The notes under the pieces are model-generated. The model ran no database searches. It saw only the letters and a program-made list of their open reading frames with translations, and was not told the DNA's origin. DNA of 64,000 nucleotides, from positions 77,975 to 141,974 of the forward strand of contig CAVVUS010000019.1 in the NCBI GenBank assembly GCA_963751345.1. Reading direction: 5' to 3'. Positions 1 through 64,000 of this stretch are shown here, in pieces (within the stretch, counting starts at the first letter, position 1; each line of letters opens with the position of its first letter). The translations under genes and the position numbers were made by a program. Origin of the DNA: an uncultured Chloroflexia bacterium (GTDB lineage: Bacteria > Chloroflexota > Anaerolineae > B4-G1 > SLSP01).

Positions 1-389
1 GCAACTCTGCCTTCGTAGTTGACTACGCTGACGGCTAATGCCACCCAAATCGGATCGCCGCTCTTCGGGATAATCCTGATATCGCAGCGGGATGGGAGTT
101 CGGCGCCTTGCTGTTTCTGCACATCCGGCTCCATCACGAGTGCGCGATCGTCAGGATGGACGAACTCGATGAAGGGTCTGTCCATCAGTTCCTCGCGTGC
201 GTGACCGATGAGCCTTTCTGTACTGCGATTGACCAGCCTGAATCGCCCGTCCTGAGCCACGAAGAGCGCCGCGGGTGCGCTCTCCACAAGGTCACGGTAG
301 CTGACACCCGGCTCTCCCAATGCGGCATCGGGCGTTCTCGGTTCGAGGCGGTCGTGGTTGGTGTTATGGCCTGCAGTGTTGTCTGTCAT
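1..389 (-). CDS. PAS-domain sensor protein, N-terminal part (runs off window start)
   Basis: Manual translation from ATG 389 (GGAGG upstream): MTDNTAGH...YRDLVESAPAALFVAQDGRFRLVN...GHAREELMDRPFIEFVHPDDR..., a typical PAS signature; open to position 1; not in the ORF track. Confidence 0.8.
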   Translation of the reverse strand, partial: MTDNTAGHNTNHDRLEPRTPDAALGEPGVSYRDLVESAPAALFVAQDGRFRLVNRSTERLIGHAREELMDRPFIEFVHPDDRALVMEPDVQKQQGAELPSRCDIRIIPKSGDPIWVALAVSVVNYEGRV

Positions 390-927
390 ACGTGCCATCC
401 TCCACTGTTCGAGCTGACGCGCTCCGGTGGAAGCAAACCTTGGTGTCATGGGGCCCGGCTGTCTGAGCGAGGGGTTGGGCGCACCATCGGAATCGAGCCT
501 CCATTCATTATAGCTTGGTTTCACCGACGAGCATCACGCTGGGGCTAGCTTGACACAGTGATCGTGCTTCTGTGTCACCGAGACCTAATGGTTCGCCCCG
601 TGGATCGACCGGTAGACCTGCGTTGTCAGCCAATTGCTGCACTCGGGCGCTACCCGCAATGCAAAGGGCGCCCTCTGATAGGCGTGTCAAACCACATTTC
701 CATCGCTATTCCAACTCTACGATCTCTTTCCGTAGGGGATGCCAACACGATCCGGCGCGTGCCGGGATCTTTCTGGGGGATAATGATTGATGATCACGAG
801 CTGGGGTCGAATTGTGTTTCGGATCCAGTGGGTCGGATCACCCACATTATGCGGTGGAACGTAATGTCGCCGCTGCAAGAGGCGGTCCCAAGGTATCTCA
901 CTCTATCCTGGGGGGTAATTTGTACTA

Positions 928-956
928 TTGCATTCTTTTCAATATTGTTTTATAAT
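928..956 (+). promoter_or_regulatory. sigma70-type promoter for the exopolysaccharide locus
   Basis: TTGCAT(928-933)-17 nt-TATAAT(951-956) in an AT-rich patch ~85 nt upstream of ATG 1040. Confidence 0.7.
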
Positions 957-1039
957 GTATATGATTGAGTGGGAATTAACGTGACGCAACATGCATTGCT
1001 CAAACTTTAGGTGGCAAGTGAAAAGGCGGAGGGTGTGCG

Positions 1040-3560
1040 ATGAACCGTAGGTATCGAGTGGGCCTTCGTATCGTGTATGTCGTGGTTCTTCTGTTGTCGG
1101 TGTCGGTCGGACAGGTACGGGCCGATCCGATCGATACGCCAATCGGGCCGCCGTTGCCGCAGCAGCCCGATCTGCCGTTCCACCTGCAGTCCGGTCCCCT
1201 TACACGGGTACCATAGCGCCTCTGGCCGTCACGTCGGCGCCGCCGCTGAAGGTGATCACGGACCCGACGCTGGATATGAGAGTGCTCGTCATCATGGATA
1301 GCGAGATCCAGGTCATCGACTATACGTCCGACGGCGTTAACCAGATGATCACTGGGCTATCTGGACATCCTGGGTATCCCCTATGACGTCCATCGATATC
1401 AACGGTCGGGACCGGGCGTTCCACTGTTCACCGATGCGGAACTGTGGGACGGGGTGAACCACGGCAACTACTACGCGATCTTTGTCGGCACCTACGCTGT
1501 CTGGTTGTATGGACCGGACAAGCTCACCGCTGACGAGCGTGCTCCTGATCCAGGCCTACGAGCGCAATTTCGACGTGCGACAGGTGACGTGGTACGCGTA
1601 CCACTGAGGCCACCCAATGGGGACTTGATCCTGGGCCAGACGGCGGTCAGCCGTGACGACGACGCTGACAGACGCAACGGCGAGACGGTCTTCAGCTACC
1701 TCAAGTCCGACATCGAGCTACCGATCACCGATGCCTACACCTATCTCGGGACACGTGCTGCTGGGGCCGTCGTCACACCACTGCTCGAGTTCCGCGATCC
1801 GGCCACATCTACACGGACAGTCGATAGCTATCCGATCGTGAGCATCTTCGAGCCCACCGATTCCGGCGACCAGATGGTGGTGACGGCGGCTGCGTACTAT
1901 CCCGCGACGCCGCCAGTGAGCATCCAGGCCGGCTGTTGCCCTACGGCATCATCAACTGGGCGACCAAGGGGGTTTTCCTCGGCCAGCGCCACCTCTACTT
2001 CACGCCGCAGCCCGACGATATGCTCTCGTATCGGCGACCGGTGGGATGCGACCACACACACTACGGTCTTTGATCAGGGCTTCCGGCTGAAACCGAGCGA
2101 TGTGGACAATCTGATCTCGTGGATGACTGCGTTCCGCGCCACGGCCAACGCAGCAGAACTTCAAGATCGAGATGCCATTCAACGGCGAGGGTGTGGAGTA
2201 CGATACCGAGATGGCACGATGAACGGTACCATCCTGCCCAACACCCTGACGGCCAAGGTCATCAAGCAGACGTAAAGGACATTCGTCTGGCTCAATCACA
2301 CGTGGAGCCATCCGGATCTCTACACGTCCACGTACCAGTTCGCATACGATGACATCTACAGCAACACCCTCACGGCCCAGCTTCTCGGCTTCACGGATTA
2401 CACGACCACCACGCTGCTGACGGGGGCCTACAGCGGGCTGACAAACACCAGGTGATCAGCGCCGCCTACGACCTGGGCGTCCGCTACATGGAGTCGAACG
2501 CATCGCAGCCGGGCTTCAACAATCCCAGCCCCAACACCGGGATCTACACCGGCACCGGCGGGGCGATGCTCCTGGTGCCGCGCCTGGCCAACAAATCTTC
2601 TACTTCGCGGGCACGCCGGACGAGGAGGTGGACTACTACAACCTCGTGTACGATGCAATCAACGGTGCTGTACTATTGCGAGCCTATTACGACCACTCCG
2701 ATTCCGGGGCACCTTTGCTACAACTACAACGAGATCCTGGATAGGGTCACAAACCAGGCGCTGGGCTTCCTGCTCGACTTCAACGTCGACGCGACGATGT
2801 TCCATATGAACAACCTGAACCAGTACTCGGGTGGCACCAACACCTTGATGGGCGACTACGTGACCGCGCTCTACAGCAAGTACAACACCTACTACAACAC
2901 AACGTGCCGATCCTGAGCCCGCGCACGCAGGAGATCGGCGACCTGATGCAGCAGCGGATGGACTACAACGCTTCCGGCGTATCGGGCATCATCGCCTGCG
3001 CCAACCAGATCACGGTGACCATCCCGACGACCGCGACCACCGGCGCCCGGGTACCGGTCACCGGCGTGGACTTCGGCGGCGACACCGAGAACTACGCCGG
3101 GCAGGACATCTCCTACGTGCAGATGGGCATCGGCGAGACGGTGGTGATCCCCGGCACGGGGTCGGCTTCGACGCCGGCGCCGTCACCAATCTGCAGGTCA
3201 CACCGGGGACGCCCACGACGCTGACCTGGGACTGCTGACCCGAATGCCTATGGCTACCGCGTCTACGGCAGCACGACGTCCGGTCACACCTGGCCTACAA
3301 CCGAGCTGGGCGTGGTCACGACAGCGACGTACTCCGATGACTCCGGCAGCACCTACTACGCCGTGACCGCGATCGCCAATGACTGCTGGAAACACGAGTC
3401 GGCGGCGTCCTTCGTGAATATACCCCCCACGGCACTGACGCTGGTCGGGATAGGCGCCACATCGGGCTCGCTCGTGCTCGTGGGCCTAGTCCCGCTGGCT
3501 GCGGTCGCCCTGGTGGTCCTGAGTCTCGTGTGGAGCAAGCGCAGGCATCAGGTAAGGTGA
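1040..3560 (+). CDS. Secreted Agd3-like (CE18-type) polysaccharide deacetylase with C-terminal membrane anchor; several frameshifts
   Basis: ATG 1040 after GGAGG, signal peptide MNRRYRVGLRIVYVVVLLLSVSVGQVRA. Pieces in successive frames: ITDAYTYLG, WLNHTWSHPDL, NPSPNTGI, LLVPRLAN, MFHMNNL, resembling Agd3-family motifs (recognised by eye). Ends PPTALTL-TM-SKRRHQVR. Confidence 0.65.
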
Positions 3561-3566
3561 CCCATC

Positions 3567-5196
3567 ATGAGTGATCGCGCAAACGAAGTAGACGTTCGGG
3601 AACCCGATGGTGACGGCGGAAGCAGCATCTTCCGCCATCACCCCCTGCGCGTCTGCCTCGTGGCCGAGGGAAGCTATCCTCACTACCGCGGCGGGGTCAG
3701 CACGTGGTGCGACATGCTGGTGCGCGGCATCACCGAGGTGCAGTTCTCGCTGGTAAGCATCATCGCCGACCCGAGTGTCGAGCCCGTCTACGAACTCCCC
3801 GGCAACGTGCGGGAGCTGCGGCCGGTGGCGCTCTGGGGAACCGGCGAGGTGCTTGAGCTGCATCGCGACCTGGGGTTGCTGGACGTGATTCGCAGGAAGC
3901 GCAGCGCACCCGCTCGCGTGATCGAGGGCGAGTTCCTGCCGTCCTTCGCCGAGTTCGTGGATCTGCTCTGGCAGGAGGAGGCGGCCCCGGACCGCGTCGC
4001 CCACACACTGCAGTCGATGGCGGCCTACTTCGTCGGGCACGACTACGACATCACCATGCGGTCCCGCCTGGTGTGGGAGACCTTCCTGGAGCGCAGCGTG
4101 CCTGCGTATCAGGCCAGCCACGGGAGCGCGGCCCCGGTGGCGATGAGCGACGCTACAGACGTCATGCGATTGCTCTACCGGTGGCTCACCATGCTCTCGA
4201 TCCCGGTCCCGGACGTGGACGTGATCCACGCGGCGTCGGCAGGGCTTGCCAGCATGATGGGCATCGTGGCTGCGGCGCGACCGGGCATCGCTTTCCTGCT
4301 GACCGAGCACGGCATCTACCTGCGCGAGCGGCTGCTGGCGCTCACCCGCAGCGAGAGCAGCGTCTTCGAGCAGGCCTTTCAGGCTGCTTTTGCCCAGCGG
4401 ATCACCGAGGCGAGTTACTGGTCGGCCGACCAGATCGCGCCCGGCAGCAACTACAACCATCGCTGGGAGACCTACGTCGGCGCAGAGCCCTCGTTGATTC
4501 AGACCATCTACAACGGACCGGATCCCGCGGAGTTCACGCCGACGGTTCTGAATCGCCCACCGGGCGAGGCGCCGATCGTGATCTGGTTGGGCCGCATCGA
4601 TCCGCTGAAGGATCTGGAGACGCTGATCCGGGCGGCCGCCATCGTTGTCGACCAAATGCCCGATGTGCAGTTCGTGCTCTACGGCAAGGCTCCGAGGGGC
4701 AATGAATGGTACTACGACCGGTGCGTGGCTCTGAGGGATAGCCTGGGCATTGCGGACAACGTGACCTTCGCCGGCTTTGCCGCGAGTGCCGCGGCTGCCT
4801 ACAACGAGGGGGATTTTGTGCTCCTCTCGAGCATCTCGGAGGGTTTCCCCTATAGCGTCGTCGAGGCAATGATGTGCGCGCGAACGGTCGTAGGCACCGA
4901 TGTGGGGGGGGTGAGCGAGGCACTTGAGGATGTTGGGCTGGTGGTGGAGCCCCGGAACCCGGAGCAGATGGCCCAGGCCTGTCTCAAGCTGCTGCGAGAC
5001 CCGGACCTGGCCCGAGAGATGGGGCGGCGGGCGCGGGAGAAGGCGCTGTCGCAGTTCAGCCTCCAGCAGTGCAATGCTGCTTATCTGTCAACCTATCAAT
5101 CCCTGGCACGCCGGGCCCGGCTCGGGACAGGGCGACCGCCGGATCGCGGAATCGGCAGCCGTGGCAACTCCGGTACCGCAGGTGGTGCGGCGATGA
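3567..5196 (+). CDS. pelF: GT4 glycosyltransferase, PelF-like (DUF3492 + Glycos_transf_1)
   Basis: EGSYPHYRGGVSTW, LTEHGIYLRER, GRIDPLKD, SSISEGFPYSVVEAM motifs. Likely true stop is TGA 5194-5196 overlapping the next ATG, after one indel. Confidence 0.85.
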
Positions 5197-6827
5197 GCCA
5201 GCCAAGCGGTCCCGTGAGCGCTCTGCCGTCGTCGCTGGAGGCCTACGAGTCGGTCCAGCTCCTTGCCGATGACATTCGCGACACCTGCCCCGCGCCTGTC
5301 AACACGCTGCAAATCGCGGCGCTCCTGGAGTCGGCCGGTGTGACCGACGCCATTGCCGCGCACCGCTACGGGTATCGCGATGTCTTTGGCGTGGCGGACA
5401 CTGTCGCGGATCTGCTGGATGGGCGCGGCGTTTGACTGCGAGCCGCAGAAGGAGCCCGTTGCAGAGCCATCGACGGATTGGCGGTCGGCCACGATGAACT
5501 ATCTGCGCGGCCCCCTGGGGGTCGTGCCGCTGGTCCTGCTGATGTCGATTGTCGGGGCGTTGCAGAGCTTCGGCCAGTGGCAAGGACCGCGGGTGCTCAC
5601 GTTGAGCGCTGCAACGATTGGCAGCCTGCTCATCACAGGTGGGTTCGTGCAGATCGCTTCGCGCAAAGGCTCCAGCTATCTTAGCCAGGGGTACGCCAGG
5701 GCCGCCGGGCGGTTCGTGGTCAGGATGCTCGCCGTGGCCGTGGCCGTCGTCGTCGTGACTGCCTTCCCGCTCGCCTGGATGGGTCGGGCGACCGGGTGGC
5801 TGGCGGCGACTGATGCGCCACTGATGATGATCGCCTACGTTGCGCTCTCCTGTCTGTGGTTGCTGTCGGCGGTGCTCTCGATCTTCAAGCGCGTACACTG
5901 GTTTGGCATCGCCCTCGCATTGGGCGTGGGCCTCAGCCGTCTGTCGCTGATCGGGCTCGCGCGGTCGACGCTGCTGCCTCAGGTGACGGTTGGGGTGGCT
6001 GTGGGGGTGGGACTCCTGGTGACGATCGGGGTGGGGGCTTGGGCTGCCCTGCGGGCGGTGTCTGCGGAATCCTCCGCGTCGGAGAGTGGCGACCACGTCG
6101 TCCGGACGCCGCCGCTGCCCCAACTTGTGGTCAATCTGACGCCCTATTTCATCTATGGCATCATCTATATTCTGGCCGTGCTCTCGGGGCACGTGGGGGG
6201 ATGGCTCGGGCGGCTCCCCGCGGGACTTGACCGTATGGACGCGATTGCGAGAAGCGAGCTGGGCCTCACGGTCGCACTTGTGGCGTACATCCTGGTCGGC
6301 GGCGTGGCAGAGGAGACAATGCAGCGCTTCTGGCAGTGGGTTCACGTCTATCAGGCGGAAACGATGGCGGCACAGCCCGGTGGCTTCTCGGCGAAGCTGC
6401 GTGACTTCCAGCGTACCGAGCTCAGGTGGTTTGTTGTCGCGTTTCTGGCGTCCGCGGGCCTGGTGCTCGTGCTCGTGGCCGTGAGTCGTGGTGCTTTCCC
6501 CAGACGGCATGCTGCTTGGGTTGCCCTGGGGACCGGACCTGGGCCATCGTGCTCGGCTTCGGCCTGGTCGGCTGTGGCCTGCTGGGTATCAGTGCGTTCG
6601 ACTGCATGATGCTGATCACGCTCTCCCGCCCGTGGCCCGCGGTGCTGGCCCTTACTGCCGGCACGGTGACCACGCTCATTGCGAGTCTTGGCTGGGGGCA
6701 TTGGGTGGGCTTCGCGTATGGTGCGGCCGGGATGGTTTTCGGGAATCTGGTTGCTTTTCTGGTGGCACACCGCGCCTTGCAGCGCGTGTTGCGTCACGCT
6801 GATTACTACTACTTCACGTCGTTTTAG
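5193..6827 (+). CDS. Multi-pass membrane protein, PelG-like exporter; frameshifted
   Basis: N-terminus MSQP...IAALLESAGVTDAIAAHRYGYRDVF, then many hydrophobic segments (ORFs 5353-6609 and 6426-6827), ending HADYYYFTSF; directly after pelF. Confidence 0.6.
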
Positions 6828-6879
6828 AGCGCGGGATGCCTCCCGCGACATCTACCACACCAAGCAGCACAAGGAGGCA

Positions 6880-7872
6880 ATGATGGATTGGACAGGGAAA
6901 CGAGTTCTCGTGACGGGCGCGAGTGGGTTCATCGGTAGTCATCTGGTTGAGGCCCTCGTAGGTGAGGGCGCCACGGTGCGCGCGCTCGCCCACTACAACT
7001 CACGAAACGATGCCGGGCTGTTGCGCCGGCTGCCGCCCGACGTGCAGCGCGAGGTCGACGTCTTCTACGGGGATCTCAAGGATCCCTGGTCGGTGCATCA
7101 GGCGATGGAGGGGACGGAGACCGTCTTCCACCTCGGCGCACTCATCGGGATCCCGTACTCATACGTGAATCCCTACGACGTCGTGCAGACGAATGTCCTG
7201 GGCACCTACCACGTGCTGGCGGCTGCCCGGGATCTTGGCGTGGGCCGCGTGGTCCACACGTCGACGAGCGAGGTGTACGGGTCGGCGCAGTATGTGCCGA
7301 TCGACGAGAACCATCCGCTGCAGGGCCAGTCGCCCTACAGCGCGAGCAAGATCGGCGCGGACAAGCTTGCGGAGAGCTTCTATCTCTCTTTCGAGCTTCC
7401 CGTCAGCACGGTCCGGCCCTTCAATACCTATGGGCCGCGCCAGTCTGCGCGGGCTGTGATCCCCACGATCATCACCCAGGCGCTGACCCAGGATTTCGTC
7501 AAGCTGGGCGCGCTCTATCCGCGGCGCGATTTTACCTATGCGACGGATACGGCGGCGGGCTTCATCGCGGCTGCCGAGAGCGATGCTACCGTCGGGCAGG
7601 TGGTCAACCTCGGCACCGGTGATGACATCACCATTGGGGAGCTGGTCGACCTGGTCGTTGAACTCATCGGTCGCGATATCGAGGTGCGAAGTGACCAGGG
7701 GCGGATTCGACCGGAGGGAAGTGAGGTGGTACGTCTGCTGTCCAACAATCAGAAGGCGAAGGCGATCATGGGATGGGAACCGCGGGTCGGATTTCGTGAG
7801 GGCTTGGAGAGGACAATTTCGTGGATTGGCGAGAACCTGGACCTCTATCAAACGGAGCGGTACACGATATAG
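6880..7872 (+). CDS. NAD-dependent nucleotide-sugar epimerase/4,6-dehydratase (extended SDR)
   Basis: AAGGAGG RBS; VLVTGASGFIGSHL, HTSTSEVYG, SPYSASKIGAD (YxxxK), RPFNTYGPRQ. Confidence 0.9.
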   Translation: MMDWTGKRVLVTGASGFIGSHLVEALVGEGATVRALAHYNSRNDAGLLRRLPPDVQREVDVFYGDLKDPWSVHQAMEGTETVFHLGALIGIPYSYVNPYDVVQTNVLGTYHVLAAARDLGVGRVVHTSTSEVYGSAQYVPIDENHPLQGQSPYSASKIGADKLAESFYLSFELPVSTVRPFNTYGPRQSARAVIPTIITQALTQDFVKLGALYPRRDFTYATDTAAGFIAAAESDATVGQVVNLGTGDDITIGELVDLVVELIGRDIEVRSDQGRIRPEGSEVVRLLSNNQKAKAIMGWEPRVGFREGLERTISWIGENLDLYQTERYTI

Positions 7873-7921
7873 CGCTGGATCTTTTTGGAATGATGCTTGT
7901 GCCGAATTTGGGGGGTGTGAA

Positions 7922-8684
7922 ATGAAAGCAGTGATTATGGCAGGCGGGAAAGGGACGCGGCTGGCGCCTTTTACGAAGGTACTTCCGAAACCACTTGATA
8001 CCGCTGGGGGACTATCCCATCCTGGAGATCATCATCAGCCAGCTCAGAGAGGCCGGATTTGATGAGATCATCCTGACCGTCAATTACCTGGCCCATCTCT
8101 TTGAGGCCTACTTCGGCAATGGTGAGCGGCTGGGGGTCAACATCCGGTATTCGCTGGAGGAGCGGCCTCTGGGAACGGCAGGGCCCCTGGCACTGATCGA
8201 CGGCCTCGATGAGGAGCCGTTCCTTGTGATGAATGCGGATTTGCTGACCGACATTGACTTCCGGCATCTCTACTCGACGCACCTCGCACAGGACGCCGCG
8301 GTCACGATGGCGCTCTATGCCAAGGAGTACAAGATTGACTTCGGCGTGATCGAGACGGATGACACCGGGCGGGTGTTGGCGTGCCGGGAGAAGCCGGTAC
8401 TCAATTACCTGATCAATATGGGGGTCTACGTCGTCTCACCCTACGTCCTTGACGAGATCCCCTACAACAGCTTCTTCGACATGACGGACGTCATCGCACG
8501 GGTCAGTCCCAGCCCGAGGGGTGTCTATGGCTACCGGTTTGAGGGCACGTGGATGGATCTGGGCAAGGTCGATGACTTCGACCGGGTCGCGTCGAAGTTC
8601 CAGCACCTGATCTCGGTCGCGGAGACGCGGATCCCGCTCGAATCGTACATCCATCTCCTGTCGGCAGCGCCGGCGGAGGCATAG
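7922..8684 (+). CDS. Sugar-phosphate nucleotidyltransferase; one frameshift near 7995
   Basis: MKAVIMAGGKGTRLAPFTKVLPKPL continuing as IPLGDYPILE...PLGTAGPL...EKP...WMDLG. Confidence 0.88.
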
Positions 8685-8687
8685 GCT

Positions 8688-9638
8688 GTGGAGCGAATGG
8701 CCGGCCCGGTGCTGGTGACCGGGGCGACAGGGTTTGTGGGTCGCCACATGATCGACTTGCTGTTGAGCCACGGGTACGAGGTAGCCGCGGCGAGCATCCC
8801 CGGCGATCCCCTTCTCGCCGCGCTGCCGCCGGGCGTCTCCCGGTTGGCGTTCGACATCCTCGACCTTGACGCCACGACCGGGGTGCTGGCCCAACTGCAC
8901 CCGTCTGTCGTCTTCCACCTTGCGGGGCTCGCGCGCGGCGGTGACCTCCAGCGGCTGCTGGCAGTGAACGTCATAGGCACAGAGTGTCTGCTCAAGGCAG
9001 CACGCGCGCTGGATCAGCCCGCCACCGTGGTCATACCGGGCTCCGCGTCGGAATATGGGATCCTCCCGGCTCCTGAGCCGGTGAACGAGGACGCGCCCCT
9101 CGCGCCGATCTCGGCGTACGGCGTGAGCAAGGCCGCGCAGACGCTGCTCGGGCTGAGCTATGCGCGGCGCGGTGACGTGCCTGTGGTGGTGGGGCGGATC
9201 TTCAACATCACGGGGCCGCGTGAGCCGCAGGCCATGCTCGTCGGGGCGATGGCCGGGCAGGTCGCCGCGATTGAGCGAGGCCGGCTCCCGGCCGTGGTCA
9301 GCGTCGGCAATCTCGATCCCTATCGCGATTACATCGATGTCCGCGATGCTGTGCAGGGTCTGTGGCTGCTCTGGCGCTATGGCGAGTCGGGCCGGGCGTA
9401 TAACCTGTGCAGCGGCACCGCGATCCAGGTGCGTGAGGTGGTACGGAGGGTGGTGGCGCTGTCGAGCGTGCCGATCAGGATCGAGCCCGATCCCGACCGC
9501 CAAAGGCCCTCTGACATCCCGTACTGTGCCGGGGATCCGCAGCGTGTAGCATCCGCCACGGGCTGGCAGCCGCAGTATTCGCTCGACGAATCGCTCCAGG
9601 CTACGCTTTCGTGGTGGCGAGAGGCGTCGCAAGCCTAA
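8688..9638 (+). CDS. NAD-dependent epimerase/dehydratase (GDP-sugar reductase/dehydratase-like)
   Basis: VLVTGATGFVG, GSASEYG, YGVSKAAQ, RIFNITGP, VGNLDPYRDYIDVRD. Confidence 0.85.
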   Translation: MERMAGPVLVTGATGFVGRHMIDLLLSHGYEVAAASIPGDPLLAALPPGVSRLAFDILDLDATTGVLAQLHPSVVFHLAGLARGGDLQRLLAVNVIGTECLLKAARALDQPATVVIPGSASEYGILPAPEPVNEDAPLAPISAYGVSKAAQTLLGLSYARRGDVPVVVGRIFNITGPREPQAMLVGAMAGQVAAIERGRLPAVVSVGNLDPYRDYIDVRDAVQGLWLLWRYGESGRAYNLCSGTAIQVREVVRRVVALSSVPIRIEPDPDRQRPSDIPYCAGDPQRVASATGWQPQYSLDESLQATLSWWREASQA

Positions 9639-10381
9639 GGCAGCGTATCGAGCCGGTAGTTCGTGACGAAGGGCACGAACCCGTGGGCCAGGGCACGCTT
9701 GATCGCTTTGGCCCTCAGAGCGTGGTCGCCGGGCGCCGCGTAATCGAGCGCCAGCAGTACATGCCGGTCGAAGGTCGCCCGCAATTCCAGGGCTTTCTGC
9801 GTCGTCCACGCGAGGTCCGCGCCGAGCCACGATCTGTAGCGTGTGCCGTCGTAGTGGCTGGTGAACGCCTCGAAGACCACGCCGTCCGCCACCTCGCGGA
9901 CCGTCTCCAGGACAGTGAACCCACGATTGACGAGCAGGCCGGTCTCCGGATAGGCCGCCCGGATCCGACGCATCAGCTGCTCAACCCCTGGTCGTGTATC
10001 CGCGACTCGGTCCTGCACGTCCACTGTGTCGAGAAAGAGTCCGCTGAAACCTACGCCCAGCAGGCGTGGCACCAGATCGTCGAGCACGTGATCCTGCCAC
10101 AGCAACGACCGGCAGTCCACCAGACCCGTACCCCACTTCAGATTCACCATGGGTCTGCCGGTATCGGGATCGAGGATCTGCCACGGGCCCTCCGCTTCGG
10201 ATCCGAAGGCTTCTCCCAACGATAGGTAAGCGAACGTCCGCGTGCCTGCCGCCTCGAGGGAGGCGATCTCCGGAGGCGTGTAGTGGGCGGCCTGCAGGAT
10301 CACCAGATTGTAGGCTGCCAACTGGACGAGGCGGCCCATACCGTAATAACACGCGTATCGCGTAGGTAGTGCCAATCGCAT
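9635..10381 (-). CDS. GH114/GH166-like endo-alpha-1,4-polygalactosaminidase, no signal peptide
   Basis: YACYYG, AYLSLGE, GFSGLFLDTVD, LLVNRGF, VVFEAF, LALDYA motifs. Confidence 0.8.
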   Translation of the reverse strand: MRLALPTRYACYYGMGRLVQLAAYNLVILQAAHYTPPEIASLEAAGTRTFAYLSLGEAFGSEAEGPWQILDPDTGRPMVNLKWGTGLVDCRSLLWQDHVLDDLVPRLLGVGFSGLFLDTVDVQDRVADTRPGVEQLMRRIRAAYPETGLLVNRGFTVLETVREVADGVVFEAFTSHYDGTRYRSWLGADLAWTTQKALELRATFDRHVLLALDYAAPGDHALRAKAIKRALAHGFVPFVTNYRLDTLP

Positions 10382-10489
10382 ACGTATTTATTCCCCCCAC
10401 ATTCCCTCCGCTCTGCCCGGTCCACGTATTATAGACGATGTCGATCGGGTTGTCCGCCTCTCCTGTTCTAACCGTAATCCTCCTTGTGC

Positions 10490-10518
10490 TTGCGTTATGG
10501 TTGTATTATGACTATAAT
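10490..10518 (+). promoter_or_regulatory. sigma70-type promoter
   Basis: TTGCGT-17 nt-TATAAT(10513-10518), followed by GGAGG and ATG 10539. Confidence 0.6.
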
Positions 10519-10538
10519 GCGCGGCATGGAGGTATTAC

Positions 10539-12786
10539 ATGATGGTAAGCGAGATGTGTTTCAAAGTTGGCCGTTGGATGCGGCCCGCGGCGAAGAGCAC
10601 TGTGGTGCTCATTCTCCTGCTGGTCCTCACACCACTGGCACAGGTCTCGGCACTGGCCGCAGCACCCGACATCGAGACACCAGCAGCGCAAGCCGCCGAT
10701 CCGCCGTATAGGGTGTTTGTGCCCCTTCTGCGGCGCGATCCGGTACCCTCTCTTTCCACACCCACACCAACTCCTTCACCTACACAGGCTCCAGGCGGGG
10801 CCGACTGGTCCTCAGTAGAGACTTGGGTTTATCAACTATCGGGTTACACGAATGACTCACTGGATGAGATTGCAGCAAGCGGCTTCGACATGGCCGTGAT
10901 CGATCTGGCTCGCGACGGTGGCAGCGACTACTGGTCGCGCAGCGAGATCAATGCACTCCGGGCAACCGGTACGATCGCATTGGCCTACTTCGAAGTTGGG
11001 GCCATCGAGAACTACCGGCCGGAGTGGGGGGATGTCCCGGCTGATATGAAGCTGGGGGCTGTCTCGGGATGGCCATCAGAGCAATATGTGGCCTACTGGG
11101 ACCCACGTTGGTGGCCGATCGTGCAAGGACGCGTCGACCAGGCGATTGCCGCGGGTTTCGATGGCGCCTACCTCGACATGATCGTGACCTATGAGGAGAT
11201 CCCCGCCGGTGCAGCCGGGACCAACCGCGCCGATCTGGCCCAGAAGATGGTGGATCTGATCGCGCGCCTTTCGACGTATGCCAAGGCGCAGGATCCGGAC
11301 TTCAAAGTTGTACCGCAGAACTCGCCCGAGCTGCGGAAGTACAATGGTTACCTGGATGCGATCGACGGGCTGGGCATGGAGGAGCTGTACTTCAAGGCTA
11401 CAGACCGCGCGTGCACGCAGGCCTGGTGCTACGAGAACCAGGACAACGCCGCCGCGGTGGCGGCTGCCGGCAAACCGGTCCTGACCATCGATTACGCTAA
11501 CGATCCGGCCAATATCGACAGCGCCTACGAGCAGTCGTTGGCGGCCGGTTTTGTGCCTTACGTGAGCGTCGTCAACCTCGATGTCGTGCGACTCAACTGC
11601 CCCTGGAGACCACACCCGGTTCATCCGCCGCACCCGGGCGACCCGAAGTCCACCCCGACCCCAACCGGTACACCTGACCCAACCGCTACACCCGTGCCAA
11701 CGTCGACGCCAACAAGCACGGCCACAGCCACCTTGACACCCACAAGTTCACCTACGGCATCGCCGACGCCGACGAGCCCGCCCACGGCGACGCCGCAGCC
11801 CACCAATACACCGACGCCGACGGCGACGCCCACGGCAACCCCGACACCTACGAGCACGCCTACGGCAACGCCGCAGCCGACCAATACACCTACGCCGACG
11901 GCGACGCCCACGGCGACCCCGACACCTACGAATACACCTACACCCACCCCAACCGCACCGGCGGGCGGGGGCAACTGGGGGTCGGTATCGGACTGGGTCT
12001 ATCAGCTGAGCGGGTACCAGAACGACAGCCTGAACCAGATCGCCGCAAGCAACTTCGATCTGGCGGTCGTGGATCTGGCACGTGACGGTGAAGCAGATTA
12101 CTTCACGCGAGCCGAGGTGCAGGCGGCACAGGCTACGGGCAAGATCATACTGGCCTACTTCGAAATCGGGGCCATCGAGAACTATCGCCCGGAGTGGGGG
12201 GACGTCCCGGCGGATATGAAGCTGGGCGCCGTGGACGGATGGCCGTCGGAGCAGTATGTGGCCTACTGGGATCCTCGCTGGTGGCCGATCGTGCAGGGCC
12301 GGGTTGACCAGGCCCTGGCAGCAGGCTTCGATGGCTGCTATCTGGACATGATCGTGACCTATGAGGAGATCCCCGCGGGCGCCGCAGGCACCAACCGTGC
12401 CGATCTGGCACAGAAGATGGTGGACCTGATCGCGCGCCTTTCGGCCTACGCCAAGGCAAAGGCCCCTGACTTCAAGGTGGTGCCACAGAACTCACCTGAG
12501 CTGCGGACGAATACGGGTTATATGAGCGCCATCGACGGTCTGGGTATGGAAGAGCTCTACTTCATGGCGACGGACAAAGCCTGCAGCCAGAGCTGGTGCA
12601 TCGAGAACCGAGACAACGCTGCTGCGATCGCAGCAGGCGGGGAAACTCGTGCTGTCGATTGACTACGCCAACAATCAGGCGAACATCAGCAGCGCCTACA
12701 CCCAATCGCGTGCTGCGGGGTTTGTGCCCTACGTGAGCGTGGTGGCCTTGGACGTGATGCGCATCAACCCGGGGTTCGAGCCCTGA
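10539..12786 (+). CDS. Secreted protein with two GH114-like domains joined by a long Pro/Thr linker; frameshift near 12645
   Basis: Signal peptide, VFVPLLRR motif, two copies of WVYQL...AYFE(V/I)GAIENYR...GFDG.YLD...VPQN; the alternative frame ends RINPGFEP* at 12786. Confidence 0.85.
11650..11960 (+). repeat. Coding Pro/Thr (PT) low-complexity linker with internal duplications
   Basis: Repeated [23 protein letters not shown] units. Confidence 0.85.
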
Positions 12787-12857
12787 TCTCTGTCGTTGAG
12801 AATCACTGAGCCGACCGGGTCGGGAGCACTCCCGTACGTCGCTTCCGGCCCGGCCGT

Positions 12858-12884
12858 GAGATGGCACCCATCGGGTGCCATCTC
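12858..12884 (+). terminator. Perfect hairpin, probable terminator
   Basis: GAGATGGCACCC-ATC-GGGTGCCATCTC followed by TTGCTT. Confidence 0.55.
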
Positions 12885-12894
12885 TTGCTTATAG

Positions 12895-13998
12895 TTGCAT
12901 TCTAATTATAATGGCGTAATGGGTTTGCGAATGATGACCACAAGAACCACGTTCCTCGTCGGGAGCCGCCTGCGTGCACTTGGTGCAGTCCTGGTTCTGG
13001 CGGGAGTCACGCTCGCGCCGGTTCCCTTTGCCAGGTCGTCCGATCTGGGTGGGTCTACCTCTGGTCCGCTACCTGCCGCGCTTGCCGCCGCCGCGGAGGG
13101 GACGCGCGTCTACTTGCCGCTGGTTCAAGGTCAGATGCCCCCCGCGGTTTCTCCGCCGACACCGGTCCCGCCGTCCGACGATGGGAGCTGGAATGGCGTC
13201 GCGAACTGGGTCTACCAACTGAGTGGTTATCCCAATGGTTGCCTTGACCAGATCGCCGGTTCGGGCTTCGATCTGGCGGTGGTCGACCTCGCCCGCGACG
13301 GGAGCGATGACTACTTCACACGCGCCGAGGTCGGGGCTGCCCAGGCGACGGGCAAGGTGATGCTGGCCTATTTCGAGATCGGCGCCATCGAGGACTATCG
13401 TCCCGAGTGGGGTGACGTTCCGGCGGATATGAAACTCGGCGCTGTGGACGGGTGGCCCTCCGAGCAGTACGTGGCCTACTGGGATCCGCGCTGGTGGCCG
13501 ATCGTGCAGGGCAGGGTCGACCAGGCGCTTGCGGCGGGCTTCGACGGCTGCTATCTGGACATGATCGTGACCTACGAGGAGATCCCGGCCGGCGCCGCAG
13601 GCACCAATCGGGCGGATCTGGCTCGAAAGATGGTCGACCTGATCGCGCGTCTCTCGGCTTACGCCAAGGCGCGGGATCCGGGCTTTAGGGTAGTCCCACA
13701 GAACTCACCGGAGTTACGTGAGGTCTCAGGCTATCTGGACGCGGTCGACGGGCTGGGCATCGAGGAGCTCTACTTCCTGGCCACGGACAAGGCGTGCACC
13801 CAGACCTGGTGCTACGAGAACCGGGATCACGCTGCGGCGATTGGGGCCGCGGGGAAGCTCGTCCTGACCATCGACTACGCCAACCAGCAGGCCAACATCG
13901 ATAGCGCCTACAAGCAGTCGTCGGCCGCGGGTTTTGTGCCCTACGTGAGCGTCCGGAACCTCGACGTCGCGCGACTCAACGTCGGATGGGAGCCGTAA
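12895..13998 (+). CDS. Secreted single-domain GH114-like polygalactosaminidase (start may be ~12931)
   Basis: Signal peptide, VYLPLVQG motif, domain closely similar to the two upstream; TATAAT at 12907-12912. Confidence 0.85.
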   Translation: MHSNYNGVMGLRMMTTRTTFLVGSRLRALGAVLVLAGVTLAPVPFARSSDLGGSTSGPLPAALAAAAEGTRVYLPLVQGQMPPAVSPPTPVPPSDDGSWNGVANWVYQLSGYPNGCLDQIAGSGFDLAVVDLARDGSDDYFTRAEVGAAQATGKVMLAYFEIGAIEDYRPEWGDVPADMKLGAVDGWPSEQYVAYWDPRWWPIVQGRVDQALAAGFDGCYLDMIVTYEEIPAGAAGTNRADLARKMVDLIARLSAYAKARDPGFRVVPQNSPELREVSGYLDAVDGLGIEELYFLATDKACTQTWCYENRDHAAAIGAAGKLVLTIDYANQQANIDSAYKQSSAAGFVPYVSVRNLDVARLNVGWEP

Positions 13999-14022
13999 AG
14001 ACGATTCGGTAGCTCTATCTGT

Positions 14023-14198
14023 AACCTTTCGAAGGTGGCCCGAGGATCGGCGCTGATGCCGCCGACCCTCGGGCTTGACCTATCGCGAGGTCGGTTGAAT
14101 GATAACCTTGCGAAGGTCGTGTCGCGCCTTCTCTTGTGGGCGCCGGCGGTTACGCAATCATCGTCGATGCGAGGCCCGGTCGCAACCTTGGCAAGGTT
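14023..14198. repeat. REP-like palindromes, family ACCTT-N3-AAGGT
   Basis: AACCTTTCGAAGGT (14023), AACCTTGCGAAGGT (14104), AACCTTGGCAAGGTT (14184); also at ~34756-34785, 60046-60060 and 60127-60141. Confidence 0.65.
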
Positions 14199-14221
14199 TG
14201 CAGCTCCCTTAGGAGGCGACG

Positions 14222-16174
14222 ATGCGACGTCGGTGGTTATTTGGCATCCTGATTCTGTTGGCGCTGGCGGTGCGCCCGACGTACGCCGCGCCCGCTCCAC
14301 CGGAGGACTTCGGCGGCGGGCCGATCGAGCCCCCGCGGTCCGAGATTTCCGACGCGGAATGGGCCTCGATTCAGCACGACGTCGATGCGGCCATCGCGCA
14401 GCTCGAGGCCGACGGTCGCCTCTCCGCGGCGAGTGGGGAGGCCGTCTCCTTCGGCTGGCCGCTGCGCGCGGCCAACGGGCTCACCGACTACGGCTACCAC
14501 GGCGTCTCGGGCTTCGTCGATCACAACCCGGCGACGGGCGCGTGGCTCGACTACACCTGCGGCAATAGATCCTACGATCTGAGCAGCGGCTACGATCACC
14601 AGGGCACCGACTTCTTCACGTATCCCTATCCCTGGTACAAGGTGGAGCACTCCGAGGTCGAGATCGTGGCCGCAGCAGCGGGCACCCTGGTCTCCCGACA
14701 CGATGGGGAGTATGACCGGCAGTGCGCGATGACCGGCGTCACCGCCAACTCCGTCGTGATCCGCCACGCCGATGGGACGCTGGCCTACTATCTGCACATG
14801 AAGAAGGGGTCCGTTACGCCCAAGGGTGTCGGGGCATCCATCGCGGCGGGGGAGTACCTCGGCGTCGTCGCGAGCTCCGGCAGCTCGACGGGGCCCCACC
14901 TTCACTTCGAGGTGCGGTCGGCGACCAATCAGGTGCTCGACCCCTTCCACGGTGCCTGCAACGCGCCGGCGTCCATGTGGGCAGACCAACCTCCCTATTA
15001 CGATTCGGCGGTGATCGCGGTTCACACCGGTGATGCGCCACCCTACCGGCCCACGTGCCCCGGCGTCGAGACGACGCACATCGAGGACCATTTCGCGCCC
15101 GACGACACGGTCTATTTCGTGACCACCTATCGCGACCAGCTTGCCGGACAGCAGAGCACCTACCGGGTTATCCGGCCTGACGGCTCCACGTACCAGACCC
15201 GGACCTATACCGCCACCTACCCGCACTACACCGCCTCGTACTGGTACTGGTCGACGGGCCTTGATCTGTACGGGACGCCGCCCCTGGGCACGTGGCGCTT
15301 CGAGGTCGACTTCGAGGGCCGGACCTACGAGAACGAGTTCCACGTCGGCGTGCCGACGGCGATCACCGTGACCTATCTTAACGGCGGGGAGGCCTGGCCT
15401 ACGCGCGGCGTACTCCCTATCACCTGGGACGACACGGTGCCCGGCAATGTCGGGATCGATCTCTACGCCGGCGGGGCGCTCACCCGGCCGATCACCACGT
15501 CCACGCCCAGCGACGGCGTCGTCTTCTGGGGGATTCCTGCAGATCTGGCGCCAAGGACCGACTACCAGGTGCGGATCACGGAGCTGGCCAACCCCGCCGT
15601 CTTTGACGAGAGCGACGCCGCCTTCACGATCGCGCCCGTGCCGGTGGCGGACTTCGTCGCGGCGCCGGTCACGGGGATTGCGCCGCTGACGGTGAGCTTC
15701 ACCGACACTTCCAGCTCGCTCGTGGATGCGTGGCGGTGGGGGTTCGGCGACGGGATCACGGCGACCCTGCAGTACCCAACGCACGTCTACACTACCACCG
15801 GCGTCTATACGGTTACCCTGTCGGCAACCGGCCCGACGGGTACCGGCGTGATCACCCGCACGGATGCCATCACGGTCACGCCGCCGCCGCTTGCCGCGGA
15901 CTTCACGGGCTACCCGATCCTGGGCACGCCACCGTTGACGGTCACCTTTACCGACCGCTCGGTTGGCCCGCCGGTTGGGGCGTGGGCGTGGGCCTTTGGC
16001 GACGGCATCACCAGCACGCTGCAGCATCCTGTGCACGCCTACACGCAGACCGGCGTCTACACCGTCACGCTGGGCGTCATCGCGGCGGATGACGATGATC
16101 TCGTCGCGCGCCCGGCCTACGTCCACGTCGTTGACCAGGTGTGGGGGGTGTACTTGCCGCTGGCCTTGCGGTAG
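14222..16174 (+). CDS. Secreted M23 metallopeptidase with Ig-like domain and two PKD domains
   Basis: Signal peptide; HQGTDF and STGPHLHFEV (M23); two PLTV.FTD.S...W.FGDG...H.Y PKD repeats; C-terminal VYLPLALR. Confidence 0.88.
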   Translation: MRRRWLFGILILLALAVRPTYAAPAPPEDFGGGPIEPPRSEISDAEWASIQHDVDAAIAQLEADGRLSAASGEAVSFGWPLRAANGLTDYGYHGVSGFVDHNPATGAWLDYTCGNRSYDLSSGYDHQGTDFFTYPYPWYKVEHSEVEIVAAAAGTLVSRHDGEYDRQCAMTGVTANSVVIRHADGTLAYYLHMKKGSVTPKGVGASIAAGEYLGVVASSGSSTGPHLHFEVRSATNQVLDPFHGACNAPASMWADQPPYYDSAVIAVHTGDAPPYRPTCPGVETTHIEDHFAPDDTVYFVTTYRDQLAGQQSTYRVIRPDGSTYQTRTYTATYPHYTASYWYWSTGLDLYGTPPLGTWRFEVDFEGRTYENEFHVGVPTAITVTYLNGGEAWPTRGVLPITWDDTVPGNVGIDLYAGGALTRPITTSTPSDGVVFWGIPADLAPRTDYQVRITELANPAVFDESDAAFTIAPVPVADFVAAPVTGIAPLTVSFTDTSSSLVDAWRWGFGDGITATLQYPTHVYTTTGVYTVTLSATGPTGTGVITRTDAITVTPPPLAADFTGYPILGTPPLTVTFTDRSVGPPVGAWAWAFGDGITSTLQHPVHAYTQTGVYTVTLGVIAADDDDLVARPAYVHVVDQVWGVYLPLALR

Positions 16175-16201
16175 TCGTCTCCTCCTCTACCTGCGAGGCC
16201 G

Positions 16202-16236
16202 AGATGGGTCCAATCTTCCGAAGATAGGACCCATCT
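16202..16236. repeat. REP-like hairpin family GATGGGTCCAATC...GATTGGACCCATC
   Basis: Near-identical copies at 16202-16236, 23334-23365 and 57842-57875, each just after a stop codon. Confidence 0.75.
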
Positions 16237-16240
16237 ATTC

Positions 16241-17375
16241 TTACGGTAGCGCCCACCTCGTCCAAAGCAGACTGCACGGCTCGCCTTCGCGCACCTTCTG
16301 ATAGTAGACGGTGAAGAGTGAGCCGCCGGGCAGCTCGACGCTGGCAGGATAGCCGAGGTCGCCGTCGGGGCCGTCGTCGCGCAGCACGTAGCCTGCCTCC
16401 CAGCTTTCGCCCTCGTCATAGCTGACCATCGCGCGTTGCCCGAAGGGGGCCAGCCGGTAGCCGTAGACGGCGACGAGCGCGCCGCCGGAGTGGCGGATGA
16501 CGTGCGGCGGAGAGCCGTGGAAGCCCAGCGGCTGCGCCGTGGTCCACGTGCGCCCGCCGTCGCCGGACGTGGTCTGCATCATCGAGAAGTCGGGGATCCC
16601 GGCGTCCGCCAGCAGAGGCGCGGTGCCGTGGTTCTGGATGCGGATGAGGCCCAGGAGCCGGTCGTGCCCAAGGGCGACGACGTGGGGCTCGTGGTAGTGC
16701 TCGGCGACCGTGTGCAGGGCCAACGGCACCGTGCCCAGCTCGTGCCACGTGAGGCCACGGTCCTCGCTGCGCCACGCCTGGATGGCCTCGCCGCGCCCGT
16801 GCGTGAAGACCTTGCCGAGGTAGAGCAGCGCGTGCCCGTCGGGGAGCAGGATAGGACCGTGCGGGGCGGTGACAGGGACGTGGCGTGGGGGACCCCAGGT
16901 GTCGCCTCCATCGTCGCTGACGCGCGTCCACGATCCGAGCCAGCGGTCGACGGCAGCGTCCGTAAGGCGCCGGAAGCCATCCTCATAGCGGCGGACCGCC
17001 GCGGGATCCGCCAGGCTGTGATAGCTCTTCGCGACGTCGTAGCGGCGGGTGTCGGACGTGAACCACGTGACGAGCAGCGCCCCGCCACCGAGGCTGACGA
17101 TGCCGGCGTCGCGGTCGTCGATGGGCAGGTCGTTGATGACCGTGGGTGTTGTCCACGTGTGGCCCTCGTCGCGGCTGCGCAGGAGCAGCGTGCGCCCGAA
17201 GGGGTCCACATGGGTGTGGCGGAAGCCCCGAGGCCACGACCAGCAGGGCGCCGTCGTCGGTGCGCGCGACGCTGGGCCACCCGAAGTATCCGAAGAACTC
17301 GCCGGGCAGCGTGCAGACGACGCCGTGTTCCGCCGTGACGGGCCGCGGCGCGTGGTTCACGACCGGTGCGGACAT
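16241..17375 (-). CDS. Sialidase-family (BNR/Asp-box) glycoside hydrolase; frameshift near 17220
   Basis: AAGGAGG RBS; YFGWPSVAR; repeated SxDxGxTW Asp-boxes; C-terminal DLGYPASVEL. Confidence 0.85.
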
Positions 17376-17552
17376 AGGAGCCTCCTTAGGATGACGATGG
17401 TGGTCAGTCTGTGCCAATTCGATGGGACGTGCATCAGGTATCCGGAGTGCGGTGGCCTACAGCGCACGAAGGCGTGGGCACTGGGGCGGAAGTGTCGTGA
17501 CATACCCCCACCGTTCAGAGCGGCACGTGGGGCATCCTGATCGCAGGTCGGG

Positions 17553-18884
17553 TCATTCGGCGGCGTCACCCGCGGCCTGTAACTCCACGTCAGGCCGGTT
17601 GATCCCCGGTCCCTTCAGCAGGTACCATGGACGGTGCATATCCAGTACCTGGGGCCGGATCCCTTTGACGAGACCGATCACGACGAGCATCGCCAGGCCA
17701 CCGGCGAACCCATTGTTGTAGAGGTTAATGAAGCCGTGCAGGCTGCCCACGTGCATCACCATCGGGAGGTGCACCGCTCCGACGACCAACCCGGCGAAGA
17801 AGCCGAACTGGCCGGCGATCGGCGCGAGCGTGGTGCAAAAGAGGGCTGCCAGCAGCGGGCCCGGCTCAGCGTGGGTCCAGACCTTGGGAATGCACATCAA
17901 GTACACGCCCAGCATGATTGGGAAGATATTGCGCAGGTGCTTGCCCAGCGCACCAAAGGCGACGATGGTCAGCACGCCTGCCAGCGTCGCCCCGTTGACG
18001 TCGCCGCCGACGATCAGGATGTAGGCGAGACCCAGAAGCCCCACGAGGCCCATGTTGACCAGTGTGGTCGGCAGGCCGGCGATCTCGACAAAGTCCGTGG
18101 AGAGCTTGCCCGTCTCGTCGCTGATCTTCCGGTACGAGGACCAGTTGGCGCCCCAGATGAAACCCAACGCGATGAGTATAAGGCAGACCGCGAGGGCCAG
18201 GGCCGCCAGGAACTCGGTGTACTGGGTTGACCAGTAGAAGGCCGGCGTGATCTCGAGGCCGAAACCCCGCATCATCATATAGGCTACCATCCCCACAAAC
18301 CCACCGGTCGTCCCGGTGTTGTAGAGGTTGTATCCGAGATGCATACTGTAAATGTGTCCCATCAGCGCGGCCAGCAGGAAACCACCGAGAAGCCCCACGG
18401 CAACGGCACCGATCAGGCCGGCGAGCCCGAAGTCAAAGCCGAAGGCCATCTGTCCGACCAACGGCCCCAGCGTGGTCCCGAACAGATAGGGGGCCAGCAA
18501 GTCCGCCTGTTCACGTCCCGCCACAACCCCGTAGAGATAGATGCCCCCGAATATGGGGAGGGTGTTCAGGGGATTCTTACCGAAGAATGCGAACCCCATC
18601 ATCGTGAAGGCGCCGGCGAGGAGGTAGCCCGTGAACTTAGCACCAATGGCCCAAGGAATGGCCAGCGCGATCAACGTGACCAAGCCGGCGTTCACCAAGG
18701 CGGCCCCGAGGTTCGCGAGCGCTACATAGTCCGTGATCAGGATGCCGGGTGAGGTGAAGATCGTGCCCAGCCCCGCAATGACATCGCGCGGCGGTGTCAC
18801 GAGGAATCCAAGCGTGATGAGGCCGCAGCTGAAACCCAAGAGCAGCATGGTGATGCGACGCCGGTTCTGAGCAGCCGGATCCAT
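17553..18884 (-). CDS. DUF1576-family multi-pass membrane protein
   Basis: Gly-rich TM protein with duplicated GYNLYNTG / GFINLYNNGFAGG motifs, GFAFFGKN, AFGALGKH. Confidence 0.75.
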   Translation of the reverse strand: MDPAAQNRRRITMLLLGFSCGLITLGFLVTPPRDVIAGLGTIFTSPGILITDYVALANLGAALVNAGLVTLIALAIPWAIGAKFTGYLLAGAFTMMGFAFFGKNPLNTLPIFGGIYLYGVVAGREQADLLAPYLFGTTLGPLVGQMAFGFDFGLAGLIGAVAVGLLGGFLLAALMGHIYSMHLGYNLYNTGTTGGFVGMVAYMMMRGFGLEITPAFYWSTQYTEFLAALALAVCLILIALGFIWGANWSSYRKISDETGKLSTDFVEIAGLPTTLVNMGLVGLLGLAYILIVGGDVNGATLAGVLTIVAFGALGKHLRNIFPIMLGVYLMCIPKVWTHAEPGPLLAALFCTTLAPIAGQFGFFAGLVVGAVHLPMVMHVGSLHGFINLYNNGFAGGLAMLVVIGLVKGIRPQVLDMHRPWYLLKGPGINRPDVELQAAGDAAE

Positions 18885-19161
18885 ATGTCCCCCTTCTTTG
18901 GTGGCACGCAGGCCAGGAGAGCACGACATTCCAGACCCTATGCAGCCCCAGGCCCACTTGCGGGTCACGGTTGCCCCGAGAATCTACGGAGCGGTTGTCA
19001 AGCAACGCAGCAGACACCGTGGCTGAGATCATAGCCGACTCGAGCGATTTGGCAAAGGTCATGTCCGAGCCTTCAGAGGCGGGCGGGTTGACGGTCGACG
19101 ACTCCGGGCGTATGCTCGGTGCTATCGACTGACGATGCAAGGAGATCAGGAGGCGGTTCCG

Positions 19162-19465
19162 ATGGATCACGTCGATGCAGTGCTGCGACCCTACCGCGAG
19201 GGCGACCTACCGCGGCTGCAGGATATCGCCGTGGCGGCCTGGGAGCCCGTGTTTGCGTCCTTTCGCTCTAAACCGCCGTCCTCGACGAAATGCGCGTCGC
19301 GGGGTTGCGTTGCGTCCAGGTGAGTACCGGCGGCGACGATTCGCACGCCCCGCCCGCCGAGCCTACGAGAAGGCCGGCTTCCGTCCGGGCGTGCCGAGCC
19401 TGACGCTTTACCGGGAGCTGACGAACAACGATCCTGCACCCACGCCGGGGCAGGTCGACGATTGA
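19162..19465 (+). pseudogene. GNAT acetyltransferase remnant (internally deleted, frameshifted)
   Basis: LRPYREGDLPRLQDIAVAAWEPVFASFR start and PARRAYEKAGF end, but only ~100 codons across mixed frames. Confidence 0.5.
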
Positions 19466-19555
19466 GCGCGATATGCCAACGTGAAAACGTCGCAACGTAC
19501 GGGCGTGTAACCAACAACCTATGACCGTGAGCTGAAGACTGGAGTGAGGTGAGCC

Positions 19556-20254
19556 ATGCAAATCATCCCTGACGTGTTTCAAGTCAACGGTGCCGTCTAC
19601 GGGCAGCACCAGAACGGCTACGTCGTCCGGCTGGGCGACACCTACGTGATGGTCGACTCGGGCGACCTGGAGCACCCCACGCTGGACCTCGTGCTGGCCA
19701 ACTGTGCCAGGTGGGGCATCGGTGTGGAGGATCTCTCCTATCTCCTCGTCACCCACGCCCACTTCGACCACGCCAGCCACGCGGCGGCGCTCCAGCGCCA
19801 GGGCGTCAAGATCGTGTCAAATGCCGCGGGCGCCGAGGCTATGGCTGCAGGCGACGATCGCTGCGTGGGGTACGCGGTGAACGGCGTCTTCGATCCCTGC
19901 GAGGTCGACCTGGTGGTCGCCGACGGCGAGGAGCTGATCATCGGGGGGAGGAAGGTCCGCTGTTTGGAGGCCCCCGGCCACGCGTCGAGCTGCGTCGTCT
20001 ACGAGATCGAGCTGCGTGGCGAGTGGCTCTGGTTTGTGGGCGACGTGATCCTCACCGGGCCCGAGGGCGAGTCGGTGGCGTTGGGCTGGCAGGGCGGTCC
20101 GGACTATGACCGCGCGACGTACGTCGAGAGCCTGCGCCGCCTCGCGCACCTAGCGTGTGACCATCTCTTCCCCGGGCATGGGCCCGCCTCCATCGGCGAC
20201 GGTAAACGCCTCGTCTCGATGGCTTACACGGAGGCGATGCTGACGCTGAGGTAG
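19556..20254 (+). CDS. MBL-fold metallo-hydrolase
   Basis: VTHAHFDH, APGH, FVGD, FPGHG motifs. Confidence 0.9.
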   Translation: MQIIPDVFQVNGAVYGQHQNGYVVRLGDTYVMVDSGDLEHPTLDLVLANCARWGIGVEDLSYLLVTHAHFDHASHAAALQRQGVKIVSNAAGAEAMAAGDDRCVGYAVNGVFDPCEVDLVVADGEELIIGGRKVRCLEAPGHASSCVVYEIELRGEWLWFVGDVILTGPEGESVALGWQGGPDYDRATYVESLRRLAHLACDHLFPGHGPASIGDGKRLVSMAYTEAMLTLR

Positions 20255-20309
20255 ACCGCTCGCCCGTGAGGGCCTGTGGTCTATCGTGCATCAAAGATAG
20301 GTCATCACT

Positions 20310-20792
20310 ATGAGGATTTCAACAGATAGACGTCGCAACCTCGGCGTGATCGCGGGTGCGGTGATCCTGCTGGTGGCGCTCGTGGTGCCGGCGGTGCTGC
20401 CCTGGCTCACGGACGGCCTCGCCGAGATCCCGGACTTCTACGTCACGTCGGTGCCCGAGGACGTGCGCGGCGCCTACGCGATCACGGACCGTGGCGTGAT
20501 GCAGCTCTTCGGATGGACCATGATCATGCAAAGCGCGCCGGATGAAGCTCCTACGTTCGCCGTCGATGAGCTTCAGGGCCTCGCGGTGGTCATTGCGAAC
20601 GTGGGCACGGCGGACGCCTACCCTCTCATCAGCCTGGCCACAGGCGAGCGCATCGCCTGGCAGAGCGCCGTCCAGGACGGGCAGCGTCTGATGCTGGACC
20701 CGGGCCCGCTTGCCGCGGGCGATTACCTGCTCGAGGTGTCGACCGGCAGCCTGTTCGGTGCCGCAACCTATCACTATTTCCACCTGCGCTGA
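20310..20792 (+). CDS. Hypothetical protein with N-terminal membrane anchor
   Basis: 160-aa ORF with RRR followed by a hydrophobic segment; host-like codon usage. Confidence 0.65.
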   Translation: MRISTDRRRNLGVIAGAVILLVALVVPAVLPWLTDGLAEIPDFYVTSVPEDVRGAYAITDRGVMQLFGWTMIMQSAPDEAPTFAVDELQGLAVVIANVGTADAYPLISLATGERIAWQSAVQDGQRLMLDPGPLAAGDYLLEVSTGSLFGAATYHYFHLR

Positions 20793-20805
20793 TCGCGCTC
20801 GGGCG

Positions 20806-21068
20806 CCGGGGCTGCTCGCTACGTCCGGGCGGCGGATCACAGATCCGCCTGGAACGAAGCCTGAGCCGGGGCTGTTTGCTTCGTCCGTCAGGCGGATCAC
20901 AGATCCGCCTGGAACGAGACCTGAGGCGGAACGAAGGCTGAGCCGGGGCTGCTCGCTACGTCTGGGCGGCGGATCACAGATCCGCCTGGAACGAGACTGA
21001 GCGGAACGAGATCTGAGGGGAACGAAGGCTGAGCCGGAACTAGAGCTGAGCCGGAACGAAGGCTGAGC
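20806..21068. repeat. REP-like cluster, three GGCGGATCACAGATCCGCC palindromes plus GAGCCGGAACG repeats
   Basis: Palindromes at 20831-20849, 20891-20909 and 20968-20986. Confidence 0.75.
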
Positions 21069-21128
21069 GGTGACCTCAATCACCTTGCCATTTGCCGATT
21101 CCGGCGTCTGCGTTACAGTTGAGGCATA

Positions 21129-21138
21129 TTGTCGACAA
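21129..21138. promoter_or_regulatory. Palindromic candidate operator TTGTCGACAA upstream of the glycyl radical enzyme
   Basis: Perfect 10-bp palindrome between a TACAGT -10-like hexamer and the RBS; regulator unknown. Confidence 0.35.
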
Positions 21139-21151
21139 GTGAGGGACAAGC

Positions 21152-23305
21152 ATGACAACGCAGACACCGACGGTACAACAACGCATTGAGGCACTGACAA
21201 AGACGAAGATCGAGAACACGCTGGCGAAGACGGAGCGCGACGGGTTCCACGACGTGGACGACCACGGGATGATCTATTGGCCCGAGCCCATCGAGTTCGA
21301 GCGGACCTCCAATCATCCGTCGGGTGGGTGCTACGGACCACGCTGCATCGGCGAGAACTTCCGGGCGTTTCTGGCGGCGCACCCCGTTTACATTCACCCG
21401 ATGAGCTCGCTGGCCGGGGCGTGGGCGGCGTTCGTACACGGCATCGGGGGGTGGCGGCCCGAGGACCGGCCCACACACCTGTATGAGCTCCACAAGCTGT
21501 ACGACCTGCAGAAGAACGGCATCGGCGCGATGAACCACCTTGGGCCGGATATGCGCATCGGGCTTGAACTGGGGTGGGGCGGTATTCTGGAGAAGATCCG
21601 CTACTGGCGCACGTTCAACCAGCCCGAGGACACGGGTTTCTACGACGGCGAGGAGGCCCTGGTCCTCGGCATCCAGGACTGGATCCGGCGCCACATCGCC
21701 TATGCTCGCGAGACAGCGGAGGCGACGGACGACGCATTTGTCCGCCAGAACATGCTCGACATCGCCGAGATGAACGAGTGGTTGGTCGACAACCCCCCGC
21801 GGACGCTGCGCGAGGCCTGCCAGTTCCTGGCCTGGTTCCAATCGGTCGATCGGATGTGGCGCGCCGGCGGCGCGCTGAGCCAGCTTGACGAGCTGCTGCG
21901 TCCCTACTACGAGGCCGACCAGGCCGCGGGCATCGGGAACGACGAGGCCGTCATCTGGCACCTCGCCAGCCTTTTCTACAACGACACCCACTACTCGCAG
22001 GTCGGCGGCCAGGCGCCCAACGGCCGGGATCTGACGAGCCCCATGTCGTTCCTAATCCTGGAGGCAGCGCACCGGCTGGCGATTCCCTACAACCTCGCGG
22101 TGCGCGTCCACGAGGGAATGGATATGCGGCTGCTCCACCGGGCGCTCGAATTCCATCTGGCCGACGGAACGGGACCGAGCTTCTCCTGTTCCGGCGGGCT
22201 GGACGCGGGTTACGCCAAGAGCGGGGTGCCGATCGAGCTCGCGCGGATGCGGGCGAAGGTGGGCTGCAACTGGACCGCGCTGCCGGGTATCGAGTATCCG
22301 CTCCAGGACATCACGCGGCAAAGCCTTATCAAGCCCTTCCTGCTCGCCTTCCGGGAGACGGTGGACGACGAGCCTGAGGCGCGGTCGATGGAGGCGCTGT
22401 GGGAGCGCTACGTCCACCATCTGCGGATCTCGTGCGACACGATGAAGCAGGGCTTCGACTGGCACATGACCTACCAGGGGCGCAACTCGGTCGAGATCGT
22501 GCTCAACCTCTTCTGTCACGGCCCGATCGAGCGCGGCCTCGACGTCGTCGAGGGTGGGGTCGACATCTACCGGCTGACTGCGGATGGCGTGGGGCTGGCC
22601 ACGGTGGCGGACTCGTTCGCGGCGATCGAGCAGCGGGTTGTGAACGAGGGCCGGCTGACCTGGGAGGGCCTCAAGGAAGTGCTCGACGCGGACTTCGAGG
22701 ACGCCGAGAACATCCGGCTGATGCTCAAGAACATCGCGCGCTTCGGCTCCGGCCACTCGCGGGCCGATTTCTGGGCAAAGCGCATCTCGCAGGCCTTTGT
22801 CGCGTGCTACGACGCGCCCACAGCCAAGGGCTACAGGATCCTGCCGGGGCTCTTCTCGCACGGCGACGTCGTCGATCTGGGCAAGATCGTGCCCGCGACG
22901 CCCAACGGGCGCCACGCAGGCGCGCCGATCTCGCACAGCTCCGAGCCCGACCCCGGCTTCTCGCGCATCGGTGCCGCGGCGCCCACGGCAAAGGCCGTCG
23001 CCGTGGCGACGGTACAGCCGGGCCGCGGGAACTCGGCCCCGCTGCAGCTCGACATCGACCGCAAGCTGATGAAGGACGCGGGCGGGATCGAGAACGTCGC
23101 GGCCATCATCATGACGCACAACCAGCAGGGTGGCACGCTGATCAACCTCAACATCATCTCGAAGGAGCAGATCCTGGAGGCGCACAAGGACCCGAGCAAG
23201 TTCCCGGACCTGGTGGTGCGGGTGACGGGCTACAGCGCGTTCTTCCACACGCTCTCGCCGGAGTACCGGCAGCAGGTCGTGGACCGGATCCTGTCGGAGG
23301 ATTAG
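21152..23305 (+). CDS. Glycyl radical enzyme (PFL-like family), atypical subgroup
   Basis: PPRTLREACQ, GLATVADS, ATPNGRHAG, C-terminal Gly loop LVVRVTGYSAFF; Cys loop KVGCNW. Confidence 0.88.
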   Translation: MTTQTPTVQQRIEALTKTKIENTLAKTERDGFHDVDDHGMIYWPEPIEFERTSNHPSGGCYGPRCIGENFRAFLAAHPVYIHPMSSLAGAWAAFVHGIGGWRPEDRPTHLYELHKLYDLQKNGIGAMNHLGPDMRIGLELGWGGILEKIRYWRTFNQPEDTGFYDGEEALVLGIQDWIRRHIAYARETAEATDDAFVRQNMLDIAEMNEWLVDNPPRTLREACQFLAWFQSVDRMWRAGGALSQLDELLRPYYEADQAAGIGNDEAVIWHLASLFYNDTHYSQVGGQAPNGRDLTSPMSFLILEAAHRLAIPYNLAVRVHEGMDMRLLHRALEFHLADGTGPSFSCSGGLDAGYAKSGVPIELARMRAKVGCNWTALPGIEYPLQDITRQSLIKPFLLAFRETVDDEPEARSMEALWERYVHHLRISCDTMKQGFDWHMTYQGRNSVEIVLNLFCHGPIERGLDVVEGGVDIYRLTADGVGLATVADSFAAIEQRVVNEGRLTWEGLKEVLDADFEDAENIRLMLKNIARFGSGHSRADFWAKRISQAFVACYDAPTAKGYRILPGLFSHGDVVDLGKIVPATPNGRHAGAPISHSSEPDPGFSRIGAAAPTAKAVAVATVQPGRGNSAPLQLDIDRKLMKDAGGIENVAAIIMTHNQQGGTLINLNIISKEQILEAHKDPSKFPDLVVRVTGYSAFFHTLSPEYRQQVVDRILSED

Positions 23306-23435
23306 CGGCGGTCCTCCCGCCCCGCGGACATGCGATTGGACCAATCTTCCGGGATTGGTCCAATCTTTCTCGCCTCGGGTAGGTGGCGCTAGTCTGCCCG
23401 CGCTGAGCGGGTGCTGTCCTCGGCAGCGGACCTCA

Positions 23436-24066
23436 CTCGCCCGCGCAGGGCCCCCGGATGGCCTTCCGCGTCCCGGGTAGACCTTTGAGGTTTTGCTTGT
23501 ATTGAAGGCATCACCACGAGAAGGAAAACCTCAAAGGTCTCTCGCTCGCGCAGGGCTCCCGGATGGCCTTCCGCGTCCCGGGCAGGCCTTTGAGGTTTTG
23601 CTTGTTTTGAAGGCATCACCACGAGAAGGAAAACCTCAACGGTCTCTCGCTCGCGCAGGGCTCCCGGATGGCCTTCCGCGTCCCGGGTAGACCTTTGAGG
23701 TTTTGCTTGTTTTGAAGGCATCACCACGAGAAGGAAAACCTCAAAGGTCTCTCGCCCGCGCAGGGCCCCCGGATGGCCTTCCGCGTCCCGGGTAGACCTT
23801 TGAGGTTTTGCTTTTTTAAGGCATCACCACGAGAAGGAAAACCTCAAAGGTCTCTCGCTCGCGCAGGGCCCCCGGATGGCCTTCCGCGTCCCGGGTAGAC
23901 CTTTGAGGTTTTGCTTGTTTTGAAGGCATCACCACGAGAAGGAACCTCAAAGGTCTCTCGCTCGCGCGCCCCCGGATGGCCTTCCGCGTCCTGGGTAGAC
24001 CTTTGAGGTTTTGCTTGTTTTGAAGGCTTCTACACGAGAAGGAAAACCTCAAAGGTCTCTCTCTCG
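23436..24066. repeat. Tandem array of six ~105-bp units, each with an inverted pair AGACCTTTGAGGTTTT / AAAACCTCAAAGGTCT (REPIN/BIME-like)
   Basis: GGATG anchor at 23456, 23561, 23666, 23771, 23874 and 23974; internal segments nearly identical. Confidence 0.9.
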
Positions 24067-24272
24067 CACACGCGGCGAGGATGGCTGGACGAGCGTCCGG
24101 GGAGGGGGGAGGGCCCGCGGTCCATCATCGCGAGCAGCCCGTCCCAATCCTGAAAGCACCCACCCACAAGGGGTGCTCCTACAGATGACGATCGTAGCGT
24201 AGTGGGCAGGGCTTGTCCTAGCCCTCTGGGCCTACTCGACCGAATAACTCAGGGCGTCCCTGCGTTGTATCC

Positions 24273-25553
24273 ATGACAACTCAATCCGGAGGTCTATCCA
24301 TGCCGTTGCTGTCCGTGTTCCTTGCCCCCGACGCCCACCAGGTGGGCGCGATCCGTGTGAAAACCGTGCTTCTCATTCTCGTTGCGGGCCCGCTGCTGCT
24401 GCTGGTGCTCGCCGTCGCGGCCTCAGCCCTCAGTAACATCGGCCTGCCCACGCGCTCGAGCGTGCTCGACCACCTCGCCGACGTGGAGAAGGCCCGGGTG
24501 GCTGAGTACCTCAACCTGGTCGCCGGCGTGGGTAGCGACGTCTGGCCCGGCAGCGCCGACCGGCCGGGGTGGGGTGATGTGACCATCCCGGTGATCGTGC
24601 ACAACGAGGCCTATGCCTTCCTGCTGGGCTATCCCGGCACGCCGCCCGAGGGATGGGTGATGATGCCGAGGAGAGAACAGCGGGGTGGGGCATGGGAGCC
24701 TGTGCCGGACGACGCGTTCATGGGACAGGTCTACTATCGCCAGCCGCTGCCCGCAACGGGTGAGACACCCGAGAACTTCGCCGTGCTGGTCGGAGATCGA
24801 TGGGTGGCAACGCTCTACACCAAGGAATACGCGAAGGTTGAGTTCTTTCAAGGCTTCCGGCACGACCTGCCGCCCTTCCTGCAACCGATCTTTCCGTATC
24901 GACTGGCCTGGGCGCTGCTGATGGGGTCGACCGAGAACTACGTGGGTGGGCTGGCGCACGAGGCCTTTCATGCCTATCAGGGCACCGTAGCACCCGAGCG
25001 GCTGGCTGCGGCAGAGCGCGCCAATGCCGCCGAGGCCGGGTATCCGTGGGATGCGTCGCAGGATGCGTGGAGCGCTGAGCTTTCGGCGCTCTACGACGCG
25101 GCAAAGGCAGCCGCCGATCCGGGCACGTCCGAGGACGAGGTCGCGGCGCCGGCGCGCACGTTCCTGGATCTGCGTGCGGAGCGTCGCGCGGGGCTTGGCT
25201 CAGACCTGGTCGCCTACGAGCAGCAACGTGAGTGGTTGGAGGGGCTGGCGAAGTACGCGGAACTATCGATCGGCCTGGCGGCGCAGCACGCCGTCAGCGC
25301 CGGAACGTACGTGCCGCTGCCCGCGCTGGCGGATGACCCCGAGTACAAGGGCTACCGCACGCGCGAGCGATACTGGACCGGACAGCTAGGCGAGGTCCAG
25401 CGGACAGGCGGACGGAGTGGAGAGACCCGCTTCTACTACGCGGGCTTCGCGCAGGGCGTGATTCTGGACCGGCTGATGCCGGAGTGGAAGGCCCGCGCGA
25501 TGGACGACGGCGTGTGGCTGGAGGCGCTGGTGGCGGAGGCGGTGACAGAGTGA
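24273..25553 (+). CDS. Membrane-anchored/secreted protein with HExxH motif (putative zinc peptidase; start may be ~24357)
   Basis: Hydrophobic N-terminus, LAHEAFHAYQ, downstream EWLEGLAKYAE. Confidence 0.7.
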   Translation: MTTQSGGLSMPLLSVFLAPDAHQVGAIRVKTVLLILVAGPLLLLVLAVAASALSNIGLPTRSSVLDHLADVEKARVAEYLNLVAGVGSDVWPGSADRPGWGDVTIPVIVHNEAYAFLLGYPGTPPEGWVMMPRREQRGGAWEPVPDDAFMGQVYYRQPLPATGETPENFAVLVGDRWVATLYTKEYAKVEFFQGFRHDLPPFLQPIFPYRLAWALLMGSTENYVGGLAHEAFHAYQGTVAPERLAAAERANAAEAGYPWDASQDAWSAELSALYDAAKAAADPGTSEDEVAAPARTFLDLRAERRAGLGSDLVAYEQQREWLEGLAKYAELSIGLAAQHAVSAGTYVPLPALADDPEYKGYRTRERYWTGQLGEVQRTGGRSGETRFYYAGFAQGVILDRLMPEWKARAMDDGVWLEALVAEAVTE

Positions 25554-25639
25554 GGCGGATCCCGGATGCCGGATGCCGGATGCCGGAAGCCGGTTGCCTC
25601 AGGCCAGGAACCCAAGACCTGAAGCCGGCTGACGAGTTC

Positions 25640-25712
25640 AGGTTCGTAGTAACCGATTCATCGGTTCGGGAGAAGGAGCTGAACGGAACGACTGAAGTCG
25701 CACCTACGAACC
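25640..25712. repeat. REP-like inverted pair GGTTCGTAG...CTACGAACC
   Basis: Related pairs at ~28420-28510 (degenerate) and 31370-31487; all within or bordering the Tad locus. Confidence 0.6.
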
Positions 25713-25731
25713 TGGGATGCGTACGAGACGA

Positions 25732-26250
25732 TTACTCGACCAGGCTCACGGACCTTACATCGCCGGGTTTGGTAAGGCCGCCCCCGGTCCACCCCAGCGC
25801 GCTCGTGCAGGCTGCGGGAGGATTGCCGTCGTCATCACACGGGATGCGCGTGAGCAGCACTTTGTGACGGCCGTGGCCCAGCACGAGGTAGTAAGGGCCG
25901 GGGATCGTGTCGATCTCGTAGACCTCCAGGCAGGCGACGCCGGTCGAGGGGAGGGCTAAAGGGGCCCCAGTCATCCTGGCAGGGCAGAAACATCGCGATT
26001 TCCAGTCCTCATCGTAGAGGACGCAGCAGTTCCACGTCTCACAGTTTGCGGCGCCGACTTCCTGGAGGAGGATCCAGTCGCCGCATTGGGGGTCTTGGGG
26101 CCAGTTGAGGGTGTTGTGGGCCATGGGTCAGACGTGGCCCGCGCCCTGAGTCACGCCGCAGACGGCGGCGCCATCGGCGGGGTCGCCAAAGCCGAGTTCG
26201 TGGGCGAAGGCGAGAGCGCCACGACGATGAGGACCAGGCCACGCGTGGGG
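25732..26250 (-). pseudogene. Decayed TadG-like (Tad-domain) pseudopilin gene
   Basis: Remnants RGLVLIVVALS and DGAAVCGVTQGAGHV*PMA (TGA where paralogs have W of LWP); Cys-rich body ending PGDVRSVSLVE*, like PGDVKAVSLIE* of the 28512-29758 gene. Confidence 0.6.
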
Positions 26251-26387
26251 ATGCTCTGATTCGCAAAAGCACTGGAAGGCGACGCAGGTCGGTGGTGGCG
26301 GATAGCCTCTTCACCGATGCAGCACACGCGCGGCGATCGCGTGTGGGCCTATCCGACGGCATCTAGTAGGGCATCGAGCCTCGCCGG

Positions 26388-27588
26388 TTACTCCGACAGC
26401 TGCACTACGATCGGTTCCTCAGGATCACCGGTACGCCGCTGCCTGGGGTCAAAGCTGTGCACTCATCGTAGCGGTCCATCTCGTTACCGTTCGAGTCCTT
26501 TGCGCACATTTTCTGGACGATCACGACCTGCGCCTTGTTTTCCTTGCGGTCGTCGGGGTCGGCGCCGCACATTAACCACGCATTGTAGTAGCCAATGACT
26601 CTAATACAGCCGAAGCCGGAGATGTGGTAGTAGTCCACGCCAGGGTTGATGTTCTGGCTGCACTGATACCAGTTGCTCAACGTATCGCCTGCGTTGCACT
26701 CGCGATCGAAGAGAAGAAGATTGTGGATTTCGTCACATTCATCGTTGATCGGTGTTTGAGGGCGGGCATGTCGCCGGACTCTCCGGCTACACAGTCGCGA
26801 ACGAAGATTGGACCTGGATGACCATTCTCGATCCAGCATTCCACGTTCTTCACTCCGCAGTTCTCGTGGCAGAAGCTAGGGTAAGGGTCAAGCGGAATCT
26901 GCAGGTCCAACCAACCCCTGCTGTCACTGTCAAGGTGCTGAACTTTGTCGATATCCGGCAGTCCGTCGGTGTTCGAGTCAAAGGCTTCCCCCAGGAACGA
27001 TACGTCGCATTCATTCTGCCCCGGGGCGCGCTGTAGGTCGACAGCAGGAAAGTCGCAGTTGTCCCAGGAGATCGTCGGGTCGCTGATGTAGGCATAGTAC
27101 AGCTCCCCGCACGCGATGCACTTTTCCGGATCCGTACACGTTCGATCATACACGTCCTCACCGACGGCGAGTGGCCATAGCCCCCCGCCGGCCACCGGAC
27201 CCTCGCAACTAGCCGAGGCCCGCGCCGATACCTCGACCTCGTCGAAGCCGATGGCCCGCGCGAAGAAGGTTTGTGCCGTTTCTGTTGCAACCACGGTGAC
27301 AGTCACCGGGGCCGACACCGTCACGACAGCTCCGTCCGCGCCATTCAGCTCGACGGCATACTTGTCGGCAGCCTTCGTCACGGTCGTCAACGTCGAAAAC
27401 TCATTCAGGCACAGCTCCCGGGCGCCCGCCAGCGCGCCGGCATCAGCAGCGTTCTGCATCTTCCGGCGTTCAGCATAGAGACTTCCCCCGTCAACTGCCA
27501 GAGCGACGATCGCGACCAGGACCAATAGGGCCAGGGCCACGAGCACCAGCACCTGACCCTTGTGACAAAGTATATCATGCCGTAGCAT
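26388..27588 (-). CDS. TadG-like pseudopilin with Cys-rich C-terminal domain; frameshifts
   Basis: KGQVLVLVALAL...AVDGG...MQNAADAGALAGA Tad motif; corrected end GDPEEPIVVQLSE* at 26388. Confidence 0.8.
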
Positions 27589-27625
27589 TATAATCCTCCC
27601 TGCGTGCCCAAGTGCACGCCGCCGG

Positions 27626-28127
27626 CTAAGTCTCAGGCTCCTGCGTACTGCCGAACATGACCATGACATTCTGACTGTGCATCGGTATCGTGTCCAGGCC
27701 CACAAGGCCGGTGAAGATGGTCGTGATGGTATAGTTGACGGTGACCGTGATCGGCTCACCTGCCACCCTGGTGGTGAGTCCCACTGCGCCGGATCGATCG
27801 TAACGGCAGCGATGGCGGGAACCGCGGGAACGGGATCGCCGGGAGTCGTGCAGTGCCCGATATCCACTCCGCTGTCGGCCGCCTCCTGGTACACCGCACA
27901 AGGATGTAACCGTTGATCGTGTCTGTGTGGTCGTACCGCGCGGCGAAGCGCGCTCCCTCGCGGGCGGCATTGTTGATAACAATGTAGCTGTTGAAGGCAC
28001 GCCCGAAGTCAGCGACGGCGGCGACCAAAAGCAGCAGCACCGGCAGAATCAGCGCCATCTCCACGAGGCTCTGGCCACGCCGCCAGCGTCGCGCCGTTAC
28101 TTTTCCCTTCCTTCGATGCTGTTCCAT
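27626..28127 (-). CDS. tadE: TadE-family pseudopilin; frameshifts
   Basis: RGQSLVEMALILPVLLLL...DFGRAF...NAAREGAR; C-terminal GEPITVTVNY. Confidence 0.85.
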
Positions 28128-28138
28128 AGGGCCTCACT

Positions 28139-28351
28139 TTGCCAAAACCCAGGTTCGTCGCCCTGGGTAACGCCACAGACCGCGGTGGCATCAGCCCCGA
28201 TGTCCACACTGTTGATGCCGACCATGCCGGCGAAGATGGTCCCGACCGTCTCCCGCGTGGCCACCGTGACGGTGATGTCGTCGGTCACGCTGACCGCAGC
28301 AGTGCCGGCTTCGTCAGGGCGCCACCCTCGACCGGCCAATGCCGGGCTCAA
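28139..28351 (-). pseudogene. Internal fragment of a TadG-like gene
   Basis: ITVTVATRETVGTIFAGMVGINSVDIGADATAVCGVTQG aligns with TVTVVATQTYATYFAGLIGFDEIPVDADATAVCG of the adjacent gene; no N- or C-terminus. Confidence 0.6.
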
Positions 28352-28511
28352 AGCACGCGCCTTCGGCGACCGCGTGGGGCTCGAGGCGCTGGTGGCGGAT
28401 GCTGGGTGACGAATCCTGATGTATGTAGCGCTCGTTTCATCGGTTCCGGCGAGTTCAGAACCGCCCGCTGCTCTCCTGAGAGTTCTGGACGCTTCCGAAC
28501 TCCGAAGTAGG

Positions 28512-29758
28512 CTACTCGATCAAACTCACGGCTTTGACGTCACCGGGATTCGCAGGATCACCTGTTGTCCATCCGGGTGCGGTGAAACACTCGGGCGGGG
28601 GAGTATGATCCGCTGTGCACGGTATGGTGCCCACTATTACCGGGGCCGGGGCGGTTTTCGTGTCGACAGGAAACGCGCGCAGGTAGCCTGCTGTGATCCA
28701 TTTGTCCTCGTCTTCGTGGTAGACTCCGACTTGCAGGCACAAGAGCTCATCAATGTAGTAGGCCTCGTTACCTCCGCTGTGAGAGTCCGTGATCTTGCAG
28801 ACGTTAAGATCCGGGTCAGTGTCGGAGTCCCCCTCGGAGATCGTGATGGTCCCGGGTACATTTTTCCCCGAGTAGTCAGGATCGTAGAGTGGTATATGTA
28901 CGATGCGACCGTCGGTGATCTTCTCGGCTGCGATCCAGCCTGAGGAAGCTACGCCCGAGCCGACACCCCCCGCATAGCAGTCGGGTAGGCTGAGATAGGG
29001 CGTGCACGCTTCGCCGTGAGCCTCGCCGGCGATCCGGTACTTGATCTCATCGGCGCCGACGCCCGCACTGTCGTTGCCCTCACAGGGGTCGTACTGCAGC
29101 AGACCGGCGGTGAAATCGACCATGCGGCCCGGTCGAGCGGGTACATCTTGGGCACATAGTTGGCGTTGCAGTCCAGGTACTCGAGCACATCATCCTTATT
29201 CTTGTCCTTGTACAGCGTGCAGCAGTCGAGCCCTCCGTCAGTTGGGTTGCCGCAGTTGATCTGGTTTGAGCCTTGCCAGATGATAACCCTGTCCCCACAC
29301 CCGATCTGGCTCTGGTCAACTGCCTGCTCCCAGCGATTCTTGTCGAATCCCACAGGCCACAGGTCGCCAACCGCCTCTGACTTTCCGCATACCGCTGTCG
29401 CGTCGGCATCGACCGGGATCTCGTCGAAGCCAATCAGACCCGCGAAGTAGGTGGCATAGGTCTGGGTGGCGACGACGGTCACGGTCGTGGGGGCCGTTAC
29501 TGTGACAAGAGCGCCTGCGGCACCATTCCTGTTGATGGTGTAATCACGGGCCACGCTCTCTGCGTTAGCTTCAGACCCAAAACACATCTCCCGCGCGCCA
29601 GCCAGCGCGCCGGCATCAGCCGCGTTCTGCATCGCTCGTCGCTCCTGGTATACACCACCGACGTCGACGGCCAGAGCGACGAACGCAAGGAGCGCGAGGA
29701 GCGCGACGGCTACGACCACCAATACCTGCCCGTATCGGGGCTCAGTCTCCTGCGTCAC
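28512..29758 (-). CDS. TadG-like pseudopilin with Cys-rich C-terminal domain; frameshift near 29120
   Basis: YGQVLVVVAVAL...AVDVG...MQNAADAGALAGA; ends PGDVKAVSLIE*. Confidence 0.82.
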
Positions 29759-29815
29759 TGGGTAACTCTCCTTCGTCTCACACTGCGTGCCACAATCCGG
29801 TGTGCGAGCCCAACA

Positions 29816-30265
29816 CTAATTGCCAAAGATCACCATCTCCGTAGAACTCCGAATCGGGAACTCCGGGAGGCCGATCAGACCGCCGATAAAGGTGGTGAAA
29901 GTGTACTGGACAGTCACGGAGATAGGATCGCCGCCGGCCAGGCCCTGGCTGGCCCCGATACTGATGATTGTGTTGTCCTCGGTTAGATCCATCCCGTTGT
30001 TCGCCGCGTCTTGTTTGACTGCCGTCTCGATGATGTCAACCGCCGGCACACAGACTCCCTTCTTGTCACAGGTCGTAGGTATGTGTGATGCCCGCCGCGC
30101 CCCTTCTCGCGATGCGTTGGTGATGACAATGTAGGAGTGGAAAGCGCGACCCATATCGACGACGCCCATCAGAAGTATCGCAAGCAGCGGCAACACGAGC
30201 GCCATCTCAACCAGGCTTTGGCCACGCTGCCTACGCCTCCGAAGCTCTACAGTGGTTCTCCTCAT
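29816..30265 (-). CDS. tadE: TadE-family pseudopilin
   Basis: RGQSLVEMALVLPLL...DMGRAF...NASREGAR. Confidence 0.9.
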   Translation of the reverse strand: MRRTTVELRRRRQRGQSLVEMALVLPLLAILLMGVVDMGRAFHSYIVITNASREGARRASHIPTTCDKKGVCVPAVDIIETAVKQDAANNGMDLTEDNTIISIGASQGLAGGDPISVTVQYTFTTFIGGLIGLPEFPIRSSTEMVIFGN

Positions 30266-30293
30266 TCTTGTCTTTCCCGCCTCATACCCTTGT

Positions 30294-31356
30294 TCAGGTC
30301 AATACAGCCTTGCCGTCGACGAGACGCTCGCGCACGAAGTCGCCCTGCGGCACGATGCGGAAGTGGGTGGCGTCGAGGGCGAACTCCATGTCGACGGCGT
30401 GGCGTCCTGCCCGGTTCTTCTCCACACTCAACACGACCCAGCCGCGCATCGTCTCGGCGTCGGACAGGTTATAGATCAGGTGCTCGCGGCTGACGATGTC
30501 GTACTTGCTGTTGAGGACCAGCCCTATGTCGGTCTCGTACTGAAGGGCCGAGCTCCCCCGCAGGTCGGACAGCCGCATCCGCTGCGATTGCAGCCCCAGC
30601 CGGTCGGCCGCCGCGACGGCGATGACCTGGATGCCCTCCGAGAGCGCCAGATCCTTGAGTCCGTGGGTGAGATAGGTCGTGATCTCGTCCTCGGTGCGCA
30701 GCAGGTCGCGGTTCACCGGCACCTTCTGCAGGTAGTCGACGATCACGGCGGTGTGCCCGTCCGGGATCCGACTGCATCGACCGGGCCCACTGTTGGATCT
30801 CCTGAAGCGACGTGTAGACGCCGCTGGCCTTGGCCAGGATCAGGCGATCGGCGTAGCCGTCAATCCGGGCGATGAGGTCGTGGTAGCGGGCATCCTCGCG
30901 CAACTGAGCGATGACGCCGCTGGTCTCGAGCGGGCTGAAAGAGAGCTGGCTGAGCTTGCGCAACGTGAGGGCGCTGTCGCGATCGCCGGCTTCCGCGCTC
31001 TCCAGGCAGAGGAGCCGCGTGAGCAGATGGGCGCGGTCGTGCTCATAGCAGATGTACATCGCCTTGTTCTGCTCGGCGGAGACCACGAAGTTGCGCGCGA
31101 TCTGGAGGGCCAGGATCGTCTTCCCCACACCATACGGCCCGCCGATGACGGCCAGCTCGCCCGGACGCAATCCCGCCGTTGAGGATGTCGTCCAGGGGGC
31201 TGAACCCCGTGGCCATAGGGTGGAACTGGGACAGGCGGCCGCTCTGGGAGAGCATCTCGAACTCTTCCATGACCCGGGTCACCGACGCGGGTCCCGGCGC
31301 CTCACTCAGCCGTTTGTGGTGCTGGGATCGAGCCAACTTCGTTCCAGTCCGTCCAT
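30294..31356 (-). CDS. DnaB-like (SF4 helicase C-terminal) ATPase lacking the DnaB N-terminal domain; frameshifts
   Basis: TGFSPLDDILNGG, GELAVIGGPYGVGKT (Walker A), YICYE, IVDYLQ, LKDLA, SDLRGSSALQYETD, VEKNRAG. Confidence 0.8.
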
Positions 31357-31488
31357 TGTGTTCTCTCCCGGAACCGCTGAAGCGGCACCTACGAACCTAC
31401 GCAGCTTAGTGCAAAAACGTAGAGCCGTTCGAGACAGGCCTCGAGCGGTACGTCCGCCGGAACCTGCTGAAGCGGTTACTACGAACTG

Positions 31489-32865
31489 CTAGCGTCCGCG
31501 CCTCAGGTACGCGCGCTCGGGATTGAGAATCGTCGGGGGGAGTTCGATCCCTGAGGTCTCGATCCTGTCCATGAACTTCGGGCGCACGCCCAGGGCCGTG
31601 AAATAGCCCTCGACCCGGCCATCGTGATAGCCGGTCTGCATGAAGCGGAAGATATCCTGCATCACGATCGTCGGCCCCTCCAGCCCCTGGACCTCTGAGA
31701 TGTAGACGACCTTCCGGGAGCCGTCCGCCACGCGATCCACGTGGACAATCACGTCGAACGCCGAGGCAATCTGCTCGCGGATGGCGGCCAGCGGCAGATC
31801 CATCCCGGCCATCAGTGTCATCGTGGAGATACGGCTCAGGGTGTCGCGCGGCGAGTTGGAGTGTGCCGTGGTCAATGACCCGTCGTGACCCGTGTTCATG
31901 GCCTGGAGCATGTCGAGGGCCTCGCCGCCGCGGACCTCGCCCACCACGATGCGATCGGGCCGCATACGCAGGGCGTTGATGACGAGCTGGCGGATGGTGA
32001 CCTGGCCCTTTCCCTCAACGTTGGGCTGGCGGGACTCCAGCCGGACCACGTGGCGCTGGTTGAGCTGCAGCTCGGCCGAGTCCTCGATGGTGATGATCCG
32101 GTCGGTGTCCGGAAGGTAGTTCGACAGCGCGTTGAGCAGCGTCGTCTTGCCGGTCGACGTGCCGCCCGAGATCACGATATTGAGCCGTGCCTGAACGCAG
32201 GCGCGCAGGAAGTCGGCCATGTCGGGCGTGAGGGTGTCGACCTTGACCAAGTCGTCCATCGTGAAGAACGCGCGCGCGAATTTCCGGATGCTGATCGAGG
32301 GACCGTCGAGGGCGAGCGGCGGGATGATGACGTTGACGCGAGAGCCGTCGGGGAGCCGGGCGTCGACCATCGGGCTGCTCTCGTCGATCCGCCGGCCCAG
32401 CGGCGTGACGATCCGGTCGATCACGTGCATGACCTCGTCGTTGTCGCGGAACTGGACGTCGGTCTCCTCCAGGATGCCGCTGCGCTCGATGTAGATCTGG
32501 TTCGCGCCGTTCACGAGGATCTCTGTCACGGTGTCATCGCGCAGGAAGGGCTCGATCGGCCCGTAGCCGAGCACGTCCGCAACGATCTGCTCGAAGAGCA
32601 TGGTGCGGTCGGTGCGGCTCATCGGGAGACGTTCGTCCTGCAGCGTCTCGACGAAGATCTGTTCGAGCGCTCTGCGCACGCTGGTGGCGTCGTTCGTGTC
32701 GACGACGGGGCTCAGCTCCGCCAGCAAGCGGCGCTGCACGCGCTCGCGCACCCGGTTGTAGGTCTCGGTTTGGTGCGAGCGGACGGCCCCCGCGCCTCGT
32801 GCCGGCCCTTGGCCCACCGCGGGCTCGGCGGCCGGCTCACTGTATCCGTTGGTTCGTCTGCGCAT
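31489..32865 (-). CDS. cpaF: CpaF/TadA pilus assembly ATPase
   Basis: [62 protein letters not shown]. Confidence 0.95.
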
Positions 32866-32876
32866 CAGAACTCCTC

Positions 32877-34732
32877 TTATTTGATCCAGATGGGGTCGTA
32901 CTCGTCCCACGTCGTGTTGCTGATATTGGTGACCTCGCTGCCGTCCACGTTCATACTGTAGATCTGCATCAGGCCCGAGCGGTTGGACCAGAAGATGATC
33001 TTGTCGCTATCCGGCGACCAGGTCGGGTGCCGGTCCCACTCCCAGGGGTTAGGCGTCAGCGGCTGCGCGAAGTTCCCGTCCCACTGCACAATCCAGATGT
33101 CATCGCTATCGATAGCCGAAGAGACAAAGGCGATCCAGTTGCCGTCAGGCGACCAGACGGGCGCGGTGCAGTCGCCGTCCAAGCTGGGTGATCTGGACGA
33201 ACCACTGACCTCCGGTGCGTTCCGCAACCGGGATGGTCCGGAAGATCTGCTGCCGGGGATCCGTGGACGAAACAGCCTGGCTGAAGACGAAGCTGTCGCC
33301 GTCGGGCGAATAGCGCTCCTGGTCCTCGAGGTCGTCGAACTGCGCCAGCAGATCGGAGTTGCGGCCCAGCCGCTGACGATTCCCCCCGTCGGGATCCATC
33401 ACCCAGATCTCGCCGCGGTTGGGGTAGTCGGCCTTGACGACGATGCGATCCTTGTAGCTGGAGAGCGGTCGCGGCGTGGCCGGTGGCCCGGCGTATTCGG
33501 GGCGCGGCGTGGCGGTCGGCGTCGGCGTGGCGGTCGGCGTGAGCAGGGGGCGGACGTAGAAGAGCCGGCCCTCCGCAAAGGCGGTGTCCTGGACCGGCAG
33601 CTCGCTGGCACTGCGGTATTGCTCGTAGGCCAGGTAGTTGTCGCCCGCATCGCGGTACTGGTCTCCGCTGCGGACGTAGGAGTCATAGAGCTCGGTCAGC
33701 ACCGTATCGCCGAGGTAGTCGGGGCGCGCGTCATAGACGACGCGGAACGCCGCAGACGCCTCGGTCCACCGCTCCGCATAGTAGGCTGTCTGGCCCTCCA
33801 GGAAGAGCTTGAGCAACTGTCGCTCCAGGCTTGCTTCCTGGCTGCGGGGTTCCAGGGCCAGGGCCTTGGAGAAGTAGCTCAACGCCTGGGGCAGTGCCTC
33901 GAGCTGCGGCGGATCCTGTCGGACAATGGCCTTTCCCTGGCCGAAGTAGAGCTCGAAGAGCCGGCTCTCCACCGTTTGCCTGTTCGTAGGCCTGGTTCTT
34001 CTCGCGCAGCGCCTCATAGCCCGCGATCGCTGCCTGGGCGTCGCCGGCTTCATAGGCTGCGTTGGCATCAGCGTAGAGTTTTGCGACAGACCCTTCCTGG
34101 TTGATCTTGGCCATGCGGCTGTCGACGTCCAGGTAGCCGGGGCGAAGCGCCTGAAGCTCCAGATAGAGCGCCATCGCCGCGTCGTCCTCCCCGCTATCGT
34201 CGAGCGAGATCGCCTGATCGTAGAGGGCCGCAATATCGCGCTCTCGGCCGATCACGGCCAGCCCGGCGAGCGCCTGCTCGTTGTCACTCTCGATCGCCAG
34301 CACCGCGTTGAAGCGCTGCTCGGCTGCTGCATACTCGCCGCCCTCCAGGAAGGACTGCCCTTCCGTGAGCAATTGGTCGCGCTCTCTTTCGAGCTGTGCC
34401 TGGCGAACCATGGGCTGCACGCGCTCGACGAGCAGGCGCCCGCCGGTGTAGACGAGATAGCCGATCAGCGCGACGACGGCCAGCCGCAGCAGGATCGGCC
34501 AGAACCGGAGCGTGATGCGCCGTCCCCGGATCTTCCTTCCGGTGTCGACGCCCGATCTCAACTGTGCCTGTTCGAGCGCGCGCGCGGCCAGATCGCTGTC
34601 GGGGTACTTCTCCTGGAGTTGCTCGAACGCGTCGATAGCTGCTTGCCATTCGCCCCTTTGCAGGTGGTCGGACCCCTCTCTATAGAGAGGGTCTTCCCGT
34701 CCGGTGGGCACGGTGTCTGCAAACGTCGTCAC
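32877..34732 (-). CDS. Membrane-anchored TPR-repeat protein with C-terminal TolB-like (PD40) propeller; frameshifts
   Basis: N-terminal TPR, TM segment, several TPRs, PT linker, then YSPDG, WSPDGNWIAF, PTWSPDS repeats. Confidence 0.75.
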
Positions 34733-34847
34733 TGTTCTGTCCTCTTTCCTCTGAACCCTTCGCAAGGTGCGGCCTTGCGAAGGTCGGTGGGCCTGTGCCC
34801 GGACACCGGGTGCAGGTGCGCCTGCACCCAAAGAGCCAGGTGCCGCG

Positions 34848-35843
34848 TCATCCGCTCAACGAGCCCAAGGCTTCGAAGATCCGCGGGATGCCCGGGCCCA
34901 ACAATACAACCAGCAACGCCGGGAAGACCAGGAACACGAGCGCGATGATCATCTTGATGCTCGGCCTGCCGGGCCAACTCCTCGGCACGCTGCCTGCGGC
35001 GTACGCGCACCTGGCTGGCCTGCGTGTGGAGCGTCTGGGCGATGCTGACACCCAGCTCGCTGGACTGGATCAGCACACCGACGAAGGTGAGCACCTCCTG
35101 CACGCCCGTCCGCTCGGCCATCCGCTGGAGCGCGGTGTTGCGCGGTGTGCCCACCCGGATCTCCCTCACGGCGCGATTCATCTCCTGCGTCAGCGCATTG
35201 TCCCACCGCTCGCAGACCCGCACCATGGCGGAGTCCAGCGCGAGGCCCGCATCGACGCTGACGCTCAGCAGGTCGAGGGCGTTCGAGAAGTTGCGGATGA
35301 TCTCGCCCTGGCGCTGTCTCACGCGTCCGCGGAGCCACACCCGGGGCAGCAGATAGCCCACCAGCGCCAGGAGCGCGCCGTTGCGAAGCGTGACGAGCCA
35401 CGACCGCCGACTGTAGCAATCCGAACGCGCGCACGACGAGCAGATAGAGCGCGACAAGGCCGACGGCGGAGAGGATCTGCAGGCCGAAAATGTCGGGTGC
35501 CGTTAGCCCACCGGGCTCTCCGGCCTCGATCGAGCATCTGCTGGACGCGCCGCACGTCCCTGCCGGGTGACAGGGAGGCGAGCGAGTCGAGCCCCTTACG
35601 GAGGGCCGGCACCACCACCCGCATGAGGAACGACCGGCTCATCTCGAGATCCTCGATGATGTCGCGCCCGTGCAGATAGCCGTCGAGGCGCCCGTCCTTC
35701 TGCGCCTGCGTGCGTGTGGGGGCGACGGCCAGCCACACAAAGGCCGTCGCCAGCCCGGTCAAGGCGGCAAAAGTCAGGGGCGACGAGGTAACGGGCGAGG
35801 TCAGGACCCACCGGATGATCGTCTCGAACTGGCTGAAGTCCAT
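34848..35843 (-). CDS. tadC: TadC (T2SSF family); frameshifts
   Basis: ALDLLSVSVDAGLALDSA, LIQSSELGVSIAQTL, IKMIIALVFLVFPAL..VLLGPG. Confidence 0.85.
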
Positions 35844-35845
35844 GC

Positions 35846-36808
35846 TCACACCTCGATGTCCACGATCTTGCGGATGACCAGGAACCCTATCACCTGCATC
35901 ACCAAGGCCGAGATCGGCAGGATGCGCACCCAGCCCGGCGCGAAGAGCTCCCGCACGTAGTCGGGATTGATCAGAAAGACGACCAGACCCACGAGGATGC
36001 GGGAGCGCCGCCAGCAGGTAGCCGGTGAAGCGCTGCTGCGCCGTGATCACGCGGATCTCGGCTGAGCATACGCAGCCGATCGCGCACCGTGTCGCTGATG
36101 ATGTCCAGCGTCTCCGCCAGGTTGCCGCCGGTCTCATACTGGACGTCGATGGCGACCACGACCAGGTTGAAATCGTCCGACCCAATTCGCACGACGGCAT
36201 CGTCGAGGGCGCGGCGCAGCGGAATGCCGAGGTTGATGGCGCGCACGACGTCGGCCATCTCATCGGACATCGGGCTGCCGATACGCTCGACCACCAGGTC
36301 CAGGGCCTGGTTGAGGCCGTAGCCGGCGCGCAGGCCGCCGACGAGCAGCGTCAGCATATCGGGCAGTTGCTCGGTGAACGCGCGCAGGCGCCGCCTTTTC
36401 TTCGTGTTGAGGTAGATGATCGGCAGAAACGCGAGTGCGGCCCCCAGGACGAGGCCGAGCGCGAGATTGAGACGCCAGGTGCCGATAGCGACGCCGAGCA
36501 AGCCCAGCCCGATGCACGATCAGGCCGAACTCCGCAGCCGTCAACGGGAGATCGGCCCGGCCAAGGGACAGGGCCAACTTCGGCCCGAGGCCGAAACCCG
36601 ACAGGAATCGCCGGAAGCCGGAGCGATGGTAACGGCGGGTGCTGTCGCCGACCGCGACCGAGCCGGCACTCGCGGCGAGCAGGCCGTACTGATCCAGCCG
36701 CTCCTCCACGGCGTCCGTCCGCTGGAGCAACAGCCAAATCGCCATAAAGATGAGCACGACGGAGAAGCCGACCAGCACTCCGACGGTGAGCGGGAGACCT
36801 ACTGCCAT
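35846..36808 (-). CDS. tadB: TadB (T2SSF family); frameshifts
   Basis: FTEQLPDML..L..GLRAGYGL.QAL, QYETGGNLAETL; ends KIVDIEV*. Confidence 0.88.
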
Positions 36809-36826
36809 CGCTTACCTGCCTTCCTC

Positions 36827-38063
36827 TTATGAGCTTGATGAAGGAAAGAAGCGCCCCAGAAGACCGCGCGACTCTTCTCTTTGAACCTCGCCGACGTAGC
36901 CGGGGCCCTCACGACGTTCCTGGCTCAGTTGCTGCGCGATCCTGCGGATGCCGCGGGCTACCGCCGTGCGCCGGTGCGTGAGCATCAGGGGCACGCCGCG
37001 GTTGACCGTGTGCGTCACGAGCGCCTGATCGTCAGGGACCTCGAAACCGATCGGCACCTTCAGCCGCTGCTCGATGTCCGCCCGGGTGATGCCCCCACGC
37101 AGCGTCGAGCGGTTGAGGACGAGCCAGGTCTTCTCCTGCGGATAGCCCTCATCTGCGAAGTGGTTCAGCATCAGGCGCGTGTTCCTGAGGCCCACCATCT
37201 CGGGAATGACCGTCATAATCACCCGATCGGCGCCATCCAGGAAGGCAAACGCCGTCTCGTCCATCGGCAAGCCCAGGTCGACGATGACCCACGGGAACAT
37301 TCGCTTCAGCATCACCAGGATGTGCTGCACCTGCGGCAGCGTGAGCGGCGCGTGCAGATCGGCAGGCGGCGGGGCCAGGAGGACTTTGAGGCCCGACGTG
37401 TGCTCCGCCAGCACGCTTTCAATCAGCACTTCGTCGAGGCGCGTCAGCCTCGGAAGCAGGTCGGCGACGTTGCGCCCGGGATCCAGGTTGAGCGCGACGT
37501 CCATCGCCGGGGCAGCGTAATCCGCATCAACGACGACCACCGGTCGGTCGTCGATCTCGCGTAGCGCGATGGCGGTGTTGACGGCCAGGGTGGTGCGGCC
37601 CGTGCCCCCTTTGGGCGCACAGAAGACGACGATCCGGCCGTTGACGCCCTCGACGACGCTCGGCTCGACTGTGGGCTGCCCGCTGGTAGGCCATCACCTG
37701 ATGCAGCGTCATCATCAGTTCGTCGGTCTTGAGAGGTTTGGTGATGAAGCTGCGTGCGCCGACGAGGACAGCCTGGCTGGCGTCGCTTGCGTTTTCCTGG
37801 CGGACGAGGAAGAGGATGACGGCGTTGGATACCGAGGATGCGAGGCGGCGGATCGTCGGGATGGGATCCGCGTCGCCCAGGTCGTCGTCCACGATGATGA
37901 TCTGGGGCAGCAGGTCCTGCGCACGTACGAAGGCCAGGTGCGGCTGTGCCACCCAGTGCAGCCGATAGGGCCGCGTCATGCCGGCCGCAAGTGCCTGCCC
38001 GACCTCTTCCTGGACGCTGTCACTTGCGCTGACAAGCAGAATCTGTAGCGTCTGTCCCCGCAT
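36827..38063 (-). CDS. cpaE: CpaE/TadZ-like protein (REC-like + MinD/ParA ATPase); frameshifts
   Basis: REC-like N-terminus (IIIVDD...FITKP), PKGGTGRTT, VVVDAD, GLKVLLAPP, WLVLNR. Confidence 0.85.
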
Positions 38064-38121
38064 TAACTCAGCCAACGATACCCCCCTCAAAATTCGTTTA
38101 ATCTGGTGGTCCGACGATATC

Positions 38122-38182
38122 GAGACCTTTGGGGTCTCTCTGTGGAGCCGGCGCCTGGTTGACAAGAAGACCCCAAAGGTCA
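38122..38182. repeat. Inverted pair GACCTTTGGGGTC / GACCCCAAAGGTC
   Basis: Related to the 105-bp array unit; another pair at ~49191-49252. Confidence 0.6.
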
Positions 38183-38196
38183 CGACCGGCACTCTG

Positions 38197-39028
38197 CTAG
38201 GGCAATCCCTCGCCGGGCACGATGTAGCCGTTGATGACGTAGTCCAGGTTGACCGGGTCCACGGCAAACTCACCTTCGGCGCCCGGCGCACGGAGCACCA
38301 TGTCGACGGTCGCGCCGACGTCCTTCATGTACTTGAGGACCAGGGCGTCCTGCGGGTCGATGGCCAGCAGCAGCGCCCGCGGTGCCCCCGTCGGCTGCCC
38401 GTTGTCATCGAGTTGGCGCACGATCTGGGCGATCGTCACGTTCTGCAGCAGGTCGAAGGTGAGCGTCTCGACGGGCTGCTCTTCTGTCGGTCGTCGCTCC
38501 CCCTACCGTCCCTTGCGGGGAGACGGGGAGGAGTCCGGTCTCGCGGTCGACCGGCATCTCATAGGTGAAGAGGAAATCGACGTGGTCTCCCGGGTTGAGC
38601 ACGTTCACCTGGTTGAGGAGGTCGCCTGCAGGAAAAGCCATCAAGACGTTGTCGTCGGCGAGCACGAGCGCCATCCGCCCGCCGGGCGCCACCACGTTGG
38701 GGTCGAGCAGGCGCTCGCTCAGCACGATCTCGCCGGGGTAGAGCGAGACGAGCGAGATCTTGCCGAGTGCCTGGTTGATATCCCGCACAGCGCTCTCGGG
38801 GATGCTGTCGACCGGCATCTGCTGGACCTCGACGTTATCGGTCGTCAGGACGCCGCTGATGTCCACGGCCCGCGTCACGACGACCACGCTCTCCTCAGGT
38901 GCGACCAGATCCGACGCGCGAAATCCCTGTGCCGTCGCCCGTGAGAGTGCGATAAAGGCAACGCCGCCCGCCAGGGCTGCCACGACGACGCCTGCGATCA
39001 ACCATAAGAACCCCCGGAGACGCCCCAT
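38197..39028 (-). CDS. cpaB: CpaB/RcpC (SAF-domain) Flp pilus assembly protein; frameshift near 38480
   Basis: TM segment, VVVVTRAVD, LYPGEIVL, LNPGDHVD, LLAIDPQDALVLKY. Confidence 0.82.
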
Positions 39029-39067
39029 CCTATCCTCCTTATCGCTGAGAACCTACGGCTTTACCGT

Positions 39068-39493
39068 CTATGTACATGGTCGTTCGGCGAACATCGTCGT
39101 CACCGTCTGCATCTTCACCTCGTCCTTGCCGCCAAGGGCCAAGATGACCGGGCCGGTCAGGAAACGATGCTCGTACGTGACGGTCACCTGCACCGTGTTT
39201 GAGATGCCGGCTGTCGGTGCAGGTGGGTGTGATCAACAGTGTACTCGTGATCAGCCCGGTTGTCCAGCGCTGGATCTCCGGGCTGAACCCACTGCTTCGG
39301 CATCGATGTAGACGATGGCCGTGGGGTCGGGATGCACGACGCCATATCTGGCGACTTCGCGCCCGACGTTCGCTGTGGTGTTGTAGGCGAAGACCGCAAT
39401 GCCGAACTCGATGATGCCCAGTAGAAGAAGTAGAAGCAGGGGGAGAAGCAGCGCGAATTCGACCAGTCCTTGGCCATGGGTATTTCTCTGCAT
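39068..39493 (-). CDS. tadE: TadE-family pseudopilin; frameshifts
   Basis: HGQGLVEFALLLPLLLLLLLGIIEFG...VGREVARYG; corrected C-terminus VQVTVTYEH...TTMFAERPCT*. Confidence 0.8.
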
Positions 39494-39743
39494 GTTGCCC
39501 GTCCATTCCCGCCTTTCCTGGGCTGCCATTATACCATGCTTAACGACAATGCGCCCAAGTCGATACGGGCTCTAACAACGTGCGGTGTCAGGTAACGCCT
39601 GGATCCTTGGGCCAACTTGCAGAGGAAACTGCCGATGGTGGGAGTGTCGGGCGCCTGAGATGGCCGGACCCGCGCTTTGACCTCCGTTACGTCTGGCGTA
39701 CACTGTCCGCGGAAGCTCGTCTGAGGGGGGAGGCCAAGCCGAC

Positions 39744-40942
39744 ATGGCAAGATCAGAGTGGACGCGTTGGACGCACTTCGCGATCGCAGAAGCGCTGCCG
39801 GGTGCCGCGTGGGGTACCGGCGGCATCGGTCTGGCGGACTTCGACGGCGATGGCCGTCCTGAGGTGATCGTCTCGCGCCGCGAGACCCAGACGGCCTACC
39901 GGTTCGTGCGCGTCGACGATGCGACGTGGGAGCGCTACATCGTGGCCGCGGCACCACAGCTTGCCCAGACCTTGGGCGCCGCGGTGTTGGACATCGATGG
40001 CGACGGCCTCCCGGACATCGCCTTCAACGGCGTCTGGTTCCGCAATCCGGGGCGGCTCGACATCGACCCCGATGCCCCCTGGGACGCGCACCTCTACGAC
40101 GGCGGCGGCCACGACGTGATCGCGGCCGACATCAGCGGCAACGGGCGGCTCGATCTGGTGACGTACGATGGGATCACGCTGGCGTGGTTCGATCCGTCGA
40201 AGGGCCTGGCCAAGACCATCATCGCGGACGGGCGCGACGACCACGGCGGCATCGCCCCGCACGGCTTCGGCGACCTGAACGGCAACGGATGGCTCGACCT
40301 GGTGGTGGCGGGCGTGTGGTACGAGAACCCGGGCCCCGGCGGCGGTCCGTGGACCCGCATCCGTGGCCGCACCGGGGCGTGGACCGGGCCTCCTACGGCA
40401 CGAGCATCCGCTCGTGGGTGGCCGACGTCAACGGCAGCGGCCGGGCCGACATCGTCTACGCCGACTGCGACACCGGCAACGGCCACGTCTATTGGGTGGA
40501 GAACCTCGGCGGCGGCGAGTCTTGGGCGCTGCACCCTCTGCCGGATCCCGGCGGGGCCACGGGCGTGCCCCACGCTCACGATGCCAACACCGGCTCGTGG
40601 CACTCGTTGGCCGTCGCCGACTTCAACGGCGATGGCCGGCTGGAGATCTTCGCGGGAGAACAGGAGGACCCCGACACGATGATGACCGGCTGGGGTCGTG
40701 TGCCGATGAAACCCGCGGGTCTCAAGGAGCGGGGCGTCCTCTGGGTGCGGTCGGACAAGGATGAGGTGGACTTCGAGCCGGTCGTCATCCACGAAGGGCG
40801 CCCGGGCTGGCACGACGTCGTGCTGGGCGACATCGACGGGGACGGCGACCTCGACCTCGTGTCCAAGATCTGGAATGCCGACGGGCCGAACTACAGCGTG
40901 GATTATTGGCGGAATGACTTGCGGATGACGAGTGACGAGTGA
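39744..40942 (+). CDS. FG-GAP/VCBS-repeat protein; frameshift near 40360
   Basis: Repeated ADFDGDGRPE, LDIDGDGLPD, GDLNGNGWLD, ADFNGDGRLE, GDIDGDGDLD. Confidence 0.85.
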
Positions 40943-41004
40943 CGGGTGATCGGATAGCGTCCGGTCACTCGTCACGTATTCTTCTTCGGAGAAAGCTGGG
41001 AGCT

Positions 41005-42440
41005 ATGGAAGAGATCGTTCGTTCAGCGGCCTACGTCACGCCCTCCGCCCGCCAGGTCGCCTGGCAGCGGCTGGAGTTCTATGCGTTTGCTCACTTCGGG
41101 ATGAACACGTTCACGAATCGCGAGTGGGGCGAGGGGACCGAGGATCCGGCCTGGTTTGCCCCGACGGAACTCGACGCGCGCCAGTGGGTTGGGGTGCTCC
41201 GGGACGCCGGGATGCGCGCTCTCATCCTCACGGCAAAGCATCACGACGGCTTCTGCCTGTGGCCCAGCGCGTATACCGACCACTCGGTCGCATCCAGCCC
41301 TTGGCGTGGCGGGAAGGGTGACGTCGTGGCGGAGGTGGCCGAGGCCTGCCGCACGGGCGGGCTGAAATTCGGGATCTACGTCTCCCCCTGGGACCGGCAC
41401 GAACCGAGCTACGGGGACAGCCCGCGCTACAACGCCCACTTTCGGGCGCAGCTTCGCGAGCTGCTCACCGGCTACGGCCCGCTCTTCGCCGTCTGGTTCG
41501 ACGGCGCGTGCGGCGAGGGCCCGAACGGCAAGCGCCAGGTCTACGACTGGGAGAGCTACTACCACACTCATCCGGGAGCTCCAGCCCGACGCCGCGATCA
41601 GCATCTGCGGTCCGGACGTGCGGTGGTGCGGCAATGAGGCGGGGCGCTCGCGGGCCAGCGAGTGGAGTGTGGTGCCCGCCGCGGTCCGCGATCCCGGCAA
41701 GATCGCCGAGGAGTCCCAGCAGGCCGAGGCGGCGCCGCCGATCGACGCACGCGAGGCCGACCTGGGCAGCCGCGAGCGCATCCGCCTCCGCCTCGTCGCA
41801 GCCTGATCTGGTATCCCGCGGAGGTCGATACCAGTATCCGTCCGGGGTGGTTCTACCATCCCGAGGAGGACGACCGGGTGCGGCCGCTGGACGAGTTGCT
41901 GGACGTGTACTACGGCGCCGTGGGCGGCAACGCCACGCTGCTGCTCAACGTGCCTCCGGACCGGCGGGGGCTCATCCACGAGGCTGATGCAGCGCGGCTG
42001 CACGATCTCGGCGAGGTGCTGCGCGAGACGTTCGCTACCGACCTCGCGGCAGGGGCCGTGGCGACGGCGAGCCATACGCGCCAGCCTGAGGCGCGGTTTG
42101 GTGCCAAGCAGGTTCTTGATGGCGATCCGGATACCTTCTGGACGACGCCTCCCGGCCAGGAGACGGCGACCCTGACGCTCGATTTGCCCGAGCCCCGCCG
42201 GTTCAACGTCGCCAACCTGCAGGAGGCGATCACGCACGGGCAGCGCATCGAGCGTGTGCAGGTGAGCGTGTGGGAGTCCGCAGGGTGGCGCACGGTGGCC
42301 GAAGCCACCACCGTCGGTCACCGGCGGCTGCTGCGCTTCCCGGCCGTTGTGGCGCAGCGCGTGCAGGTCGAGATCCTCGCCTCGCGCGTCGCCCCGACGC
42401 TGGCGACCGTGGCCCTCCACCTCGCGCCGACGTGTAGAGA
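41005..42440 (+). CDS. GH29 alpha-L-fucosidase with C-terminal F5/8-like domain; frameshifts, exact end uncertain
   Basis: FAHFGMNTF, TAKHHDGFCLWPS, SPWDRH, VWFDGA, EVDTSIRPGWFYH, VGGNATLLLNVPP. Confidence 0.88.
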
Positions 42441-43505
42441 CGCCGCGCGTCGGAACGCGTCCGCGGAGCGTCCGCGCGTCGGAACGCGTCCGGCGGGGCG
42501 TCTTCTGCGCGGTCAGTGCGTGCGTCGGGACGCGCGGCATCCCGCCCTCGCGGAAGACGGGGCACCGCCCCGTCTCTACGGCAGAGCGCGCGGCAGAGAC
42601 TGCCGCGCGTCGGAACGCGTCCGCGCGTCGGAGCATGCGCGTCGGACGCGCGGGGGCGTCTTCCGCGCGGTCATTGGGCCGTGGGACGCGGCAGTGCCCG
42701 CCTCGCGGAAGACGGGGCGCCGCCCCGTCTCTACGGCAGAGGGCCGTATGACGCCCGGCCGGGGCGCTTCCTGCACTCTCACGCGTCACCACGATAGTAT
42801 CGATCCTCAGACCATTTCCCGGGGTTTCCGATGATGTAGGCACGAATGCGGTCCAGTTCGTTCTGATCGCGGATAATGTGGTCGTGGAATCGTGGCTGCC
42901 ACGCGAAGTCAGCTTCGCCCAGGCTGCGGATCCGCTTGGTACATACTGACTTGATCTGTCCGATGATCGAGCCCAGCGAATCGGCCTGTAGCCGTGCGCC
43001 GTCCGGCTCTGGCGGTTCGTCTTCCGTCTCCAACCGGCGCGCTGCAATGACGAGGATACCGTGGAAGTGGTTGGGCATTACGCGCCACTCATCCAGCTGC
43101 ACGTACGGGCGCACATATGGGGTTCGCAACCACTCCTCCACGAGTATCAGACCCAGAGGCGAGACGTAGGCCCGCCCATCCCATATGCGCCCCAAGCAGT
43201 TCACGTGATCGCGAGTGCAGAGCGTGACGAAGTAGTGAGATGGGGTGGTATAGTCCCAACCGGCCATGCGGGCGCTCTCGGAGCGGTACTTGTCCTGGTA
43301 GTAGTGTGCCATTCTATGCCCTCCTTGTGCATATGGGCCGCCTATGAGCAGCGGTGATGCGTGCGCCGGATGCAGAAGACGGGGCACCGCCCCGTCTCTC
43401 AAGCCCGCCGCTGTCGCGAGACGCCGGCTCGCTCGTTAACATGTTAGCGAGACGCGCGTAGGTCGCCTCGGATTGCGGAAGACGGGGCACCGCCCCGTCT
43501 CTACG
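42434..43505. repeat. GTAG-type REP palindromes (GTAGAGACGGGGCGG.GCCCCGTCT) flanking the transposase
   Basis: Copies at ~42553-42579, 42709-42735, 43375-43400 and 43479-43504, plus degenerate copies. Confidence 0.85.
42779..43312 (-). mobile_element. REP-associated tyrosine transposase (RAYT, Y1_Tnp)
   Basis: GGAGG RBS; SARMAGWDYT...YFVTLCT, VMPNHFHGIL (HUH), SLGSIIGQIKS, WQPRFHDHIIR, YIIGNP. Confidence 0.9.
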
Positions 43506-43558
43506 CAGAGCCTTGCCGCCGTCGTCGGAACGCGGACGCGGGGCGTGTTCTGCGCGGC

Positions 43559-44998
43559 TCAGTTGGTGAAGCCGGCCTCGCGCAGCAGCGGTGTGGTGGG
43601 TCGCCCGACGACGAGGCCGCCGTTCTGGACGTAGCCTTCCTCGCGGCCCGTCGAGTTCCTCGATCAGGTGCCGGCGCCATTGGCGGACGATGTCCGGGTG
43701 AGCCGGTGCGAGGTCGTGGGTCTCCTTCGGGTCGTCACCCAGATTGAAGAGCTGCTCTGCGCCTAGCTGCGAGTACCAGATGTACTTCCACACGCCGTCC
43801 GTCAGCCATTGGTTCGAGTATTGGCCCGCGGTGTGTTCTCCGTGGATGTAGGTCGCGCCATGCGGGGGTCTCACCACGACAGAAGGGCAGGACGCTGCGG
43901 CCCTCGATGGTTTCCGGGACCGCAATGCCGGCGACCTCGCAGAGCGTGGGCAGCACGTCACGCATCTCGATAGGGGCATCCACCGTGGCGTGTTGGAGGC
44001 CGCCCATTGACCTCGGCAGGCGGAGCAGGAAGGGGACGCGCGCAGAGGCGTCGTAGGGCAGGGCCTTGGCCAGCAGGCCATGGTCGTAGAGCATCTCGCC
44101 GTGGTCGGAGCAGAAGAGGATCGCGGTGTTGTCCAACACGCCGTGCGCGTGGAGCGCGTGGATGAGGCGGTTGATCTGGTGGTCGATGAACGTGATCTGG
44201 GCGTAGTAGGCGCGGCGCGCGCGGTCGCGCTGGACGGGATCGAAGGGCGTCGGGCTGTCGACGCCGCGAAGGGGCATCGGGTAGTCCGCGTCCCAATCGC
44301 CTGCGACCGGAGGCGGAAGCTCGACCTGCTCATACATCCGGACGTAGGCCTCGGGAGGATCGAGCGGCGGGTGGGGCCGGTGGTAGGACGCGTAGAGAAA
44401 GAAGGGCTTGGTCGGGTCGCGGCGGCGCAGGAAGTCGACGGATTGGGTGGTGACCCAGGCGGTGGGGTGAAGCATCTCATCGTAGATCCACGGGCGTGTC
44501 ACGTAGCCATTGCAGCCGATGCCGGTGTCGGTGTAGTCTGCGGCGGGCCCGTGTGCGGCGCGCAGCCAGGGAAGGTAGTCGTCAACCAGGGTGACGTCCT
44601 GGGTGGGCCGGCGCTCGTGGTGCAGGTAGCCGTCGTGGAGCACGACGTTGTGGAACCCGATGAGGTTTCGGGGTGGGTAGACGTGCATCTTGCCCACGGC
44701 CTGCGTGTGGTAGCCGCCCACGGGCCAACAGGCCGGCCAGCGTGACCTCGTAGGTCCACGGCACGCCGTCTTGATAGCCAACGCGACCGTGGCTGCGCGG
44801 CGTGAGGCCGGTGTGGAGCGACGCGCGCGAGGGGATGCACGTCGGGCAGGCCGCATAGGCCTGGCTGAAGGCGATGCCCTCGGCAAAGAGCCGGTCCAGG
44901 TGAGGCGTCTCGGCGGGCGTATTCCCGGCAAAGCCGAGCGCATCCGCGCGCCACTGGTCGACGTGGATGAACAGAATGTTGGGCTGTGGGGCGGTCAT
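43559..44998 (-). CDS. Sulfatase (arylsulfatase-like); frameshifts
   Basis: PNILFIHVDQWR, CIPSRAS (CxPxR), GKMH, RPHPP, SDHGEM, EQLFNL..DP.E. Confidence 0.9.
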
Positions 44999-45287
44999 AG
45001 GTCGGTGACCTCCTTTGGATGGTCTGTACGGGATATGCTCGTGATGGTAGGCGCCGCCCGGCGCAGGTCAACCCAGCGGTGCGACGCCGGAAGATCGTGG
45101 CTCGGGTTCACTGACCTAGTGCTGCTGCACCGCCCCCGCTCGTCCATGCATCCTCTTTTGCGAGCAGTGCCCTCTCGGCTTTAACGACCTTGTAACAACA
45201 GCGTAATCCCTCCCACTGCGATACCACCTATACTGGAAGTGTGAGTGAAGACCGGTCCGCGTGACCGACGTCCACCCGGAGGGTTCA

Positions 45288-45633
45288 ATGGCATCGTCTC
45301 TATCTGCTCGGCCTAAGGGCGGCCGCATACCGGCACCGGCAGCATCCGGATCCGTAGCGGAGCTCGTCGAGGCCCCTGAGTGCCCCGACGTAGGGGGTGC
45401 TCCTGCCCGATTGTCGATTGATATCGAACGTGCTTACACACTGGCAGACCGAGTCCTGGCGCTGGACCAGCCATGGCGCAGCCACTTCATTGAGTATATC
45501 GCGCTGCGTGCCAATGCGACTCCAGTTGGAGGACCGGCCACCCTCCCGCTCTCAGCTCGCAGTGTGGCTGGCAAATCAGGGACTACACCGGCTCATCACG
45601 GTTCTCATGCGGACCTGGGACCCTAGCGCGTGA
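45288..45633 (+). CDS. Hypothetical protein, 'EPWR' domain copy 1; one frameshift near 45530
   Basis: GGAGG RBS; LADRVLALDQPWRSHF...PSRSQLAVWL...LMRTW; corrected stop overlaps next start (GTGA, 45630-45633). Confidence 0.7.
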
Positions 45634-45875
45634 TCATTGAGATGGCAATTCGCGAAGGGACCAATCCCGCGGAGCGGGCGGCTACAGTGACCGACGGTAT
45701 CCTGTCACTTGCGGAGCCGTGGCGCACCCGGTTCGTGGTCTTGGTCGCGCGTTATGCCGGGGTAGATCGGGTGGCCGAGTCGCCCTCGCGCGAGGACATT
45801 ATCGCGTGGTTGGAGGATGAAGACGTCTATGACAAGATCCGGCTCATGTTGAGGACCTGGACTCACTCCGGCTAG
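45630..45875 (+). CDS. Hypothetical protein, 'EPWR' domain copy 2
   Basis: VTDGILSLAEPWRTRF...PSREDIIAWL.D...MLRTW. Confidence 0.75.
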   Translation: MIIEMAIREGTNPAERAATVTDGILSLAEPWRTRFVVLVARYAGVDRVAESPSREDIIAWLEDEDVYDKIRLMLRTWTHSG

Positions 45876-46049
45876 CAGCGGATCGCGGTCGCGGGCCGTC
45901 AGGGAGCCCGGAAAGAGGGACGACGCGGACGCCGCGCCGTCCCTCTTGTCGTCTTGGCAGGATGGTGCAGTACGATATACTTGTCAGTATCTCAGATATG
46001 TGAGCTGCCGTCGTGATGCGATTGCCTATCATGGAGCTGCAAGTCCGCT

Positions 46050-46592
46050 ATGAGTGACGATGAGTCCCGGCTGATCCGCCAGGCGAAGGCCGGGAACCGA
46101 GACGCGTTTGCCGCGTTGTACCGGAGCTATCACCCGAAAGTCTACCGCTACATCCTCTTCCGGGTCGACAGCGTGGCTACCGCAGAGGACCTCGCCAGCG
46201 AGGTCTTCGTGCGCCTCGTGGACCGCATCGACCAGTTTGACGAGCGGGGCCGCCCGATCCTGGCGTGGCTCTACACGATCGCCCGGAACCTCGTGTCGGA
46301 TCACTATCGTCGCGAGGGGCGGGCCGAGCAGACGGAGCTTCACGATGGGCTGGTCGACGATACCGTAGATCCTTCTCAGGCGGCGCATTACTCGCTCCTG
46401 GAAAGCGACCTGGCCATCGCGCTGGGCCAACTGACCGAGGAGCAGCGCCAAGTCATTATGCTGCGGTTCTTTGAGGATCTCGACAACGCCGCGACGGCTC
46501 GCGTGCTTGACAAGAGCGTGGGCGCCGTCAAGGCGCTGCAGCACCGGGCGTTGGCCGCGCTGGCTCGCTGCCTGGGGACCGGGGAGCCCTGA
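46050..46592 (+). CDS. ECF sigma factor
   Basis: LI.QAKAGNRDAFAALY, AEDLASEVF, AWLYTIARN, LTEEQRQVIMLRF, SVGAVKALQHRAL. Confidence 0.93.
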   Translation: MSDDESRLIRQAKAGNRDAFAALYRSYHPKVYRYILFRVDSVATAEDLASEVFVRLVDRIDQFDERGRPILAWLYTIARNLVSDHYRREGRAEQTELHDGLVDDTVDPSQAAHYSLLESDLAIALGQLTEEQRQVIMLRFFEDLDNAATARVLDKSVGAVKALQHRALAALARCLGTGEP

Positions 46593-46692
46593 TAGCTGCT
46601 GCGCCGTATCCTTGTGGGTGGAGCGACGTTATTCACATTAAGAATGCGTTGGTCTGTCGCTGTACGTGGACGAGGGAGTTTGGGCCGGTGCG

Positions 46693-47793
46693 ATGCTAAG
46701 CCTAGATGAAGTGTTGGATGAGTGCTTGACGCGGTTGGCAAGAGGCGAGCCGTTGAGGTGGGTCGTCGACCGCTATCCCGCGTATGCACGCGAACTCATG
46801 CCCCTCCTGGAGATGGCGGAGGAGTTGTGGCGCGTACGTCTACCGCAGCCGAGCCGCGAAGCCTATGAGGCTGGGCGGGCAGAGATGCTCACGGCCCTGG
46901 ACCGCAAGGATGCCAAGCGCAGCCGCCGCAGGTTCGCCTGGGCCGTTTCGTTGGGCGGGGTCGCCCTGGTTGTCCTCATCACGGGCCTGTTCGCCCTGCA
47001 GTACCGGCTGCCTTTCGACATCCGCTTCGGCGCGGGCCCCGACGATCATTCTGCGCAGGTCGCGATGGCTGCGGGCACCGTGCTGCGTCTGCCTGCCCAG
47101 GCAACGATTTGGGAGCCGCTGAACGCAGGCGACACCGTCCTGCCGGGCGAGAGGGTGCAGACCGCGGGAAGTGGTTCGACCGAGCTCCGTTTTGCGGATG
47201 GCACCGTGGCGGAGTTGAGCCCGAACACGGAGATTGCCGTGGCCGGTGTGGCGACGACAGAGACCCCCGGGTCGCCGGCTAACGTGATCTACGTGGAGCG
47301 GGGTGAGGTGGCCTACGACACTCCGGAGAGCGAGGGCTCTGCCACACCTCGACGGCACCTCGAGGTCCGTACGGCGTCTGCAGTGGCCGTGCCGGAGACA
47401 CCCGGACGTTTCTCCATGACGGTGTCGTCGGCGGGTGCGACGTTGCTGGAAGCTGATACCGGACAGGTTTCCCTCACGAGTGCTTCCGGCGAGATCCAGG
47501 TGGTCAAGCCTGGGCACAGCGCCGAAGTGGCCGCGTCATCTTCGCGGCCTGAGCAGCCGCCGGGGCAGGAGAAGCAGGAGCCGGGACCCGCCGGCTCGGT
47601 GGCGACGCCGACGCCCACGCCAAGGGCTCATCCGTCCCAAGGAACACAGCCGACGCCGAAGCCGTCCCACACACCCAAGCCCACGCATACGCCCAAGCCG
47701 TCCCGGGATACGGGCCCTCCGGTGGAACCACCGGGGCAATCGGGCCGAGATCACGTGCCACCTGGGCAATCCAACAAAGACAAAGACAAGTGA
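46693..47793 (+). CDS. Membrane-bound anti-sigma factor with extracytoplasmic FecR-like domain
   Basis: N-terminal LDECL..L..GE...YP..A.EL.PLL, one TM, GDTVLPGERVQT...RFADGTVAELSPNT (FecR-like), PT-rich tail with PPGQ repeats; directly after the ECF gene. Confidence 0.75.
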   Translation: MLSLDEVLDECLTRLARGEPLRWVVDRYPAYARELMPLLEMAEELWRVRLPQPSREAYEAGRAEMLTALDRKDAKRSRRRFAWAVSLGGVALVVLITGLFALQYRLPFDIRFGAGPDDHSAQVAMAAGTVLRLPAQATIWEPLNAGDTVLPGERVQTAGSGSTELRFADGTVAELSPNTEIAVAGVATTETPGSPANVIYVERGEVAYDTPESEGSATPRRHLEVRTASAVAVPETPGRFSMTVSSAGATLLEADTGQVSLTSASGEIQVVKPGHSAEVAASSSRPEQPPGQEKQEPGPAGSVATPTPTPRAHPSQGTQPTPKPSHTPKPTHTPKPSRDTGPPVEPPGQSGRDHVPPGQSNKDKDK

Positions 47794-47844
47794 AGGATCC
47801 GGCAGATGCCCGCAACGCCGGGGTGGAGTGCCGGATCGACGGCT

Positions 47845-48345
47845 ATGGCTGACTACCTCGTCGACGTACTCGACCAAAGCCTTGGTTGCATGGCACTGGG
47901 CGAGCCACTGAGCCAGTGTGTGGTGTGTAGCCCCGAATACGCAGACCAGCTACTTCCTCTGCTTCAGGTGGCGCAGATCCTGCGGCACTGGGCATCGCTG
48001 ACGGCACGTGAAGAGGCGTTCGAACGTGGTTACGCCAGGACCATGGCGGCGGTTGACGCCAGGCTGGACAGCCTCAACCGGCTCCAGGTCGCCAAGGGGT
48101 GCCTGGAGCTCACGCCCGAGATGCTCGGCGCCGACCGTCTGGCCCAGCGTATCCTGGGCCTCGATGAGCCGTGGCGATCTCGGTTCATCGCCTTCGTCCT
48201 CTCTCACTGCAGGACCAACGGGGTCGCGCCGCCCGACGATGGCCTGAGGCAAGAGCTGGTTGCCGGCCTTCTTGACGACGAGCTCTATCCCCTGACCGCA
48301 GCGCTATTACAGACGTGGTGTCACGACAGAGTCGACCAGGCTTAG
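47845..48345 (+). CDS. Soluble fusion of an anti-sigma-like N-terminal domain and 'EPWR' domain copy 3
   Basis: VLDQSL...LGEPL...PEYA..LLPLL..A..L aligns with the anti-sigma N-terminus; C-terminal LAQRILGLDEPWRSRF...LLQTW. Confidence 0.72.
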   Translation: MADYLVDVLDQSLGCMALGEPLSQCVVCSPEYADQLLPLLQVAQILRHWASLTAREEAFERGYARTMAAVDARLDSLNRLQVAKGCLELTPEMLGADRLAQRILGLDEPWRSRFIAFVLSHCRTNGVAPPDDGLRQELVAGLLDDELYPLTAALLQTWCHDRVDQA

Positions 48346-48546
48346 TCGAGCACTTCGTGTGAGAGTTGTTCACCGGATCGGCTGCCTATCCGGTTCCCTG
48401 CACTGCGACGTGCTCGCCGAGCTTGCTTTTTCGGGTCGCCTGCCGATAATGCGTTGCCAGACTCCTGATCAGGGTCACGCGGCGTTGTAGAGACGACGAC
48501 CGCGGGGGCTGCGTCGCAATACGCAGCCGAGTCGAAAGGGGGGGCA

Positions 48547-49179
48547 ATGGCACATTGGGAGATGGTTCAGGGCGATGAGCCAATCCGGCTGTTCAAGTCT
48601 GACGTGCTGGAGTTCTTCACTCACATCCATCCTGCAGTGGTTGTAGCGATCTGGCTTCCGGTGGGGGTCTATGCCCTGGTGCGCGCGATCCTAACGCCGG
48701 GCCTGGGTGTGGGCAGCTTGGTTGTGGGCGTCCTACTGGGCGTCTTCGTGTGGACGCTCACCGAGTACACGGTGCATCGCTTCGTGTTTCACTTTCCTCC
48801 GCGCACGCCCCGGCAGGAACGGATCTCCTTCCTCTTCCACGGTGTGCACCACGCGCAGCCGCGCAGCAAGACGCGGCTGGTCATGCCCCCGGTCGTGAGC
48901 GTCCCGCTATCCTTGTTCTTCTATGGGCTCTTCCGGTTGGTGGTCGGCGTGGCGCTGGGTGCCCCTGCCTGGATCGCGCCGCTCTTTGCCGGGTTCGTCT
49001 TCGGGTACCTGACCTACGACATGACACACTACGCGACGCACCACTTCCCGATGAAGTGGGGTTATTTCAAGATGGTTCGCCGCCATCATATGCTGCACCA
49101 CGCGCGTACCCCTGACCGGCGTTTCGGCGTGAGCTCGCCGCTCTGGGATTACGTGTTTGGCACGGAGCCACAGAGCTAG
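48547..49179 (+). CDS. Fatty acid hydroxylase / sterol desaturase family
   Basis: EYTVHRFVFH, HGVHHAQP, RLVMPP, YDMTHYATHH, HMLHH, FGVSSPLWD His boxes. Confidence 0.92.
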   Translation: MAHWEMVQGDEPIRLFKSDVLEFFTHIHPAVVVAIWLPVGVYALVRAILTPGLGVGSLVVGVLLGVFVWTLTEYTVHRFVFHFPPRTPRQERISFLFHGVHHAQPRSKTRLVMPPVVSVPLSLFFYGLFRLVVGVALGAPAWIAPLFAGFVFGYLTYDMTHYATHHFPMKWGYFKMVRRHHMLHHARTPDRRFGVSSPLWDYVFGTEPQS

Positions 49180-49268
49180 CACGCAGGCTCGAGACCTTTG
49201 GGGTTTCGCCGTCGAGCAGGTGCCTACTCGACAAGGAAGCCCCAAAGGTCTTTCATGTAAGGAGATGC

Positions 49269-50723
49269 ATGCACCAACATCACGAGGGTCGCCTGACGGC
49301 CCGCGACTGCAAACGCTACATCCGCCACGAGTTCACCGCGCCGGAACTGGCGCGGCTGGAGATCGATTTCCGGTTTTCCCCGGAGCGCGTCCACGATATA
49401 CGCAACTTGCTGACGCTCACTCTCTTCGATCCCCACGGGTTCAGGGGGGCGGGCCATCGCGGCGGGGCGCATCACCACGTCTCTATCGATACGGCGGCGG
49501 CAACGCCGGGATATCTGCCCGGCCGGCTTCCCGCGGGGCGATGGGTCGTGGAGATCGATACGCACATGATCATGCCGGGCGATCCCGTGGCCTACACCCT
49601 CGACGTGACCGCGATAGAACGTGCGGGGGAGGACGGGGTCGCGCCGGATAGAGAGCCGCCCGTGCGCGGGCCGGCGAAGGGGCCGGCGCGCGGACCCGGT
49701 TGGTACCGCGGTGACCTGCACACTCACACCGACCACTCGGATGCGGATGACTTCCCCGTCGCGGCCCTTCTGGCGACGGCAGGGCAGGCGGGCTTCGACT
49801 TCGTCTTTCTGACAGATCACAACACGATCTCCGGCCTGGCGGAGATGGACGCCGCCTCGTCGGAGACGCTGCTCACGGCGGGCGGGATGGAGCTCACCAC
49901 GTACTGGGGCCACGCGCTCTGCCTGGGAACGCGCGACTGGGTGGATTGGCGGGCCGGCCCGGGTACGGGCGAGCTGCCCCGCACGGCGGCGGAGCTCTAT
50001 GCCCGGGGCCAGGTCTTTGTGATCGCCCATCCCGGATCCGACGGCGACCCCGGCTGTACGGGCTGTACATGGCGGGTGCCCGAAATGTACCCCGGCAACG
50101 CGCGGGTGGTCGAGGTGTGGAACGGCCCGTGGCGCGGTGACTCCGGCAATGAGGAGGCTCTCGCGCTGTGGTACGACTGGCTCAACGAGGGGCTGCGGCT
50201 CGTCGCCAGCGCCGGGTCCGACTACCACGGTGATGTGGACGAGCTGCTTCCGGAGGCAGGCCCGGGGTCCGAGGCAGATGACGGGACCGACGAGGTCGAC
50301 GTGGTAGCCGTCGCTGCTGCGGCGAACGTTGGGTTCAGCGTCATCTACGCGGAGGCGCTGACAGAAGCGGCGCTGCTCAAGGCGCTCATGGCCGGCCATC
50401 TCTATCTCAGTGCGGGGCCCCAGGTCAGCTTCGAGGCCCGCGCCGCAGGCACGGTCTCGATGATGGGCGATGAGGTGCCGGCGAGTGCCGCCGAGGAGGG
50501 GATCACGCTAGCGGTCACGTGGGACCATTGCGCCGCAGATGCACAGGTGCGGACGATCGTGAACGGCCGACTGTTGGATGCGTGGCCCGCGGAGGGGCGT
50601 GGCACGCGCGAGTGGACGATGCAGGTCGACGAGGCCGACTGGGTCGTCGTGGAGATCCGCGATGCCCGCGGGGCGATGCTGGCGCTCACGAATCCCATCT
50701 TCCTGCCGGCGCCGGTACGGTGA
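49269..50723 (+). CDS. PHP-domain metallohydrolase (CehA/McbA-like)
   Basis: WYRGDLHTHT.HSD, TDHNT, GMELTT..GHA, IAHP, EVWNG, GSDYH. Confidence 0.85.
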   Translation: MHQHHEGRLTARDCKRYIRHEFTAPELARLEIDFRFSPERVHDIRNLLTLTLFDPHGFRGAGHRGGAHHHVSIDTAAATPGYLPGRLPAGRWVVEIDTHMIMPGDPVAYTLDVTAIERAGEDGVAPDREPPVRGPAKGPARGPGWYRGDLHTHTDHSDADDFPVAALLATAGQAGFDFVFLTDHNTISGLAEMDAASSETLLTAGGMELTTYWGHALCLGTRDWVDWRAGPGTGELPRTAAELYARGQVFVIAHPGSDGDPGCTGCTWRVPEMYPGNARVVEVWNGPWRGDSGNEEALALWYDWLNEGLRLVASAGSDYHGDVDELLPEAGPGSEADDGTDEVDVVAVAAAANVGFSVIYAEALTEAALLKALMAGHLYLSAGPQVSFEARAAGTVSMMGDEVPASAAEEGITLAVTWDHCAADAQVRTIVNGRLLDAWPAEGRGTREWTMQVDEADWVVVEIRDARGAMLALTNPIFLPAPVR

Positions 50724-51736
50724 AGCCCTTCGACGACCTCACCCCCCGCGGGAAGGCCCGGCGGCTCCGGCGTGTGGCCCTGGCGGCGCTGCCCGAGTTC
50801 GGGCTCAACGTTGAGAGGTTGGAACTCCTCGGGATGTTCACCAATGCGCTCTTCCGACTGCGGACAGGCGACGGCGAGGCCTACGTGGTTCGCTGTTGCG
50901 CGCCCGGGTGGCGGACGGACACCGATCTACGGTCTGAGGCGATGTGGCTCGAGGCCCTGGCCCGCGACAGCGACATTGGGGCACCCGTTCCCCGGCGAGC
51001 GCGCGACGGCGACGCCATCGTCCGGGTCGCGGTCGAGGGCGTGCGGGGGCCGAATCGCTGCACGGTGATGAGTTGGATCCCCGGCGTGCCGTTGGGCCGG
51101 CGGATGTCGATTGAGAATCTGGCCAAGATGGGCGAGCTCTTCGCCCGGATGCACGCTCACGGGGCGGCCTTTGACCCTCCACCCGGGTTCACGACCCGCC
51201 GGATGAGGTCCTATCTCGGGCGCGATGAGCCCGACGTGCTCTTTTCGGACGAGACCCTGGCCACGCTCCCGCGCCGCCATCGTGAGCTTCTGCAGCTCAC
51301 ACGTGCGGCAGTGGACACTGCCTTCGCCGATCTCTACGCCGATCCGAGCGGCCTGCGCGTGATCCACAACGATCTGTGGCACGACAATATCAAGGTGTCT
51401 CGTGGCCGGTTGCGTCCGCTCGACTTCGAGGACACGATCTGGGGCTACCCCGTCCAGGACATCGCGATGGCTTTCCAGGATCTGGCCGACGATGCTCCGC
51501 CTGAGGCGTACGACCCTTACGTCGACGCTTTTCGAAGCGGATACGAGCGCCTCGCAGCGTGGCCCGAGCGGTCGCCGGGGCAGATCGACGCCTTTCGCGT
51601 TGGGCGTCTGCTGTGGGTGACCAACTGGGTGGCCCGGCACGAAGGGCCGTATCTGGTGGACCACGTCAGCCGCCTTGCGCCGCGTCTCGAGGGTTTCCTC
51701 GCCACCGGCCGCGTCCGTACCTCCCCTGGCTCCTGA
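50720..51736 (+). CDS. Aminoglycoside phosphotransferase / homoserine kinase type II-like kinase
   Basis: GTG overlapping the previous stop; IHNDLW.DN and LDFED catalytic motifs. Confidence 0.85.
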   Translation: MKPFDDLTPRGKARRLRRVALAALPEFGLNVERLELLGMFTNALFRLRTGDGEAYVVRCCAPGWRTDTDLRSEAMWLEALARDSDIGAPVPRRARDGDAIVRVAVEGVRGPNRCTVMSWIPGVPLGRRMSIENLAKMGELFARMHAHGAAFDPPPGFTTRRMRSYLGRDEPDVLFSDETLATLPRRHRELLQLTRAAVDTAFADLYADPSGLRVIHNDLWHDNIKVSRGRLRPLDFEDTIWGYPVQDIAMAFQDLADDAPPEAYDPYVDAFRSGYERLAAWPERSPGQIDAFRVGRLLWVTNWVARHEGPYLVDHVSRLAPRLEGFLATGRVRTSPGS

Positions 51737-51971
51737 GGATACGAGCCCGTAGACCTCCGGCGGTGGCCGTGGCAGAGACGCGTCGCCGTCACTTACCCTC
51801 TGTGCGAGCTGCCACTCCCGAACGGATTCCGCCGGAGCGTTTCTCGTAACCGCTACGTTTACCGTTTCGTAACCGGCATCGTATATGCTTCTACTCGAAG
51901 CTGGGAGTAGAGCTTTCGCCCTGCGCTGTGATGTGGGTCCGGGGGGCGAAGCCGGAATGTGTGGAGGTCCT

Positions 51972-54212
51972 TTGAAGACGAAACGAACGATCATCGCAGC
52001 ATCAATGACACTTGGCCTGCTGTCATGGGGCATCGATTCGATATTGGGTGGCGCGTTGTTGGGACCGTGGGGTGCCGGGCCCCCGACGGCCTCGGGTGCT
52101 GCGACCTCTGTGTGGCTGGGTCGGGCGCTGGTGTCACTGCTCTTTGTAGCCTTCGGGCTGGTGCTCGGGCGGGCCGTCGAACGGTGCCAGGATGCCCAGC
52201 GGGTGCTGGATGCCAGCGAGCGCAGCTACCGGGAGCTCTACGAGAACGCTCCCGTGGGTATCTTTCGGACGACGCTCGATGGACGTACGCTCTCCGTCAA
52301 TGCCGCTATGGCGCGTATGATGGGCTGCACGTCATCGGACGAGGCCGTGCGCTACTTCACCCACCCGGCCAGCCAGCTATACGTGCGGCCCGAGCGGCGT
52401 GATGAGTTTCTGGCAGAGATCGAGCGTTCCGGCGCCGTGCGGGACTTCGAGTACGAGGTTCGCGGCAAGGATGGCCGGCGCACCTGGCTCTCGATGAGCG
52501 CCAAGATTCTGCCGGGGTCCGGCGGCGGAGAGGGTGCGATCCTCGGGTTTGCCAGGGAGATCACCGACAGCAGGCTGGCCGCCGACGAGCGGGAGAGGCT
52601 GTTGGCGCAGGTCCAGCAACAAGCCACGACGCTGAACGAGCAGGCCGTGGCACTTCGAGAACGGGCGACCCAGCTTCAGCAGATCATGAGCACGGTGCCG
52701 GAGGGTGTCCTGCTGCTGGACGCCGCAGGGCGCGTCCGGATGGTCAATCCCGCAGCCGAAAAGGCGTTGATGTTTCTGAGTCCCTCGGAGATGGCCGGCG
52801 GCCGGCTGACAAGGCTGGGGGATCGCAACCTCAATGAACTGCTGACCTCGCCTCCCCGCCGGGGGGTGTTACACGAGATCCGGCACGGTGGGCGAACCTT
52901 TGAGGCCATCGCCCGTCCGGTCGAGAGCGGTCCTAATCCCGAGGGATGGGTCCTCGTGATCGTCGATCACACGGCCGAGCGTGAGGTCCTCCGGCGCACG
53001 CAGCAGCAGGAGAGGCTTGCAGCCGTGGGGCAACTGGCCGCCGGCGTGGCGCACGATTTCAACAACATCATGGCGGTCATCGTCCTCTACAGCCAGATGG
53101 CGCTCCGCACGCCGGGCCTTGCACCGAAGCTTCATGACTACCTGGCGACAATTGTGCGGGAAGCTGACCAAGCCGGCGCGCTGATCCAGCAGATCCTGGA
53201 CTTTGGCCGCAAGGGCATCCTCGAACGAACGGCCATCGACCTGCTGCCGTTTCTCAAGGAGCAACACAAGCTGCTGGCGCGAACCCTCCCGGAGAGCATC
53301 CGCGTGGACCTGGTCGATGACAGCAGCGGGCCATACGCCGTCAGCGCCGACCTGGGGCGGCTGCGGCAGGCGATCATGAACCTGGCGCTGAACGCTCGCG
53401 ACGCGATGCCTGATGGGGGCGAGATGACGATCGAGCTGGGTCGAACAAAGATCGTGGATCCAAAGGACGCGCCGTTCGCCGACATGGGAGTGGGCGATTG
53501 GATCACAGTGCGCATCGTGGACACGGGCATAGGGATCGCGCCGGATGTCCTGCCGCGGATCTTTGAGCCCTTCTTCACCACCAAGGGCGCGGGGGGGAAC
53601 GGGCTGGGGCTCGCCCAGGTGTACGGAATCATCGGTCAGCACGGGGGCCACATCGGGGTCGAGAGCGACGTGGGCGTAGGAACGGCGTTCACGATCTATC
53701 TGCCGGCATTGCCGGTGCTCCCGGATGGCCTTAGGCCGGAGGGTGCGGTGAGCGTGCCTCGGGGCGATGGGGAGGTCATCCTTATCGTCGAGGACAACGA
53801 GGTCGTGCGCCAGACACTGGCGAACACGCTGGAGTTCCAGGGCTACCGTGCGGTGAGCGCGAAGGACGGGCGCCAGGCGCTGGCACTCCTGGAAGCGCAA
53901 CCCGCTCAGGGGGGGCAACCATCTCCGAATTCGCGCTCTGTTGTACCCAAGCCTCCACCAGGTGGCGGTGACGCGGACCAACGGATCGCCATGATCCTCT
54001 GCGATCTGGTCATGCCCGAGATGGGGGGGCAGGCGCTTTTCCACGCTATTCGCGAACGAGGATGGCAGATCCCGATGGCGATGTTGAGCGGCCATCCAAT
54101 GGGAAAGGAGTTCGAAGCGCTCCAGGACCAGGGGCTGGCCGGTTGGTTGGCGAAGCCGCCGAAGCTGGACGAGCTCGCCGGGCTCGTCGCCAAGGTGCTG
54201 GGGAAGGTCTAG
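51972..54212 (+). CDS. Hybrid sensor histidine kinase (2 TM, PAS, PAS, HisKA, HATPase, REC)
   Basis: YRELYENAPVGIF, GQLAAGVAHDFNN, NLALNARDAM, DTGIG, FEPFFTTK, ILIVEDN, CDLVMP, KPP. Confidence 0.92.
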   Translation: MKTKRTIIAASMTLGLLSWGIDSILGGALLGPWGAGPPTASGAATSVWLGRALVSLLFVAFGLVLGRAVERCQDAQRVLDASERSYRELYENAPVGIFRTTLDGRTLSVNAAMARMMGCTSSDEAVRYFTHPASQLYVRPERRDEFLAEIERSGAVRDFEYEVRGKDGRRTWLSMSAKILPGSGGGEGAILGFAREITDSRLAADERERLLAQVQQQATTLNEQAVALRERATQLQQIMSTVPEGVLLLDAAGRVRMVNPAAEKALMFLSPSEMAGGRLTRLGDRNLNELLTSPPRRGVLHEIRHGGRTFEAIARPVESGPNPEGWVLVIVDHTAEREVLRRTQQQERLAAVGQLAAGVAHDFNNIMAVIVLYSQMALRTPGLAPKLHDYLATIVREADQAGALIQQILDFGRKGILERTAIDLLPFLKEQHKLLARTLPESIRVDLVDDSSGPYAVSADLGRLRQAIMNLALNARDAMPDGGEMTIELGRTKIVDPKDAPFADMGVGDWITVRIVDTGIGIAPDVLPRIFEPFFTTKGAGGNGLGLAQVYGIIGQHGGHIGVESDVGVGTAFTIYLPALPVLPDGLRPEGAVSVPRGDGEVILIVEDNEVVRQTLANTLEFQGYRAVSAKDGRQALALLEAQPAQGGQPSPNSRSVVPKPPPGGGDADQRIAMILCDLVMPEMGGQALFHAIRERGWQIPMAMLSGHPMGKEFEALQDQGLAGWLAKPPKLDELAGLVAKVLGKV

Positions 54213-54353
54213 GTGAGGCCTCTGAACCTGCGGGGTTGACGCCGTACCCGTACGCTTGTGTCCCCTATTCCCCCTCGTATAATGGGCGCACAGAGCTTGC
54301 TTATGCCGCCCGCGCGATCGGGTGCGGGTGGATCTAGCCCAGCGGAGGTAGCC

Positions 54354-55286
54354 ATGGGTAAGAAGAAGCACGCGTCCTCAGCGTCAGATGCCCGACCCCT
54401 GCCCATCGTGACGGCGGGATCTGGGACGATCCTCGACTGCAACGGCGAGCCGGTGGTCGCCGACGTCACCTCGGAGGCACTCCGCGAGAAGCACCTCAGG
54501 ATGAAGGGCCGCGTCTACAACCGTGAGCTGCGCAGGCTCTACATCGAGCTGGTCAAGATGCAGGAGTGGGTCCGGCACACGGGCATGAAAGTCGTGATCC
54601 TCTTTGAGGGGCGGGACGCGGCCGGCAAGGGGGGGACGATCAAGCGCATTACGGAGCCGATGAACCCACGCTACGCGCGCGTGGTGGCGTTGGGCGTGCC
54701 GACGGAGCGGGAGAAGGGGCAGTGGTATTTCCAGCGGTACGTGGCCCACCTTCCGGCAGCGGGCGAGATCGTGCTGTTCGACCGCAGTTGGTACAACCGC
54801 GCGGGTGTGGAGCGGGTGATGGGCTTTTGTACTGAGCTGGAGTACCGCGAGTTTCTGCGCTCGTGCCCCGAGTTCGAGCGGATGTTGGTGCGGTCGGGGA
54901 TCACGTTGGTCAAGTACTGGTTTTCGGTGAGCGACGAGGAGCAGGAGCGGCGCTTCCAGGACCGGCTCGACGATCCGACCAAACGCTGGAAACTCAGCCC
55001 AATGGATATGGATGCGCGCCGGCGGTGGGTGGAGTATTCGATGGCGAAGGACGAGATGTTCAAGACCACGGACATCAAGCAGGCGCCGTGGTACGTCGTC
55101 AACGCGGACATCAAGCGCCACGCGCGACTGAACTGTATGGCGCACCTGCTGAGCCTGATCCCCTATGAGGACCTGACGCCGGAGCCTATCGAGCTGCCGC
55201 CGCGGCAAGAGGACACCGGGTATGTCCGCCCGCCGATTACGGATCAGACCTTTGTGCCGGAAGTGTATCACGGCGGGTGCAAGTAG
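54354..55286 (+). CDS. ppk2: Polyphosphate kinase 2
   Basis: FEGRDAAGKGG, QWYFQRY, FDRSWYNRAGVERVMGF, WKLSPMD. Confidence 0.95.
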   Translation: MGKKKHASSASDARPLPIVTAGSGTILDCNGEPVVADVTSEALREKHLRMKGRVYNRELRRLYIELVKMQEWVRHTGMKVVILFEGRDAAGKGGTIKRITEPMNPRYARVVALGVPTEREKGQWYFQRYVAHLPAAGEIVLFDRSWYNRAGVERVMGFCTELEYREFLRSCPEFERMLVRSGITLVKYWFSVSDEEQERRFQDRLDDPTKRWKLSPMDMDARRRWVEYSMAKDEMFKTTDIKQAPWYVVNADIKRHARLNCMAHLLSLIPYEDLTPEPIELPPRQEDTGYVRPPITDQTFVPEVYHGGCK

Positions 55287-55432
55287 CGGACGGTCATCGG
55301 TTATCGGTTTCCAGTTGTCAGTTGCGGACTCCCCGCTTGGCCGGCAGTGCGCGATGAGGGTGGCGGCGGCTCTCTTGTTAGCTGCAACGCAGTGCGCTGC
55401 CCGTTGACGCTCGATTCCGCCTGAATTCCCCG

Positions 55433-55450
55433 ATAGAACATAGGTTCTAT
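55433..55450. promoter_or_regulatory. LexA (SOS) box-like palindrome ATAGAAC-ATAG-GTTCTAT
   Basis: GAAC-N4-GTTC core with extended palindromic flanks; TATAAT at 55514-55519 downstream. Confidence 0.6.
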
Positions 55451-55575
55451 TCATGTGACATTCCTCACCCATTTCGCGTGATATTCCTCCTGTCATGCTG
55501 TCGACGTCGGCGCTATAATGTGGCCATAGTGTCGAGATTGTCGACATACTGTGAGTGTGCGGGCGGGAGGATGAC

Positions 55576-55930
55576 GTGGTGGTGCGGCGATGGAATCATG
55601 CCCAGACGGCAGACGCAGTGGTCACTGTGGGGATGACCTACGATCACTACGCATCGGGGGAGGTGGTGATCGTGACCGTGTACCACTATCCCGGTGGAGG
55701 GACGCGGGACGGCGACAGCCATCGGGTGGCTGTGGGGCCCGGGCATGCATCTGGTCGTGCCGCGGATCTGGGACACGCTCTTCGAGGAAGTCGTGCGGGT
55801 CCAACAGGAGCGTCCGAAGTCGGTGGTGCTCAGGGTGGACAGGGCGAGAATGAAGGGCTGGCGGGTGCCGGTGACGACGCTGGTGCGGGTGGTGGCGCAT
55901 GAGCTGCGAGTGCCGTTCAATCTTGGGTGA
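55576..55930 (+). CDS. Hypothetical protein (~118 aa); probable frameshift near 55695
   Basis: GGGAGG RBS before GTG; joined frames VVRRWNHAQ...VYHYP / EGRGTATAIGWLWG...ELRVPFNLG*. Confidence 0.45.
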
Positions 55931-56185
55931 GGGGCGCTTGCCGGCGTTGTCGCCGGAGACCCCAGGGCTATCGCATTTGGACGTCAGAGAACCTTCCGGG
56001 AAGCTGAGAAGCGCCTTACGATGCAGGACCGCTTGCGACCCCGGGAAAGACTGCCGCTGGAGAGCACTATGCAGCTTCCCGGAAGGTAGAGTGCGATTGC
56101 CCTACCGGAGACCCGGTACCGACGAGTTCCGTGCTATACTGAAGGTCAACTGCAGACTGCTAATCACTGAAAGGTGGTAGCTAGG

Positions 56186-56764
56186 ATGGCTGAACAACCG
56201 TTCGCACAGCCCAAGCACAAGGCCTGGAAGAAGCACCTGCGCCAGCCACTACCCAAGTGGCAACGGCAGCAGGGCGATTCCAACGACTGCGGGCCCTATT
56301 CGGTGATGATCGTGACGAACGGCCTGCGTGATGCCCCGGTCGTGGATGGGGACGCGCTGGCCCGCCGAATGGAAGGTCCACCCGGCACGCGAGGATCGCT
56401 GCTGCCGCTGCGGATCAAAGGGTGGGCCACCTTCCCGTGGGGTGTCGCCACCGCGCTCCGCCAGCAGGGCCTTCGCGCGCGCTGGCGGGTCTGGTCGTCA
56501 TTTCGTACGCTATGGGCGAACCTGAACCGCGGCTGGCCGACGATCGTGCTCGTTGGGCAGCCGTTCCGTAGGGTCGATGGCAAGTACGCCGGGTGGTCGC
56601 ACTACAAGGTGCTCTATGCGTGGGATCCGGCGGAGGGGTTTGCCTTCGTCGACCCTGCCGCCGCCAATGGCGTGGCTTACAGCACCCAGGACCAGGCGAC
56701 GTTTCTGAAGGAATGGACGGCGATGGGGCGGCAGATCGTCGAGGTGCGAGTAGCCGGAGTGTGA
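56186..56764 (+). CDS. C39-like cysteine peptidase
   Basis: QQGDSNDCGPYS, GWPTIVLV, SHYKVLYAWD, FVDP. Confidence 0.7.
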   Translation: MAEQPFAQPKHKAWKKHLRQPLPKWQRQQGDSNDCGPYSVMIVTNGLRDAPVVDGDALARRMEGPPGTRGSLLPLRIKGWATFPWGVATALRQQGLRARWRVWSSFRTLWANLNRGWPTIVLVGQPFRRVDGKYAGWSHYKVLYAWDPAEGFAFVDPAAANGVAYSTQDQATFLKEWTAMGRQIVEVRVAGV

Positions 56765-56912
56765 CCGACGAGTGGCGATTGACGGGTGACGGGTGAACCG
56801 GAAGGAGCAAGCTATGGGACAACGCCCGGCGAACCGGTGCTCCGGCTAAGCATTACTCGTTGCTTGACATCCTGCGATCAATCGCCAATCGTCACTGACA
56901 GGAGGATACCAG

Positions 56913-57827
56913 ATGGACATCAACATCATGATCGAGGCACAGGCCGGGGTCTACTGGCCTGAGTGGCAGCGCATCGCCCGGATGGTGGAGGACCTGGGCT
57001 TTGACGGGCTCTATCGGTCGGATCACTTTCCACACGTCACCGAGACAGGCGGCGCGGGGCTGGAGCTGTGGACATCGCTGACATGGCTGGCGAGCCACAC
57101 CCAACGGATCGCGTTCGGCTCGCTGGTGAGCCCGGCGGCCTTTCGCCCGCCGGTGATCACCGCGTGGATGGCGATGCAGGTCGACGATCTGTCGGGCGGA
57201 CGGCTGCGGCTGGGGCTGGGGGCCGGGTGGAACGCTCACGAGCACCGCGCGTTTGGCTTGCCACTGCTCGAGACCAAGGAACGGTTTGACCGCTTTCACG
57301 AGTACCTGGAGGTCGTCACGCGGTTGATGCGGGTGGACAGCCCGGTCAGCTTCGAGGGCGAGTACTACGAGTTGCACGACGCGATGCTGATGCCGCGCCC
57401 GGAGCGCCCGGGTGGCCCCCCGATCACGATCGGGGGCAACGGCCCGCATCGCACGCTGCCGCTCGTGGCCCGCTACGCCGACGAGTGGAACTGCTCCTGG
57501 CGATCGCGAAGCCAGCTGCTAGCGCTGAACGAGCGGCTCGACGGATTGTTGGCCGCGCAGGGGCGCGCGCCGGAGGACGTCCGCCGGACGATGATGACGA
57601 CCGTCTTCTTCGGACGGGACGACGCGGAATTGGCCGCCATCCTGGCGCGACGCGACAGCGATGCGGAGAGCCTGCGCGCCGCGGGCGCGGTGGTCGGCAC
57701 CGCCGGCGCGATCCGCGATCAGCTCGGCGAGCTGGCCGACCTGGGCCTCGACGGGGTGATGTTCCAGTGGCTCGGCGTGCACGATTGGGACAGGCTGGAG
57801 GCGCTGGGAAAGGCGCTCATTCGGTAG
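56913..57827 (+). CDS. LLM-class (probably F420-dependent) oxidoreductase
   Basis: GFDGLYRSDHF, VDDLSGGRL.LGLGAGW, ITIGGNG..RTLPLVARYADEWN. Confidence 0.9.
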   Translation: MDINIMIEAQAGVYWPEWQRIARMVEDLGFDGLYRSDHFPHVTETGGAGLELWTSLTWLASHTQRIAFGSLVSPAAFRPPVITAWMAMQVDDLSGGRLRLGLGAGWNAHEHRAFGLPLLETKERFDRFHEYLEVVTRLMRVDSPVSFEGEYYELHDAMLMPRPERPGGPPITIGGNGPHRTLPLVARYADEWNCSWRSRSQLLALNERLDGLLAAQGRAPEDVRRTMMTTVFFGRDDAELAAILARRDSDAESLRAAGAVVGTAGAIRDQLGELADLGLDGVMFQWLGVHDWDRLEALGKALIR

Positions 57828-57879
57828 CCCTCGGTGTTCAAAGATGGGTCCAATCTCCCGAAGATTGGACCCATCACGC

Positions 57880-59730
57880 TTACCTCTTCAGGAAGAACCT
57901 CACGCCGGTGATCACGTGGTACCGGTCGGCCCACTGCCGCCGCGGGTCGTAGAGCGCGATCCTGAGCGCGCGCGCTACCTGGTTGTGGAGCAGGCCCTGC
58001 CACCAGTGGGCGGCTACGAACTCGGGCAAGACCACGGTGACGTAGTCGCCTTCCTCACGCACAAAGGTGTCCATGTAGTCCACCAGCGGCTCGATGACGG
58101 CCCGGTAGGGCGAGGCTAGTATCTCCAGCGGTATGGCGGGGAAGAGCTTTTTCCACCGGCGCTGCACCTCGGCCGTTTGGTCCGCGTCCACGGCGACGGT
58201 CACCACACGCAGATCGCCCCTGATCGCCTGGGCATAGTGGAGTGCCTTCACGACGCCTCGGTGGACGGACTCGATCGGCACGATGACCGTGTGGCGGCTC
58301 ATGCGCTGGGGCCACGCCTTATCCAGCGAGAGCTGCGCGTCGACCGACTCGTAGTGGTGCCGGATGCGGCGGAAGAGCACCACCGAGAGGGCAATCAGGA
58401 CAAGCGTGATCCACGCGCCCTGGACGAACTTGGTCGCCGTGACGACGACAAAGACGATGCCCGTCGTCGTCGCCCCGATGGTGTTGAAGACGGCGGAACG
58501 CTTCCAGCGTGGCGGGCGTAGCTTGCGCCACCTGAAGATCATGCCAACCTGCGAGAGCGTGAATGAGATGAAGACGCCCGCGGCGTAGAGCGGGATAAGT
58601 GCGTGGGTCTCCGCGCCGAAGAGCACAATGAGCCCGCCGGCAGCAATGGCCAGCGCCTGGATCCCGCTTCCCAGGACGAGGCGATCGCCGATGTGCGTGA
58701 ACTGCTCGGGCAGGAACCGGTCCTTCGCGAGGAAGTTCGCCAGCCGAGGAAAGTCCGAGAAGCTCGTGTTGGCCGCCAGCAGCAGGATGAGGACCGTGGC
58801 CGCCTGGACGGCGTAGTAGAGCGGCCCGTCGCCGAAGACCGCGCGCGCCATCTGCGAGACCACGGTCTGGTCCTCCTGGGGCACGATGCCGAGCCGATTC
58901 GCGAGCAGCGTTAGCCCGAGGAACATGGTCCCCAACAGCCCGCCCATCCACAGCAGGGTCTTGCCGGCGTTATCGGCCTCCGGCTTCCTGAAGACGGTGA
59001 CGCCGTCGCTGATCGCCTCGACGCCGGTCAGGGCCGTGCAGCCGGAGGAGAACGCGCGCAGGATAAGGAAGAACGTCAAGGAGGCCATTGTGTCCTGCGG
59101 GATCACAGTACCCGCGACCCCAGTCGCCGCCAGGCTCCCCGTCAGGATGCGGTAGAAGCCGACGATGACCAGTGCCGCGATCGAAAGCATGAAGAAGTAG
59201 GTCGGTGCCGCAAAGACCCGCCCGGTCTCGCGCACGCCCCGCATATTCACGATCGTCACCAGGGCGAGCGAGCCCAAGGCGAGCCAGACGCGATAGCGTT
59301 CGGCCCCCGGAAACGCCGACGTGATCGCAGCGATGCCCGCCGAGACGCTGACGGCGACCGTGAGGATGTAGGCGATGAGCAGGGCCGCGCCCGCCGTGAG
59401 GCTCGCAATGGTGCCCAGGTTGTCCTTTGTCACCAGGTAGGCTCCGCCGCCGGTGGGGTAGGCGTGAATCGTCTGGAAGTAGGAGCTGACGACGATCAGC
59501 AGCAGCGCCGTGATGGCCACAGCAATGGGGAGCGTGTAGTGCAAGGCCCCGCTTCCCGCGACGACCAGCACGAGGAGGATCTCCTCCGTGGCGTAGGCCA
59601 CCGACGACAGTGCATCCGACGACAGCAGGGCCAGTGCCTGGACTTTGCCCAAGCGCTCGTGGGCTGCTGCCTCGGTCGGCAGCGGGCTTCCGATGAGAAA
59701 CTGCCTGATCTGGTCAATCACACCGGTCAT
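57880..59730 (-). CDS. kimA: APC-family transporter, KimA/YdaO-like (putative K+ importer)
   Basis: LSSDALSSVAYATEEIL, AYPTGGGAY, AFSSGCTALTGVEAISDG, AANTSFSDFPRL, LIPLYAAGVF, SPYR, WWQGLLHNQ. Confidence 0.8.
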   Translation of the reverse strand: MTGVIDQIRQFLIGSPLPTEAAAHERLGKVQALALLSSDALSSVAYATEEILLVLVVAGSGALHYTLPIAVAITALLLIVVSSYFQTIHAYPTGGGAYLVTKDNLGTIASLTAGAALLIAYILTVAVSVSAGIAAITSAFPGAERYRVWLALGSLALVTIVNMRGVRETGRVFAAPTYFFMLSIAALVIVGFYRILTGSLAATGVAGTVIPQDTMASLTFFLILRAFSSGCTALTGVEAISDGVTVFRKPEADNAGKTLLWMGGLLGTMFLGLTLLANRLGIVPQEDQTVVSQMARAVFGDGPLYYAVQAATVLILLLAANTSFSDFPRLANFLAKDRFLPEQFTHIGDRLVLGSGIQALAIAAGGLIVLFGAETHALIPLYAAGVFISFTLSQVGMIFRWRKLRPPRWKRSAVFNTIGATTTGIVFVVVTATKFVQGAWITLVLIALSVVLFRRIRHHYESVDAQLSLDKAWPQRMSRHTVIVPIESVHRGVVKALHYAQAIRGDLRVVTVAVDADQTAEVQRRWKKLFPAIPLEILASPYRAVIEPLVDYMDTFVREEGDYVTVVLPEFVAAHWWQGLLHNQVARALRIALYDPRRQWADRYHVITGVRFFLKR

Positions 59731-59786
59731 CCTCGATTCGATACTCTCTGCGATTCATATGTCCACGCCACCCTTGTCCCGCACCA

Positions 59787-59819
59787 CAACAGAAAAGGCC
59801 GCAACTCGTGTGCGGCCTT
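59787..59819 (-). terminator. Intrinsic terminator inside the 5' leader of the kimA-like gene (attenuator)
   Basis: Minus strand AAGGCCGCA-7 nt-TGCGGCCTT then TTCTGTTGT, ~60 nt before the start codon. Confidence 0.75.
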
Positions 59820-60000
59820 GGCTCTCAATCGAACTGCGCGTTTGGCACCCCTCGGGGCTATCTCGTATGCCGGCGTGCCTTCACCGCGCGTGTGCCAAGG
59901 TCGGCAGCACGCGCGCCCTCAGGGTCATCCTCGACCGGGTAGACGGGATCGATGGGCTCCAGAACGTTGTAGGCTCTTCGTGTTTCCATTTCGACTCATC

Positions 60001-60028
60001 ATTATGCCACAGGATCCGGTTCCGTCAA
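60001..60028 (-). promoter_or_regulatory. sigma70-type promoter for the kimA-like gene
   Basis: Minus strand TTGACG-16 nt-CATAAT with a TGn extension. Confidence 0.6.
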
Positions 60029-60222
60029 TCGCCGCAGCCGTCGGAAACCTTGCGAAGGTTCCGCAGCGCCTTCACTTGCAGGCAGCGGCGCTGCTCCACG
60101 TGCCCGCGATACCGGGCATGTCACTAACCTTCGCAAGGTTGGGCGCCACCTTGCGCCGCCCTCCGAACCATGCTACACCTCCAGCACCATCTTGACGAGC
60201 GGGCAGCGAGGAGAGGGCGACG

Positions 60223-61356
60223 ATGAAGATCACCGAGGTCAAGACGTACGTGGTGGGCAACCCGTGGAAGAACTGGGTCTTTGTGAAGGTCTGCACCGAC
60301 GAGGGGGTCACCGGCGTCGGCGAGGCCACGGCCGGCCTCAGCGCGAAACCGGGTGAGGCGCAGGTCCACGAGCTTGGCCGGTTCGTGGTCGGGGAGGACC
60401 CACTCCATCCTGACCGGCTGTGGCACCGGATGCACAAGGGGCTGTTCCTGGGATCGAACATCGGGATGAACGCGATCGAGATCGCCTGTTGGGACATCCT
60501 GGGCAAGGTGCTCGGGGTGCCACTATGGCAGCTGATGGGGGGCAAGCACCGTCCTGAGCTGCGCGTCTACGCCAACGGCTGGTACAAAGGCCCGCGCGAT
60601 CCGGTCTTCTTTGCCGAGGCGGCGGCCCAGGTGGTCGCGATGGGGTACACGGCGCTGAAGTTCGACCCCTTTGGCGCGGCGTACCGTTTCATGGACCGCG
60701 CCGAGGAGCGGCTCTCCCGCAGCATCGTCGCCGCGGTGCGCGAGGCTGTGGGTGATGACGTCGACATCCTCATCGAGGGCCACGATCGATTCAGCGTGTC
60801 GACCGCGATTCGCATCGGCCATTGGCTGGCACCCTTCACGCCGATGTGGTTCGAGACCCCGGTCATGTCCGATGACATTGCCGCCACGGTGGCGGTGGCC
60901 CGCGCGATCCCCGTGCCGGTTGCGGTGGGCGAGCGCTACCACCGGCTCGAGCAGTTCATCGATCTATTGGCGCATCGCGCCGTCGATATCGTGCAGCCCG
61001 AGACGCTCTCGATCGGCGGCGTTTCGGGCGTGCGCAGCGTGGTGGGGGTCGCGCAGGCTGCCAACGCCTTCGTGGCGCTTCATCAAGCGCAGAGCCCGCT
61101 CACCACCGCCATCAACGCCCACCTGCACGCCGCCATGGATAACTTCCTGATCCAGGAGTGCTTCGACGACTTCCTCGTGCCGTGGGCGCGCGAGATCATG
61201 CACGGCGTGCCGCGCGTCGTCAACGGCGCCCTGCCGGTCCCCGACGCGCCGGGCATCGGCGTGGAGCTCGACGAGGAGGAGATGGCCCGGCACCCGTATG
61301 GGGAGAACGCCTTCCTCCGCCTCTTCGAGGATGGCTGGGAGCGACGGGAGGCGTGA
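60223..61356 (+). CDS. Mandelate racemase/enolase-superfamily acid-sugar dehydratase (DgoD-like)
   Basis: NWVFVKV.TDEG.TGVGEA, IACWDILGK, VYANGWY, ALKFDPFG, EGHDRF, WFETP, GER. Confidence 0.9.
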   Translation: MKITEVKTYVVGNPWKNWVFVKVCTDEGVTGVGEATAGLSAKPGEAQVHELGRFVVGEDPLHPDRLWHRMHKGLFLGSNIGMNAIEIACWDILGKVLGVPLWQLMGGKHRPELRVYANGWYKGPRDPVFFAEAAAQVVAMGYTALKFDPFGAAYRFMDRAEERLSRSIVAAVREAVGDDVDILIEGHDRFSVSTAIRIGHWLAPFTPMWFETPVMSDDIAATVAVARAIPVPVAVGERYHRLEQFIDLLAHRAVDIVQPETLSIGGVSGVRSVVGVAQAANAFVALHQAQSPLTTAINAHLHAAMDNFLIQECFDDFLVPWAREIMHGVPRVVNGALPVPDAPGIGVELDEEEMARHPYGENAFLRLFEDGWERREA

Positions 61357-62186
61357 GCCGGGGAGCCTTCCGGACGCCGTCTGAGGCGCGGAAGCTCCCC
61401 GGCACCAACGGCAGGTCTCACGAATCCAGCAGGTACGGACCGCAGCGGGCAGGAACGCCGAGCGTCAGCTACGTAGCCCTCACGTACCGCCGGTATTCTG
61501 CCCGATCCGGGAAGTAGTACGTCACTAACGCCTGATCCACGAGCGTGCCTGCTCGCAGACCGACCCACTCAAGATAATTCGAGTAGGGCCAGTCCTCCGA
61601 CCGAGTTACGAGACCAGCCTTGGCCGGGTTCGCATGGATGTAGCAGCAGAGGTGAATAAGGTACGGCTCATCATCAACCTGGACGGCCCGGAAGCGATCC
61701 TGGAACAGCGCGCCGCCGCGATCGTAGCGCTTGTTGTATGCCTTAGCGTAGGCGTTGAAGACGGATTGGGCCACCTTGCCGGCTGGGGTTTCGCCATCCT
61801 GGCGCAGAAGCAGGTGGTAGTGGTTGGGCATCAGACAGTAGGCGACCAGGTGAGACTGAAGGCGGCAGCACGTTCCTTTAGTGCACGCACGACCATGTAG
61901 AGGTAGTTGTCGCCCTCGCGGAAGACGGGCTGTTTGCCAACCCCGTGTAGATGTGGTAATAGCCACCCTGCGCGAACTGGATCTGTCGACGTGGCATGGT
62001 CATCTCCGTCTAGCTCTCGGCTGCCAGGAGCTACGCGGAGGTCACAAGTCGCCGGACGTCAGAGCACTGCGGCCGCGGTAGGTTTGGCTCAAGTGCCGGG
62101 GACTTCAGAAAGCTCCCCGGCACTGGTTGCGCGGCCGCGGTGGGTCTGTCTCCAAGTGCCGGGGACTTCAGAAAGCTCCCCGGCAC
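61356..62186. repeat. REP palindromes GTGCCGGGGA...AGCTCCCCGGCAC flanking the second transposase
   Basis: Identical copies at 62093-62123 and 62156-62186; split variant at ~61356-61405. Confidence 0.8.
61469..61997 (-). mobile_element. Y1 (RAYT/IS200-like) tyrosine transposase; frameshifts in the 5' part
   Basis: MPRRQIQFAQGGYYHIYTRG, AYCLMPNHYHLLL, GALFQDRF, YIHANPAKAGL, DWPYSNY. Confidence 0.85.
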
Positions 62187-62189
62187 TGA

Positions 62190-63948
62190 CTACGGCACGA
62201 CCGGCAGGATGATGTGCGAGGGGTGGGCGGCGTCGTGCAGGATCGGTCTGGACCGCGGGGCGGAGCTCGATGTCGTCGCCGATCGGGCGACCCGTGTTGG
62301 GATTGCGGCTGATCTTGGGGAAGTTGCTGCTGCTGATCTCGACGCGGATCCGGTGGCCCGCCTTGAAGACGTTGCTCGTGGGCCCCAGGTCGATGGTGAA
62401 GAGATACGCCGCATGCGGCTCCAGGAGCACGGCCTCGGCGGTGGAGGCCCGATGGCGCCCGCGGATGACGCCGTCGCAGACGTTGCGCGCATACCCACAG
62501 TCGCTGTGGGCGTACCCGCAGTCGCTGCGGGCGTACCCACAGGGGCCGACGTCGACCAGCTTCGCGGTGAAGTCGGTGTCGCGGGCGCTGGTGGCCGCGT
62601 AGAGGTGGACCTCGATCGGGCCGGTGACCTCCAGATCGTCCTGCAGGACGGCGGAGGTGTAGACGAGCACGTCGGGCCGGGCCTCGACCTCGCGCTGGTC
62701 GAACGCGCCCGCCGGGAGGCCGGTGGCCGAGCAGCAGAGCCCGCCGCCGCGCGTGGGCACGGGATTGCGCGGGTCGTAGACGAAGGTGTCGACCGGCTCG
62801 TCGCCGGGCACGACGGGGGTCAGCCCGCCGTCACCCCGCAGCGAGTTCGCCGCGCCGCCGCTGTGGAGGTAGTAGGGGGTGGCGACCGCGCGGGCGAGCG
62901 GCCAGCTCTCCTCGTCGCGCCAGACGTTGGCGCCCATCACGAAGAGCCGGACCGGCGGACCTTCCGCGACCCCGTTCTCCACGCCCTTGAGCCAGCGGTC
63001 GAACCATGCGAGCTGGAGCAGATCGGAGAGCACCGCGGCGTCGGAGGCGCCGAAGCCGAAGTCGACGTCGCCGACCAGGCCCGAGAGCGGCCCGTGGAGC
63101 CACGGCCCCATCAGGACCTTCTGCCGGGTGTTGCCCGCCTCGTGGATCGCGGCGTAGTCGCGCAGCGTGTGGCCCGCGAAGATATCGTACCACCCGCCGA
63201 CGTGGAAGATCGGGATCTTCAGCGTCTCGGGCGCGACCCGGATGTCCGTCCAGTGCGCGTCGTGCGACGTGGCGTTCGCCAGGAGTTCCGCCACGAAGTG
63301 GCTCACCTCGCCCTTGCCCACCAACGGCATCGTCTCCAGCGGCAGGTGACGGAAGGTCTCGCCACGCCCGGCCATCCCGTCCATCGCCGCGATGAACTGT
63401 CCCATCAACACGGCCTTCTGAGGATCACTGTCGGGGAGGCGCTGGATCTCCATTGACGCCGCGGAGCCGATGCCCCAGCTTGCCGCCAGGCCAACGGCGA
63501 AGGCGCCGCCGGGATAGAGCAGGTCGTAGCCATCGCAGAAGGTGACCGCGGGAATGATCGTCTTGAGCGCGGGCGGGCGCTGGGATGCCGCGGCCATCTG
63601 GGTGTAGCCGACGTACGAAGCGCCCCACATCCCCACGGCGCCATTGGCCCACGGCTGGGTGGCGGCCCACTGGACGGCGTCGTAGCCGTCGGCCTTCTCG
63701 TGGACAAAGGGCGTGCCGTCGCCCTCCGAGGCCCAGCGCCCGCGGGTGTCCTGGATCACGACGGCGTAGCCGCGCTCGGCGGCCATCAGGGCGAAGACGG
63801 CGCCGCCCGCCTTGCCGTAGGGCGTGCGCTGGAGCAGCACGGGCAGCGGCTCGTCTGTGTCGGGACGGTAGACGTCGGCACGCAGCGTCACGCCGTCGCG
63901 TGTGGTCATCTCGACGTCGCGCTGGACGATCAGGGGCTTGGTGGGCAT
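62190..63948 (-). CDS. CocE/NonD family serine hydrolase; frameshift near 62245
   Basis: RDGVTLRADVYRP, QDTRGR..SEG, GMWGASY.G, GGWYD, GPWLH, DTDFTAKLVDV; corrected end SHIILPVVP*. Confidence 0.93.
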
Positions 63949-64000
63949 GGTGACCTCCTCGGGTGGTATGGGGGCATGGTATGGCGGCGGGCGTGGGTGT

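Follow-up and report, generated by a model that had tools for sequence, protein, structure and literature searches.

ECF sigma/anti-sigma pairs are the most common third pillar of signalling in bacteria; to our knowledge, they rarely have accessory subunits in the cytoplasm. The locus described here, part of a 64,000-nucleotide stretch of DNA from an uncultured Chloroflexia bacterium (in the following, the window), raises the question whether one of these pairs has acquired such a subunit. An earlier note on this DNA reported a sigma/anti-sigma pair bracketed by three copies of an unrecognised domain, EPWR, and proposed a partner-switching module through which the sigma factor would receive an additional, cytoplasmic input. 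Below, we consider whether EPWR is a protein family of its own, how closely it is tied to sigma/anti-sigma loci, and what it may do there.

Gene layout of the locus

An ORF check of the window confirmed the five co-oriented genes and their coordinates (45288-48345, plus strand; Table 1). An Rfam scan of 44000-49500 gave no match at E<=1.

Table 1. Features of the EPWR locus, with positions counted from the first nucleotide of the window
Feature	Position	Strand	Description
EPWR copy 1	45288..45633	+	small stand-alone protein; +1 frameshift near 45519-45522; N-half 45288-45518, C-half 45520-45633
EPWR copy 2	45630..45875	+	intact stand-alone protein; start at GTG 45630 (81 aa) or ATG 45642 (77 aa)
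Hairpin 3' of copy 2	45913..45947	+	15 bp, GC-rich, MFE structure; possible terminator with weak U-tract
Sigma-70-like promoter 5' of the ECF sigma gene	45954..45981	+	TTGGCA-16-TATACT, 10/12 matches
ECF (group 4) sigma factor, 180 aa	46050..46592	+	Pfam Sigma70_r2, Sigma70_r4_2; TIGR02937
FecR-domain single-pass membrane anti-sigma-type protein, 375 aa	46666..47793	+	Pfam FecR; hydropathy
Protein 6, soluble ASDN-EPWR fusion, 179 aa	47806..48345	+	ASDN paralogue and EPWR copy 3

The sigma factor matches Sigma70_r2 with 72.7 bits (residues 23-91), Sigma70_r4_2 with 46.5 bits (residues 124-171) and TIGR02937 with 94.6 bits against a cut-off of 42.9. It is short and has regions 2 and 4 without regions 1.1 or 3, which places it in the ECF group. 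Its best specific NCBIfam model is TIGR02952, the family of BldN, whose anti-sigma factor is RsbN. The score of 166.8 bits lies below the curated cut-off of 206.45, and the protein therefore falls outside the TIGR02952 membership and is not a filed BldN member; the locus also differs from BldN/RsbN in the FecR domain of its anti-sigma. A passage in PMC7826278 equates the BldN group with ECF121 and places FecR-like anti-sigma factors with groups ECF239-243.

The 375-aa membrane protein starts with a helical N-domain, here called ASDN (residues 8-85, 46687-46920, delimited in a family alignment), followed by a single hydrophobic stretch (residues 89-117, 46930-47016), the FecR domain PF04773 (residues 163-268, 47152-47469; 29.3 bits against a Pfam cut-off of 24) and a Pro-rich tail. 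The membrane segment was assigned from a hydropathy calculation alone, with a Kyte-Doolittle maximum over 19 residues of 2.41 at residue 93. All five fused sigma-anti-sigma relatives tested carry a FecR domain as well. The linker of approximately 250 residues in such fused proteins, which had been considered as a site of EPWR, is a HisKA and HATPase_c core instead. From gene order, domain architecture and the relatives that hold sigma and ASDN in one polypeptide, we infer that ASDN is the sigma-binding anti-sigma domain. No consistent Pfam family was found for it in 19 members, and its best match among PDB sequences (E-value 0.027) is an unrelated protein.

Protein 6 joins a paralogue of this N-domain (residues 12-90, 47839-48075) to EPWR copy 3 (residues about 100-174, 48103-48327), and hydropathy reveals no hydrophobic segment. 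The fusion of the third copy to an anti-sigma-like domain is thus real, as had been described. A single full-length relative was found, P0002 (66% identity), and a metagenome scan with protein 6 returned 11 loci, all matching the EPWR half alone, and no further ASDN-EPWR fusion. The AF2 model (pLDDT 84.6, pTM 0.47) comprises two confident domains with no confident packing; given this pTM, it does not predict with confidence that ASDN and EPWR touch each other in the chain. Its fold search gave a best Foldseek E-value of 0.78 and a top VIA Z of 6.1, with no fold match for ASDN among the results.

The three EPWR peptides of the earlier note are all present in the window and align with each other, but copy 1 is not a single ORF in this assembly. 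Its N-half (...LALDQPWRSHFIEYIALRANA) is read in the frame of ORF 45261-45626 and its C-half (LQLEDRPPSRSQLAVWLAN...LMRTWDPSA*) in that of ORF 45397-45633, and the string given for this copy therefore switches frame at the site listed in Table 1. Single-frame relatives of copy 1 have 114-129 aa. P0017 (129 aa) and P0012 (114 aa), each a single protein, are co-linear with both halves, and a 121-aa single-frame relative of the copy-1 paralogue type (L027:5753-6118) aligns with frame +3 up to 45533 and with frame +1 from 45535. Two of two public-run contigs that span the site, from run X1 of study P1 and run X4 of study P3, are one base shorter there, at 45522 or 45521. Of the stretch as a whole, the public runs cover little, with 0.18 of its words at the most. 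The single-frame relatives and the two contigs indicate, by sequence comparison, that the window holds a 1-nt insertion in copy 1, be it an assembly error or a strain mutation. The sulfatase gene next to the locus (43580-44998) shows three changes of frame.

The suggested GTGA overlap between copies 1 and 2 is likewise there as a sequence (GTG 45630-45632, TGA 45631-45633), but it requires GTG as the start of copy 2, and the stored gene call for this copy (P0163, 77 aa) agrees with the ATG. Near relatives of copy 2 are P0162 (82% identity) and P0164 (90% identity).

The five genes probably form at least two transcription units, with copies 1 and 2 apart from the sigma operon, because the hairpin and the promoter of Table 1 separate copy 2 from the sigma gene. 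The hairpin received no call in a terminator scan. The TTGGCA...TATACT promoter type precedes the sigma gene in four of the five loci of the genus (the window, L022, L024 and L006), and the fifth (L029) has a variant of it. Counting the upstream pair as part of the sigma unit does not sit well with a probable transcription unit of its own and with one of its two genes being frameshifted here.

EPWR as a protein family

EPWR is a true protein family of approximately 65 residues, with four helices and a mostly acidic character. With only copies 2 and 3 as its input, an HMM retrieves about 25 further relatives from related genomes with E-values of 1e-11 to 1e-22 and recovers both halves of copy 1 (2.4e-8 and 1.6e-3); on the level of sequence, the similarity among the copies is far beyond chance. 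In an alignment of 25 members, E-P-W..R-F, W-L and T-W are invariant; a 13-row subset of it had a stretch of sufficient conservation for a search of related loci. The AF2 model of copy 2 (pLDDT 87.6, pTM 0.77) consists of four helices, and 51 of 74 EPWR cores have a pI below 7 (median 5.35).

A wide search of 1.84 billion representatives yielded 191 EPWR clusters. All placeable clusters belong to one order of Anaerolineae (Chloroflexota), where 51 of 145 genomes have EPWR. A weak match elsewhere in the window's own genome (E 0.02) lies inside a HisKA_3 histidine kinase of 1002 aa and is taken to be a chance match.

No described family matches the domain, which agrees with the earlier note. None of 25 members matches Pfam at E<=0.1. 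NCBIfam gave nothing at E<=1 for the N-half of copy 1 and for copies 2 and 3, and for the frame of the copy 1 C-half just matches at E 0.1-0.2, far below cut-off. PDB sequences gave nothing better than E 0.18. The names seen among 55 database relatives all read 'hypothetical protein', with no precomputed Pfam domain, and literature queries on EPWR with sigma and on ECF, anti-sigma, Chloroflexi and FecR found nothing on the domain. Fold comparison did not rise above the generic level of helical bundles: Foldseek had no match at E<=0.001 for the EPWR model, and the top VIA Z of 5.8 is in the range generic for such bundles. Small helical bundles (BRD ET, PIAS SAP, cullin segments) came up in the searches with both this model and that of protein 6, at a generic Z of up to 6.1, and name no family.

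The four-helix spacing of the model, judged by eye, recalls sigma region 4, and EPWR might accordingly be read as a degenerate region-4-like or HTH domain, which mimics sigma (as in PhyR) or binds DNA. The sole segment aligned by hhalign between EPWR and the sigma factor lies at the start of region 4 (L..L.EPWR versus L..LTE.QR), but it has a probability of 0.09% over 16 columns, and region-4 mimicry was dropped as the main reading on these values. Since there is also no Sigma70_r4 or HTH Pfam match in any of 25 members and no sigma or HTH chain in the top 50 fold matches, and since most EPWR cores are acidic, we consider this origin most improbable.

Genomic contexts of EPWR

Among 69 EPWR loci, 18 lie within one gene of a sigma/anti-sigma module, 17 of these with an orthologous sigma factor; 16 sigma orthologues in EPWR-linked loci share 54-68% identity. 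The usual order in linked loci is sigma-EPWR-anti-sigma with overlapping genes. It is found in families f2 and f3, where stops and starts overlap in several loci (in L058, for example, 953-1495, 1488-1826 and 1805-3130, with L066, L062, L081 and L038 alike), and it is repeated on two near-identical metagenome contigs. Conversely, an EPWR match adjoins 19 of the best 34 ASDN matches in the order, as compared by eye. The linkage to this ECF sigma/anti-sigma family is therefore strong, but it is not exclusive, as neither gene of the pair lies near EPWR in the other 51 of the 69 loci.

Moreover, 13 sigma/anti-sigma pairs of the same family come without EPWR, and none of 20 EPWR-less loci yields a match at E<=0.01. 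EPWR is therefore dispensable for the sigma/anti-sigma module. In the sigma tree, EPWR-linked and EPWR-less pairs interleave, with five changes, at least two of them forced.

Some of the remaining contexts belong to other signalling systems. Some EPWR genes are located in CheA-CheY-CheB operons, others beside histidine kinases or STAND/TPR/BTAD regulators. In one EPWR clade, three of four loci have the EPWR gene flanked by those for a CheA-type kinase and a receiver, and in the fourth, CheA would fall beyond the contig end. At L050, the EPWR gene follows two PAS histidine kinases. A protein of about 1070 aa from one cluster is found near 22 EPWR loci, and all seven examples tested are TPR and BTAD regulators. 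Long EPWR forms carry an M78 domain N-terminal to EPWR (seven out of seven, plus five representatives from the wide search), a domain they have in common with the ImmA/IrrE (Peptidase_M78) regulators. They differ from these in the HExxH zinc motif, which is absent from all 12 fusions examined, so that their M78 domains are probably inactive binding domains; the window itself has no M78 domain. Given these unlinked loci and EPWR-less pairs, the notion of an ECF-specific device has to be given up, and the CheA, histidine-kinase, M78-fusion and TPR/BTAD settings suggest a portable signalling module.

That the same invariant motif recurs in sigma/anti-sigma, CheA, histidine-kinase and STAND/BTAD settings argues for a common partner. 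Nine EPWR-holding genomes of the genus lack an ASDN match at E<=1e-6, and binding to ASDN alone can therefore not account for the motif. Nucleotide-binding motifs typically contain arginine and aromatic residues, and EPWR might sense a small cytoplasmic molecule, e.g., a nucleotide second messenger, through its invariant Trp and Arg residues and signal to the co-encoded protein. This is pure inference, matched by none of the known ligand-binding motifs or folds, and we hold it to be very unlikely.

The arrangement in the window, with a tandem EPWR pair upstream and a soluble ASDN-EPWR protein after the membrane anti-sigma, is unusual. Tandem pairs of the copy-1 plus copy-2 type recur in G012, G015, G016 and one metagenome contig, and those of G017 and a second metagenome contig are of other types; in G012, G015 and G017, the pairs precede an unknown ORF and a Band_7 gene, not a sigma gene. 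Possibly, copy 3 alone is part of the sigma module, and the upstream pair is a neighbour brought in by rearrangement that serves another pathway. The EPWR tree is in line with this, as it puts copy 3 nearest to the type upstream of sigma in G007, G020 and G003, groups copy 2 with L024, L027:5493, L009 and L033, and separates the copy-1-type genes as a group of their own; the like pairs before Band_7 in G012 and G015, and the hairpin and separate promoter between the pair and the sigma gene, point the same way. The tree is poorly resolved, however (it is based on 86 columns, leaves 38 of 70 forks open and gives copy 3 a long branch, 1.76). Furthermore, a copy-2-type EPWR gene lies directly upstream of sigma in G004 (L024), and a metagenome contig (L130) has a tandem pair in front of a truncated sigma remnant, so that the adjacency of EPWR and sigma recurs. 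We regard a mere neighbour role of the pair as rather unlikely.

A putative accessory module of signalling operons

The reading that we favour, with a little less than even confidence, is that signalling operons have in EPWR an accessory module, acidic and protein-binding, which in this locus acts on the sigma/anti-sigma pair. An ECF sigma factor and its single-pass FecR-domain anti-sigma would here be decorated with a lineage-specific domain, one that a single Anaerolineae order may have placed as a portable cytoplasmic module in several kinds of signalling operons and that would serve this sigma/anti-sigma family as an optional third subunit. Most likely, EPWR would dock on the anti-sigma, at its cytoplasmic N-domain, or on sigma and anti-sigma in complex, and docking would shift the ease with which sigma is held or released. 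The acidity of most cores suggests binding to protein rather than DNA, and the window and P0002 both have ASDN and EPWR joined in a single chain, which links the two in the manner of a Rosetta-stone fusion. The analysis shows the family, its confinement to one order, its gene linkage and fusions and its lack of known-family matches; protein binding, ASDN as the partner here and the direction of the effect are proposed. A complex prediction for sigma, ASDN and copy 2, run with a separate alignment for each chain and without controls, scored 0.01 and 0.00, where the mark is 0.32; these values speak neither in favour of binding nor against it.

The partner switch of the earlier note takes these elements further: the free copies 1 and 2 would bind the EPWR part of protein 6 and thereby free or occupy its ASDN, giving sigma a second cytoplasmic input. 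Three EPWR copies around one sigma factor, the recurrence of copy-1/copy-2-type tandem pairs and the lack of a membrane segment in protein 6 would suit such a scheme, and conserved tandem paralogues often hetero-oligomerise. It is at odds with the narrow occurrence of the ASDN-EPWR fusion, given that the 17 other sigma- or anti-sigma-linked loci each hold one free EPWR and no EPWR-bearing partner, with the probable transcription of the pair apart from the sigma operon and with the frameshift in copy 1. In our judgement, a partner switch is unlikely. A broader version is still harder to credit, according to which EPWR is a portable regulatory plug-in that couples a shared signal or partner to ECF, CheA/histidine-kinase and STAND pathways, and protein 6 is a decoy anti-sigma set by hetero-oligomerisation with free EPWR, i.e., a partner switch without STAS, kinase or PhyR parts.

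Established partner switches are PhyR-NepR-EcfG and RsbV-RsbW. A cytoplasmic protein titrating an anti-sigma is a possible parallel to the present locus. In contrast to these systems, the locus has no receiver, STAS domain or serine kinase that would pass the thresholds used, and EPWR has no significant likeness to region 4. None of the corresponding Pfam domains, PhyR-type included, is above cut-off in the five proteins; the sole PhyR_sigma-like match is the sigma factor itself, with 15.3 bits against a cut-off of 27.

Among the known systems close to this locus are the FecI/FecR-like and other pairs of ECF sigma and single-pass FecR-domain anti-sigma. They have the same group-4 sigma with regions 2 and 4 only, directly followed by a membrane protein, in which a single hydrophobic segment likewise connects a helical N-domain in the cytoplasm to a FecR domain outside it. 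Unlike these pairs, many members here have EPWR as a third gene for a cytoplasmic protein, placed inside the pair or ahead of it, and in the window, a soluble version of the N-domain with EPWR attached comes on top. No Pfam or PDB anti-sigma model matches the N-domain itself, and the sigma genes have housekeeping-type promoters.

Implementing all facts, an undescribed domain recurs as a third gene in ECF operons, once fused to an anti-sigma domain, and is found in other signalling contexts as well. The weight of this finding is limited by the confinement of EPWR to one uncultured Anaerolineae order, by the small size of the family and by a mechanism that is only proposed. If EPWR proves to be a binding adaptor, it would represent a new type of regulator for ECF biology, and a single lineage would be seen to wire a common input into unrelated signalling systems.

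The EPWR family and its distribution

The EPWR domain of about 65 residues is a real, undescribed family. A profile HMM built from copies 2 and 3 of the window alone retrieved small ORFs in related genomes with E-values of 1e-11 to 1e-22. In an alignment of 25 sequences, the E, P, W, R and F of the motif EPW(R)xRF are invariant, and W-L as well as a C-terminal W are nearly so. The AlphaFold2 model consists of four helices (13-25, 31-42, 54-60 and 64-78; pLDDT 87.6, pTM 0.77). The earlier note recognised no family for the domain, and this is in good agreement with our searches: none of the 25 members matches Pfam at E<=0.1, the best PDB sequence hit has an E-value of 0.18, Foldseek returned no match to the model at E<=0.001, and a fold search independent of Foldseek yielded generic small helical bundles with a top Z of 5.8. 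"Hypothetical protein" is the only name that occurs among 55 relatives in a word-indexed collection, which stores no Pfam domain for any of them. A profile search against 1.84 billion representatives yielded 191 EPWR proteins with a cut-off of E<=0.001, of which 145 also pass E<=1e-10; the majority are 67-140 aa long.

The pattern LxEPWRSRF[LIV] gave 25 confirmed loci among 185,579 species with one genome each, and the title of every MAG concerned names Anaerolineae, Anaerolineales, Thermoflexales, Thermoflexia or Chloroflexota. EPWR occurs in 51 of 145 genomes of the window's order, and in 4 of 401 genomes evenly sampled from the class, all four belonging to this order. The EPWR tree separates two well-supported groups, the window's genus (22 rows, with several paralogue types) versus the other two families (51 rows).

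Organisation of the locus in the window

The locus comprises five genes, assembled from six ORF pieces (see table). The sigma factor is assigned to the ECF type by NCBIfam TIGR02937 (94.6 versus a cut-off of 42.9), and its closest specific NCBIfam model, the BldN family, scores 166.8 bits, which is under the cut-off of 206.45. In those sections of the ECF classification (PMC7826278) that deal with them, BldN is placed in ECF121 and FecR-like anti-sigmas with ECF239-243. In the 375-aa anti-sigma, the FecR domain reaches 29.3 bits (Pfam cut-off 24), and hydropathy indicates a single hydrophobic segment at residues 89-117; no such segment was found in protein 6 or in EPWR copy 2. Pfam has no match in the small EPWR proteins or in protein 6. 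The N-terminal 80-90 residues of the anti-sigma and of protein 6 are paralogous, and we term this domain ASDN (anti-sigma-like N-domain). ASDN has no counterpart in Pfam or the PDB and no clear one among solved folds; its putative anti-sigma role is based on position, architecture and natural sigma-ASDN fusions.

Features of the EPWR locus and of related loci (window positions unless a locus, L, genome and contig, G:C, or database protein, P, is named)
Feature	Location	Strand	Remarks
Sulfatase	43580-44998	-	divergent neighbour
EPWR copy 1	start ATG 45288	+	frameshifted, in two ORF pieces
EPWR copy 2	45630-45875	+	ORF, 81 aa, intact
Hairpin, 15 bp	45913-45947		between copy 2 and sigma gene
Sigma-70-like promoter	45954-45981		between copy 2 and sigma gene; pattern match
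ECF sigma factor	46050-46592	+	180 aa, Pfam Sigma70_r2 + r4, intact
Anti-sigma	46666-47793	+	375 aa, FecR domain, one hydrophobic segment, intact
Protein 6	47806-48345	+	179 aa, ASDN + EPWR copy 3, intact
Pro-rich anti-sigma tails	47590-47793; L020, L021, L023, L024, L006, L029		extracytoplasmic
M78 (ImmA/IrrE-like)-EPWR fusions	L049, L052, L057, L059, L064, L079, L083; P0074, P0084, P0131, P0141, P0097
Sigma-kinase-ASDN-FecR fusions	L119 (G089:C290), L120 (G070:C43), L121 (G052:C152), L123 (G029:C1), L126 (G088:C78)
Truncated form of the latter	L122

The extracytoplasmic tails of the anti-sigmas are long Pro-rich repeats, e.g., of PPGQTxTP or PPGxEDKD units. Residues 28-41 in the N-domain of protein 6 read Cys-x9-Cys-x2-Cys, its relative P0002 has Cys-x9-Cys-x2-His at the equivalent place, and the membrane anti-sigmas mostly keep only one Cys at this position. 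A metal or redox site at the motif of protein 6 is possible.

Copy 1 had been quoted in the earlier note as a single ORF. Its similarity to EPWR holds, but the quoted string crosses two reading frames: ORF 45261-45626 shares its frame with the N-terminal half, which extends to about 45518, and ORF 45397-45633 with the C-terminal half, which begins at about 45520. The alignment of a single-frame relative of the copy-1 paralogue type (L027:5753-6118, 121 aa) follows frame +3 as far as 45533 and resumes in frame +1 at 45535, and the single database proteins P0017 and P0012 (129 and 114 aa) each align in order with both halves. Four public runs were compared over this site; the contigs of two stop short of it, and both contigs that span it, from two studies, lack one base at 45522 or 45521. 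Together, these comparisons show that the gene is uninterrupted in relatives and that the window carries one extra base, owing either to a mutation in the strain or to a mistake in the assembly. The neighbouring sulfatase exhibits three frame changes versus an intact orthologue of 84% identity (in G015, a related genome). As the four genes downstream of copy 1 are intact, the frame changes in both genes suggest that decay or assembly errors are local to this region.

In 23 of 28 loci, the 220 bp upstream of sigma contain one or more -10-like hexamers of the searched list, and most of these loci have a TTG-type -35 about 17 bases further upstream (by eye). TTGGCA...TATACT is found in the window and in three loci of its genus (L022, L024, L006), and a variant in a fourth (L029). 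From the hairpin, the promoter and these recurring pattern matches, the sigma operon seems to have its own housekeeping-type promoter, with the EPWR pair as a unit of its own. The five-gene locus described in the earlier note is thus largely right, except that copy 1 is frameshifted and that there are probably two transcription units.

Linkage to the sigma/anti-sigma pair

We annotated 69 EPWR loci, the window and 68 others from 50 genomes, with local HMMs. A sigma or an anti-sigma of the ASDN-membrane segment-FecR type lies at most one gene from EPWR in 18 of them, which bears out the earlier note in linking a new domain to an ECF system; the orthologous sigma (54-68% identity) is present in 17. 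EPWR is not an ECF-specific domain, as 51 of the 69 loci are devoid of this kind of sigma or anti-sigma. The window's genus shows the order EPWR-spacer-sigma-anti-sigma (window, L022, L024, L006 and L029), and two other families of the order show sigma-EPWR-anti-sigma, where the genes overlap at several loci (L021, L038, L058, L062, L066 and L081). The latter order also occurs on two near-identical metagenome contigs. Locus L020 reads sigma-anti-sigma-EPWR-anti-sigma, and in L043, EPWR and an anti-sigma occur with no sigma detected. Another metagenome contig (L130, 1659-4304) has a truncated sigma remnant downstream of a tandem EPWR pair, apparently the window's arrangement in a decayed state. 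Here, similarity to sigma ends after about residue 105, region 4 and an anti-sigma are missing, and an ORF resembling polyphosphate kinase 2 (by eye) follows.

By eye, 19 of the 34 best ASDN matches of the order lie at most about 1.6 kb from an EPWR match on their contig. None of the 20 EPWR-less ASDN loci fetched contains EPWR at E<=0.01; these are 13 plain sigma and anti-sigma pairs, five fusions, one truncated fusion and one anti-sigma alone. On the sigma tree, the 17 EPWR-linked and the 13 EPWR-less pairs interleave, with five changes, at least two of which are forced by well-supported branches. The sigma/anti-sigma module thus often includes EPWR as a third gene but can occur without it.

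Each of the five fusions is a single chain of 820-1060 aa that unites ECF sigma (regions 2/4), a histidine-kinase core (HisKA + HATPase_c), ASDN, a membrane segment and FecR; two carry a lamin-tail domain as well. On the sigma tree, the sigma portions of all five cluster in one supported group. The term "histidine kinase" was not found in the main text, as available, of the ECF classification paper (PMC7826278).

Other contexts and putative function

Pfam detected no sigma domain in 135 ORFs neighbouring EPWR genes (67 ORFs from 12 loci, 27 from 8 and 41 from 15; the last set includes six ORFs of the sigma-module loci L022 and L043). A protein of about 1070 aa, belonging to one cluster, is encoded near EPWR in 22 loci, and TPR and BTAD domains are present in all seven examined. 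Seven of seven EPWR ORFs with a length of 250-298 aa have Peptidase_M78 N-terminal to EPWR, a fusion also found in five representatives of the wide profile search; the HExxH motif is absent from all 12. Sugar-transferase/GT4 genes and the gene of the TPR/BTAD regulator adjoin those of the fusions. P0074 and one ORF of L060 also resemble the Franean1_4349 peptide family weakly, with scores under the cut-off.

One well-supported EPWR clade of four loci (L056, L063, L075 and L076) resides in chemotaxis-like operons with the order CheA-type kinase, EPWR, receiver, and CheB in addition in L075 and L076. The EPWR gene (64-71 aa) is closely flanked by the receiver gene and that of a CheA-type hybrid kinase (Hpt-HATPase-CheW-REC), except that in L076 the contig ends upstream of EPWR with just a receiver fragment. 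In L050, EPWR follows two PAS histidine kinases. Within the window's genus, EPWR precedes an ORF of unknown function and a Band_7 gene in four loci, three of them with a tandem EPWR pair, and lies between ppk1 and a CHAD gene in three. According to the EPWR tree, the Band_7-locus pairs of the genomes G012 and G015 represent the window's copy-1 and copy-2 types, and in G015 a sulfatase lies upstream, as in the window. All these contexts are signalling or transcription control.

The core of the window's locus is an ECF sigma of the ordinary kind, paired with an anti-sigma that spans the membrane once and has a FecR domain. The locus does not belong to the known partner-switch kinds. No STAS, kinase or receiver domain was found in it at the thresholds used, and the EPWR profile does not resemble sigma region 4 significantly (0.09% probability in hhalign). 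EPWR is C-terminal in both kinds of fusion, and its cores are usually acidic (pI <7 in 51 of 74, median 5.35). Together with the signalling contexts, this fits better with a protein-binding accessory module than with a DNA-binding one. In the locus studied here, the putative contact would be the anti-sigma N-domain or the sigma/anti-sigma complex, as the ASDN-EPWR fusion and the tight sigma-EPWR-anti-sigma operons suggest. Two points weigh against a simple EPWR-ASDN story. The model of protein 6 has two confident domains and a pTM of 0.47, so that no contact between them is predicted, and nine EPWR-holding genomes of the window's genus are without any ASDN match. Judging from these nine genomes, the invariant EPWR motif must serve something more general than ASDN binding.

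Follow-up and report, generated by a model that had tools for sequence, protein, structure and literature searches.

A putative leader-peptide attenuator upstream of a KimA-type potassium transporter gene in an uncultured Chloroflexia bacterium

The leader of the kimA gene carried by the 64-kb stretch of DNA analysed here (the window, of 64,000 nucleotides) is best read as a terminator/antiterminator switch and is not the c-di-AMP aptamer. It is probably not a riboswitch of any other kind either, but rather a short translated leader peptide combined with that switch. That a predicted translated leader peptide is coupled to the terminator switch, whichever of two logics connects the ribosome with the terminator, can be proposed with good confidence. 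The more specific reading, in which the leader is a ribosome-mediated transcription attenuator acting on a conserved leader peptide and stalling of the ribosome gives read-through into kimA, is the one favoured by folding models and is held here to be reasonably likely. On this reading, the window would contain one member of a family of leader-peptide attenuators of the Anaerolineales that is marked by a D-D-P-E-G motif and otherwise stands before genes of the CaCA type, a family that is probably undescribed in the literature searched.

The gene downstream of the leader lies on the minus strand (57880-59730) and encodes a K+ transporter of the KimA type within the APC superfamily, as indicated by matches to the Pfam model AA_permease_2, by a weak match to K_trans and by its similarity to the KimA protein of PDB entry 6S3K (E 1.6e-151 over residues 7-594). 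A comparison of the N-termini of orthologues suggests that the true start of kimA is probably the GTG at 59721, placed 8 nt after a GAGGA. On the same strand, a sigma-70-type promoter occupies positions 60001-60028, as the earlier note on this DNA had proposed. It consists of TTGACG, a 16-nt spacer and the extended -10 element TGgCATAAT (10/12 consensus matches plus the TG), and it is the sole promoter-like site in 59500-60400, a region in which 0.1 such sites were expected from shuffled sequences; the same scan found no second promoter-like site between the terminator and kimA. A TATAAT is also present at the corresponding place upstream of the leaders of relatives in the sequences read. Taking the start of transcription at about 7 nt after the -10, the leader extends over ~264 nt to the ATG at 59730, practically the ~265 nt claimed before. 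The whole leader folds with a z-score of -0.67, and 50/200 shuffles are equally stable. As its overall stability is not above that of shuffled sequences, the case for the kimA leader rests on conservation.

At its downstream end, the leader holds an intrinsic terminator (59785-59822, minus strand) with a stem at 59819-59795, a 5' arm that reaches 59822 and the T-rich tail TTCTGTTGTG. The terminator scan found this one element, with 0.5 expected in shuffles, and an intrinsic terminator hairpin followed by a T run precedes the gene in all 28 leaders examined. Further upstream, hairpin 1 (59885-59915, minus strand), the predicted anti-antiterminator, is present in the MFE fold, reaches -23.2 kcal/mol in isolation and is conserved in eight leaders. 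Its 5' arm begins at the last base of a Gly codon of the open reading frame discussed below, and its loop and 3' arm hold the antiterminator strand CGACCTTGGC (59894-59903, minus strand), which forms an inverted repeat with the terminator 5' arm. Hairpin, terminator and the complementarity between CCTTGGC (59900-59894) and GCCAAGG (59822-59816), from which an antiterminator had been suggested, were all borne out by the analysis, the complementarity extending to 10-nt arms (59894-59903/59813-59822) at 90%. A further claim concerned a second domain at 59879-59844, and here only the folding stood: a local stem spanning the stop codon of the open reading frame (59860-59858) does appear in the MFE fold at 59844-59879 on the minus strand, but it is not conserved in relatives, in which this region corresponds to the variable columns 84-119 of alignment A3 and contains no consensus pairs.

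The conservation of the switch can be followed in class A, the subgroup of the window, which comprises eight leaders of close kin (alignment A3). In these leaders, 100% of cells are paired in the terminator and 84.9% in hairpin 1, where two pairs are changed on both sides. The helix formed by CCTTGGC and GCCAAGG is retained in 8/8, with 97.5% of cells paired, a figure that drops to 24-51% if the partner is shifted by 1-3 columns. Position 54:144 of this helix is U-A in the window, while three leaders have C-G there and the other four U-G, and the terminator pair 144:167, A-U in the window only, is G-C in the other class-A leaders. Column shuffles nonetheless reach the antiterminator pairing in 226/500 cases, and no pair shows a strict two-sided change. 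Since shuffles reach the pairing and the eight leaders are close kin, the antiterminator is to be considered conserved but not proven by covariation. Taken as a whole, the proposal of a cis-regulatory terminator/antiterminator device is supported for the kimA leader.

Between promoter and terminator lies an upstream open reading frame (uORF) of 43 codons plus TAG (59858-59989, minus strand), which starts with an ATG at 59989, stops at 59860-59858 and predicts the leader peptide METRRAYNVLEPIDPVYPVEDDPEGARAADLGTRAVKARRHTR. It is recognised by its open frame, by the existence of homologous uORFs and by a conservation that follows the codon period. The ATG lies 11 nt after the -10 and ~5 nt after the likely transcription start, leaving a very short 5' UTR in which no clear Shine-Dalgarno sequence was found, and the uORF ends 38 nt before the terminator arm. 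It is the only small DDP[ED]G ORF of its kind in the genome. Across 28 leaders the uORFs measure 19-43 codons, lie on the same strand as the gene and end before the terminator. They share the core D-D-P-E-G, written in the window as GAT GAC CCT GAG GGC (59915-59929, minus strand) and proposed here as the site of ribosome stalling or destabilisation. Among 27 peptides, D, D, P and G are invariant and E is found in at least 90%; in six further uORFs the motif Gly is replaced by H, V, R or D. The motif is located at residues 13-25; its first residue is number 13 in the shortest uORFs and number 21 in that of the window, and the distance from its Gly to the stop varies among leaders from 2 to 18 codons.

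The manner in which this core varies is that of a coding sequence. In 28 distinct copies anchored on the motif, the mean entropy of P-[VI]-x-D-D-P-E-G is 0.46, 0.15 and 1.24 bits at codon positions 1, 2 and 3, respectively. Within D-D-P-E-G, positions 1 and 2 show 0 bits in these copies, and position 3 shows 0.75-1.7 bits, the Pro codon excepted. The codon following the motif Gly has 1.8-1.9 bits at every one of its three positions, so that the conserved stretch goes no further than the motif. High-GC copies from the window's genus share this peptide core with AT-rich ones from Brevefilum, such as MDKFQEFQAPVQDDPEGKLQG, a range of base composition that was judged by eye and not from GC figures. 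By this codon pattern, the conserved core of the leader is selected at the peptide level, its translation being a prediction that this pattern supports indirectly. Beyond the motif the constraint appears to be of another nature. The nucleotides CCYTGGCRCACGC that follow it are kept in the eight class-A leaders but are read in three frames, giving peptide tails of the type ARAADLGT.. in the window, AVVCLGAR.. in genome G010 and AARRRPWRT.. in the other class-A leaders; from these alignments, the stretch after the motif is to be regarded as selected as RNA. A nucleotide-level signal is found inside the motif as well. Its Pro codon is CCT in 34/34 copies, whereas any of the four possible codons may encode the Pro located three codons upstream, and the invariant CCT is a constraint beyond what the peptide model alone explains. 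Two reasons for it were considered and set aside. A frameshift, in which YCC-UGA would give a stop in the -1 frame, was dropped because the codon preceding the motif Pro is GAT in about one third of the copies. A tRNA-based reason was too weak, with only tRNA-Pro CGG and UGG found in the 93%-complete assembly and CCT accounting for 12% of Pro codons.

These features bear directly on the nature of the device, which the earlier note had taken for an orphan riboswitch. In Bacillus, kimA is controlled by the ydaO c-di-AMP riboswitch (RF00379), which acts by premature termination. The note had argued that the leader of the window is not this aptamer and had proposed an Rfam covariance search, and both the argument and the absence of a known family were confirmed when the search was run. 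At the gathering score, there were 0 matches in the whole 64-kb window, and at E up to 10 the region 59650-60300 returned noise only and no RF00379. Among this noise, Actino-ugpB and asX2 were rejected, as was STnc320, which scores 24.5 bits against a gathering score of 50 and is the terminator read on the opposite strand. As a positive control, RF00379 gave four matches above its cut-off elsewhere in the same genome (67-86 bits). The organism thus uses c-di-AMP riboswitches, but kimA is not under one here, its leader having no match to this class and a core that is coding.

The remaining form of the riboswitch idea, in which the leader RNA would itself be the receptor for an ion or a nucleotide signal and the presence of an open frame would be incidental, is very improbable. 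It would account for the terminator and antiterminator architecture, for the lack of a match to known Rfam families, for the part of the leader that is kept as RNA whatever the reading frame and for the motif Pro codon being invariably CCT. However, the conserved block ahead of hairpin 1 is an open reading frame with a conservation that follows codons, and this leaves the claim of a ligand-binding RNA aptamer unsupported. This most conserved block shows period-3 variation, and the peptide it encodes is retained in the lineages sampled, from those of high GC to the AT-rich ones. Every complete copy has a start codon in frame with an uninterrupted reading frame, and the region from hairpin 1 to the terminator is variable. 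In addition, the RNAalifold consensus structure contains a plain hairpin 1 and the terminator only, with a covariation term of -0.48 kcal/mol and no multi-helix junction of the sort expected from a conserved, covarying aptamer. A tempting misreading is corrected in this way, as the structured terminator/antiterminator leader of a gene that is under a riboswitch in Bacillus appears here as a translated element.

The relatives of the leader were not easily recovered at the DNA level. BLAST against 61 relatives returned only three genomes, with parts of the leader found twice in G015 and once in G010, at loci that share the order promoter, conserved block, terminator and membrane-protein gene. 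Because the leader DNA is too diverged for BLAST, a search by codon pattern was adopted. Applied to the order with two mismatches allowed, this search gave matches about as frequently as a reversed-pattern control, and the true copies were chosen by reading their flanks. Eleven copies were recognised in this manner, with the conserved block always inside a short open frame with a start codon, and further uORF copies are present in genomes G120, G122 and G031. A larger set was obtained from 80 CaCA loci retrieved with one of the Na_Ca_ex proteins that follow such a uORF. In this set, whose upstream sequence was shorter than 150 nt at several loci, 24/80 have a small ORF with [DE][DE]P[DE]G upstream of the Na_Ca_ex gene; at six additional loci DDP[ED] is succeeded by H, V, R or D, and one further copy is cut by a contig end, making a total of 31/80. 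The CaCA loci derive from Anaerolineae (Anaerolineaceae, Brevefilum and Pelolinea). Pfam PF01699 (Na_Ca_ex) matched 4/4 downstream proteins scanned, and the CaCA protein is distantly related to NCX_Mj (E 2.6e-11). A pattern scan of metagenomes matched 75 stretches, of which five were true copies (four distinct) and the rest arose by chance in GC-rich DNA. A profile built from 27 uORF peptides recovered 12 small proteins among 5.8 billion clusters, none of them named beyond 'hypothetical protein'. Outside the order, the family was not found in a phylum sample of 401 genomes, where the 13 pattern matches located outside the window's genome fell in frames of at least 91 aa (12 of them at least 204 aa) that belong to unrelated proteins. 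Regarding previous work, no description of the DDPEG motif or of a leader peptide on CaCA or KimA genes was found in the literature searched, which was judged by titles and abstract openings with supplements outside its scope, and the string 'DDPEG' returned nothing relevant by title and abstract opening among the matches listed.

Promoter, ORF and terminator form a complete unit, and gene finders have predicted 12 small proteins of this kind in public data. Both facts would also suit a separate gene that encodes a small acidic protein and has a terminator of its own, in which case simple leaky read-through or an undetected promoter would provide for the expression of kimA or of the CaCA gene. 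Such an arrangement is, nevertheless, quite unlikely. The tail of the peptide is unconserved and its frame shifts among close relatives while the RNA is kept, an alternative pairing of the terminator is conserved, and no second promoter-like site is seen ahead of kimA. Moreover, the uORF unit is always found directly upstream of a cation-transporter gene on the same strand.

Within this family, the leader of the window is an exception. It is the only uORF copy found on kimA, and every other copy precedes Na_Ca_ex. No uORF was found upstream of KimA-like genes from many phyla (0/80 loci), and the closest orthologues of this kimA, which are 65% and 64% identical (G015 and G016), have short plain leaders without uORF and are located immediately upstream of uORF-CaCA units. 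Given that the other copies precede CaCA genes and that neither the kimA orthologues nor the 80 KimA-like loci carry the uORF, the attenuator seems, from the comparison of these loci, to have moved from a CaCA gene to kimA in this genome. In the 93%-complete assembly of the window's genome, no PF01699 gene was found. Two direct repeats may be traces of the rearrangement that joined the leader to kimA. The first is an exact 12-nt repeat, TCGAGGATGACC (59725-59736 and 59923-59934, minus strand, 100%), by which a stretch of the uORF is repeated on the Shine-Dalgarno sequence and start of kimA; the second covers 16 nt at 88% and links 59893-59908 with 59668-59683, in the first kimA codons. The leader would in that case be a natural example of an attenuator re-used on another gene. 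The same observations weaken K+ as the signal, one of those suggested in the earlier note, because the uORF occurs on kimA in a single copy and its leader was apparently transferred from a CaCA gene; with all other leader copies found preceding Na_Ca_ex and not kimA, the link between the device and K+ is a weak one.

The arrangement described is in keeping with a leader attenuator, with a short same-strand ORF before the terminator and an intrinsic terminator ahead of the gene (28/28), and a mechanism can be proposed for its operation. Transcription would start ~5 nt before the 43-codon uORF, and the translating ribosome would come upon P-V-E-D-D-P-E-G, an acidic, proline-containing stretch of the sort that, as in MgtL, would be poorly translated. 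Hairpin 1 opens with its 5' arm right after the Gly codon, and a ribosome lingering on the D-D-P-E codons would cover this arm. The loop and 3' arm thus freed, CGACCUUGGC, would then pair with GCCAAGGCCG, the 5' arm of the terminator, allowing RNA polymerase to read into kimA. If the ribosome reached the uORF stop, or if the uORF were left untranslated, hairpin 1 and the terminator would form and transcription would end at ~59790. We infer the translation of the uORF, the stall or abort at DDPEG, the polarity in which a stall means ON and the signal, and favour for the latter a state that alters the performance of ribosomes on acidic/Pro sequences, such as cations (Mg2+, K+, Ca2+, polyamines) or the status of Pro-tRNA/EF-P.

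This scheme was modelled by folding the nascent transcript as far as the terminator 5' arm with a ribosome footprint, from -12 to +15 nt of the P site, made unpairable. In the window, the free RNA is predicted to form hairpin 1 and no antiterminator. With the P site on the Glu or the Gly codon, CCUUGGC pairs with GCCAAGG through 7-9 pairs in the model, and with the ribosome at the uORF stop hairpin 1 is restored and the antiterminator is again absent. The class-A leaders behave similarly in the ribosome-bound states: with the P site on Pro/Glu, the antiterminator strand is predicted to hold 8-11 nt of the terminator arm in 8/8, and with the ribosome at the stop 0 nt are held in 7/8. For the free RNA of this class, the models hold 0 nt in 5/8 and form the antiterminator in 3/8. 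Across lineages, the results of footprint modelling are mixed. When the full terminator is included, the MFE keeps it in every modelled state in 26/28 leaders and in only some states in L154 and L190; neither equilibrium folding with the full terminator nor a broad scan of every P-site position discriminated between states.

The comparison of lineages bears on the polarity of the switch. In 8/8 class-A leaders, the terminator 5' arm finds its best partner 19-38 nt downstream of the motif start. In 14/28 leaders (the Brevefilum type, L113, L150, L152, L158 and L165), by contrast with this separate element, the arm pairs best with the RNA of the motif itself, as exemplified by AUGACCCUGA with UCAGGGUCA; six leaders of the 28 show no clear partner. 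In the motif-pairing leaders, the models indicate that the antiterminator would be prevented by a ribosome placed on the motif and would be able to form with the ribosome at the stop. For this reason, polarity may differ between lineages, or the proposed polarity in which a stall means ON may be wrong. The main rival of the favoured reading is built on these leaders and keeps the same parts under another logic. In place of a halt in elongation at the motif, it invokes abortive drop-off or slow release at the uORF stop, with a stall at DDPEG meaning OFF, and read-through would need a ribosome downstream of the motif or no ribosome at all. Apart from the pairing of the motif, it draws on the second Asp codon, whose wobble base tracks the terminator (ACCCUGA/UCAGGGU in L150, AUCCUGA/UCAGGAU in L158), on the invariant CCT codon, which fits pairing to UCAGG, and on several Brevefilum-type leaders that pair motif and terminator only with the footprint at the stop codon. 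This other logic is nevertheless considered unlikely. The terminator-arm partner in the window's own subgroup is an element separate from the motif and placed after it, the state with the ribosome at the stop codon lacks the antiterminator in 7/8 class-A leaders, and the motif-to-stop distance, at 2-18 codons, is more variable than a peptide acting at termination would lead one to expect. For several of the duplexes themselves the z-scores are modest, between -0.7 and -4.8, and in L113 the value exceeds 0. As a separate observation on the Brevefilum-type leaders, they keep CACAGAAC just past the uORF stop, a sequence complementary to the conserved terminator loop GUUCUGUG.

Read as a stall-dependent attenuator, the kimA leader would resemble mgtL-mgtA of Salmonella and E. 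coli more than any other known system, a resemblance in concept, since it is not a member of that family. The EPDP of MgtL is described as a Mg2+-sensitive abort signal that controls the cation transporter MgtA (bioRxiv 10.1101/2021.02.02.429294; review PMC12856214, 2026). The preprint defines a DE/P-rich segment as at least 4/6 residues being D, E or P, and places strong destabilisation at the extreme N-terminus (bioRxiv 10.1101/2021.02.02.429294). By this definition, the E-D-D-P-E-G of the window is DE/P-rich with 5/6 D/E/P residues; where Q, L or K precedes the motif, as in Q-D-D-P-E-G, the count is 4/6. According to these sources, mgtL-mgtA also has a short leader ORF, an acidic/proline motif and a cation-transporter gene downstream, and the fate of the ribosome on the motif selects leader structures and read-through, as is proposed here. 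The differences are several. No sequence relationship was detected, and 0/6 uORF peptides matched an NCBIfam model at E up to 10, Pfam giving one chance-level match only (E 0.063). The present motif is fixed in sequence and located at residues 13-25, whereas EPDP comes right after the initiator Met of MgtL. The read-out is an intrinsic terminator here and Rho there, and the hosts are Anaerolineales, in which Na_Ca_ex or KimA is regulated and not MgtA.

Other known attenuators share different aspects of the device. In the trp, his, leu, thr and pheA leaders, a leader ORF is followed by a 1:2 hairpin, a 2:3 antiterminator and a 3:4 intrinsic terminator, and the position of the ribosome selects the fold. 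This four-segment logic matches the footprint modelling of the window, the DDPEG codons taking the role of the control codons. Unlike those leaders, however, the present ones contain no run of codons for the amino acid of the operon, conserve a peptide motif, appear to regulate transporters and match no Rfam leader family. An abrupt end of peptide conservation is typical of arrest peptides, and the kimA leader shares with SecM, TnaC and SpeFL a conserved peptide segment that ends abruptly, with nothing constrained after it at the peptide level, upstream of the gene that would be regulated. The motifs of SecM, TnaC and SpeFL are unlike the DDPEG motif, arrest is only proposed here, and the read-out here is an intrinsic terminator. 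To our knowledge, few leader-peptide attenuators respond to anything but the amino acid made by their operon, and those studied come almost entirely from Proteobacteria and Firmicutes. The present family would place a compact, conserved motif of eight residues, tied to an intrinsic terminator switch, in the Chloroflexota and on cation transporters, and it would offer a testable system for the coupling of nascent acidic/proline sequences, ribosome performance and ion homeostasis.

A more far-reaching version of the stalling model can be formulated, to which we attach a low probability. In it, P-[VI]-x-D-D-P-E-G would be a sequence-specific ribosome-arrest module whose acidic nascent chain reports Ca2+, Mg2+ or K+ inside the ribosome, switching on the cation exchangers of the Anaerolineales and, after the proposed rearrangement in this genome, KimA. 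Were this the case, ion sensing by a leader peptide would have evolved a second time, independently of MgtL, and here with a fixed motif. The DDPEG motif has what we take to be a resemblance to the DxDxDG calcium-binding loop.

The proline codon of DDPEG, the conserved core of the putative leader peptide encoded upstream of kimA (uORF, 59989-59858, minus strand), is CCT in all 34 copies of the uORF that were examined, that of the window (59921-59923) and 33 others. The third base is free to vary in the adjoining codons of the copies compared, and all four proline codons are found among them at the proline located three codons upstream. Across the window's own genome CCT accounts for about 12% of the proline codons, and the only tRNA-Pro species found there are CGG and UGG. 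At the RNA level, a predicted pairing of CCUGA in the motif with UCAGG in the terminator fits the invariant CCT in some lineages only.

In the AT-rich Brevefilum-type leaders (L159, L161, L162, L164, L167, L190, L201, L202, L209 and others) the terminator loop GUUCUGUG is kept, and it is complementary to CACAGAAC, which lies directly after the uORF stop. A local pairing of the DDPEG motif with CUUCAGGG is also seen in these leaders. Judged by sequence and predicted pairing, the Brevefilum-type leaders are a second architecture of the DDPEG leader family.

The start of kimA (57880-59730, minus strand) may carry traces of the leader itself. A repeat search detected an exact 12-nt direct repeat between the kimA start (59725-59736) and the uORF (59923-59934), and a 16-nt repeat of 88% between the kimA start region (59668-59683) and the hairpin 1 region (59893-59908); the two are collinear and join the uORF/hairpin 1 region to the kimA start. 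Besides, a 14-codon mini-ORF (ATG at 59758) overlaps the kimA start and contains YRIEDDR, an echo of YPVEDDP in the uORF. Repeats and mini-ORF may be the scar of a rearrangement that placed the leader before kimA. Two genomes from the window's genus (loci L258/L002 in G015:C61 and L259 in G016:C193) have kimA followed by a uORF-terminator-CaCA unit; G015 has a second such unit in tandem with the first, and a separate TATAAT belongs to each of the two.

Divergent from the kimA leader, and sharing with it a 490-nt intergenic region, lies a mandelate racemase/muconate lactonizing enzyme family gene (60223-61356, plus strand; MR_MLE_N and MR_MLE_C domains). Elsewhere in the window's genome, a second, shorter KimA-like match (C36:19350-20735) displays 50% identity over residues 7-472. 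The same genome holds four matches to the c-di-AMP riboswitch family RF00379 outside the kimA leader, at 67-86 bits (C30:395383-395529, C40:101952-102095, C12:66628-66824 and C35:4669-4826), one of them with an ORF containing an ABC_membrane domain downstream.
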